NCBI RefSeq assembly: GCF_009914755.1
Contig: NC_060925.1
Origin: the human T2T-CHM13v2.0 reference genome, Homo sapiens
Direction: 5' to 3' (one strand)
DNA length: 64,000 bases
Below the pieces are notes generated by a model. It did not search any database and had not been told where the DNA came from. It saw only the letters and a list, made by a program, of their open reading frames with translations. Of this stretch, positions 1-64,000 are shown in pieces; the stretch's first letter is position 1; each line of letters starts with the position of its first letter. The position numbers and the translations under genes are program-made.

Positions 1-360
1 ATAGTGGTGTCCCAAAATTCAAGCAAAGAAAGTTTTTAAAGAAGGGGATGTAACAGTTAATTACAGGGGCTAAGAGAGCTAAGAGATGCTGATTCAGATA
101 AAGAGTGAGAAATTACTTTTGGAATTGACCATCAGAACTTGTTAGTGACCTTCGTGAAAGTTCTTTCATTGGAGTGGTGATGGCAAAAGCCAACTGAAGT
201 GGATTCAGGGAAGTAATAATAGAGGGGGAAGTGAAGAAAATTATTTCAGGGTGATCCCTATACATGGGAATAGAGAAATGGAGTAGCTACAGGAGTCAAG
301 AAAGAGTTTTATTTTTGGATGGGAAATATTTCACCAGGTTTACATGTTTACATGCTAATG
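1..360 (-). mobile_element. L2 LINE fragment
   Basis: Purine-rich L2-antisense-like sequence (gttagtgaccttcgtgaaagttctttcattggagtggtgatggcaaaagcc). Confidence 0.55.
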
Positions 361-1530
361 GAAACATCTTAAACTATTTAATTATTTCCTGACTAATTGG
401 AAGCAGTATGTGTTATGTTCTAAAGTACATTAAAAGGATAACAAGAAACATGGGTTTTTAACCATTATGGAACTGTTTTCATACATAAAATGAGGGCTAG
501 TCTAGGTGAGCTCAAACTCTGACATTCTGAAATTCTGTAATTATCTACTGTGTGCTTCTCTTGGCCTCTCCAACTTTTTTCACCTACTATAGTAGGCAAC
601 TTTATTGGTTGTTAATACTAATAGAGGCTGCAGACAGTCATTAACAATGTCACATGTACCCCAAAGTCCCAAAGCTGCTTATTGGCATTGGTATGTGGAG
701 CCTAGTACTTCAAAAATTCATGTCTGCCAAAGCCTACACGTCAGCTGCTACCATGGTCAGAGGAAAAATGGACCCTCTCTCCCTTCTGCTTTCCACATCT
801 GAAGCAAGTGCATCTTATTGGCAGAATCTAAATTATATCCAGAGCTCTGGTGGCAAAATAGTTTGAGCGATATAGGTTTCAGGCTTCCATCCTTTGCTAC
901 ACAGAGGAAGAGCACAGGAGTCAGGAATAGATCATTGCCAGTAGGTAATCCCACACAGCTAGTATAATTAACTTAATGAAAAATTAGATTAAAATTCTTG
1001 CCCTAAATGCTTTTTTTTTGGCCTTATCATTAGATGGAACTTGTCATGTTTTTCTTTCCTAGTCATTAAATGAATAGAGCATTTACTGTGGAAGGGGTGC
1101 TTGGTATTCTTTAATCTTAAAGGAATTCCAATGCAAGAAAAAGAATTTTGTTTTAATTTTACTGTCTTTGTTCATTTGGAGATGTGTAGTTTAAAGTCTT
1201 ATTTCATTCTGTGCTATTTTGGGTACACTTCTTTCTGTAGGGAGCTTAGATATGCTCAGAAATGTGAGAATCTTAGCTACTATAGAAGGGAATGATGGGG
1301 AAGAATCTGTATTTGTCAGTAGTATTTGTCAGTAGTAAAGAAGTTCCTGGTTAGAGGAAGGAGAAGAATTATTCTGCTTTTATGCTGTTGTCAATGCCAA
1401 AGCATATCAAGATTTTAAAAAAATTCTGTTTCTTGGTGTAAAGAGCCTGTAACTGCTCTCCTTTTTCTTTTCTCATTTCAACCTTTTTTTCTTCCGGTTA
1501 CCTCTTTCAGTTGCTAAGAGTATCCCAAAC

Positions 1531-1674
1531 TCTTATAAAATATTCTGTAATTTTAGTGAACTGACATTTCTTTGAAATATCTGTTGTATTTAAGCATTAT
1601 GTCTTATAAAATATTCTGTAATTTTAGTGAACTGATTTCTTTGAAATATCTGTTGTATCTAAGCATTATGTCTT
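1531..1674. repeat. Tandem duplication, 71 + 69 bp units
   Basis: 1531-1601 is repeated at 1602-1670 with a 2-bp deletion and one substitution. TCTT microhomology at 1671-1674. Confidence 0.95.
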
Positions 1675-1734
1675 TGATTTGACTTGTCCTGTTTCATAGT
1701 TCTACCCTCTTCCTAGACTTTGAGTTTTTAGAGA

Positions 1735-2975
1735 AGGTAAAGGGGAAAATTAATGAAATATCTTTCAAAATGAAGGCAAAATAAGGACATTTTCACATAG
1801 AGAAAACCAAGGGAATTTGTCTCCAGAAGACCTGTGCTATAAGAAATGCTAAAGATATTTTTTAAAAGACTTGGGTAAATGATACCAGATAGAACCCCAG
1901 ATTAGCAGGAAGGAAGAGCATCAGAATGGGCAAATATTTGGGTAAAAAGAACAGGACTTTTTAAAAAGAAACTATATTTATCTTATGTGTGTGTATTTAA
2001 ATGTCTTTAAAAGACTATTGTCTTTTTAAAGCAATAATAATGGCAATTTATTATGGGGTTTACAGCTTATATAGAAGTAAAATATAAGACAATAAGAACA
2101 CAAGGGGGGGAGGGATAAATGGAATAATACTCTTAATAAAATTTTTATGTTGTTCGAATAATATTTCAAGATTGACTGCAGTAACTGATATCAAAGTATA
2201 ATCTCTAGAGCAACTACTAAAAGCTAACATAAAGAAGTACAGCTAGAGCCAGGCACGGTGGCTTGTGCCTATAATCTCAGCTACTAGGGAGGCTGTGGCA
2301 GGAAGATTGCTTGAGTCCAGGAGTTTGAGAAGCTGCGGTGAGCTGTGATCACATCATTGCTCTCCTGCCTGGGCAACAAAGCAAGACCCTGTGTCTTAAA
2401 AAGAAAAGAAAAAATATAGCTAAAAAGACAATGTAAGAAATAAAAATGGAATACTAAAAAATATGCAGTTCAGTGAAAAGAAGACAGGAAAAGAGAAACA
2501 CATAAAGAACAAATAGAATAAATTAAAAATGCATACCAAGATGGTAGACTTAAATCCAACCATATTAGTAGTTAAATTCAGTGGGCTAAACACATCAATT
2601 AAAAGGAAGAAATTTTCAAACTAGATTTTTTTAAAAAGGAAAGATCCAACTATATATTGTTTATAAGAAATAACACTTTAAATATGAAGACACTGACAGA
2701 TGGAAAATAAAGGTGAAAAAGGATGTATGCCATGCAAACATGAAGCATTAAAAAGCTGACATGGCTATATTAATCAGAAAAAGTAGACTTCCAAACAAAG
2801 ATTATTCTAAGAGACAACAAAAGAAATTTTTTATTGATAAAAGGAGCATACAAGGAAGATAAAACAATTCTAAATGTCTAGGCCCCTAATAACAAAGCTT
2901 CAACGTACACAAAGCAAAAAGTGACAGAACTTGAGAAAAAGATCTACAGCATAACTGGAGATTTTAACATCCTCT
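1735..2975 (+). mobile_element. Old L1M fragment (ORF1 end, inter-ORF region, ORF2 endonuclease start), interrupted by an Alu monomer
   Basis: A-rich. Contains gggctaaacacatcaattaaaagg (NGLN.PIKR-like), ccaactatatattgtttataagaaa and ggagattttaacatcctctc, typical of the degraded L1 ORF2 5' end. Confidence 0.75.
2247..2414 (+). mobile_element. Free Alu monomer (FRAM/FAM-like)
   Basis: gccaggcacggtggc...tgggcaacaaagcaagaccctg plus A tail, about 170 bp, single arm. Confidence 0.85.
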
Positions 2976-4459
2976 CATTTCTGTGTAAATGCCTCTCACA
3001 TTTTTGTCAATTATGATCTTTTGCTAAACCCATACAGCTGAAAATGCAAAAGCTCATGACTAGTTTTTCAGAGGTTCCTTAGTTAATTGGTATAAATCTT
3101 GGATAGGTAAACGGAATATCTGTTTTCTGTTTGCCTGATATCTCTGTAACTTGGCTTTTCCTAAGGCCTACCCATTGCTTTCTGAGACGAGGGAAATAAG
3201 TCTGGCTTCTTTCAAACTTCTTTGCTCATTTCATATGGGCCAAAGTAGCACTAATCATTTAAAATTCACCAGTTAATCTGTTCATTTTCAACCTTATATT
3301 TATCAACTAGCTATAATTTAGTTTTGGTTTTATTTACTACTTACTGGATAACTATGCCAGTAAGTATAGTATTTTATTATTTAACTGTGTTCTTCTTTTC
3401 ATTTTATTGGTGATTTTTTTCATTTGTTGTTAAACAGAGCATTTATTGAACACCTACAATATACAAGACCCACATTAGATTTTTATAAAATGAGATCCTT
3501 GACTTGTTACAGAGCCAGAAGTGGGAACCCCTATATTCATCTCTGCATATTGGTTCCATCCACCAAACAAAATTGTTTCCTTTTCTTTTCTCCCTTAAAC
3601 TTCTGTACATGCTTCTGTTTTAGCGCTTATCGCATTGTATTGTTTTCCTATATCTGTCTTCCCAGTTAAACTGCGAGCTTCTTAAAGGCAGAAGTCAAAT
3701 ATTTAATTTTGTAGCTTGGGCACATGTAGGTGCTTTGATTACTGAAAGATGGATATATGGACACAGTAATGAACAAATGATTAAAAAATTATTTAAACCA
3801 TTGTTTGACAGGGTAAGATTACTTTCTAATGAAATAGAACTTGGTAATATGCCCTTGAAGTCTGATACCCTGACAAACCGCTTCTGAAAATCAGCTTACA
3901 TAACTACCAGGGAGAATAAAAAGGCATAGTGCAAAGCAAATGCTGTGTGAAAGACAGGTTTCCAGTGTAGCATATGTGGGCCACTAATGGGTGTAGATTG
4001 AACTGTTCTCTTGCCAAGAGTCATCAATAAGAACTCTTTAATGATGGCTTAGTTCATAGATGTATTTTGGCATGAAGATCTCTGTGTTTAACTCAGTAAA
4101 CAATAGGATCTAGTTTCATTATGGACTTTTCATACTTCTTAGGAACTTGTCATTGGGAAGATAATTATTTTAGACAAGCAGACATTGTTATATGTTCAGT
4201 AACACTTATATAGCTTGGTCATAAAATTTGTGGTGCTTGGACTAGCTTTTGGGCTCTTTCTTTAAACTTAATGGAAAGTGCCTTAAATGCCTTAATCTCC
4301 ATAAGACACTTCTCCCAGACTAGAATGGACCTAAAGAGTTCTAATATCTGTCAGTGTTTAATTATTTGAACTGAATATGTCAGAAATCTTAGCAATGGAA
4401 GTTTAACAAATTTAAGTATAGAATGAACCAGTATAGGAAGATTTCATATAATTTTGTGA

Positions 4460-4567
<108 letters not shown>

Positions 4568-4698
4568 TAAGACAGTGCAGAAGCTCTTGGCCAAGGAATT
4601 TAAAATAGCTGGTATTTTAAGAAAGTTGAAATTCACACTTCCCTTTCACCTTAAATTTGTTCTCATCTATGAGTTTTATATTAGTCATATACTCTAAG

Positions 4699-4727
4699 AT
4701 ATATATATATATGTATATATATATATA
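4699..4727. repeat. (TA)n microsatellite
   Basis: atatatatatatatgtatatatatatata. Confidence 0.85.
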
Positions 4728-5199
4728 ACATACTACTGAGCAGTTGGAATAAAGCCAGATAATTTCAAAAGTTCAACTCTCCCAAATCCCTTAAATACAA
4801 ATTTAGTCAGAATGCTGTTCCATCATAATTTTGATGAAAATCTTGAATACCCATAGCTTTCTTGCCCTTGATTTGCATCTGTTTCATGAACCTAGGGAAG
4901 GGAATGTTATTTTTTGAGTGCTCTGTACCAGGTGTCCTGCTGAGTGTTTTACATGTATTTTATCTTTAAATCCATGTAATAACTAAAAGTTTATTTTATA
5001 TATAGAAAAACTGGTCAAATCATTTATTTTTTTTTGTAATTTTCAGAGTCATAAGACCTAGTGGTAGACTCAGAATTCAGATCATAGCTGTTTTACTTAC
5101 AATGCATTTTTCACTACACAATAATACTTAAGATTTTGAAAGATTTCAAAGAGAATGCTGTATCTACAGGTTTAAATGTCTTCAAAGGGAAATATAATA

Positions 5200-5430
5200 T
5201 GGGAAGCAATATGGTGTCATGGTTAAGATGCTAGCTTTATTTGCCCTGTTGGGCAGAGTTCAAATTATAACTCTACCTCTTACTTTGTGGGCTCAAGCAG
5301 ATTACATGCAATTGAAGTTTTCTCATCTACAAAATGCTGGCTGCACAGAGTTGATATAATGGTTAAATTAGATAATATATTTAGAGCACTTAGCATGGTA
5401 CATAAGTGCCCCCCAAAATGGTAAATGGTA
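5200..5430 (+). mobile_element. MIR SINE
   Basis: agttttctcatctacaaaatg...aaattagataatatatttagagcacttagcatgg MIR core. Confidence 0.65.
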
Positions 5431-5889
5431 ATGATGTGATGTCATTGACAACAGTATCACTGAAGTGAAATTTGAGGATCTCAGCTTCTATCTGTAGCTC
5501 TACCACACATTTGCAGTTCACTTATATGAATTTAACATTTACTTAGAATATACTGTGTGCCAGTGTTCTAGGCACTGAGAAAAAAATATAGATAGATAGA
5601 TAGATAGTAAAAATGAAGTCAAAAGCTATTTTATTCATTATACTAATAACTGAGAATTCCTATTAAATGACAATGAGCAGCATATCAGCAATCATGAATG
5701 TTTAAAATCCTGAGATTGTATTATCCTGTTGAAATTGATAATTCAAATATGTTTAAATAATAACTAATCATTCTCTGCTAACCAGAATATATCATTCAAT
5801 TACATTTATTTTAAAAATATATCAATTTTTGGATGCATGGTTATAATGGCATGGTATTTCTTCATTAGTTAAAATGTTTTAGTGAATTA

Positions 5890-6492
5890 CAGCCAATTTT
5901 CATTATTTGTGGATTCCATATTTGCTAATTCACCTACTAAAATCTGCTAAAATGTATTTGTAACCCCTAATATTAGCAGTGCTTTTGTCATCATTTGCAA
6001 ACATGCGTAGATGCTCCCTGGTGAGGTTGAACAAGGCAGTGTTCTGCCTTTTAGTCTCAGCTATATAAACAAGGTCCTTTTCACAGTCCACATTTTTCAT
6101 ATTTTTGTGCTTTTTGTTGGTAATTTTGCTGTTTGAAATGGCCCCGAGGCATATTGCTGAATTGCTGTCTAGTGTTGCTAAGCCGAAGCGGGCTGTGATG
6201 TGCTGTGTGGAGAAACTACGTATGTTAGATAAGTTTCATTCAGGCATGATTTATAGTGCAGTTGGCTGTGAGTTCAAGTTAGTGAATGAATAATATATGT
6301 TAAAGAAGGTATCTCTAAACAGAAACACATAAATAAGGTTATATATTTATCACTTAACAGAAATATTGTAACCAGAGGCTTGCAGGAACCTAACCCTGTA
6401 TTTCCCCCAGGAGGATGGTTTAGGATTCACTAATTCATTGCTGGCAGTGACTTTTTAGAACATAACTATCACAAAATAGCAAGAAGCGACTA
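5890..6492. mobile_element. TcMar-Tigger non-autonomous element (MER44-like)
   Basis: TA-flanked CAG start. Internal tttgctgtttgaaatggcccc, ttagataagtttcattcaggcatg and gcaggaacctaaccctgtatttccc match the remembered MER44 consensus. Confidence 0.75.
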
Positions 6493-7386
6493 TATATTCA
6501 AAATATTGTAATCAGAAATGGCCTAGTGAACAAATGGAGTTATTTCAAAGGAAATTCTTATGACTCATTTATTACTTCCATTTAGGTCAGTCTTTTTCTC
6601 CTCTTAATAATATTTGATTGATACATACAAGTTTTCTCTTTGAGGAAAAATGAAGCATTTTTACAGGATCCCTTTAACTCTTCCAGATATTGGTCCTAAA
6701 CCCTAGAAAATCCTGAACACATTAAGAACTCTATTAGAATCATTTGACTGTATTTTTTGGGGCATGATGTGGTTTGAGGTATTATCATTTTAGTTTTTAA
6801 TTTTAGTAAGGCACATACATGGTACTTTTAATATCAATGACTAGCAGTTGTTGAGTGACTCCTATGGGACAGGATCCATGCTTGGCACTTGACATATAAC
6901 ATCTCCAGTAACAGTCCTACAAGGGTTGTGTGGTTATACTCTTTTTATTGAGGAGGAAACAGTTTGTTCATGGAGGGCAATTTCCCCAGGAGTGCCCACT
7001 TGAGAAGTGAAGCAGGAATTCTAAACCAAGTCTGCTTGTTTTCAAGTCCTAAGCTTTTTCCACCTTTTTGCACAGCCTCGTAGGCAAGCATACCTTCATA
7101 TATTCGACAGGGTGGTGAAAAATGACTTTTCCTCAGATTTAATTTGTATTACTAAAAAAATTAAAAATCGTTCAAACCTATGCAGAAATCTCTCTATTTT
7201 CTGATACTTTCATTATTTTTACATGCTTTGCAATGTACTTGACCATCTAGTACATTTTAGAGCCTTGATTCAGAAATCAGAATTTTAGCATAAGTGAATG
7301 GGTTCTTATAAAATATCCTGATCCTTGGGCTTTACAAAATATTGTTATAAAAATTACTGCCAAAGTGCAACTAATATTTTGGTTGA

Positions 7387-7614
<228 letters not shown>

Positions 7615-8379
7615 TGAAAGAATAGAGCAAATATTTTTGAGTGCTTGCCGTACACAAGACATTGGGCTGAATATTGTGGAAAATACAAAGATGTGAGAAA
7701 TAGGAAGCAATATAAAATAAATTATGTGAGTGGAACAGTCTAAGTACTGTAATATATGCTTTACTTTGAGCTGTTGAGTATTATAAAGATGAACATGGAA
7801 TTGGTGTCAGACTATGAGTTTGTATTTAGGAAATATAAACTACTTGTTGATTTTTATTGTTTGTAATCCTGATAGCCATGCTGTTTATAAAAAAAGGAAA
7901 AGTAAAAACATAAAAATATTCTATTTAGGCTTTTCCTATTTAGGCTTTTAAACCAATTCCCATTTGGTTATTGAGAAACAGACTTCTGAAATGTAGGTTT
8001 GAGATGGATCATGGGCTGATTATTAATTGTGGAATGTTTGGATCTATGTTCCTAAGAATCTCTATTCCTCTTTTATCTCTTCTTAATTAAACATTTGGTT
8101 GGTGAAGAATGTGTTAGATAATCAGTTAGCTTATGTAAAAGTAAATGTTTATACTAGCACTTTTGAATGTTATGAATGTTAGGCTAAATGGAAAAAATGC
8201 ATAGCTGTTTATATTTCATCTACTTTTTCTATAAAATGAAAATATTTTCTTCATAGAATTGCCATGTGAATATCTCTGTTAGAGTGCTGTAGGTTAACCC
8301 AGGAGCACATGAATGAATTAGAATTCCTCAGTGGTGGTTTCTATCCCAAGCTGTTTTTTCTTTCTTTCTCTCTGTTTTT

Positions 8380-8445
8380 AAACAAGAGAAGGGACCTCAC
8401 TGTGTTGCCCAGGCTGGACTCAAACCCCTGGGCTCAAGTGATACT
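8380..8445 (-). mobile_element. Short Alu/FLAM fragment
   Basis: ctcactgtgttgcccaggctggactcaaacccctgggctcaagtgat. Confidence 0.7.
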
Positions 8446-8504
8446 GAGTAGCTGGCTTTCTTTTTTTTTTTTAAGAATACACTGGGTATGGTTAGAAGTA
8501 AGTA

Positions 8505-8721
8505 CAGTTGACCCTTGAACAACACAAGTTTGAATGAAGCAGGTCCATTTATATGTGGATTTTTCTCAACCTTAGCAGGATGCCAAACCCACTTATATGC
8601 AGGGCCAACTTTTCACACATGTAGATTCCACAGAGCTAACTGTGGGACTTGAGTATGTACAGATTTGGAGTTATACAGGCGGCTCTGTAACCAGTCCTCC
8701 ACATATACAGAGGGATGAGTG
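8505..8721 (-). mobile_element. MER8-like Tigger MITE
   Basis: TA|CAGTTGACCCTTGAACAACAC terminus and ...gagggatgagtg opposite end. Confidence 0.75.
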
Positions 8722-9450
8722 TCTATACTAACAATAGAATGAGCAAATTCATTCTCTGATTATTACCACTCACTGTCACTGAAATTCTCAGTTAACTAGT
8801 TAATTCTTTTCCTAAGGTATAAATATCTAGCAGCTCAGGTTTTTAGGACCAGAGAACTTTGATACTTGAAAACTAGGGAGATCAAACATCTTATATATTT
8901 TCAGTTATTAATCAAACATGCTAAGAGATTTGGAACACTTTAGCCATAGCGTCTCATGATCACTGCCTTTTCACAAAATTCCCTGTGTTCACCTTACTCT
9001 ATCAGACATAACTGGTATGTTTCTGTACAGGACCAGCCTCAAAGTTTCTTTTCAGCAGCAAGGGGGCAGCTGAGAACAATGTTTCCTGCAAGGCTCCAAC
9101 TGTACTGGTCTATGAAAACAAAGTATTTCCCTTACTATTGACACAATTATGTTCAAAGTAGGAGAAAAAAAGTAAACTTTTAAGAAGATTCAGTACTATG
9201 AAGAAGAAACCTGCTGGGTGTTAAAATGATTGTGTTGAAGTATATTTTATGGAAGTTACTGTAGGAGAATGTTTTTAACATTCAAATAGACAGTTTTTCT
9301 GAGGTTCAGGATAATTACTGTATTATTTGATCAAAACAGTATAACAGATATTAGAAGTAACACTTGTCAAGCCATGGATTGAAGTCATGGTTAGTAATGT
9401 TTTTCTAAGGGAAGAGAACAAGTATTTTTTATAGAGAAGACAATCCTAGC

Positions 9451-9747
9451 TTTTTTTTTTTTCTTTTGAGATGGATTCTCTCTCTGTTGCCCAGGCTGGA
9501 GTGCAGTGGTGCCACCTTGGCTTACTACAACCTCCACCTCCCAGGTTCAAGTGATTCTCTTGCCTCAGCCTCCTGAATAGCTGGGACTATAGCCGCATGC
9601 CACCATGCCTGGCTAATTTTTGTGTTTTTAGTAGAGACGGGGTTTCACCATGTTGGCCAGGATGGTCTCCATCTCCTGACCTTGTGATCCACCCGCCTCG
9701 GCCTCCCAGAGTGCTGGAATTACAGGCATGAGCCACCGCGCCCAACC
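9451..9747 (-). mobile_element. Full-length AluS
   Basis: Dimeric Alu in antisense with TSD aatcctagcttt (9442-9453 / 9748-9759). Confidence 0.95.
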
Positions 9748-11030
9748 AATCCTAGCTTTAAACAGACTGTATTTTTATAAAAGACAGTGAATGGCGGTTT
9801 AAAAAATATATATGCATTGCATTTTTTTGCATTTGTAAAAAGTGATTTCTCATTAGTTTGCTATAAAAGTGCTGTTAGAAAATTATTGATTTCCACTCCT
9901 CCCTAGTCCCTTGATGTTCATTCAGGAAGACTGTTAGGACTGGCTCTCACACAATTACTATTAGGAGTATGTCTAACATTCTGTTTCGATTTTTCATTTT
10001 CAAATTACTGATTTATCACATTTTGGTGTTTTATATCAAGGAAGAGTAAAGACAAATGAACTGAATTAGATAATAGTAATTAAGATAACATCCTTTTTAT
10101 TTTTTTTGTTTTGTTTCAATAGTAGGGAAAAGGAAGTTAATTTTATCTTGATGACTGTAAACTATGTTATGGGACAGGAATTTTGTTCTTTAATACCTGG
10201 ATTGTTCTTTTTGCTCTTGCTGAAATGAAAATGAAATAATAAATTACCTCATGCTTGGTCTTCTTTCATCTTTCAATATAAAATATTCTAACAGTTTCAT
10301 TAAAAAGGTGAGTGGCATCATTTCTTGTGCAGAAGGATGTAGACTTTTTCTCCCACTTAGGTTCTTAATTTTATTGGCAGAAATTATTATAATTGATACT
10401 ACATTGGAAATTCAGAAGAAGATTCCAGAGCCCCAGGTTTCGGCTTAGCATGAACCAGACATTTATAACAAAGCCAATAAGCAAGCTATGTTATTTTATT
10501 TTATGAATGGACATGTATTTAACAAAATATTTTAATATCTAAAGATGTAGAAGTAGCCATTGACTGTTTCGTACTGTTATTTAAGCCACTCTCTCCCAAA
10601 CTTACACTCCCTCACACCCTGCATTCCTGTACCTTTTAATCTCTTTACAGTTGAGCGGTTGAAATTATTTTCTCTAAAGCAGACACACTCTTGGATAACT
10701 ACTGAGTTCCTGTTATAGCTCAGCAAGAAAAAATGCTTATGATCCCAGTACTCCAGACAAAGGTCCAAAGTGCTTCTGTTCTTTTGACTCTCCTTAAAGA
10801 GTTTTTACCACCAACATAGTAATCTATTCGGCTTTCTTTGCTTAGTTCCAGTTATTTGTAGCTTATTTTCCTGTAAATACTTTGCCTTTTTCTCCTCTCT
10901 TTGATTTGTTTGTTTTAGTATGATTTGGAGAGGGAGGTTGGAGAATAACTTTTTCTCAAACTTCCAAGTCACTTTGAGTGTAGAATAACTGATACATTAA
11001 TAAGAAAAAAATCCAATTAAGTTTAATGCC

Positions 11031-11275
11031 TTTTTTGTTTGTTTGTTTGTTTGTTTTAAGAGACAAGGTCTCTGTTGCCCAGGATGGAGTGCAGTGGTAC
11101 AATTATAGTTCACTTCAGCCTCCAACTCCTGAGCTCAAACAGTTCTCCTGTGTCAGTCTCCAGAGTATCTGGGACTACAGGAGAGTGCCACCACATCCAG
11201 CTAATTTTTATTTATTTTTTGTAGAGATGGGGTCTCACTTTGTTGCCCAGGCTTGTCTTGAACTCCTGGACTCAA
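11031..11275 (-). mobile_element. 5'-truncated old Alu (AluJ-like)
   Basis: T tail, then a diverged right arm and part of the left arm. taatgc flanks both ends. Confidence 0.85.
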
Positions 11276-11302
11276 TAATGCTTATTTTAAAAATACTTTT
11301 GT

Positions 11303-11688
<386 letters not shown>

Positions 11689-14600
11689 TCAGGAAAGCTC
11701 AAATAAAGTTAAGAAGAAGATGATTTTAAAAGGGCAGAAAAGAAACATTGAGAAGAAAGATTGGGAAATGATATTAATTTATTATTTCAATACACATTTA
11801 AATACCATCCTTACATGTAGCTGTCTCATCCACTAATATATAAGGAAAGAATTTCTTCCTGGGGCAGTTTTTCATTAAAAACAGGTTCTCTTTGAATCAG
11901 ATGGCTATGAATGTCAGTTTGCCATATTATCTCTACTTGTTTAATATTTTTCTTTTGCAAATGAGATGGATGCCTACTTTGGGAACATTTTTTATTTCTA
12001 TTACATTTTCTGTTTTCAGTACCTGTCTCAAATTGTAAGTAAACACGTAAAGTGTCTTTTCATCAGTTTCAAATACATACATAATATTACAGAAGAATCT
12101 GAGCTATAGCCATATGACTGCCTGAGAGATGTCTCTTTCTCCTCTCTTTCCAAGTATTTTATATATTCTAGCAATAGTACCATATTTGGGTATGCACCCC
12201 TTACTGGTCCCTTATAAAAATTATTAACACTGTCATATATACGGCATGGATTATAAGGGTAGCCTTAAGTAATAGGGACTTATTGTAAGTTATGTGAGAT
12301 TAAAGAAGCACAGGAAACTGGCTCAGAATCCAAATAATCCCTCTGTGCTTGTGCTTCATTGGGTGGAATGTATACTAGTCTTCATGGAGAATTGGAATAG
12401 TGGTTTATTGTCATTTCTGATTTGACAGCAGCTCCAGTGATTCCACTTTAGTCTTTTTTTTACACTTTACTGATTCATACTCCTCAAACACAAAGATCTG
12501 ATTGGGTAGTTCTGGTCACCATCTCTTACGCAGAGAATTACTATGGCAGCTTTGGCTTATGATCCACAGTTATTCATTTGTGACAAGAGAAAAACCTGGG
12601 GCCACTCTTCTGAGAAAATGACTTTGGTAGGCACTGGGAGCTTCATAAACTACTATACCACACAGCCTGTTTTTTTTAATTATTATTCTTTTTTCCCCGT
12701 TCTTAGTAAGTGTGCATTAAATTCTTTCTTGTATTGGTTCCTAATTGTTTGATCTAAAAGGCCCATCTTCTCATCTATATGATAAGCCTTTTGAAGGCAG
12801 GAAATATCGTATGCTTTTGTGACTACCCCTGACACTCAGCAATGCCTACCACTGAGTGCTTACTGAACAGAATGGTTTTAGACATGAGCCATTGAGAGAA
12901 GTCACAGTGATGGAAGTTTGTTGTTTTTCATAATCATTTAAAAGGTTTTTTTTTTTACATTGTTTTGCTTAAAGAAATTGGAATCTATTTTACTGATCTA
13001 AGAAGTAATATAAGCTGTGCTGAATGCCAGTAGAAAGTTTAGTTAAAGATGATCTCTGTTTTGTCCATTTATGATTTGCACTAGCCAGATATCATCAGCT
13101 TATTCTTGTCTCTGAATCTAAGCTGTAGAGCTAAATAATTCACCTGAGTGTAGTGTTTAACAGCTTTCTATGTCAGTAAGTAGAACTTTGAGATACTTGC
13201 ATCTTCATTTAAAATTATTTGTTGGCAGCATTTTGGAGTAGATTGTTGTTAGACCTCACTGATTTCTTTTTTGGAGAAGGGATGGGTTCTACTATTTGTA
13301 CAGATTCAAGCAGTAGGAGCCAGAAACTTGAAACTTTGGAAACACTGTAGGAAATACTGTGATTATTGCAAAAAAAAAGGTTGACTAGTGGTGTTATTTG
13401 TTCAAAATGTTTGCCAGAGGTTTAGTCCCACGGATGGGCATAAAAACGAATTTCAAAAATAGCAATGATATTTTCTAACTTAATACCTAGATTAATACCT
13501 AACACATGAAGAATGGCATATTTTCTTAATGCCTGTTATTTATTTCTTAGAAATTTATGTTTAGTTTATATGCATATATAAAAATTCAACATATGTATAT
13601 ATATAAAAATTCAATTGTATGTATATATATAAAATCTTCAGAGGCAGGAGGAATTTCTTTAGTATCAAAGGAAATTCATTTATAAAGTCTACTTCAAAAG
13701 GGTACAGCTCCTTCTTTTGTTTCTGAGACCTCAAAACTTGAGTGTACACATAGATGTTGGAGTTTGGCCATTTTCTTATCTCCACTTTCATGGCCTTTGA
13801 GCCAAATTCTAGCTGGAAAAAAAAGTGAATAGATGAGTTTGGAAAGATACTTGCATTTTAGAAAAGGGTCTTATCTCAGAAGAGAGATGTTTTAAAAAAC
13901 CTTCTTTTAGAAGGCTTTTTAAAATTAATTTTTAGCTTTAAAATATATTCTCATTCAGGTCTAAAGCACATTATAAAAAAATAGAGCAGAGTTGACTGAG
14001 TACCCTAGGTTAATAAACTTAACCTAGATTTATTTAATCATTATGCCAATAATGTTCTTTTTATATGTCCATTTTCTATTTCACTTTATTATATACAAAT
14101 ATTAACACTTCAATGTATACTACCTTTGTAGTTTACAAACCTCTTTCACATACATAATCTTAGCAATTCCTTACATATAATCACAAGTATTCTTAGTCCT
14201 ATTTTATGGCTGAAAAAGCTGAAGCAAAGAGAGATTAAGTAGCTTATCTAAGGACACAAAAATGATAAGCATTAGAACTAGGGCAATAATTGATAGATTC
14301 TAATTTAATACAGTGATTTTTTTTTTCTTTACATTGTTGTGCTTTTTTCTTTATATCTGGCACTTTTAGATGTATTACAGCATATGTAAATAAATTAATC
14401 TAACCCTCCAAAATCAAGATATTTCATTGAAAAATCTGCTGGACAGTTTTGGCAGATTCATTACACAACTTCAAAAATTGTTTGTTTGTTAATTACCTGA
14501 TTATGTTTGTTTGTTAATTACCTGTTAATTATAATTATAGATTAAGTACTTTAATAGATTATGCTTTCATAATGCTGGAGAATAACTTAATGGTTTGAAA

Positions 14601-15635
14601 TATTATAGTATAGCTTCAGATTTCAAGTCAGGGAATAGAATAAATAGGCCTTGAAAGTTTCTGGTTTCTTTTTAAAACAGTGTCTGAAATTTCCAACATG
14701 GTGGAAAAGAAATGTCTTTGCTTTGTCTTAAAAAGGAAGTAGTTTAGCAAAAACAGAAGCTGTTTTAATTATTGGTATTCTAGAGCTTCTCATAGAAAAG
14801 AGTGGGGTTTTTGTGTGTGTAAATACATTTTATTATGGATTCTGTATATGGCGTGCTAGATCTTTGAGATCAGAAGCATTTGATCTCAAACTCCTTGTTA
14901 AATGTGAGTTACTGTTGTGTGGTTTTAGAGGATTCAACTATTTGTTCTTTGTCTCTATAACATTGCTAGCTAACATAAAAACATGTTTTTTACTTACACT
15001 TTTCAATCACAAAGTCTAAAATAACTTGCTTTATGTTTGAGAAAAGATTGTTCAGTAGTCTGTAAGTAGACTTGTATATAGCCACAAACAGAGAACTTAT
15101 AACTCAAGAATAATACGAAGTCTTCAAAATTCTCAGAATGGTGGGCAGATCCATCTGAGTCATGATAATTTTTCAATGGTTCTTATTTGTTTGCTCTATT
15201 TGGTAGTCTTATTATTATGAAATGTGTTTTTCATATGCATTTGTTTAATCTCCCCTTTTCAGGTTGTATGCTTTCTCTGTGCAGGGATAAAGTCTATTCA
15301 TTCTGTTTTGTCTTTTACAAGATCTATTGCAATGCATTGCAGGCTCGGCAGAGTAAGTCCTAAATAAATGTTGACTACTCAGACCACTAACTGTTTATTT
15401 GTGTTGTTTACCCTTATTTTTTATGTCCTACTCTTCAAAAGATTACTAGAGGTGGGGTTTGCAGAAACAAAGGAGGACATTTTTCTCAATGAATGTTTAA
15501 AATTACTTCGGTGACTTGGATAGCAATGAAATTTTTAAGAATATATAGTCAGCTTTGGTGTGGGTGGACTTTTTGCTGTGGAATAGAATAATTCCTGAAA
15601 GACTTCTAAAGTTACTTTGAAAAAAGGCAGGAATT

Positions 15636-15822
15636 AGGGTGGGAGGTGGGAGAGGAGCAGAAAAAATAACTATTGAGTAACCAGGCTTACTATCTGGGTG
15701 ACCAAATAATCCATACAACAAACCCCCGTGACATGAGTTTACCTATAAAACAAACATGCACATGTACCCCTGAACTTAAAATAAAAGTTAAAAAAGAAGA
15801 AAGGTAGGATTTAATGATTGAT
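15636..15822 (+). mobile_element. 5'-truncated L1PA/PB 3' end
   Basis: caaacccccgtgacatgagtttacctata...catgtacccctgaacttaaaataaaag plus A tail. TSD-like aaagg(c/t)agga. Confidence 0.85.
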
Positions 15823-18800
15823 AGCTTAAAGTTCTCATCAAATTTTTTGTAATGAGGGAAGAAAATATTTCCCCAAAGCAGAACTGCATTCCCAGAAAGA
15901 ACATTTCTTCACATCATGAATATGTGAGGAAAAAATGTATTTTAAACAACTGATAGGTACAGACCCTAGGAACCTGCATTCTAGCCCCAATGTTGCCACT
16001 CAGTGACATCTGCTATGTGACTTTAGACAAATCACTTAGTCCCTCTCATCTTCAGTTTCCTTATATGTTAAGTGATAAAGTTAATGTAGATTTGCTTTTT
16101 TCCTTCTGGCTCCAGAAATCTATAGTTTTTATCTGTGTGTTTGTGTGTGTGTGTGCTTTCCTCTTAGAAAGCTGTAGTATTGCTTTAAACTCTTTGAAGT
16201 TACTAAGTGATTCAATCTAGTGGAGTCAGTGTATTTTAAGAGTTTTGAAAAACAGCCATAACAAAAACAACAAAATGTGAAGTTACAAGGTGGGGCTATA
16301 AATTAATGAGTTTGTTTTTTGAATAGCTGGCAGTTTTGTAATTTATTTAATAACACTTATACAGAACACAATACGATAATCTTTAATCTTTATAATTGAG
16401 ATAGGTGCAGTTATCATCATTTTACAGATGAAGAACCTGAGGCAGTCGTGTCCATTGTGAACTCCAATAAGAAAGATTAAAAAGAAGGAAGAAAAAGTCC
16501 GCTGTAGAAATGAAAAAACAAATTTATCCATTGTGACATCGTTTAGAAATAGCAGTCAGAATTTAACCAAGAAAGTCTGGCTCTATGTTCTTGATCATTT
16601 CCCTCTATTGCCTGTTTAAGATATCCAAATATCATATCTTTGAAGGTAGTCAACTTGGAGTTTAATTCCGTTGATCTCTCTTTTCAAAACATATTTTGAG
16701 TTGTTTCGGGATCATTTTCCAGAGACTAAGACAAAGCCCTGTGGAAAACCAAGCCACATGTTACTCAAAGTAATAGTGTAGGAGGAACAAGAGCCAGCAG
16801 GGAAACACAGAGGAAATTATTAGAAATATAGGAGAATTGGAAGAGTACAGATGAAGGAAAATAAATCAACTTGTTTATGTTATTTTAAAACCTAGAGGTC
16901 AAGGAAGAGTTCAGAAAACGAGGCTGTCAGTGGTATCAGATGTTATAGCGCTCCCTAAGAATGAGAAATGAAAGAAACTCATTTGTCTTGTGTAAACATT
17001 AAAATCATTGGTAACTTGAGATTACATTTATTGTAGAGTAATCAGAACAGAATCCAGAAAAGAGATAGAAGAGAATGGGAAAGAAAAACAATGGTTTGGT
17101 AAATCTGACACTGGAAGGAAATGGAGATAGCCTAGATATAGATAAGGAGAAGAGAACTAAGAGTGTGTATGTATGTGTTTGTGTTAAGGACAGGAGAGAT
17201 ATAGGGATAGGGTATAAGGTAAATAAGGACTATTGTAGTTAGTTTATATACATATAAGAATAGAGTTTATGTTTTATGCTTGACAGATGTTCTAAAGGAA
17301 AATAAACAAGTCATTGTTCCTCCTCTGTATTGTTTTCTGTTTAAAGTAAAAGCATGGAGAAAGTTGAACAGTTTTTGTTTATTTGCAGTAGGACTACAGA
17401 AAAGAAAAATAAAAGAGCGTATGGAATTAAAACCAGATTTTTGAAAAATCAAATCATATTTAAAGTACTGCTTGAGATATCAAAAGTCTTTTAAATCTTA
17501 AATACAGAGCTGGTTTTTAATAATGGTAAAGAGTTTTCAAAATGTTAAAGTTTATAGAACTATTTCTCATTTAATTATATGTAAATGGTTTTATAATTTT
17601 TTCTCACATTAAGTTAGAAAACTAGCAAAGTAACCTACATAAAATTTGGTATAACCTTTCTTATGATGTCACAAAACTTAATTATGGAGGAAGCAATTAT
17701 TATAATTAGGAAAAATTGATGACTTATGATCTGACTCAGGATCAAGGTCTGAAACACTCATGTCATTTCCTCCCCTCTCCTATATAGTATACAGTGATTT
17801 GTTCATTTTGGACTCTTAATATTTTAACTTTTGACACCATCAGCAAATCTAAACACTGACAGTTGGTGTTTTCCTGAAAAATGTTAAGGCTAATAATTGT
17901 GTGATATTTATTTCAACACATTGCTGCTAGTCTTCTATAAAGATCTCATTATGGGTAGGCTTTGAAGAGATATCCAGTTCATAATATGGGCATCACACTG
18001 GAAGCCTGCAAGATGGATGATTGGCTGAGAGTAGGAGTGTAGTTTCTAAATAATAATAAGTCTGTTTCCCCTGCTAGGAAGTACCCTGAGGGCAGGAACC
18101 CTCTATCTTAGTCATGACTTTGTTCCCAATACATGGTATATCAGGCATGTAGCAGGTATTCAATAAACATTGAATGAATAAATGAACAAATTAATTAGAT
18201 ACCAAATCCATCAGTTTGACACTATATTCTAAATTAGTTTATATAGTCACCGTAATGTGATAAAGAAATTGTGATAGTCTAGTTTACTGAGCATTGTTAT
18301 CAGGACCATCTGTGTCTCATGTTTAAGTCTAGAAATCAGTCTTTGAAAATGAGTGAATTCAAATGCATTTTTAAAAGTCTAAGTGCCATTTTGCATGAGG
18401 GAAATTATATACCTAGTAAGAATTTCTCTGGGTTTCAAAGTCAGAACACTGATCTTGGTAATACATGGACAGAAAGGATTATTTTTCAGTTAGGGTGTTA
18501 AACAGATTGTGCTATCATTTTAACCTCTGGAATGAATAAGCCCCAGATTTAATAAGCTCCTTATGTATAAGATGCCTGTTATAATGTGTCTGTAATGTCC
18601 TAGAAAGATGAGACTACCCCTGCATAGTGCTTATTTCTTGCATGGAATGAATTTAAGATAAGCTTGTCAAATTTTAAATCTGACATAGACTATCTTTTGA
18701 ATAATTTATTTGGAGTCATCTCTGTCTGATTATAATATGCCCTAAAATAAATCTTGAAAAATTAAAATATATCATACAGAATAAACAGTCTACATGTAAC

Positions 18801-19283
18801 AGTTAACAGTTACATGTAAAGTGTTATTCAGATTACATTTTACAACTATTTCTTTTCTGATTCCATTTTTTATTGAATAGAAGTTCAATAAATTTTATTC
18901 TGTTAAGAATGAGTCTGTCTTGGAGAGGGTCAGTGTCACATATTTACTTTGAAGTTCCTTAAAGAGGTTAGTTGAATTCTCCCCCCAAAATGTGCTTTGA
19001 ATTAGCAGCTTTTGAATATCTATTCTAGTAGAGGTAGGAGCAATATGAACTAGAGAGAATGATATGCAATAAAAATAATAATTTTTCTTTGACTTTGGAA
19101 TGAGGATAATCTAAACCACAGCCATGTAGGCAGACATTTTCTGATGTATGTAGGTATGTTTGCATGTCTGTCTATCTATCCATCTCCTTGTTTTCTATAT
19201 ATTTGACCCTAACCTTTCAGGCTCCTATTTTGCCATCAGGTCCAAAACCAAACTGAGCGATAAGAGAGTGGAGATCCTTAAAT

Positions 19284-20370
19284 CAGTGGTTCTCAAACTT
19301 TTTGGTTTCCACATTCCTTTATGTTTTCAAAGAAACATTAATGAGAAGAGTAGCATTTTGTTAACATTAAGAAAAACCTCTTTAATAACTGGCTTAATAG
19401 AAACCAGCTGGATTCTTATATCTGTTCTTTTTGGTCAAAATATATGAAGAAAATCCAGCCTCACACAGAGATGTAATTGGAAAGGAAGGACTATTTTAAA
19501 AGCCTTTCAGATAATTGTGGGTATTCTTTGATGCTACACCAAAATGCAACAAGAGGTAGTTTCTTAAAGGTTAGTTGCAACACGGAAGCCAAATCTGTGA
19601 ACTTTTAGTACTCTGAAATTAAAATCCATTGGTTGATCTTGCACTTTGAATGGATCTTTTACCTGTGCAAGGTTTTGTTACATCATACATTGGTCATTTG
19701 AAAATACTGGTTCACTGAGTTATGCAGATCTTCCAAATGTTGACACATTTTATTATGTATTAAAATGTCACATTCTTTAATACTATCACAAATCTTATCA
19801 GAAAAGTCTTTAAATATTGTGAGCAGTTCATGGTAGCAGATAGAAGTTTTCCAAAATTCTAGTTTTCACTTGAGGGTTCAAATTTTATCATTGTCAAAAA
19901 TATGTCAGTTTTCCTTGAAGTGGTAGATTCACTAATTTATTTTCAAGAACATATCTGTCAGATACCCAAGGCTAAACAACTATAATTTATCAGTCTTTCA
20001 AGTAAAAGTGGTGTTCCATGAAGAAAGTAGCTAGTGCAGCTCACAACTCAGTTACACAAGTGGTTTTCCTCTAGACAACAATTGTACTTTGATATGCAGC
20101 AGAAATGCTTTATGTGTATTTCCCATTTTGTCGTACAGAATATTAAAAAGACTTCTACTCAAGGGTCAAGATTTCATAAAATTAATAACTTTTATTGCTT
20201 CATCAAAGACTTCCTTCAATTACATTGACTGTGTGTGGTATGTGCATGTATATGAACATAGGGCAGTAATATGATGAACTATATAATACAGTTTGATGTT
20301 GCTGTCTTAATTCATGCTAGGGCACCATCATTGCTTTTGCATCATCAGTGTAAATATCAACACAGTTGTT
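19284..20370. mobile_element. hAT-Charlie (Charlie1-like) fossil
   Basis: cagtggttctcaaacttt terminus. Body is colinear with the second copy at about 45.7-46.9 kb. Confidence 0.75.
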
Positions 20371-22407
20371 TCAAGATAAATGATGAGATTTAAGAAAGTT
20401 ATTCAACACTGAATATTTCAGTACTGTTAGTGTTTGTTGCCAAGCATTCCTATAAAAGGTCTTTGTTGTTGATTACTTGGGGCTCATACTGAATAAATCT
20501 AAGCAAAACATAAAGTTTATAGATTCTTCCATTTGTAAAACAAAAGCACAATTCTGTAGTTGAGATATTAACTCAGCCTTCGTATTTGCAACTAAGTGTA
20601 ATTTGATGAATTAACATATGGTTGGAAAGTGTCATGATTTCTTATACTGACTTTTCAGCAGGCATTGAGCAAGGTCGATTATCCACAATTTTATTAGTCT
20701 CTCAGCTATTATATGCACTTTTTCAGTCATTGCATTATATTAATAACTTACAATGTAGGATACTTCCGTGGTCTTTTCATTTCCAGTATGATAAGCTGTA
20801 ATAGAATTTTTTTTTAGAGGATTCTTCACACCTGTGTTTAAAATATCCAGTTCCATTTTCTTTGAACTCTACATGATTGGTTTCAGAATGACATCACAAC
20901 TTAATTGGCACCATTATAGTATTTGAAAGATTTTGTTGCATAAGCGACAAGAAGATAGATTATTCATATGTCTGAAACAAGAGAAAGATGGCTTTCAATG
21001 TATGGTCATTTTTTATTAACAATTTTGACCAGTTTCTTTGCTAGATTCCACCTTTCCGTGAGTCATAAAATTCTCAAATATATCAGTTTTATCTTTTCTG
21101 TATCTTATATGTAGACAGTATAGTTGTGGGTTAAGGAGGCAAGTTTTCTAATCTCCTGTCTTTTAAGCCAGCAATTCATTCTTAAATATAAGAAAAGTAT
21201 GTAATAGATTTTTATATGAAATATTAAAATTTAAGAAGCTGTAGATAGATTTAGAAAACTTTTCCAAAAAGATTTAAAAATAATATTATAAAACAAAACA
21301 AAGTATACATTCTTCTTTGTTGTATTTAGATAGAAGTTTCAGTAGTGGAGTCCATATAACTAAGCTCCATAATAATGTGTTTCATAACTTTCTCCATTAT
21401 TCTACTACTAGATCATAGAAGGCTTGTTTCTCTTAAGGTTTAGTTTTTTCATGCACTCAGAAAATAGTTTTTCAGGAAGTATGTACTGAGTATTCTGAGG
21501 ATATGCAAGGAGCATGGGTTCCAGTGATAAATAATACATAGTCTCTGTGCTCAGGGAACTTATAGTTTAGTTGGTGCTAACCAGATAAATTAGCAAAATA
21601 ATTGACAGATATAGTAAGCATGATGAAAACACACAATGGACTCAGAGAATAACAAGGATGCTCTCCTGAGACAGCGACATTTAGCTGATATCTCAAACAT
21701 GGGGGGAATTCAAGGATTCCAGGCAGAGGAAAGAGCATATGAAGGCAGTTAAGTAAGGCAGGAAAGAGCTTTATTTGAGGCACTGAAAGAAAACCAATGT
21801 GACAGGAGACTAGTGAATGGGAAGGGGGATGAGTAATGAAAATGAGGTTTGGGAGATTGGAAGGGGCTAGTTCTACAAAGCCTTATGAGCTATAGTAAGT
21901 AGTTTGGGTTTTATTCTGAGGGCCAGCAAAGGGATTTAAGCAGCAGAATAACACGAATGATTTAGTTCGTAGAAGATGTTCACTGCTACATGGACAATGC
22001 ATTAGAGAGAGACCTATTAACAGTAGGAGCAGAGAGAGCAGAGATACCAATTAGAAGGCTTTTTCAGTAGCTCCGGCAAAATGATGATGGCAGCAAAGTG
22101 ATGAATGGATTCTAAATACATTTTGTGGATAGATTTAGTGAGAATTGGAGAGATATTAGATGTGTTCAGATTTCTGTCTTGAATTACTAGGTAGAAAGGA
22201 CTATCATTTTTTACTAAGATGAAAATATTTGGGGGGCACGGTAATATGTTTGGTATAAATGTGGAGAGTTATTTTTGGATACATTTAAATTTGAAATGTC
22301 TGTGAGACATTCAAGGGAATGTGTGCAATTGGCTCTGTGAATCTGGGACTCAAGAGAGGATAGATCTGAGCTAAGAAGAGTAATTAAGAATTGTCAGCTC
22401 ATACACA

Positions 22408-22945
<538 letters not shown>

Positions 22946-24619
22946 ACTAAATAGGAGCGGTCAGCAAATAGGGAGAAAACCAAGAGAAGAGACTTTTGAA
23001 TGGGGAAGGAGTGGTTTATTCTTGAATACTGTTGAGACGTTAGATAAGATGAAGGATTGGTTTTCACTGGATATGTCAACATGAAAGTCACTGATACACT
23101 TGACAAGAGCCTTTTAGTGATGACATGAAACATAAAAGTTAAAGATGGATTAAGTAGTAAGGAAGTGAGAACAGCATAACTATTTAAAAATGTTTGCCTA
23201 TAAAAGAAAATAGAGAAAAGGTAGGGTTTTGTCTTATTTTCAAACTCTAGATATCAATTATATATTTTAAAGGAATGAACCCATAGATAGGAAGAAAGCA
23301 ATGTTAAAAGAGAAGTCGAGTCCTTGAGAAGGGGCAAAAGGGTGGAATTCAGATAACAGGTGGAAGGATGGCCCTTTGCTAGTAAGGCAGGACATTATGG
23401 TAGAAGCAAGATGAGTTCATAGATAGGACCTTAGGTTCCAGGAAGATAAAGAGAAGACACTTCTAACAGTTTCTGTTTTCCCAGTGAAGGACATCTCAAC
23501 TGATGTCATCAGCTGAAAGTAAGGATATTAGAGGAGGTGTAGAAGATTTAAGCAGAGAGGCACAAGTATGAAGTAGTTGTCTTGGCCAGTGGGATAGTGA
23601 GCCTACTAGAGACATTTGGATTGTGAGGCCTTGGTGGGGTGTCAGTATGCCGTATGCTTTAAAGTCAAATCTCTGCAACAGAATGCCAGGTGTAGAGTTA
23701 CAGTTGATTAATAAGACACAGCCCCTGTACTCAAGGAGTTTGTAATCTAGAGAATGAAAGACATATAATTACAATATGGTGTGATGGTTGTGATGAACAA
23801 GGTAAATATAGGGTGTCATAAGAGCACACATTAACCAATCTTGGAGGGGCTGTCCTATGCAAGGAGGTCTTCATGGAGACCTAACAGCTAAGCTAAGACC
23901 TGCCTGTTCTGCAAGTACCTTACTTAAAGCTATTACATAATAGCTGCTGGGGATGAAAATATTCTAGAAGGTATGATAGTCACACTGTATTATTATATCT
24001 TTATGCAGTAGCTTTTATTTCTGCTGACATCATCAGGCATCTTTGAAATTTCTTTTTTTTTTAACACTTTGAAATGCTGTGAAGCAAAGTATCATCCCTC
24101 TCTTTCCTCACCCTCTTCTCTTCCTTAACACCTTTCTTCAGTTCTAGCTGTTGGCAGCTAGATGCAACTTAATAATGCCATTTTGTTTTCATTTGGCATG
24201 TCATTCATCATTTTCAAAATAAATAAACTTTAATTTTGTGCTGCCACAATCAGGAATATTTGAACATTTAGTGCTTATCTTGGGTATCTGCCCTTATTAC
24301 TTTCTGAGGAGCTGCCCTTTATAGCAATCAGGGAACTATACCACTTGGAAGACTAATTGTCTTTATACAAAAATAAAATCCTTGTGTTCAGATTTCTGTC
24401 TTGAGTGGCTGGTTTGAATCTAATTTTCTGTTATATGAAGCAAAGATTTATTATTTAACATAGTTTCAAAATTAAAATTGATAGTGAAATTTTATGTGCC
24501 ATGCAATGTCATGTGTGTTCTTTTAAGGTGAAGATTCATTTTTTAATAGCTTTATTGAGGTATAATTGACATATAATAAACTGCACATATTTAACACCAC
24601 ATTTTATGTGTGATATGTA

Positions 24620-24642
<23 letters not shown>
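24620..24642. repeat. (TG)n microsatellite
   Basis: tgtgtgtgtgtgtgtgtgtgtgt. Confidence 0.9.
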
Positions 24643-24651
<9 letters not shown>

Positions 24652-25434
24652 TATACTTATATAGGTGAAATCATCACCATAGTCAAAATAATCAGCATCC
24701 CCATCAGTCCCAAAAGTTTTGTTTCTCATGCCCCTTTGTAATTTTTCCCTGCCCTCTCACCAGTCAACTGATCTGTTACTACAAATTAGTTTATAGTTTT
24801 AAAAATTGTATATAAAGGGATCTTAATTATATATATTTTCCTTCCAGCAGAATTATTTTGAGATTAATCCATGGTGTTGCTTGTATCAGTAGTTCGTCTT
24901 TACTGCTAATATTCTGGTGTAGGGATATAGCACAATTTACTAATATATTCACCTTCTACTGTTAGCTACTACAAACAAAGCAACTGTGACTATTTGTGTA
25001 CAAGTCTTTGTAGGGACAAATGCACTCACTTCCCTTGTGTAAATACCTAGGAGTGGGATGGCTGGGTTATATAGTAGGCATATGTTTAGCTTTTTAAGAA
25101 ACTACCAAACTACTTTGGTACAAGTGGTTGTACCATTTTACATTCCCACCAGTGGGAATAAGAGTTGCAGTGCCTCCATATCCTTGGCAACACTTGATAC
25201 AGCCTATCTTTTTATTTTTAGCCATTCTAATAGAGGTATGTAGTGGTATCTCATTGTGGTTTTAATTTGCATTTCCCTAATAACTATATTAATTTTGACC
25301 AACTTTTTATGTGCTTATTTGCCATCCATAAATCTTCTTTGGTGAAGGGTCTGTTCAAATCTTTCCCGATTTTTTATTGAGTTATTTTCTAATGATTGAG
25401 ATTTCATTTTGAGGATTTTGTGTGTGTGTTGTTT

Positions 25435-25935
25435 TGTTTAGCAGCTTAGAACACACACATTTATTATCTCACAGTTACTATGGGTCAGGAGTCCAGGCAT
25501 AGATTTGCTGGGTCTTCTACTCCAGGGTTTCATCTGAAAGTAACAATCACAGTCTTGGCCAGGGCTGCAGTTGCATCTCAAGGTTTTACTGGGGAAGGTT
25601 CCACTCATAAGTTCACATGATTGTTGGTAGAATTCAGCTCCTCGTGGGATGCCGAACTAAGGGTCTCAGTTATTTGCTCAGTTGGAGATTCCCCTCAGTT
25701 CCTGCCACATGGGCCTCTTGATATGGCAGCTCACAACATGACAACTTGCTTCATGAAAGCCAGCATGGAAGTGTTTATGTTTACTGGTTTATTATGATTA
25801 ACAAAGGATACAGATGAATAGCCCGATGGAAGAGATGCATAGGGCAAGCTATGTGGAAGGGGTATGGAGCTTCCATACCCTCTCCAAGTAGGCTACCTTC
25901 CAGGCACCTCCTCATGTTCAGCAATCTGGAAGCTT
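25435..25935. mobile_element. LTR fragments (MLT1-like followed by MER21-like)
   Basis: acacatttattatctcacagtt...gggtcaggagtccaggca, then aaaggatacagatgaatagcc.gatggaagagatgcatagggcaag. Confidence 0.6.
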
Positions 25936-27019
25936 TGCGAGTTCTTTATGTATTCTATATACAAGTCCTTTATCAAATACATGACTTGTAAATATTTTCT
26001 CCCAGTTTTTTGCTTGTATTTAAATTTCCTTTTTAGTGTTTTTCAAAGGGCAGAAATTCTTAATTTTGATGAAGTCCAATATGTCAGCTTTTTATTTTAT
26101 GGACTGTGTTTTTATGGTTTTAAGAAATATTTGCCTAACTAAAGGTCACAAATATTTTCTCATATTTTTTTTCTTAAAGTCTTACAATTTTAGGTTTTAC
26201 ATTTAGGTGTATGATCCATTTTGAATTAATTTCTGTATATGTGCAAGGTGTATATCAAAGTTCATTTTGTGTGTGTGGATATCCAGTATTGTATGATATT
26301 CAATGCTGTGTTTTCACCTAATAGCTTTTAAAGGAAGAATTAAAGCAAAGCCAAGTTAAATAGGTTATACCAGACTGTTAGTTTTCTTTGTGTTATCCTT
26401 GACTTTGTTAGGTTGCACATTTTGCTGGAACTTCTTAAAACAGTATCCTATGATTGAACTTCTTCAACCTCAAATTTCCAGTCTTTATACTTAACCAATG
26501 AAATGTTATTTATATACTCTTTGGAAACATAACATATACTGTAGATAATTATAGCAAAAGTGTAATGGGTAGCAGAAGATATTGCCAAACCAAAATTCTG
26601 GAGACCAGATGAGACAAACACATAATATGTGCCTGTATGGGTCACAGTGCTAGGAAATACACTGAAAAGTGAACAAAGAACTAAAAATAAGCCTCTTATA
26701 AGAAAAGCTGCTACTTCTGGGCTAATCTATTAGTAGTTTGTTTTCCTTAATTTGAAAAAGAGCTTCAGAATCAGACTCTAGAGTGAATCTTTTAAAACTA
26801 TATATATTATGCATGTATACACATATACATACTCTATGCATTGGCTTAGATAATATAAAAACAGCACAGGAATAGTTTATGCTGTAGTATTGTGCAGTCT
26901 TATTCAGAAATAAGAAAAATAGTTTTTCCATTTAGCTGTGAGTCATTACTTTTTAGTTTCGTGGAGAAATTAAGTTTTAGTGGGGGTCGATACAGCTTTT
27001 TTTTTTTTGTAGAAAATCA

Positions 27020-27185
27020 GGTAGCATGGGCTTTGGAGTCAGACAAATCTCGGTTTTAATTTTCAGTGTCCTTATCTCTAATATAGTAATATTAATAGTT
27101 ACCTCTTCCTGGGTTGTTGAGAGGTTTAAATGAAATAATAAGTTAAGTACTGGCACAGTGCTTAACACATAATAGGTATTCAAGA
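27020..27185 (+). mobile_element. MIR fragment
   Basis: ggctttggagtcagac...ttgttgagaggtttaaatgaaataat...cacagtgcttaacacataataggtattcaa. Confidence 0.6.
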
Positions 27186-30100
27186 TATGTATACTTCTTT
27201 ATCATCAGGGGATTGACCTTGGAAGCATATGGGTACATAGAAAGAACCCATAAAAGGATATGACAAGGGGAGAGGAGTTTGTTTTCATTAGATTTAGCAA
27301 ATTCATTCTTTCCCCCAACTCCCCAGAAAAATTCATTTTAATGCTATTATTTTCCTTATCACCCATAAACAGACAGAAAATTGGCATGTTTCGAAAGAGT
27401 GTTAAAACTGCAAGAGTATTACATGGTATCATTACACTACCATCCATTATCTAACTGGGTTTATTTATGAAGGTTAGATTTAGATAATTTAGACTTACCC
27501 TTTTTCCATTTTGTGGGGAAAGAGAATCAGAAACTTGAAAGGAAGAGCTCTTCCAAACAGAAAGATAGCTAGAATCTCTCTCAATAGTCTATATAATCTC
27601 TTCTAATAATCTTTAGCAAAAGTGACTTTTGAGTTCTTTTAAATATTTCCTGTATTGATTCTAATTCAGTGCTCATTTCATGTGATGTCTATAGAACTAC
27701 AGACTTAGATTACAGTCAGAAAACTGAGTAACAGCAGACACCAGGTTTTCAGCTGTTTTTAGGGTTTATTCAGATTGACTACATCACATTCATTTGGATG
27801 GATTTAGTGACATCAATTGATAATTGTAAAGAAACTAGCCTTTAATCTGACATTTTCATATTGATATTAGATAGGAGCCACATGACTATGTCATGGGTTC
27901 ATTCACAAGATATAATAAACATTATTTTCACTTGTAGCATAAAAGCAGTCTTTAGTGTTATCTTAGAAGCATTAAAACACACACATATATAAAATCATAT
28001 AGATTAAAAAATTCTATCAGCATAGGTTCTGTAATTGTTAATAGATGTAATTGCATAAGGTCGCTATGCATTATTTCTCATTTTCAGATGAAGCCTGTCA
28101 CCTTGACATTTTTATATATAATAGGAATCCACAGGTTGTTAAAAACATAAGGAAATTAAGATAATTTGAATTCAGATTATAAAATAGTTCAGGTCTATTC
28201 TGATGAAGCAATGTCACTTAGGTCTGAGGCTTTTGGGTCAGCTTTTAAAAGTTTATCTTATTTTTCATTAAAATATGTATGTATAATACTCTATCATGCA
28301 AAGAGAAATGGTCAACAGAATTTCTGTGCATATATGGTTGCTGGTTATTTGAAAGCCATTCTCCTCCTAGGATTATTTGACCAATTTTGTATTCAGCTTA
28401 GATTAGGGAGAATATAGTGTCTCCTTAGGTAAAATACTTACTAGAACCAAAAAGTCCAGATTAAATTGTTTTTATTTTTATTTTACTGCAGTTTTGTGCA
28501 GTTGACCTGATTTTAAAATATAAAACTAGGAAGGCATATTTTTCATCTACCAAAATGTGAATCTTACTTTCATTTTGAAACAAACACCTCTGCTTTAAGA
28601 AGATGAACGGTAGTGATAAATACAAAAACGTTAAAATTTTTTAAATGAATAGCGTTTGTTGATCTTTAAAGAAAACATAAATGTGAAATAACTTTAGAGC
28701 TTAAAAGTTTTCTTCCTCAAACCTTTTAGGAATTGATTTTATTATCCAAAACAACTTTATTCATACTAAGTGTGACTATCTGAATAATTACCTTACTTTT
28801 ATAGTTTTTTTTTTAAAAAAGCTCTTCTAACTGTAATTATCCTCAAAGAATTGGATTAAGAAATTCAATAATTTTCTGTCATTAGTCCAGCGAGATATTT
28901 ACTGAATAGCCATTACGTTCCTGGCTGTTAACACTACAAGGACTCCAGCAATGAGCAAAGCAAACAAGCCCTTGCTTTTCCAGAGCCCACATTCTAGAGT
29001 CAGATGCTAAACAAATACACAGATACATATATAATAAAATATTGGTTTAAGTGTTGAAAAGCAAAATCAGAGTAAGAAGGCAGGTAGTCATTTTAAATTA
29101 ACATTGAGAAATGTTTCCATTTTAAGCATATAAATTCTTTGGCTTCTCTTTTTAAATTTGCTTTTGACTGTTTGTTGCTGGCGAAAATTATTTAAAGTAA
29201 TTAGGAACTCATCGTAAATATTTTGTACACTACTCTAAAAATCTAATTCCAACTAGTGAATTTAGCATTTATAAATGGAGGTGTCTATAGAGGAATAAAA
29301 TCTTTGGTTAACCACTACTTTACTTTTAGCAGTAAAGTCTGCAGCTCATGAAATTTGTAATTCTGGAGTGGTTTCAGTTTGCACCATCCCCTGGGGAGCC
29401 TGTTGATACAGCACTGAGCTACAGATTATTATTCAGCTGTAGAAGTTTTATGCTTAGGCATTTTCTTACATCTTCTTCTCTCAGTCAGTTGAAATCTTGT
29501 ATTTTTGCCAAATAAAACAAATCCTATATTAATAAGAAGCTATAAATAAACAGTAGGAGCATGAGTCAGAGCCAGCATCACCCCATTCCTTGTGTGTACC
29601 TCTCTAGTACTCCCCAGTATGTTCCTTTTGCACAAACATGTAGTACTGCGTAACTACTGTTCTACAGATGAACTCCAGTTATTTAAGTGAGGCCTGTTTT
29701 TTAGAACTAAGTAATACTGTAACTAGTAGAATTCTGGCATGTTACCACAGTCAAAAGCAGAATGTGAAGCTGTATGCTATTGATGGGAGGAAAAAAGAAA
29801 TATATTTCCTACCTTTCCTGTATAAAGCCCAGAAGATTCCTGTTAGATTTCCAAAATGGGTTTTTATATAATATAATATAATTCAACATTTTTTTCAGAG
29901 GAAAAAAGAAAAAGATAAGTTGCTTGAAAGTCCCATCTCTTTTGCTAGTCGGCTTCTGTCTGATAAAATTTTATTCTGTTTTGCTTCATTGTTTATTCAT
30001 TCAGTAGATGTTCATTGAACACTTACTGTTACCAGGCACTGTGCTACCATAGACGGTATAAAGACAAATAAGCTAAAATCCTTGTTCTCAAGGAATTTAT

Positions 30101-30691
30101 TATTGTAGAGAAAAGTGACTTGTAAATCCAAAATTTCATACTGGGATAGGAACTATAAAAGAGACATCCTGCAGAATACTGAGATTATAAATAAAACTAG
30201 TATGTTTGAAGCATTTAGTGTCCTAGCTGTTTTATAGAAGTCATTTCATTTAATCCTTTCAACAGCTTTATGAGGTAGATATCATTACACTATTTTACTT
30301 GTGCCAAGAGCACTACATTCATCAAGGAAGGAGGAGGTAGTATCAAATTTTTCAGAAAACAAGAGAGTTGGTTATAGAAGGATGAGTAGGGTAGAGAGTA
30401 GGAGGAAGATGAGGCAGTGTGGCATTTCAGACAGAGAGGTGAATATGTAAGCACACAGGATGAGTGAGAGAATTGTTGGAATGTAGTCAGTTCTAGGAAA
30501 TAAAAGATGGCAGGGTCCAGATCATGAAGTTTGGTTCTTAACCTGTAGAAGACAGAAATATGATCAGACTTGCATTTCAGGAAGATAACTCTGTAATTGT
30601 TTGCAATTCCTGTTAAACGAAGAAATTTTCTCCAGCATTGACTTATGTTTATTAAATACATATAAAAACTAAATTCTAGAAACATCTTATA

Positions 30692-31006
30692 CAGTTATAC
30701 ATCACTTAGCAATGGGATACATTCTAGGAAATGCATTGTCAGGCAATTTCTTCATTGTACAAACGTCATAGAGTATACTTACACAAACCTAGATGTATAT
30801 CTTTGTTTATATTTATTTTTTCATATGGAAAACCAAATTTCTTAGCCATGTTACTGAATGTCAGTCATTTCCCTTACTTGATCTGCATCACCAACATTAA
30901 GTGCCATGTATCAGATTTCTATATATGTTCCATTATAATCTCATGGGACCACCATAGTACATGCGGTCCATTGTTGACAGACACATCATTATGTGGTGCG
31001 TAAGTG
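30692..31006. mobile_element. Tigger3 (MER7/Golem-like) element inserted in a MIR
   Basis: gggatacattctaggaaatgcattgtcaggcaattt and cattataatctcatgggaccaccatagtacatgcggtcc ends. TA flanks. Confidence 0.75.
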
Positions 31007-31349
31007 TACTTATAGTTTTACAACTACAAAGTGAAGCACAGAGAGGTTACATAACTTAGCCAGTGTCACACAGCTAATAAGTAGCAAAGTCAGGATTCGA
31101 CATGTTAAGCCAACTTCATGGACTTAACCACAGTCCTGTATTGCCACTCCTCTTCATTTAAAGGCATGCATGCACATATTAGATTTGGAGACAGTTCTAG
31201 AGACACTGAATTGGCAACTACAGTCGACAAAGAGACATTGCAGCAAGTACCTCTACGTTGTTTGTTTCTGTACCCTTAACTTGCAGTGGTCTACAAGAAA
31301 GAATGAAGGAAGGGAAGTGATATATTTGTCAACCCTAACTACATTGTAA

Positions 31350-31667
<318 letters not shown>

Positions 31668-33479
31668 GAAGCATTTTATGATGCTCACTACCAAGTGTTC
31701 ATAAGCGGTAAATAAAGCCCTTGGGCTAGGTAATGTAAGATCCATTGCAACCTGGAGATGAAGAACTTTGTAAAGGGGATAATTGTTATCACCCATCAGA
31801 GCATCAGAGTTTTAAGATGATCTAGATTTAGTCCCACTAATTATATTTCTCCTAACTTTTATAGACAGAGAAATCAGTGAAAAATATGTATTTCTAAGGA
31901 TTAAATCCCAATCCATAGCTCAAGGCTACCTTTATGTCTAATAGTTGTGATATAATATGTTGCTTAGAATAGGTTCTATAAATGGAATTCACACATAGGA
32001 CCCCAGAATCGCTTCTTCACAGGGTTTCAGAGTTGGAGGACATATAAAAGGATAAATCAATCCATAAATCTCTAAGTATTCCTAAAAGAAGAGTGGTGTG
32101 TCAGTTATTGGCACCAGTACATCATGAATCCTGCTGGGCTGTGGAGAAAGGAGAAACTAACCTGAACAAGACTATACTCTACACAGCTGTCCCTGACATT
32201 CTACCACCTGTTAGCATTCAGTATTAATTTCATGGATCAAATCAAGGCATGCAAGTGCATTAAATAACTTTTTAAAAAACAACTGCTGATTGCTGACGTC
32301 TATGAGGGAAGAAAAATTAGGGGCTGTTATTTTCCTATCAACCATCACTCTCATTAACAAGAACAGGAAACATTACGAATAAATAAAACTCTTACATCAT
32401 ACCAGAAAAAAGAACAGCTGAATCCCCTAAAGGATTTCATATTCTATCATCAGACAACGAAAGAAAATAATTCCATATAAATGGCTGCATGAATCATTGA
32501 AAGAAACTTCCCTGCTTTTTTAAAAGAGCAACTAGAAGTATTTACTTTTTGAAAATAGAGTAACCATTTGTTAAACCGTATATACCATTGAAGATGTTTT
32601 GGGTATAAAAGGGAATTTCCATAATAATTACATAGTAATCTTTTATAGCCAAAGTTATGAAGAAGATCAGGATTTGGGAAAATTGTGGTCAATATTTGAT
32701 TTTCCTTTTCTGTTTGATAGCCTTATCTAAATTCCCCTAGCTTGAATGTAGTAAATATGAGTGTGTAAAAATGTGTATCTAATTCACCTCTTGGGGGAGG
32801 TTTAATGTAACTATAAATAAAAATTCTTTCCCCAGGTTAAAAAAAAAGTTACATAGTGTTTAATTCTACCTTTTCTCATTTCTCTATATCCAAAACTATC
32901 ACCAAGTACTGTTAATTTTACTTTATAAAGCTCTCTTGATATGTCTCTTCAACCTCATCACCACTGCTTTAAATGAGGCATACTTCCTCATTTGGATTAT
33001 GGCAGCAGTCTCTCTTCCTTTAGTCTCTCCTTCAAATCCACCTCCATCCTTCATATCATCCATCATGTATTTTTCCCTGCCTAAATTCCTTGGTTGGCTT
33101 CTATTAAATCCAAGTTCCTTAAGCATGGCAAACAGGGGCCAGCTTCCACGAGCTGGTCCATACCTCTCCTGCCTTATTTCCTGACACTTTCCCTTATACC
33201 TTGAGATCCAGCTTGCCAGTATTTCCCCAATACCTCCACCGCATATACAACCACATACATATACACCCTTATCCCCTCCCTCATGTACCACCCATATATA
33301 ATTCTCTTTACCGCATCCTTTATCACACTCCTACAAGCCTTGAAGCAATCTGAACACAGAAACCATCTTTGATTTTCAACTCCTAATTGGGACTGAACAT
33401 ACTTGTCTTGAACACAGATTGCTGCCTTGTTAGTATAGGTATCCTAATATGGCACATGTGTATAGTTGAAGCTATAATG

Positions 33480-33767
33480 CATTCCCCAAGTTCCCTTTCA
33501 GGACTAAAGGGTTATTTCCCAACAGCTGGAAGTCCTGCTGCCAGACAGCCTTCTTCAGGAATTGCCTTGTCCCCAACTCAAGACAACCCTGAAGGACCTT
33601 TCCCAGTTTTCCATGGGGTCCACTGAGGCCTTGAGATTGTACTGAAGTCAACTTCTCCCTCTGCTGTCGCTTCCCTTCCACAGGTGTTTATCACAAGAAC
33701 AATCCTTAATAAACTTCCTGTAAGCACACTCTCAGAGTCAGCTTGCTGGGGAACCCAAGCTATAACA
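33480..33767 (+). mobile_element. ERVL LTR16-like solo LTR fragment
   Basis: tcaacttctccctctgc...ccttaataaacttcctg...ctcagagtcagcttgctggggaacccaagctataaca 3' end. Confidence 0.65.
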
Positions 33768-34194
33768 ACATGTTTATCTTGTTCACACTTTCTTCTGAGT
33801 TCTAAATCATGGGAAGTTACAGTTATCCAAAATCTTACTAATTGGAAGATCATTTCATCAGACGTGTATTGAGCACCTGCTTCATGTCAGGCATTGTGCC
33901 AGATACAATGGAAACAAATCAAGACTTGGCCTCTGTCCTTGAGTTTACAGTCTGAGGTGACAGTTACATATGAACCTAACTGTATTAAAGCATCTTGAGA
34001 ATCTTTTTGATTCAAATGTCAATAATTTTAGTATAAAATTCAAAAGCATGGATTTTGTGGTGTTACAAAGAACAAAAGGAAAATATTTCAGGGGAAGGAA
34101 AATGAATATAAATAAGTAGAATGAAATTTTAGAAGAGCACAGAATTTGTCTTTATAATTCTGAAAGCCTTTAGGGAAAAGGTAATTTTTTCACT

Positions 34195-34510
34195 TTTTAT
34201 TTTGACATAATTTCAAACTTACAGAAAAGTCACATGAATACTGAACTCCCATACACCCTTTATGCAGATATATCAGTTTTTAACATTTTCCCTCATTCTG
34301 TTTCTTTACACACATACAAATTATTTTTGTGAACTCTCTGAGAACAGGTTAAATACTACATTATATCACTTCATACCTTAAAAATGTAGTATTTCCTAGA
34401 AACAAGGGTATTCACCTCCATAACCACAATGCAGTTGTCAAATTCAGGTAATTTGACCTTGATCTTTAATCTACAGTCCAGATTCAGATTTTGTTAATTG
34501 TCCCCAAAAA
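34195..34510 (-). mobile_element. L1MC-like 3' fragment
   Basis: tttattttgacataatttcaaacttacagaaaagt...gaactcccatacaccctt. Confidence 0.65.
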
Positions 34511-34849
34511 GATGAGTTTAGGAAGAGTCATATAACTTAACATTTGTAATGTAAATTAAAGATCTCGGAAGTTTGCTAACCTGATTTAAATACCACAGTG
34601 AAATGAACCACTTCTGATTTTCTACGGAGAAAGCAAGGGTTAGGTCCAGGTTACCTGTAAAGGTGTGACTTAGGGCTCCCCAGAAGTGAACCTTGCTCTG
34701 GAGACCCCATTTGGTGAGGTTCTTTTCAAAAGAGATTGTATATTTTTGACCCAGGGATTGTCGATTTGTTGAGCTCCCATGTAAGTATGCCGCCTTGCCA
34801 TTGACAGGTCTTCACAATGCTTTCTTAAACGACATTCTTTGGAACTGTC

Positions 34850-35226
34850 TTTCATAGTCAGGCGACCCGCCAGCCAGGCCGCCAGGTAGGTGGAAGGGCG
34901 GCTTCGGGAACTAGATCCGGCTGGTTCTCTGCTAACATGTGGTCCTCGATGCTCTAGCGGATTGGCCCCAAACCTCAGCACACAGAGCTTTGGTAGGGCT
35001 GGGGATGCAGGTCAGCCTGCTGAAGGCGTCTAGAGGACTTGGGCGGGGGCGTGACTTCCTGCTGCACCACTTCCTTTCCAGCCACGTGGGCTTCTGGGAC
35101 CCTATGACATAATTTCTGGAGTGGTCTGTTGGGAGTTGTGGCGGCGGCGAGGCCCAAGCACAGCTGGCCAAGGCGGGTGTAAAACGCGGGTCGTGTCCAC
35201 CCCAAAGCTCGACGCCTCTAGAAGCC
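34850..35226 (+). promoter_or_regulatory. CpG/GC-rich promoter-like and 5'-UTR region of the PSME3-like retrocopy
   Basis: Sharp GC/CpG rise against AT-rich flanks. Inverted CCAAT (ATTGG 34961-34965), GC box GGGCGG (35041-35046), ETS-type ACTTCCTG (35054-35061) and CACTTCCT (35068-35075), CACGTG (35083-35088), degenerate ZNF143-type TGGGAGTTGTGG (35130-35141), Kozak gaagccATGG. Confidence 0.6.
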
Positions 35227-35967
35227 ATGGCTTTTCTGCTGAAGCTAGAGCCGGACATGCAGGGGAAAGTAGATTTGTTTCGAGCCCGTATCGCCCAGGA
35301 GGCCGAGGATCTCGTGTCCACCTTCTTTCCTCAGAAGGTCTTGGAGCTGAATAGCCGAGTTCAGGAGCTCCGGCTGCAAGACCTGTCCAGAATCCATTCG
35401 GTGCCAACCTCGGAGCCCCTGGCCACCCCAGGCAACAAGGGAGATGGGCCCAACCAAAATCTGCCAGTTCTGCTGACTCAGTTCTCCATCAAGGTCCCAG
35501 CACTGCTTGGCAGCGAGGGACAGCTTCTGCGGAGCAACCAGCATCTGGTGGAGTTGACTGAGTGGGTGAAACCTGAGATCAAGCTGCTGAGAGAGAAATG
35601 CAACACAGTGCACATGTAGGTGCACCCGCTTATCCTGAAGGTGGAGGACGGCAACAACTTCAGGGTGTCTATCCAGGAAGACACTGTGGACCAGCTGTGG
35701 ACCGTGGATAGCACAGCGGCCTCCTCTCTATGCGGCTTCTCCACCTACTACAACACCCAGGCCAAGTTGGTATCCAAGATAGTGAAGTACCCCCAAGTGG
35801 AAGATTATCGCTGCACTGTAGCAGAGGTCGACGAAAACGAGTACCTGAGTGTGCGCCAGATCCTGCTGCACCTACGGAACGAGTATGCCACCTTGCGTGA
35901 TGTAATCCTTAAAAACATTGAGAAGATCAAGATCCCTCGGAGCACCAACCGTGATAACCTATACTGA
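35227..35967 (+). pseudogene. Intronless PSME3 (PA28gamma/REGgamma)-like retrocopy, 246 codons, single in-frame TAG at 35617-35619
   Basis: ORFs 35227..35619 and 35620..35967 are contiguous and in one frame. Motifs MAxLLK, EAEDLV..FFP.K.LEL, VKPEI.LL.EKCNTV, EDGNNF.VSIQE, AKLVSKI.KYP.VEDYR and ILKNIEKIK.PRS..LY align to PSME3. The TAG replaces Trp139. No introns. Ends TGA TAG. Confidence 0.93.
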
Positions 35968-36455
35968 TAGCCTTTCTCCACCCCATTTGCCTTCAGGAGT
36001 TGGCGGAGCTGTTTAGGCACCTAGAAGGCTGGTTATTAATGACTCTACAGGTCATGAAATTACTGGAAATGTGTGTTACCATTTAGAATTTCATACAGCT
36101 TATCCTCATACTGAATCATCTTTTGGTGTAATTTTTATTTGATTTTCCTTTTGTGAGGAGAATGGGGACAAACCATCAAAAAGAAAAGACTGCCATTTTT
36201 AAAAGCAGCTTTATAGATAAATGTTGGCCCAAGGTTTCTTTATTATGGCCTTAGCGACATTGAATGGTTTTAGGGGCTACTTAAAAACTAAATCTTAAAG
36301 TTAAATGAAGTTTTTCCTAAAGTTCTGCTATCCGTTGAACTTTGTTCAAACTTACAGAAATGCTCCTTTTACAGCATCATTTTTCTTTTTTTGCGAGGAA
36401 CGGAGTTTAAAGGGATATGTTTAGGTCATTGTATGCCTCCAGTTTAACAGATTGA

Positions 36456-36461
36456 AATAAA
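36456..36461 (+). terminator. Candidate polyadenylation signal of the retrocopy (3' UTR about 0.5 kb)
   Basis: First AATAAA I can find after the stop codon, followed by T/GT-rich sequence (ttttgtgatgg...gtgtgctt). Confidence 0.4.
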
Positions 36462-36915
36462 ACTTGGTTATAAAATTTTGTGATGGCCTGAGTGTGCTTA
36501 TCTGAGCTTTAATTTTCGGATGTGGACAATTCAGATGATAATTTCCTACTTCAGGTGGACTCATACACTTGATATTTTTCAACTCTGATGGGTAAGAAAA
36601 GTAAGCAAAGAGTAATGTATTTTAATTATTCTAAACAAATGGACATCTACTTCCCTTAGAATGAAAAGAGGAATCTGTGGAAAATGACTTCCTTCCATAA
36701 TCTTCTATCATCTCAGGATCTTCATTTCTTTTTACACAATTTAGAATTCCTTCTGTATATCCGTTTGTCTCTTTAAGTCTCTGCTAAATCCATCAAGCTG
36801 TGTATCCTATAATACTTTTTCCCCCAGTTGATTTTCATTGCCCTTTCTTTTTGTCTCTTAGATATTTCTTAAAGTCCCTCATTAGCATTTCCCTCTCAGG
36901 TTATACAGGTCATTC

Positions 36916-37234
<319 letters not shown>

Positions 37235-37429
37235 TAAAGACTCTAAAATGTGGCTTTGTGTTCTTTTGCTACGTCGTTGAGGGGAAGCCATTGTCTTCTC
37301 AACAGTAAGCTATATGGTTGGTATTTTTAAAGTTCAGCATTTCCAGATTTCATTTGCAGGTAAGATAAATTACTGCACTGTGAGTCTATTCTAACCTATG
37401 TAGATTAGAAAAATCATACACTGGTTTAG

Positions 37430-37752
<323 letters not shown>

Positions 37753-38809
37753 ACGGAAACTTTATTTTCAAAGTAAACTCCTGAAAAATGATAACAAGTG
37801 AAACTATTCTTTTGTCGACCTTCTGAAAAGCCTGAGTCTTTCAAATCTGTGCTTAAAAAGCAACAACAGCAAAAGGTATTGCCTAATAGAAAGACGTCTT
37901 ACTTCCTTCCCCTTCAAGTAAAAAGAGTTCTTTTTATTTTCCCTGTAAGGTGTTCTATCTGATTCAGAAAAGTGCTGGGAACCCTAAATCAGTTCATACC
38001 ATTTGACAGGCTTTAATTGCACACAAGTGTATAATGGACAATGTAAGGGAAGAACAAATGTTGCTTAATTTTTCAACTAATGTTAATCATCTAAGACTTA
38101 ACATATCTGTTCCTCACATAATATAATCATCTTTTGCTTGTTTCTTTTACTCAAACTGTCAAGCTTTATGACAGATTGAAATAAATTTTCTCCAATCCCT
38201 GGCATGCCTTTTACTGAGAAAATATGTCCTTTGTAGTTAAAGATTTCTGGTATATGCATTTTTCACCTTTTTCCAACTCTGTATCAAATTAAGTTGGCTC
38301 TGGAATACTTTATAAAGTCCCTACTTCTGCAAAAATTAATCTCTTTGTGATTTTCCCCTTTCTTGCAAATGGTTGGAAAAACTTTTATAATAATAAACTT
38401 AGGAACTGGTGTTACAATATGGTATCCAATGTGAATCATTTGCCTGTTATTAGTACTTGTTACTTGAAGCCACGTTTTTGTTCCTTTTAAGATGGCAGCT
38501 GAATTGAGCAGGTGTTTTTTTTTTTTTTTTTTAAGAAATGGTTTTAAAAACTTATTTTGGAATTAAGTAATTTTAGTTTTAAATTCTAAAACTAAAACAT
38601 GAAGACCACTAAAATTTGATTGGAAGTTGAAATTAGTAGATCTAATTTTTATGATTGAGTGAAATGTCTTAAACCACATAAATGATGGAGAAGAGTCTTA
38701 AAGTTCTTAAACTTCAAACTTCTTAAACGTTTGGGCTTAGTTTTAAAAAATTACTGAATCGTTTATAAATTTTTCTTTGGTTATTAGAGGCAACATTTGT
38801 TTTGTAGTC

Positions 38810-39123
38810 TTTTTTTTTTTTTTTTTTGAGACAGAGTTTCACTCTGTCACCCAGGCTGGAGTGTAGTGGCGTGATCTTGGCTCACTGCATCCTCCACCTA
38901 CCAGGTTTAAGCAATTCTCTGCCTCAGCCTCCCGAGTAGCTGGGATTACAGGCGCCCACCACTAAGCCGGGCTAATTTTTTTTTTTTTTTTTTTTTTGTA
39001 TTTTTAGCAGAGACGGGGTTTCACCATCTCAGCCAGGCTGACCGGGAACTCTTGACCTCGTGAACCACCCGCCTTGGCCTCCCAAAGTGCTGGGATTACA
39101 GGCGTGAGCTGCTGTGCCTGTCC
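38810..39123 (-). mobile_element. AluS (Sg-like)
   Basis: Dimeric Alu with expanded middle T run. TSD ttttgtagtcttt. Confidence 0.93.
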
Positions 39124-39230
39124 TATTTTGTAGTCTTTATGAGGTTTACATATTTATATAGAATTCTTACCAAGTAGTCTCAACCATTAATAGATAACTG
39201 TGTGATCAATTTAAGTGATTTTTAATTTCA

Positions 39231-39597
<367 letters not shown>

Positions 39598-40343
39598 CTA
39601 TGGTTTACTAGCCTAACAAAATCATTACTATTTGTGTGTGTTTTACTTATTTTAAAGGATGCATATATGTTTTTACATCATTGCAATATAGTATATGCCT
39701 ACTTTTATAGAGGATAAACATCTGCATTTAAATCCAATCTAATATTATAACTTCGTTTGATAGATATCCCCTGATTCAGATAACAGATACATCCATTCCC
39801 CCAAATATTTTTAAGGCTCTGTTTCCTAATTGTGAAAATGATACTTGTCTGAGGCAGGAATTGTGATTAGAGTATGGAACATAGAGATCAAGTAGCTGGG
39901 AGGAAATGTGCCTATATGACTGTGAGAATGTCTAGATATTTAGAATAGGGTTTTACTCTGCTTTTAGGTTGGGGCTTCATAATAGCTTTAGCAACATATC
40001 TGATCATTTTATTACTCAGTGCTTTTTCCCTCCCCCTAGAGCATTTAATTACCTCTAAAAATATGTACAAGAAAGCATTCATGCCTTATACTGATTAGAT
40101 GAACTGTTTCAGCTTTCATGATTTGGTATGAGTAGGAGGGAATTCTACTTCCTCTGTCAGCACTTAAACATTTCTGGAAAATGCTGTAGTGCATTGACAT
40201 CAGGCATTTTTAAAAAATTACTGATCTTTGAGAAAAAATAAAGGACCCAGTGAGTTACAGAAATAGATGCTGGACCATCCCTGTTCTCTGCATTAGAAAA
40301 CTATACTGCTAACACATAGAAATAACTGCTCACCTTGAACTGA

Positions 40344-40670
<327 letters not shown>

Positions 40671-41425
40671 TCCATATTGGATGATTATACATTTGTATAT
40701 ATTTTTCTTTGCTTGCTTTATTTTGATGAGTCTTCAAGTCAGTAGCAGAATTTTATTAGTGAAGTGTAGTAATCCCAGTTACTCAAATTTAAAATGTTTC
40801 ACTAGTAAACTGAATTTAACGAATTCTCTTTCATAGAGAATGTTGTGTTATTTTTACTTATTGGTGAAAACCTAGCTGGTGCAGATGAACAGGAATCGAA
40901 CCTATTATCAGTAAAATTAGATTCCTTTTACAATTTGGCCATTTATTTTAGCTTTATTATTTAATCTCATTTTTACAAAGTTATGCAATAGTATATTGGA
41001 AAAATAATATTGCTTTGAAAGTGTGAAGTATTTAGAATTTCTTAAATAAATATATAGTTTCCAGTTTAGATGTTTGAGATTTAGAGGTGTACTTTTAGCC
41101 CCTTGTTTTATAGATGAAGAAATTTAGAATCAGAGATATATATGGCAGCACACAACTCATCTGTGACAAAACAAGGTCTAGAAGTCAAATCATCTTCCAT
41201 TTCAGGCTAGTGCACTTTTCACTGCACTTTACTATGTTCTAATCAGTAAATAAAATTACATTAGAAGAGAGTTCTTTCAGAAATACGCAAACCAGTAAAA
41301 TTTCAACAAATTAACATCCCTTTCAAGTTGTGTGTTATTTTTTTCTGCAAAATGTAAGAGAAGTTGAAATGTTTCCAACTCAGAATGGACTATAATATTT
41401 TTACTGAATTAAATATTATGTAAAG

Positions 41426-41731
41426 AGCTGGGCTCGGTGGCACACACCTGTAATCCTAGCACTTTGGGAGGCTGAAGCGGGCGGCTTGCCTGAGCTCAGG
41501 AGTTTGAGACCAGCCTGGGCAACACGATGAAACTCCATCTCTACTAAAATACAAAAAGTTAGCCGGGCATGGTGGCATGCACCTGTAGTCCCAGCTACTC
41601 ACAGGCTGAGGCGGGGGTGGGTGGATCACTTGAGCCTGGGGAAACAGCGATTTCAGTGAGTCAAGGTGCCATTGCACTCCAGCCTGGGAAACAGAGCGAG
41701 ACCCTGTCTCAAAAAATAAAATAAATAAAAA
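41426..41731 (+). mobile_element. Alu (J-like)
   Basis: gctgggctcggtggcacacacctgtaatcctagc... plus (A/T) tail. Confidence 0.9.
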
Positions 41732-41909
41732 TATTCTACTGGCCAACTCCTCCCCCACCTTCTAACCTTCAGCACCAAAGAACTGCTACATAGATTTGTC
41801 ATGGCTGCTGCTCCTAAAAAACCTACAGAATAAAAGGGGAAAGAAGAGCTGTAGTTTTCTGTTCGGGAGGAAGCCTGAAAGGGTCATTTCCCAAAAGAAG
41901 TTTATCTTT

Positions 41910-42222
41910 TAGAGCTGGACTGGTCAGTACAGTAGTCACTAGTCTTGAAATGTAGCTAGTCCTAACTGAGATGTGCTGTAAGTGTAAAATACACACTAGA
42001 TTTTGAAGACTTAGGGTGAAGAAAAAGTAAAATATTTTAATAACGCTTATGTTGCTTACGTGTTGAGTGATAATATTTTGGATACATTAAATAAAGTAGA
42101 TTATTAAAATTAAATTTATATGTTTCCTTTTACTTTTTTATTTTGTGTGCCCGAAATTTTAAGGTTATATATGTGGCTTGCTTATATGCCTCACAGTATA
42201 TTTCTATTAAACAACACTGCTC
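41910..42222. mobile_element. MER33/MER3-like hAT-Charlie MITE
   Basis: ctgagatgtgctgtaagtgtaaaatacacac.agattttgaagacttag...tatatttctattaaacaacactgctct. Confidence 0.7.
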
Positions 42223-42774
42223 TGGAACTAAGATTTCTAAGGTAACTGAGATGATCCTTGGAGTTGAGCCTAAACCTGCTCTTGTGGTATATTTTGGAGA
42301 TGTGGGTTTCCATTAAGTATAGATTTTTTTGACTCCTAGTAAATTTTTATTGATTCGTCATCTGGTTCATAATGTACAATTCAGTAAAAGCCATTCAGAG
42401 AGAGGCTAAACATTGTAAGCCAAACCTTCTTACAGTGCAACTTGGTCTTGGAACTTAGAATGCTTACAGGAATGGATGGCTAGCATGTGCTTTATGCAAG
42501 CCTTTTAAATATCATATCCAGGCTTTTGGTGAGAGACTAGAGTACTAATATTCTGTATTGCTAATTCAGGGCTGCTCCATATGCTTTATAAACCAAATAG
42601 AGGGTAGATTTAGCATGAATATTGAGACATTTACCCAGTGTTTTTATCTGGATGAAAGAATAACGTACCTCTGGTGCCTCGAGAGTACCTATAGGCAGTT
42701 AGGCTTTTTCTCAAGGAGCAATATTTGAACACTCAATTAAATCCCCATGATTTCATTGAATTCCCATAATATAG

Positions 42775-43155
<381 letters not shown>

Positions 43156-44148
43156 TAAGTTTCTTGAGAATAGTGTAGGGTTTTTTATTCACCCTTTTTC
43201 CATTATGGTGTTTTGCATATGGTAAAATTCTAAAGTATTCTGAATTAAATTGAGCTAAACCAAACCTGGATGAAACTAAAGAAAATCGTTTCTCCCCTTT
43301 CTTATTAGAGGAGGCACTTTGTTACAACAGAGGATATATGTGGATAAGTGTACCCAGGAATATGTAACAATGTTGAGACATCTACAAATCTGATTCAGAA
43401 TTAAACAAAGGCCAATGAAGTTTCTACACTGTTTTCTGGCTTCTAATTAAACATTTTTTTCATATCACAATAATATAAATATTTTAAAGTACTCCAGGCA
43501 GTTCTCCTTCAGTATTCCCAGGATGTCATTAAGCCTATTCACCCTGCAACAGCTGCAAGTTATTCCAAACATTTGTACTGAATCTTTACACTCTACAAGC
43601 CCATTTGAAATCAACTGTGTCACCCTATTAACAGCTTCAGTAATTCTCTATTACTTTTCTAACCAAGAGTTAGGGAGAAATAAGTCTAGTATATCAGAAT
43701 GAAGAATCCTGAAAATTGCTTTTCAAAACCGATTCTCTGTGGTCACGAACATAATGTTTTTATTTACCCTTCCAGATTTTGGTACTTAAAAAGTTAGTTT
43801 CTTAAATGTGTAAAATTTAGATCATTTGATAAATGATTAAAAAGAATTTCCCTTAAGTTTATTAAGTCTTATTTGGTAGTAAATATAAAAGACAAAACAT
43901 TCCATGTAAAAATTATTTCATACATTTTAAACAGTTTAAATAAAGTAAGTGTAGTCAACTCAAAACTCCACTGCCTTATTCCTCTGGGTCTTGCATATTT
44001 ATTGGTGGAAATTTTTCTCTGCTATTTTTTTACATTTTACATTGTGGGATAGGCACAGAGTTATTGAACCTATGACCTATATATTCCACAGCTTACTTCA
44101 ATGCTTCTATTAGGCACCCGTCCAGAGTTGAAGAAACGTCTCAGATCA

Positions 44149-44620
44149 CAGCAGGTTCTCAAAAAATGTCATTTTGTTTAGCTTCATTTCAATATAACAT
44201 TGATGAGAAAAAAAATCAGTTCCCAGCTGGGACCACTGTCTGTGTGGAATTTTCACGTTTTCTCCATGTGTCTGCACAGGTTTTCTCCAGTTTCCTCCCA
44301 CATCCTTATAACTTTTGCTTCACAAACATTTATTGACTTAACTTACATCACTACGACCACCATCACTTACTGATTCACCAAAAATTGCATAAATTATCTT
44401 ACTTGTTTTTATTAGTTTTTATTAAATGTATAGCTCACATTTATTTCAATATTTAATATTAGAAGTGCTTGGGGTCTTTATTTAGAAGTTTGGTGATGTT
44501 TTTATAGCCAGAAATATGCTGTAGGAACGTAACTCTCATTTATATCAATTAGGCTATCATAAAACTGGTTTCCTTTATGTCATTTCGCTTAAAGAATTTA
44601 TGGACGACGTGAGGAATAGT
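44149..44620. mobile_element. MER6-like Tigger element
   Basis: cagcaggttctc...ccactgtctgtgtggaattt.cacgtt.tctccatgt...ttcctcccacatcc and tttatttagaagtttggtgatgtttt. Confidence 0.7.
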
Positions 44621-45424
44621 ACTCAACTTTTGCTTATAAATAATTAACAGATGGCATGAAAAATAATTAACAGATGACATGAAAAGAGACCTCTTAGGAA
44701 GCAATTTTTACGAGCCTGCTGAACTGGGAGTTAACATTTTCAATAAGAAGCCATTAAGTCAAATATAATCTTTTGCATTTAAACTCTACATCATTATATT
44801 ACTAGAAGTCTAAAAACCAAACAGTATGGTAGGAAGAATAAAATGTTACTTATGAATATAATTTCTGATTATACTTTTAGAAAGAGGATTAAAAGTATTG
44901 ACAACAAATGAAGTCAGAATAGCTTGATTAAAGTAGTTTATTTAAAGTATCTCCTTAATGTTATAGTGTATGCTAATTATTTGCTTTGCATATGTACACA
45001 TCATGACATACATTTATGCATTAGCTGAGACATGTTCATTCTGTAAGTTTTGTACAAAACTAATGATCTTCAGTTACACAAGAACATTTAAAAGTTTTAC
45101 ATTTGAAATAGATAATTAAGCAATGCTGTGTGAAACTGAAAAATGAAAACTTTGATTAAAAAAAGTATTTTCAAATATAGGATAGTACATGTATATGAGA
45201 ATACTTTTTTGGGTATAATCTTAGTAACATCATTATGGTGTTATGTAAACATATGACATATGACATATAAAATTATAGTAGATAGATCACTGTGTTACCC
45301 ACTTACACATTCTTCTGTCGTATTAAGCAACAAACATTATTCTTATCTATAATAAAGCAGATATTTCTGTCTGTCATACATATGAAATATTTGTATGTAT
45401 TTATTGGAAGTAATTTTTAAGGCT

Positions 45425-45675
45425 ATTCTTTTTTTATAATTTCAACTTTTATTTTAGATTTGGGGTAGATGTGCAGATTTGTTACATTGGCATATTGGGT
45501 GATGCTGAGGTTTAGGGTATGAATGATCCCATCACCCAATAATGAGTATAGTACCCAACCAGTTAGTTTTTCAACCCTTGAGTAGACATTGCTCCAAAGG
45601 AAGATATACAAATGGCCAATAGCACATAAAAATGTGCTCAATATCATTAGCCATTAGTAGAAATAAAAATTAAGA
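45425..45675. mobile_element. L1 insertion: antisense 3' end (45425-45579) joined to a sense ORF2 fragment (45580-45675)
   Basis: ttcaacttttattttagatt...gatcccatcaccca...ttttcaaccctt, then agacatt.ctccaaaggaagatatacaaatggccaa...gctcaatatcattagccattag. Confidence 0.75.
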
Positions 45676-45689
45676 AATGTTTAAAATAT

Positions 45690-46870
45690 TTAATGTTTTA
45701 TTTGAAAAAAAAAACAATTAAAATTTTAAATAACATTTTTAATGGAAAATAATTATATCTCCCAAAGCAAAAAAAAAAAAAATTAGTGAGAAGAGTAGCA
45801 CTGTTTTACAGTTTTGCAGATTTTTAATATGTGATTTAATGGAAGATAACAAGATTCTTATATATTTCTGTATTCAGTCTGTTGCAATATATTGTTTTAG
45901 TTGAAATATATGAAGAAAATCTACCCTCATGCAGGTAAGTAGTTGCAAAGGGAAGGAGTACTTTAATAGCCTTTTCAAATAATTGTGAATTATTGTTTTG
46001 ATACTACATAAAAACTCAGCAAGTGGTAATTTCTTTAAAGATTAGTTGCACTATAGAATCTAAAGCCATATCAGTGATACTTTTACCCTCTGTAACATTA
46101 AAAATCCATTGATCTATCTTGCAGTTTGAATGGAACTTGTACCCATGCATGATTTTGTAACATCATTCACTGCTCATTTGGAAGATACTGGTTCACTAAG
46201 AGTTAGGCAGATCTTCTAAATATGAACATATTTCATTATACAATGTCAAAAAATCACATTCATTAATATCACCACGAATCACATCAAGAAGGTCATACTC
46301 ATGGTGGTAGATACATGGTTTCCGAAATTCGGATTTTCACTCAAAATCCCAAATTTTATAATTTGCAAATACTGTCAAGTATTTTCTTTGAAATATCAGG
46401 CTTACTGCATTTTTAAAAAGTGCTTAATGGGTTACCCTTGCCTGAATAACAATAATTCGCCATTATTTCAAGTAAAAGTGGTATTGAAAAAAGTGGGTTG
46501 TTCAGCTTGTAAATCATTCACCCAAGTGCTTTTTCTTGAGATAGCCATTATGCTTCAGTAGGCAGCAAAACAGTTTTTTATGTTCTTGCCCTTTCATCAC
46601 AGAGAATGTTAATAATTTTTACTGCTTCAACAAGGATATTCTAAACTGAAATTGGCTTTAAAATATTTTATTCATTTATTCATTTGTTGGCTGATTCATT
46701 GTTACTGTATGTGGCGGTGAAGAATACAGTGACTGCTAGACTAGCTTGGTGCCACTACATAGATTTATACTAAGGCCTAGCAGTTTGGCTTTGCTTTTTC
46801 ACCAACAGAGTAAATTTCAACAAAGTGCAAAAAGGCTTGAAAATAGTTTGACCTGAAAGGGTCTTAGAGA
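45690..46870. mobile_element. hAT-Charlie (Charlie1-like) fossil, second copy
   Basis: Colinear with 19.3-20.4 kb (tatatgaagaaaat, ttaaaaatccattg, atactggttcact, caagtaaaagtggt). Confidence 0.75.
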
Positions 46871-47879
46871 TTCTTGCCTCCTTAGGGAAAAAACTAGTTA
46901 AAAATCTATTATAATAGCTCTCCTTTAGCTAGTTTACATTATAAATCGTTTGTGGTTACCTACTATATGAAAGGTTGTAGTAGATCCTGGGGATTCACCA
47001 ATGAACAAAACAGATGAAAATGTCTGCTGTTATGGAGCTCATGGAGCTCATTTATAAAGGGTAACGATATATAATAGGTGTTAGAGAGAAAAGTAAAGCA
47101 GAGAAAGGAAAGGAGGTGTGTTTGGTGGGAATGTGTGTGTACAATTTAACTAAGGTGGCTAGGAAAGACCTCACTGAGAAATTGACATTTGAATGAAGAT
47201 CTGAAGTGGGGGCAGGTAAAGGTGTGTGCCTCTACAAAGGCCACAGCTGAGGCCGCCCTTCTTTATCTACCTCTTTTCATCTTTCCAACTTCCAGACCTT
47301 TTTTTTCTGCTGATAACTCATACCTTTTAATTAAACTTTAATTTAATTTAATTTAATTTAGTTTCTTCCAACTCTGCTCTCCACCACTTCCTTGCCCCTA
47401 GCACACACACAATTAATCAGCACTTACAAAAACAAAAATTTACCTCTTTACAAAAGGTACAGGGATAGAGTAGAGGCTTTGAATACTTGTGCTTCAATTA
47501 TTTTTCTCCTGTCATCTTTTATATTAAAGGAAATAAAATATAGGGGTGTCTCCTTTTCCTGGTTGAATTGGTAGAGAATATCTATGGCAGTTAGTGCTAA
47601 TGTTTATAAAAAGGAATAAACACAAGTGAGATCATGATGGAGAGAGACCAAATCAGTAGGGACCAAATTATAAAGAGATTTCATTTCTAGGCTAAAGAGT
47701 TTGGATTGGTCATGTGTGCCTGTCATCCTTTATTTCATTCAGTAGTGGAACAATGGCTCTCAACTATGTGGTTGAGGGAATAAACTTAAACAACAAATCT
47801 AAATTTCCTATATCAGTTGCATTTAACTGTTGCGTTTCCTCAGGGACTTCACTCTCCTCAAACTTTTTGGTCCCTTTTT

Positions 47880-48315
47880 TTAAAAAAAAAATTATTGAAC
47901 ACTTATAAGTGTTGAAATACTAACTTGTCTAATCTTTATAAACAATCGGTGCAATAGGTGTTGTTACTGTCCCTATTTTACTAAAGAGAAAATGAGGACA
48001 CAGATTAAGGAACTTGCTCTATATCCTACAGCTAGAAATTAAGTGATGGAAGCAGAATTCAAACCCAGGCAGTCTAGCTCCAGAGTCCATCCTTTTAATC
48101 TCTGTCTGTGCCACTCTGGCCAGTGTTTGTGAATGCAGAGTCCTGGAACTATCTGCATCAGAATCACCAGGGATACTTGTTACTAGTGAAAAATTCTGGC
48201 CCACCTCAGACTTACCATGTAAGAAATTGTTTTTCAAGAGTTGAGGAATGTGGGTATTTATATTATAAAATCCTGCAGGTGATTCTGATATGTATCTTTT
48301 GTTAAGAACTTCTGT
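47880..48315. mobile_element. MIR (antisense, to about 48115) followed by a MER5-like MITE
   Basis: gaattcaaacccaggcagtctagctccagagtcc, then tgcatcagaatcacc...caggtgattctgat. Confidence 0.65.
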
Positions 48316-48554
48316 TTTAGAAGGACCTACCATTGGCACTGTTTTTGCTTCTGATCCCAGCTTCCTATGATTAAATGCTTTCTGAAAGATACATAGTTAG
48401 TACAGAACTTAATACTATTATACTATTCTATACTATTTTACCCCAGTTTGACTTTTAAGCTGTTACCACCTGAAATTTAAATGAAATCCTTTTTAGAACA
48501 ATACTTGACCAAACAATTTAAAAATTGTATTTCCTACAAATGCATCATACCTTA

Positions 48555-48997
<443 letters not shown>

Positions 48998-50079
48998 CTA
49001 TGTGATATGAAAAGTGAACTCTTCTAGATTGTGGAACAGCTTTATATAGTATCATACCTCCATCTTTAACTAGGATTGCAGCTGGCAATAAAGCTCAGCT
49101 TCTAATGCGAGCAAGTGTTGAGTTTGGCTATTTTGTTAACCCAAGATCCTGAGAGAAAATTTGTTCACTGATGTACATAAAGCATATTATGGTTAAAATT
49201 TCTTATTCCACTTTGTAGTTTGCCTTGTTAAGACTAGTCTTTCCTAAAATGTGCTTTAGGGGCATTTTATAGTCCTCCATATTTCTTTATGTGACGCCAA
49301 CATCAAAATTGCTTTGAAAAGGATCAAGATCTGGAGTGAAGGCTGGAGGAATAGCTAGACACTGAGGCTCATGCAAGGAGAGTTAACTTTAGAAATATAT
49401 ATTACATGAAACCCCTTTTTTTCTCCCCTTCCAGAAATTTGTAGAATCATTGATATGAAAGAGTTGGCTAGTATATCTCCCTGTGTTCCCTTCCCACCCT
49501 GCTGTGCTATCCACACAAACACAAGTGGCATTTGAGGTAACTTTTGAGATTCTGCTGGGTTAAAAAAATATATATTTTTTGTCTCAACCCAATATGTTCC
49601 TTTTTTTCAACAAAAAGTATAATGATTCTCCTATATATCTATGTTTAGCTTTTTGCTAGAAGTGTTTCCTAATAACTTTTCTCAGGAAACTTGTTGACTC
49701 AATTTACTGTAGTCATAGAGCCTCCTACCTGACCCCCTGTGGTCTGCTTTGGTAACACACCTGTAGGAGGCAATGTAATCTTCAGGAAATTCACTTCCTA
49801 CCAGTAGTCCTGAGTAAAGTGAATTTTCTAAAATGAAACATCTTGTAAACATTATATATGACAAACTCCCAAATGGTTAAACTCTTTATGCATTTAGTGT
49901 TTGATCTTTTTCCTTAAGAAGACTTTTTTTTGGATTGCTGTCCTGTTGGCACTCAACAAATTACAATTGCTAATAAGTTTCAGAGGCCCTAACTTATTTT
50001 CCTAAATCATATACTTCCCAGTTTTTGAAAAGGCTCTCTATTATAGCTAACAAAGTTTTGAACTTTGATTAACTCAAGT

Positions 50080-50406
50080 GTTTTTGTTGTTGTTGTTTTG
50101 TTTTTTGTTTTTTGTTTTTTTTTGAGACGGAGTTTCGCCCTGTCGCCCAGGCTGGAGTGCAGTGGCAGCGATCTCGGCTCACTGCAAGCTCAGCCTCCCA
50201 GGTTCACGCCATTCTCCTGCCTCAGCCTCCTGAGTAGCTGGGACCACAGGCGCCTGCCACCACGCCTGGCTAATTTTTTTGTATTTTTATTAGAGACGGG
50301 GTTTCACCATGTTAGCCATGATGGTCTTGATCTCCTGACCTCATGATCCATCTGCCTCGGCCTCCGAAAGTGCTGGGATTATAGGCGTGAGCCACTGCGC
50401 CTGGCC
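50080..50406 (-). mobile_element. AluY
   Basis: ctgcaagctc and ttcacgccattctcc diagnostics. TSD aactcaagt. Confidence 0.93.
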
Positions 50407-53334
50407 AACTCAAGTTATTGAATGAAGTAATATGAAGCACATGGGCAGAGACTTCCTGGTCCTATACCTGTCCAAGGCATGTAACCAACATTTTGTTTAA
50501 GAGCTTTCCCTAGGGAGATCAATCCTGACCTGGTTTAGAAACATTTTTTCCTGAAACTCTCATGAAAAGAGAAGAATGATTTTGGATGCTACTGTCTTAT
50601 CGGAAAGTATTTACAAGAAACCATTTTGACCAAGAAACTCAAAATTAATTCTGGTTTTTAAAAAGAGAGGCATATATTACTCTTAGATTGAACCTTATGA
50701 AATTACTGATATTTGACTCACCAAAATGACAGTTTTTTATGGTCCAACCTAATACTTTTTGGTGTTAATAAAAGGGGAGGCAGGGTTAGTTGGGCAGTTT
50801 GTGGGGGACATCCTACAGAGTTTGACATGAAAAGTATATCTTAAATCAAAACTTGAATTTGTACTTATTAGGATTTCAAGCTCATTTTTCCTCTGGTGAC
50901 CTTGCCAGCATTATCAGATTTGTATTAAGTGTCAAAAGTTTCCTCTTGTCAAAGTGTAAACCTTGGCTCATTCTTGGGCCATCTGTTGTACACTAATAGT
51001 TTTGATTTATTCTTCTGGCTGACATGCGTATTAATGGTACAGATGCAAGCTTTATATTTCCTTTTATGGGTCTGTAGTTTTATTGCATACATTAGTGGCA
51101 CAAATACAGCATTCATATTAGCTATTTATATGAACTATTTCTAGTTTTGGGGTGACTAATATACTTTGCTTATGTTTTTACTATGCTGAGAAGCCCTGTA
51201 TCGTAGACATTTTAATAGACTTTAAATGATTACATTCTACTTAATTTTACCACCCCTAATTTTGTTTTTTGTAATTTTTATTTTCAGGATATGTCATGAT
51301 GTATGTCTGTATATTTTTATGATTTCAAATTCCCAAATTGCCATTGCTTTAATGAATGAGCACATTTGGTTTTTGATCAGGAATTACTATAACTACTAGA
51401 AAACAACACTAGTGCAAAATGTGAATTTAGATAAATAACTCTGAAAGGCCTACTTCTAGTTGATGCTTTGGCTCTGATTTTTGAGGGTTAATATGTTCTT
51501 CAACTTCTTTGACAGCTTGAAAGTTATGAAATAGAGTGATAGAAAACAAAAGCTCTCTAGGACAGGGACATAGGTTAGAGAAAATTTAATACAAAGCTGT
51601 TTTTGAAATAAGGCTAGGTGCTATTTTTATTTTTGATCTGCTTTTAACAGTTTCCTATATTGGAAAACCAAACCCATCTCTGGAATCCAGTGGATATGGG
51701 CCAAATATAAAATGTTAAGAGGCTGGTGTTACTATTGGTCTGCTATGCAAAACTTTTTCCCTAATAGAGGTCTGTGTTGATCTGTGTGAAAGCTGCTCAG
51801 TGTCACAAGTGCAGCCTGAGTTTCATTCATTTCTAGGGGAAATTATGATAGAAATAACATTCCTTTCTATTAAAGATAAAGGGCTCCAACCTTGAGCCAG
51901 AGTTTTCTAATACAGTAGAAGCCATCTTATCTATATAGTGGGTACTAGTAGATAGTCTGTTAATAAACAATACTGGCTAAAATAATTTTTTAAAAAGATA
52001 TGTATCTTTATTTCATTTGATTATATTAATGTGCACTCATTGGCTAGTTTTGTATGCAGGGCCAATTTCTTTTCTTTGAGTCCAAATCCACTCTTCAGAG
52101 TTCCATGTTGCCATTCTTGCATAAACTATACTCACAAATCAGCAACCATAATTTCCAGTCTTGGTTACAGTTACTGTATATTGGAATAAGAACTTAAAGG
52201 TACTTGTTAAGCAATCTGAGGGCAGACTATTATGATTTTTATGGTTGCTTTGCAAGGAGAGAACATTTTAAAACTTACCTTTATCTTTTTGCTCTCTTTT
52301 CACACTATTAGTTTATGTAATATTTTATTACACAATTATACTAATACAATTAATGAAAGTAGTCTTGAAAAAAGACACAACTCAACTAGTCGTGAATGTT
52401 CCCTGTGCTATGGGCACCAGTCAGTGAGTTTTATAGGGGGAATGGGAAGGGTCATTTAATCAGTCTGTACTCTACATAGATACGTAGAATCAACATTTGA
52501 TAACTCTCAGTAGGGCCTGAATTTTATTGTGAGTTACCATAATTAATTTCAGTGGAGCAAAATGTGGTCCTTTTCTTTTGATAAGCCAGTCTCCAATGCT
52601 TTTGTTTTCTTAAAAAGACAAGAAACGTAACTTTGAAGGCTGTGTTATACACTAATATTCTGTTGGTTTCTAACAAATTGCTTGGAAGAGGGAATTGGGA
52701 GAACTATATGAAAGTAGCATATTTTCTCATGCACAATATTGCACAACATTAGAAAACTGATGCTTTATTTTCATGGTGAAATGTTTTGATGTTTCTCCCC
52801 GCCCCCTCCCCTCCATGTTTCTCTAACTTTTTCTGGGAATAAGAGTAACAATACATTGATTATAATATTTGTCCACATGATTTCATTCCAGAGGAAATCC
52901 TATAGTATCTAAGCCCTACGGAAAGCCTCATAAAGACATTTCAGGAGTCCATTCGAAGATGTCTTAAAATTAATGACATTGTTTTGAGTGACAGTGCCGA
53001 AATATATTTCTTTCTATGGCAACATTCTTATTCTACTATCCTTTTTATTTTTAAGTAGTTTCATTTTTGTCACTGTTGGGTTATTTTAAACAATTTAATT
53101 GGAGGGAAAGAAATACAAATTCATCAAATTTTACCTCCAGAATTGAATTTCCTTCACTAGTTCCTTAATAAGTATTTAAGTAAAAGGGGGTGCAATATCA
53201 AGAAGACTAAATTATAAATATGGTTTCTATGCTGTTAAAAAATAACAGTCCTGTCCTTAATTAACCATTATGGAGATTCCTCTTGACCAAATACCTTTAG
53301 AACTGTTTCACAGATTTATAATTTAACTAGTAAT

Positions 53335-53822
53335 TTGGTTTAGGTTTAGGTTTAAGTGACAGAAAATCCAAAATAATAGTGGCTTAGATAAATTATAAGT
53401 TTATTTCTGTCTCATGTATAAGTTTCAGAGATCTAATGATAGCTACTTAATCATCGGGATCCCTGTCTCCTTCTGTCTTCTTGCTCCATAATCCTCAACT
53501 TGCAGCTTCTGTCTCATGGAACAAAGACGGCTACTCCAGCTCTGGCAGTCATATCTGCCTTCTAGCTAGCAAGAAGGAGAAAGGGAAGGAGGAGGGAAGC
53601 CTTCCACCATTACCACCTTGAAGAAGTTGCCATTTCTTCTTACAGTCCGTTGACCAGACCGTGTAGCCTTATTTGGTTGCAAAGGAGGCTAGGAAATATA
53701 GTCTTTATTCTGGGTGGCCTTGTGCCCAACTAAATATCACAAGTCCTGTTGCTATTTTAATGTTACAGAGGAAGGAGAGCATATATTGGGTAAGAAAAAA
53801 AAAAAGGCTGTTTCTGCCACAA
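53335..53822. mobile_element. MLT1-like MaLR LTR
   Basis: gtgacagaaaatccaaaataatagtggctta...gtttatttct and ttgcaaaggaggctaggaaatatagtcttt...ctgccaca. Confidence 0.65.
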
Positions 53823-53948
53823 TTCAGTTTCCCCAACAAAATAAAAACTTGGATTTATATTCTTTAAAAGAAAATATCCTCTGTAGCACAGTGCTGAATA
53901 CATGACAGGACACTGTGCTCAGTAAATTTTTTTTAAGTGAACAGTAAG

Positions 53949-54276
<328 letters not shown>

Positions 54277-56569
54277 TTACAGCTCCTTTGTTTCTGAAAA
54301 TGTGACTCACAGTACTAATGATCTGAAAAAGAGTAAGATGAACACAGAGAGAAAGTAATGATTCAGGATTCATTGTTGTGAGGTTCAAGAAACATTTATT
54401 TTGAGGAAGTGGAGGTAAATATTCAATGAAGTTAACTACATTGTCCCAGATATATAGATAAGATAGATAAAATGTATATATTATATAGACACTTATTTTT
54501 ATTATAAGATATGTACTGTTAGAGTTGGTAGTATACCAGCTTTGGTTCCCTGCAGTCTGATTTTTGGGCCTCTTGGTAAACAAGTACTTAAAAACTGTTA
54601 CCCCAGTTTGCAAACCTTTAATAATTAGAGACAAGGCAGGTTAACTGTAATAATTCGTATGCATGCAAGATATGATTCTTCTTTTTCATAAATCATACCT
54701 AGTTTTTAGCTTTCTGCTGCAAAAGTAACTAGTTTGTTAGAAATTTAGTGAAAAGAAAAAGTAGGAGACATTGTGTTCAGAAGATCATGTTTAAAAACAA
54801 CAATTAGTATGGCATCTGTATCTTAGCAGGAAACTCAGAATTAAGTCTGAGCCTGACCTTAACCCATGACCAGTGGAATCTAAGTTTGTTTATTTTTACA
54901 ATAGCCTTAATTTGGGGCTTGCAAGTTTTTTGGTTTGTTTTCACATTCAATTTAGAGACCCTGAAACAGTATTTTAATGATAGGAATTAAGCTATGTATA
55001 ACTTTCATGGCTTGAAGATCAGCAAATTCTGTTTTTTCTTGGTTATAATGTTATCTTAATCAGAAATGTGTGATCTTTGTGTCTAACAATGCACTTAAAA
55101 AAACAAAACAAAAAATTCCCTTGCTGCAATGCTGGAATTCTAACAGAATTTACTCATCTTCTCTCTCCTCCCCAATTTTTAAAAACATGTTCTCATGGAA
55201 ATGTTGCCTTGAATTACACAAAATACAAGCAGTTACTGGAAATGTTTTCTACACAGTTCTGTTCATGTATATCAATTTCAATTTGTTTTTCACTTTTTAG
55301 ATTTTTTTCTTAGTTTTGCTGATAATCACACTTCATAATCATATCAACTTTGAACTTTGAAGTTGTGTTGAATTTTTATTGCTCTCAGCTGTATCAGATC
55401 CTACTTTTTGATGAGTTATTTCATATAGTAAGTTTGTTGAATGAATGGTGAAACAATGAACACAGGAACAAGAAAAGAAAGCAAAATGCATCAAACTTAG
55501 GTTTAGTTTTATCTCCAGTTTAACCATGCTCCCTTAAATGGAAATGCTAATATACTTCTTTTTTTCTTTTTTCTGTAACAGTTCATATGTTTTTGCTAGG
55601 AAGAAGAGGAGTTACTGAAAACAGTAGTTAATATCAAAGTCATAAGTCATTTATAATCAGCCTTAGAATGCCTACAGATGTATATACATTTTTCAAAACA
55701 CTTATACTCTGCCTTTTCTGAAGCCAAGCTTCTCTTGGCTTATTCTTACTTTTAGTACTTGTGTGCTGGAAATTAGAAACCTCAGATGCCCTGCACAGTG
55801 TAGGACTATACAATTGTGCTAGGCATGTATTTATAATTCTTTAACTCTTCTACCAAACTGTGTGCTTTTTAAGGGCAAAAACTGTACAACTTCTTTAGCA
55901 TGCACCTGTCACTTGCAAATAAATGTCTAATTCTGTGGTCCCTTCAAAGGGAGAAGAGGAGGCTAAGCAGGCAAGGCTCTAGGCCTTGGCCCTGCTTCAG
56001 TCAGAATCTTTCTTGTACATGTTGATAATTTCTTTCTTCTACAGATAGAAAATTCCTGGGATAAGAATTTTGATGGGAAAAAGAGTTTATTGCCTTTAAA
56101 AAAAAAGTTTGAGAATGACTGTTTAGGGGAGATACTCTCAGTATCTTGTGACATTATCTAGTCTAGCCCCCATCATTTTACAGGACTGGAAACTGAAACA
56201 CAGAAAGGATACGTAGTCTTGTCCAGATTATACAGCTATTTAGTGGCAGAATTAGAATTAAAATCCCTTGTCTTGACTGCTTGACCAGTATTCTTTATAG
56301 TGGTGCTACAGCATATGTGTTGTAAAAACCTAGGAGTTTTCCAAGATCACTGCATAGTGCCTGACAACGGTAGACACTCTGTAAATGTGTATTACATTAA
56401 TGAATGAATGATTCTAAGCTGGTTTGTAGTTAATTAAGCCAACTTCAAATAAAAACTATAATTTTTCATCATCCCAACGAAATATTGACCTCTTAGAAGC
56501 CCTGAATTTGGCCTGTTCTAGGACTAAGCCAATTGTTATATATAACAGATTGTTCTTTGTTAATTTTAG

Positions 56570-56668
<99 letters not shown>

Positions 56669-58399
56669 TGATGTATGAACAATATGAGATTTCTTTGTTT
56701 AACCAGGATTCTCTTCATTAGTTCAAAGACATTTAAAATGTTCAGTTAAATGAGTATATATCCGTACATTATTTCTGAAACATTTTTCCACTGTTTTATT
56801 ATTTTTAAGATCCATTATTCTTTTAAAAAAAATTACTACATCCCTAAAAGAAAAAGTAGCTTTCTTTTACTTACAAAATTGGAAAAGCTAGCATCTTGAC
56901 TGCTCTACAGACTTGCATCTGCGACCCTTCTAGTCATAAATGTAGTGTAAGAAGCCCCTGCTGTGTTCTGACAGTGAATTTGTAAATTAGATTTTTGGAA
57001 CTCAAAGCAGTTTCCTGTGTTACCTAAATGTTGATATCATCCTAGACCATGCCACAGAAGCCTGTTTATGTTTAATTGATAATACTGATGAGTTTGACAC
57101 TGATAGTATTACTATTGCATTTTGTTATATTACTAGCCCTGGACATTAAACAAAATACAAATAATAATATAATGCACAGATGTTAAGGCATAATATACCT
57201 GCTTATAGTTTAGAAGAAAAAAAAAGACAAGCACAAAAATCACTGTACTCCAAAGAGAAAGTCACGTAAGTAATATGTGAGGTACTAAGAAATCTAGTGA
57301 AAAGAGATTACTTTCAGCTTGATTCTTCATGGAGAAGTGAAATAACTCACTCCCATTACCAGTTGTGGATTATAAATGAGCACAGTGTATGTTATTGACT
57401 AATTGCTTTCTCTGACACATTATATTGAAAATCGGAGAGTTGGCCATCTTTTTCAAGTTTGTGTATCTCACATAATGTAGGTACTAGTAAATTTTCTGTC
57501 TGGTAGCAAAAACCTCAGTATATGAAGAAGATGGAAACGAAAAGCCCTTTGAACTAACCTGCAGTCGAACCAGTTCACATTTTGATTGATAAATATAATT
57601 AAACCTTCAAATACAATTATAAAACAAAACACTAGAATTTTGGGGGGATTCCAGATAAGTTTCAATAAAATTTAGTCTTTAGGGGAAAAGTGGTATTCAT
57701 CATACATTTTAAGACCATAGAGGACCTTAGAATTTCATGATCTGTATATAGACAGCTTATTAGAAATGCTTAGGAAGTAACTTCATAGACATAAACATAA
57801 ATGGGCTTTTTGTTAAAGCATAAAAATTACAATATTTACTTAGCCTTACAAAGACATTCAGAATAAGTTTAAGAAAAACAGTAACATTGAGAAGAACATC
57901 TCTTTCTTCAGTAAAGACATACCTTTGAAGTTACTCATGGAATAATCATTTACTACCTGAAGAAGAATATATTCCAAAGTGCATTTTATTACATTCCAAA
58001 GAATGTATTTAGGAAGTCTCACTTATACTCAATCTATAGGTACCTAAGTTTCTCTGCCTAAACTAGAATAGACCAAAGGGTCAGCTTATGCTCAGAAAGG
58101 CTATTTTCTAAGCTTTATCAAGGCAGAATTCACTTAATTTTGTTCTTCTGATATTGGGTTCTTATGCAAGAGAATGCCTGGTCTTATTTTGTAACAGTGA
58201 GCTATCTTTATATTAAGCCAAAACCAACAAGATGCTGTTTGACTATGTTTATCTTGGCCAGGTGACTGATTTTTGAAGAGGAGCCTTTCATGGATTTGGA
58301 AAAATCCAGTCATTAGAGGATCATTGTCTTTTTAATCTGTTTCAGACTCTTTGTAAATAGTCTTTTTAAAAACTTCCCTTTTTAGGATAAGTCCTATTA

Positions 58400-61380
58400 A
58401 AAAATCAAAATTCAAATTCAAGAAATATTGATTGAATATATACCGTGTTTCAAGTACCATGCTACATCCTCAGCCTTTTCTCTTAACAGTCTTGCTCTGA
58501 GGATACTTCTTAAATTAGAGCCTGATTTTTTCCCCTTCCTCATGTACCTCAAAGTCTGCAGCAGGGCAGGTGGTATCCTTGCTTCCCACTACAACTTTCA
58601 AATTATTTCTCCTTCAGTCCCCTTAACATCTTGCAAATCTGTCACATCACACTTTACTCCTCTAACCCTTATTTGTTGCTGCCGTCTACTCCACCTTCAC
58701 TGACGACTCCTCCACTGCCTCTGTCATCCTGCTGTCTAACTTCAGCATCCGCATAGAGGAGTCATTAGTACTCTAGCCTTTTTTGATCCAGTCATCTTTT
58801 ATTCCGCGCCACCTCAGCCTCCCATCCATATGGTCATAATCTAGACCTTATCATCATCAACAGCAGCACTCTCTTTGAAATCTCCTTTTCAGGCATCCCA
58901 CTCTCTGACTGTTACTTACTCTCTTACTTTAAAACTCACACTCCAACTACTCTCTTAACTTACAAGTCTACAGTCCTTTGACCCTGCCACTTCTTTTCTG
59001 TGTCCATCACATCCTTAATGGCCATACATTCCTCCTTACCCAGCTTAAATTCCATGGTCCTGTCACCACTCTCTTGTGAACACCCCTTACTTCCTGGCTC
59101 CTTTCTTAGGTCCCACTTTCTTGGAAAAACTGCTTTCTAGGTAAACCCAGCTCTTCTCTCTATGCCTGCTCTCAAGCAGCTGAAAATTGCTAGAAAGTAC
59201 CGTTCAGTGAGAACAAGTAGATTCACTTCAAATTTGTGACCATTAATTTCAAAGGGATATTTAATATGCCAGTCATTACTAGTAAATTCACTTTCCCTCT
59301 CTCTGAAAAAAAGAATTTCTCACCTTCTCTTGTCAAAACTCCAACATCCTCTCTCCCCACCCCCTCAGCTGATGAACTCACCAAATACTACACTGAGAAA
59401 ATAGATGTCATCATGCAAGAGCTACATCATGTTTCCACTACCACCGGCCCAGCTGCATCTACACCCACAAACTCTGCCTTCCCTCTTGTTGCACTGAAAG
59501 AAAAGTCTCTTCCATTGGGTTCTAAATCCCAGCTTTGCTACTTGCTGGATATGTATCATTGGGCAAGTTAATTAACTTTTCTGTACCTCAGCTTCCTCAT
59601 CTGTAAAAGAAGATATTAGTAATACCTTCCTCTAAGAGTTGATGTGAGAATGAAATGAGTAAAAAAGCTTTAAATAGTACCTGACTATTTTGGGGTTAGC
59701 TGCTGTTTTACTGCAATAATCATCATTGCCATTGTCCTTAAGACATCATTGCCAACTTCTAAGGTAATTTCTTCCTTTTGGACCCTGACTCCTAGCACTT
59801 CTCACAGTGCTCAAAGACTTTACTCTGCATTTATAACATTCGTCTTTTATACAGTTTCTTCTTCTCTACTGGGTCATTCCCATCAGCATACAAATGTCTT
59901 TTTTTTTTTTTCCTCGAGGGAGGGACTCATTCTGTTGCCCAGGCTGGGGTACAATGGCGTGACCCATGGCTCACTCCAGCCTCCACCTCCTGGGCTCAAG
60001 CAGTTCTCCCACTTCAGCCTCCTGAGCAGCTCCTGAACACAGGCACATTCCACTCCCAGCTAATTTTTAAATTGTTTGTAGAGACAGAGTCTCCCTATGT
60101 TGCCCAGGCTGGTCTTGAACTCCTAGGCTCAAGTGATCCTCCTGCCTCAGCCTCCCAAAGTGCTAGGATTACAGACATGAGCCACTGCACCCAGCCCAAA
60201 ATGTCTTAATATTACTGTTACCTCTGGTGTAGGGAGACTTCTTTGACTTCACATCCTATTTCTCTGTTACCCTTTAGAGCAGAACTCTCAAAAGACTTAC
60301 ACTCACTGCTTCTACTTCCTTACCTCTGATTCTGTCTTCTTTTCACCCTTACCAAGCTTTTGCCATTTCACTTCATGAAATGCTCTTGCCCTTCCACTCC
60401 ACTGAAATGCTCTTGCAAAACGGAAGTCAATGACAAATATCTCGCCAAGTCAAAGGTCATGTCTCCATGGTCATCTTACTTGACCTCTCAACAGTATTTG
60501 ACACAGCTAACTATTCCCTCTTTTTTTTAGTCCACCCAATTCTTATTTTTAAAAATTTCAAATCTATAGAAAAGTTGACAGATGAGTGCAGTAAATATCT
60601 AGAGACCCTTAAATAGATACCACCAATTGTTAACATTTTTCTATATTTGTTTTATATCTATCTATGTACACTCACCAGATTTTAAAACCTATTTGAGAGT
60701 GAATTGCAGATAACATGGTGCTTTACCCCTAAATATTTGAAAATACATCTGCTATAGAAAGGACTTTCTCTTGCATAACCACAATAAAATGATGATACTA
60801 AAAAAAATTTAACATTGATACAGTAGAGTTCAATGTATAGCATATATTCAAATCTCTCCATTTTCCCCCAAAATATTCTTTATAACTTTTTGAATATATG
60901 TTCCAAAGATTATACATTACACCCACTCATCATACCTCTTTGGTTTCCTTTAATCTAGAAAAGCTCCTATCCTTTTTACTGTCTTTGATGACATTTACGT
61001 TTTTAAAAATTAGACTTATTTAGGTATAATGTACATACAATAAAATTCACCAATTTTTTGTATACAATGTAATGAATTTTGACAAAAGTAAACCATTGTG
61101 AAGCCACCATTTCAATCAAGATATAAATGTTGTCACTACTTCAAAAAATTCCCTCATGCTCCTTTCCAGTCGTTCCCCTCCTGTACATTTTTGACATCCC
61201 TTCTTTCTTGAAATATGTTATTTTCTAGGCTTTCATGATACCATGACTTGTCTAGGTTTCCTCCTGTATCTCCTCAGTCAGCTTATCCAGCTTCTCCTCT
61301 TCTGTCAGGATGGAATCTTGTTTGTTATGTTCGCCACTTACCACCATATCCCCAGCCCCTGGAACAGTACCTGGTGTAGG
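58400..61380 (+). mobile_element. Fragmented L2 with nested MIR (about 59510-59720), Alu and L1MC (about 60540-61200)
   Basis: Pyrimidine-rich L2 body (tggtcataatctagacctt, cttacttgacctctcaacagtatttgacacagct). Confidence 0.6.
59899..60196 (-). mobile_element. AluJ
   Basis: ctcctgggctcaagc and ctaggctcaagtgatcctcc J-type. TSD aaatgtctt. Confidence 0.92.
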
Positions 61381-61524
61381 AAACCTTGAAAGATGAGGCA
61401 CTTTCATTTACATTAACTCATGTCATGCTGAGCTGCCAGTTAAGTGCAGGCTAACTGTTCTTTATTCAAATGCTGGGATCATGTGGTGTGAATCCATTGG
61501 TCAAAAAGGAAAGATAAGAAGGAC

Positions 61525-62163
<639 letters not shown>

Positions 62164-64000
62164 TTATTCTCTTTATTTTTTATAGATAATGCCTCAAGAA
62201 AGTAATTCATACCATTTGCACAACCACTATATAGCAGAGCCAAGATTTACATACATTGTATAAAATATCTTCTAATTAATTATATTGTTAATTCAATATT
62301 AAAGACAGATGTGCAAGGATTGAAAATATTTGGGACTCCAAAATTTAAGATAGATTTTATACCATTTTATTCCTACACTATAAGGTGGGAAAGATTCATT
62401 GGGAGCAGTATAACATAATACAGTCATTTGAATTTGATAGGTATATGTTTGTTGAATAAAAGAATAAGTAAGGTAAATGTTATTTGGTGATAACTTTGTG
62501 ACCACTTGAAAATATTTTACTAGTTTAATAATATTTTATATAATTAATAATAGTTAGCAAGCACAGATTAGTCTAATCTTTTCAAGTGTAAAGTAATTAA
62601 AACATATACTAGGCTACCTTTCTACCACATTGAGATTTGGACTTCAGAGTGAATTGAAATTATTAGCCTCCTTTTCAGCAATTGTTCTATAAATAAAACC
62701 ATGCAAAAAGTTGTCCTATAGGAAACTATAATTCTATAGGATTCTTCAAGACCCAGAGATAAATTTCTTTGGCTTATTAGACTTATGGATTTGACAAATT
62801 ATATTATAATTACATAATGTATAATCTGAAGAGTTTAAGTTATGTAGGCACAAAAAGTTTGAGTACCTATTTATTGAAAGAGCAGAGACATTGTGAGGCT
62901 ATCCCTAATATCAGAGTTGTTCATTCTGAGCATATAAGGGTTTGAGAAAGTTGAATAAAATACATTTTCTGTCATTTCTGAGTTTAAAAGTTACATACAA
63001 CTTGGAAACAAAAATGAGTTGTGGAGGTGATCCCTCTCTCTGACTCAAGTGGAGCTTGTAAAATTTTGGAGAGGGTGGCAAAGGATAGAAAGTGAAGACA
63101 GAAATTCAGATTTTATTGAGCAACTGGTTTATGTAATATGCTGGATGGGGATATTTGTAAGATGAATTTGATTTTCCAATTTAAGCACAGTAAATTACAT
63201 TTCCAGGTCAATGTCTGGTCTTAAACTGTAACATATTATGATTATACTTTGTGGTTTTAAGCCATGGAAGAAAGTTTCAGAAATCGCTAAAGAGAGTAGG
63301 ATATGGGTGTGAAATTAATGCCATTTAGAAATCACGTCATATCATCTGTGTTCTCCATGCCAGTTTTATTTTTGTAATTTATTGTTTTTTACTTTGCATT
63401 CTGTTTATTATTTAAATTCCTTTGTTTCATAAGAGAGCTGAAAACAGGTTAGTGAAGCTGCAAGAAAGTAAGTCTTTCTTTGTCTGAGGAAGTTGTCACA
63501 CAAGATTATTGAAATAAAAATAGAATGCTAGGTATGCTTTGAAAAGGCTTTTTTAAAAAAGGATTGCATGGTTGGTGGAACAGTGGATGATGGACTAAAA
63601 GCTACTGATTTCTTTTTTTTAAAGGATTTTGGAAGTTCTACTAGTAGTTACTGTAAGCTAACATTTCCTGCTTTCAAATTATTTCTACTTATGTTGTGGT
63701 AAAACTGTTCATTTCCTTTCTTTCACTCTTGGTAAATAATTGAACAAGATAGAGCATAGAAAAGGGGGTTTTTAATTTGATTTTTTAGTGATATGTTTGT
63801 TTTTTAATGGTAGATAGCTAAACTTTGTAGATATCTTTCATAGGGGAATGAATTCTATGAACAAGCCATCAGCAGATATGTTTCATAATTTGGCCAACAT
63901 GTTCATTGATTTGTTTTTACTGTTTCCCTTCCCTTCTGTGTGCCAGGTACCTGTTTGTGTGGTACATGTGTAATAAAAATAAACAACTGTTTATAACTGT

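What the first reader, a model, noticed from the sequence alone, without database searches (positions are those of the whole stretch)
35560..35815. Damaging substitutions in the retrocopy are CpG transitions: a two-phase history
Seen and inferred: at positions conserved in PSME3 the radical changes are each one CpG transition from the expected residue. These are P145>L (CTG 35635, from CCG), G154>R (C|AGG 35662, from C|GGG), R166>W (TGG 35698), R186>Q (CAG 35758), A194>V (GTG 35782) and R204>C (TGC 35812). W at 35563 and H at 35611 are likewise one step from Arg where PSME3 has Lys. This suggests a thin recent layer of methylation-driven decay on a formerly functional CpG-rich gene. Reverting these codons and the TAG predicts the ancestral protein, including an intact activation loop (PKVEDGNNFGVSIQE).
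Basis: partly seen in the sequence, partly recalled or inferred. Interest (0 to 1): 0.7.

Follow-up and report, generated by a model that had tools for sequence, protein, structure and literature searches.

The report
Dead human copy of PSME3-like retrogene
This is the broken human copy of an old, intronless PSME3-derived proteasome-activator gene that many other mammals still keep intact, and its decay by CpG mutation is real but ordinary and explains only part of the damage.

Summary
Window 35227-35967 (+) is a 246-codon intronless PSME3 copy with one TAG (35617) and no frameshift.

The two-phase idea is supported. Synonymous sites against the PSME3 coding sequence are saturated (pS 0.80, pN 0.26). 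Full-length orthologues exist in Aotus, Otolemur and 25 non-primate rows, including a marsupial.

- Confirmed: P137L, G146R, R178Q, R196C, R113W, R129H.
- The TAG comes from Trp and is not a CpG change.
- Refuted: W158 and V186 are old family residues, present in 25/25 and 24/25 non-primate orthologues.

The CpG claim is selective. Of 45 human-lineage residue changes, 17 are CpG transitions, 23 are single non-CpG steps and 5 need more than one step. A rough neutral model expects about 56%, so there is no excess.

The decay is neither thin nor ape-only. Fifteen changes are shared with Aotus and 9 with Old World monkey-like fragments. Those fragments are themselves broken and equally diverged.

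No searched paper describes this gene.

The parts
35227..35967 (+). Intronless PSME3-like pseudogene reading frame (LOC100422526): 246 codons plus TGA
   Evidence: one in-frame TAG and no frameshift; matches PSME3 (7yqd) end to end, E 2e-70. Pfam PA28_N and PA28_C; colinear with the 11 spliced exons of PSME3.
35617..35619 (+). TAG, the only reading-frame lesion (codon 131, Trp in all orthologues)
   Evidence: W in 25/25 non-primate orthologues, Aotus, Otolemur and P0060. TGG>TAG is a transition outside a CpG.
35635..35679 (+). Activation loop, LKVEDGNNFRVSIQE in human. It carries P137L (35635, CCG>CTG inferred) and G146R (35662, C|GGG>C|AGG inferred).
   Evidence: P and G in 25/25; intact 15-mer in 19 of 27 full-length orthologues. 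(review passages): loop mutagenesis abolishes activation.
35563..35565 (+). R113W, CGG>TGG inferred, at a position that varies among intact orthologues
   Evidence: R in 21/25; W, H or Q in the other 4, Q in Otolemur and P0060.
35581..35583 (+).
   Evidence: E in 24/25.
35611..35613 (+). R129H, CGC>CAC inferred
   Evidence: R in 25/25, also in Aotus, Otolemur and P0060.
35731..35733 (+).
   Evidence: R in 25/25; H in Piliocolobus and R in Pygathrix.
35758..35760 (+). R178Q, CGG>CAG inferred
   Evidence: R in 24/25. Q recurs in Eubalaena and Saguinus.
35812..35814 (+). R196C, CGC>TGC; the parent PSME3 codon is also CGC
   Evidence: R in 25/25. C is also seen in Pygathrix and Saguinus, S in Piliocolobus.
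35698..35700 (+). W158 (TGG): an old family residue, not decay
   Evidence: W in 25/25 non-primate orthologues, Aotus and Otolemur.
35782..35784 (+). V186 (GTG): an old family residue, not decay
   Evidence: V in 24/25 non-primate orthologues.
35027..35226 (+). CpG-rich 200 bases just upstream of the ATG (GC 0.615, CpG o/e 0.69), possibly a remnant of the gene's own 5' region
   Evidence: Function was not tested. No likeness to the PSME3 5' region.
7488..7602 (+). ATF6 exon that opens the host intron; used as the synteny anchor
   Evidence: the Pteropus alecto model P0047 joins the equivalent of this exon (83% identity) directly to a PSME3-like C-terminal part.

Best explanation
LOC100422526 is the dead human copy of an old retrogene. 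A processed PSME3 (PA28gamma) mRNA was copied into an ATF6 intron before marsupials and placentals split. The copy became a protein-coding gene kept under strong purifying selection, and many genomes annotate it as 'PSME3-like'.

The intact form keeps the parts of an 11S activator: the PA28_N and PA28_C domains, the activation loop, the Lys equivalent to PSME3 K188, and the C-terminal Tyr. Its linker between helices 1 and 2 is proline-rich and lacks the basic KKRR stretch of PSME3.

In the lineage leading to humans, constraint was lost at about the time of the catarrhine stem. That timing is inferred. The sequence then drifted neutrally inside a transcribed, presumably methylated intron. It gained a W131X stop, two hits in the activation loop, and in all 45 residue changes from the mammalian consensus. 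Seventeen of these are CpG transitions. That share is what methylated CpG-rich DNA gives without any special process.

Shown here: the anatomy, the orthologues, the polarity of each residue change, and the counts. Inferred: the ancestral codons (by parsimony from the human codon), methylation, the dates, and the biochemical role of the intact gene.
For: Structure:
- One TAG and no frameshift in 246 codons.
- Colinear with the 11 spliced PSME3 exons, all with AG/GT borders.
- No indel against the orthologues.

Long selection:
- pS 0.80 (saturated) against pN 0.26 versus PSME3. In codons 98-246, 57 of the 96 identical residues use a different codon.
- 27 full-length orthologues.
- 125 of 246 positions invariant in 24 non-primate species.
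- Sarcophilus differs from the consensus at 2 of 149 C-terminal positions.

One origin:
- The PSME3-like clade is separated from seven vertebrate PSME3 sequences at 100/100 support.
- Human groups with P0060 at 99/93, and with Aotus at 100/98.

Synteny: the bat model P0047 joins the ATF6 exon at window 7489-7602 to the PSME3-like frame.

Loss of constraint:
- Human has 16 changes at positions invariant in all non-primate orthologues. Aotus has 3, non-primates 0-6, Otolemur 11.
- The Pfam PA28_C score drops from 201 to 160 bits.

Parallel decay in monkey-like fragments:
- P0060 differs from the consensus at 12 of 51 positions, human at 9, with 1 shared.
- The two colobine models differ at 11 of 95 positions, human at 11, with 2-3 shared.
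- P0060 goes out of frame after codon 148, and the colobine models lack the NLY end.

CpG share: 17 of 45 changes. The neutral model expects about 0.56 of nonsynonymous changes and 0.053 stops per nonsynonymous change.
Against: - No orthologue DNA could be fetched. Ancestral codons and branch-wise dN/dS are therefore inferred, not seen.
- Zero indels in the human copy is slightly low for tens of millions of years of neutral drift. By recalled indel rates I estimate about 1.4 expected, P(0) about 0.25, so it is not a contradiction.
- Otolemur keeps an open frame yet has 11 changes at invariant positions. Fast evolution with the frame kept does occur in primates, so part of the human change could predate true loss of function.
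- G146R and R196C, which I use to place decay before the ape/monkey split, are CpG sites. R178Q and R196C recur independently in Saguinus, so these could be parallel hits.
- The colobine and P0060 sequences are gene models or unnamed contig ORFs, not curated genes.
- The mutation rates and split dates in the timing argument are recalled, not taken from a call.
- The 56% expectation differs from 17 of 45 at p = 0.016, but not from 17 of 40 single-step changes (p = 0.11). The model is rough.
Confidence: 0.77

Rival explanations
1. One reading: the gene worked until recently and carries only a thin, ape-specific layer of methylation-driven damage. Every radical change is a CpG transition, so reverting those codons and the TAG restores the ancestral protein.
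For: - 6 of the 8 named sites and the TAG revert to the residue that orthologues carry.
- The predicted loop is exact in 19 of 27 orthologues.
- CpG-compatible differences are enriched among lineage changes: 7/20 against 2/67.
- Only one stop and no indel.
Against: - 2 of the 8 sites are ancient.
- 28 of the 45 lineage changes are not CpG transitions. These include Q133H, L134P, E161D, Y167S, R170G and H224R at positions invariant in 25/25.
- 24 of the 45 changes are shared with Aotus or with Old World monkey-like fragments.
- Those fragments are broken too.
- Reverting only the named codons would leave 10 further lineage changes in codons 98-246 alone.
Confidence: 0.1
2. Prolonged relaxed or shifted selection in primates with the frame kept open. 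The human copy stayed a working, fast-evolving gene until a recent W131X, so most of the 45 changes were fixed in a functional protein.
For: - Otolemur has an open 247-aa frame despite 11 changes at invariant positions and 19 in the C-terminal part.
- The human copy has no indel.
- Aotus keeps an open frame with 3 such changes.
Against: - Human changes hit the activation loop (P137L, G146R), which is invariant in the orthologues and in PSME1/PSME3.
- The 21 human-only changes and one stop fit the neutral model's rate for roughly 2 million generations (with recalled rates).
- The monkey-like fragments diverged as much and independently, and are broken.
Confidence: 0.12
3. An ordinary dead-on-arrival processed pseudogene of PSME3 that never had a function. 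The open frame and the CpG pattern are chance.
For: NCBI annotates it simply as a PSME3 pseudogene (hub note). No poly-A remnant or UTR likeness is left to examine.
Against: - Saturated synonymous sites together with 58% residue identity (141/243) and one stop.
- Full-length orthologues across therian mammals, nearly invariant in the C-terminal half.
Confidence: 0.01

Closest known systems
PSME3 / PA28gamma / REGgamma (human chr17; solved structure 7yqd)
   Same: The PA28_N and PA28_C domains match end to end. The activation loop, the K188 equivalent and the C-terminal Tyr are kept in the intact orthologues.
   Different: - 58% residue identity (141/243), with saturated synonymous sites.
- Intronless, against 11 exons in the parent.
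- A proline-rich helix 1-2 linker without the KKRR stretch.
- 67 fixed family-specific residues, including W158 and V186.
- The human copy has a stop and loop substitutions.
'Proteasome activator complex subunit 3-like' gene models of other mammals (Aotus, Zalophus, Dugong, Ictidomys, Sarcophilus and others)
   Same: These are orthologues. They are 70-85% identical to the human frame, form one clade with it, and lie in the same ATF6 intron in at least one bat.
   Different: They have open frames and conserved loops. The human copy has W131X and 16 changes at otherwise invariant positions.
Unitary pseudogenes (an established gene lost in the human lineage) and CpG-driven pseudogene decay
   Same: A conserved gene elsewhere with a disabling lesion in human. 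CpG transitions are over-represented per site, as in methylated mammalian DNA generally.
   Different: The lost gene is itself an old retrogene, nested in a host gene's intron. The CpG share (17/45) is not above neutral expectation, so it is not diagnostic on its own.
PSME2 processed copies in the human genome (for example the chr5 locus L004)
   Same: An intronless copy of a PA28 family gene.
   Different: The chr5 copy is young and near-identical to PSME2 (497 bits over 239 of 239 residues). The ATF6 copy is ancient, with orthologues across mammals.

Membership tests
PA28 / 11S proteasome activator family (PSME3 branch) | PA28_N and PA28_C domains over the full length | tested here: met
   PF02252 at 159.9 bits and PF02251 at 47.1 bits for the human frame; 201 and 46 bits for the orthologues; 1-246 aligns to 1-254 of 7yqd.
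PA28 / 11S proteasome activator family (PSME3 branch) | Intact activation loop between helices 2 and 3 | tested here: not met
   Human reads LKVEDGNNFRVSIQE, with P137L and G146R at positions that are P and G in 25/25 orthologues. The feature is met in the orthologues, 19 of 27 exactly.
PA28 / 11S proteasome activator family (PSME3 branch) | Free C-terminal Tyr for docking on the 20S alpha ring | tested here: met
   Human ends NLY then TGA. 23 of 27 orthologue models end in Y. The need for the C-terminus is taken from review passages.
PA28 / 11S proteasome activator family (PSME3 branch) | Uninterrupted reading frame giving a full-length subunit | tested here: not met
   TAG at codon 131.
PA28 / 11S proteasome activator family (PSME3 branch) | Heptamer formation and 20S activation | not testable with these tools
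   This needs expression of an intact orthologue. No complex prediction was run.
Processed retrocopy | Lacks all introns of the parent and is colinear with the spliced mRNA | tested here: met
   the 11 PSME3 exons align as one block.
Processed retrocopy | Poly-A tail, target-site duplications, or parental UTR remnants | tested here: not met
   no UTR likeness beyond a 12-base chance match, and no A-run (best 15 A in 25). This is expected at this age and does not argue against retroposition.
Unitary-type pseudogene (loss of an established gene) | Intact, constrained orthologues in other lineages at the same locus | tested here: met
   Synteny was shown for one bat only.
Unitary-type pseudogene (loss of an established gene) | The disabling lesion is fixed in the species | not testable with these tools
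   Only one human haplotype is at hand.
CpG (methylation) decay signature | CpG transitions in excess of a neutral expectation for this sequence | tested here: not met
   17 of 40 single-step changes against 0.56 expected (p = 0.11). The share is high per site but not in excess.
CpG (methylation) decay signature | Ancestral codons carried the CpG | tested here: inconclusive
For 16 of the 17 sites the only one-step path from the orthologue residue to the human codon runs through a CpG codon; codon 113 also allows AGG>TGG. No orthologue DNA could be read.

The most novel reading that the evidence does not exclude
Therian mammals carry a fourth, so far undescribed 11S proteasome activator. It is a PA28gamma-derived retrogene nested in an ATF6 intron, kept almost unchanged for well over 100 million years. 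Its linker has lost the basic stretch of PA28gamma, so it may act outside the nucleus. It has been lost independently in catarrhine primates, including humans. It has probably also been lost in cetaceans, whose models carry a read-through C-terminus. Its loss from humans would help explain why it has not been studied.
Probability: 0.45. Interest if true: 0.65.

Novelty: new member of a known kind. Interest (0 to 1): 0.45.

Why it matters
The CpG observation is textbook pseudogene decay and changes nothing. What the check uncovered matters more.

The human 'PSME3 pseudogene' is not retroposition debris. It is the remains of a strongly conserved PA28gamma-like gene that many mammals still have. 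The main evolutionary survey of proteasome regulators counts three PA28 genes in mammals (passages seen). My searches of the open-access library found no paper on a fourth.

If the gene is functional in other mammals, proteasome regulation in those species differs from that in humans. The human copy also gives a dated natural knockout.

Tried and rejected
- Orthologue DNA: the search for related loci with P0003 found no mammalian locus. In genome contigs the only hit was a weak bacterial one, L010, at 37% over 51 residues. Viral contigs gave none.
- UTR and poly-A remnants: none.
- DNA search of the own genome found only 78 bases of PSME3 exon at 81% identity. I therefore rebuilt the parent coding sequence exon by exon.
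- Jukes-Cantor dS could not be computed because pS exceeds 0.75, so I report pS and pN.
- Literature: 'PSME3'+'retrogene' gave 1 unrelated paper. 'PSME3P1' and 'LOC100422526' had no occurrence in any of the 15 papers listed, out of 413 matching two or more terms. 'PSME3L', 'PSME3-like' and similar gave two insect transcriptome papers only. 'PSME3' or 'PA28' with 'intronless' gave nothing relevant. 'PA28gamma'+'paralog'+'pseudogene' gave 1 plant paper.
- I considered and rejected a never-functional pseudogene (see rivals).
- I considered a structure or complex prediction of an orthologue. I did not run one: at 55% identity to a solved heptamer it would pass by likeness and would not bear on the finding.

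Full report
**What is there.** Window 35227-35967 (+) reads as 246 codons ending in TGA, with a single in-frame TAG at 35617 and no frameshift. With the TAG read as X, the protein aligns end to end with human PSME3 (7yqd, residues 1-254, E 2e-70). It matches PSME1 and PSME2 more weakly. It carries Pfam PA28_N and PA28_C. The window's own genome holds this locus, PSME3 on contig 17, and three PSME1/2-like intronless copies.

**The parent.** I rebuilt the PSME3 coding sequence from contig 17: 11 exons, all flanked by AG/GT, 254 aa. The translation agrees by eye with the 7yqd sequence printed. The window copy is colinear with the spliced exons, so it is a processed copy. Residue identity is 141 of 243 aligned positions and nucleotide identity is 61.6%. 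Synonymous sites are saturated (pS 0.80 overall, 0.82 in codons 98-246). Nonsynonymous difference is 0.26 overall and 0.21 in codons 98-246. Of 96 identical residues in codons 98-246, 57 use a different codon. GC3 is 0.715 against 0.528 in PSME3. The copy has 27 CpGs (o/e 0.50), against o/e 0.19 for the whole window and 12 CpGs in PSME3. The 200 bases upstream have o/e 0.69. A frame this diverged with one stop is not a neutral relic.

**Orthologues.** A protein search found 370 relatives at E <= 1e-10, of which the best 120 were listed. True PSME3 proteins are 49-55% identical to the human frame. A separate set is 70-85% identical and mostly annotated 'proteasome activator complex subunit 3-like':
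- Aotus (85%), Zalophus, Dugong, Ictidomys, Galemys, Neovison, Mustela, Eubalaena
- Sarcophilus (a marsupial, 75%)
- Pteropus, Ctenodactylus, Manis, Suncus, Otolemur, Rousettus, Suricata, Sorex
- several unnamed contig ORFs

I aligned the human frame with 27 full-length members and one PSME3. I left out partial models (P0029-P0034, P0090) and used four primate fragments separately. The human frame has no indel against these orthologues. Among 24 non-primate members (Mirounga dropped for a foreign C-terminus), 125 of 246 positions are invariant. Sarcophilus differs from the consensus at 2 of 149 positions in codons 98-246.

A maximum-likelihood tree was built from 34 rows: the human frame, the full-length orthologues without Mirounga or P0024, the P0060 fragment, and seven vertebrate PSME3 sequences. 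It separates the PSME3-like group from PSME3 at 100/100 support. Human groups with P0060 (99/93) and then with Aotus (100/98).

A Pteropus alecto model named ATF6 (P0047) joins the equivalent of the ATF6 exon at window 7489-7602 directly to a PSME3-like C-terminal part. The bat copy therefore lies downstream of the same exon, on the same strand.

All codons are as stated. Against the 25 non-primate orthologues:

| Human residue | Window position | Orthologue residue | Verdict |
|---|---|---|---|
| L137 | 35635 | P 25/25 | confirmed |
| R146 | 35662 | G 25/25 | confirmed |
| Q178 | 35758 | R 24/25 | confirmed |
| C196 | 35812 | R 25/25 | confirmed |
| W113 | 35563 | R 21/25 | confirmed |
| H129 | 35611 | R 25/25 | confirmed |
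| TAG131 | 35617 | W 25/25 | confirmed, not a CpG change |
| W158 | 35698 | W 25/25 | ancient, reader wrong |
| V186 | 35782 | V 24/25 | ancient, reader wrong |

For five of the six confirmed sites, the only one-step path from the orthologue residue to the human codon runs through a CpG codon. Codon 113 also allows AGG>TGG. TGG>TAG is not a CpG change.

Position 113 also varies among intact orthologues (W, H, Q), so W113 need not be damaging. The predicted loop PKVEDGNNFGVSIQE occurs exactly in 19 of 27 orthologues. The parent's own codons (CCC, TTT|GGG, AGA, AGA, GCT, CGC, AAA, AAA) hold the needed CpG only at R204. The CpGs therefore arose within the GC3-rich retrogene.

**Is the CpG pattern special?** Human differs from the orthologue consensus at 45 of 246 positions. 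Of these, 17 are CpG transitions, 23 are single non-CpG steps, and 5 need more than one step.
- In codons 98-246 the count is 8 CpG transitions of 20 changes.
The 6 non-CpG changes there are W131X, Q133H, L134P, E161D, Y167S and R170G.

I made an approximate ancestor inside a script, with 40 codons reverted and 41 CpGs. Applying per-site rates that I recall from Kong et al. 2012 (not from a call) predicts that 56% of neutral nonsynonymous changes would be CpG transitions. It also predicts 0.053 stops per nonsynonymous change. The observed 17 of 40 single-step changes is not above that (p = 0.11). The CpG share is therefore what any methylated CpG-rich sequence would give. It does not by itself mark a separate phase.

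**Timing.** Of the 45 changes:
- 15 are shared with Aotus (6 CpG);
- 9 are shared with Old World monkey-like fragments but not Aotus (4 CpG). These include L38V and D42N at positions invariant in 25/25, plus G146R and R196C;
- 21 are human-only (7 CpG, 11 single non-CpG, 3 multi-step).

The monkey-like fragments have diverged as much as human over the same positions: 12 against 9 of 51, and 11 against 11 of 95, with only 1-3 changes shared. They are also broken. P0060 leaves the frame after codon 148, and the two colobine models replace the NLY end with read-through sequence.

With the model's nonsynonymous rate (1.1e-5 per generation over the frame), 21 human-only changes need roughly 2 million generations. 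The same span predicts about one stop (one seen). By a recalled indel rate it predicts about 1.4 indels (none seen, P about 0.25). These are my own rough figures. This fits neutral drift since about the ape/monkey split, a date I recall as 25-30 million years. It does not fit a thin or ape-only layer.

Caveats:
- G146R and R196C could be parallel CpG hits. R178Q and R196C recur in Saguinus although Aotus has R.
- Otolemur shows that an open frame can coexist with 11 changes at invariant positions.

**How the intact gene probably works (inferred).** It keeps the four-helix PA28 domains, the activation loop, the Lys matching PSME3 K188, and the C-terminal Tyr. Passages of a 2023 review state that loop mutagenesis abolishes activation and that mutating the C-terminal residues abolishes 20S binding. 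The helix 1-2 linker is proline-rich and lacks the KKRR stretch of PSME3. That this stretch is the PSME3 nuclear signal is my recollection, not a result from a call. In human, W131X removes helices 3-4 and the C-terminus, and P137L and G146R hit the loop. The PA28_C score falls from 201 to 160 bits.

**Known or new.** NCBI annotates the human locus as a PSME3 pseudogene and the other mammals' copies as PSME3-like. In the open-access library I found no paper on it. In Fort et al. 2015 (PMC4453063) I saw only passages. [quoted passage not shown] I did not open its supplements.

**Verdict.** The CpG point is ordinary. The history of the gene is the more interesting result.

Noticed in passing
L004:1468-2187 (own genome, contig 5): An intronless copy of PSME2 with an intact 239-codon frame. 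It matches PSME2 chains over 239 of 239 residues at 497 bits. It looks like a young processed copy whose frame is still open.
   Followed up: partly
P0016, P0030, P0031, P0090 (cetacean models): Cetacean PSME3-like models run past the usual NLY end (NLYRGPFST...). They carry R>W, R>C and R>Q changes at conserved Arg positions, and one (P0090) is frameshifted. This looks like an independent loss, again with CpG-type hits.
   Followed up: no
P0025 (Otolemur): The Otolemur frame is open (247 aa) but has 19 changes in the conserved C-terminal part and 11 at otherwise invariant positions. In codons 105-113 it shares V, D and Q with the monkey-like P0060, but not with human or Aotus. This is unexplained.
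   Followed up: no
window 35027-35226: The 200 bases upstream of the ATG are GC 0.615 with CpG o/e 0.69, in a window of o/e 0.19. Several orthologue models read an open frame through the equivalent region. It may be a remnant of the retrogene's own promoter or 5' UTR.
   Followed up: partly
P0054 (Saguinus) versus P0002 (Aotus): Two New World monkeys differ. Aotus has a full open frame. The Saguinus model skips the loop region and carries R178Q and RR>HC at 195-196. The gene may be decaying in some platyrrhines too.
   Followed up: no
L005 (contig 13) and L006 (contig 10): Two further PA28-like intronless matches at 32-33% identity to the query. One has a TAG and a TAA, the other is partial. 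They are presumably PSME1/2 processed pseudogenes.
   Followed up: no
L010 (bacterial MAG contig): A 51-residue, 37% identity match of the PA28 C-terminal part in a bacterial metagenome-assembled genome. It is most likely chance.
   Followed up: no
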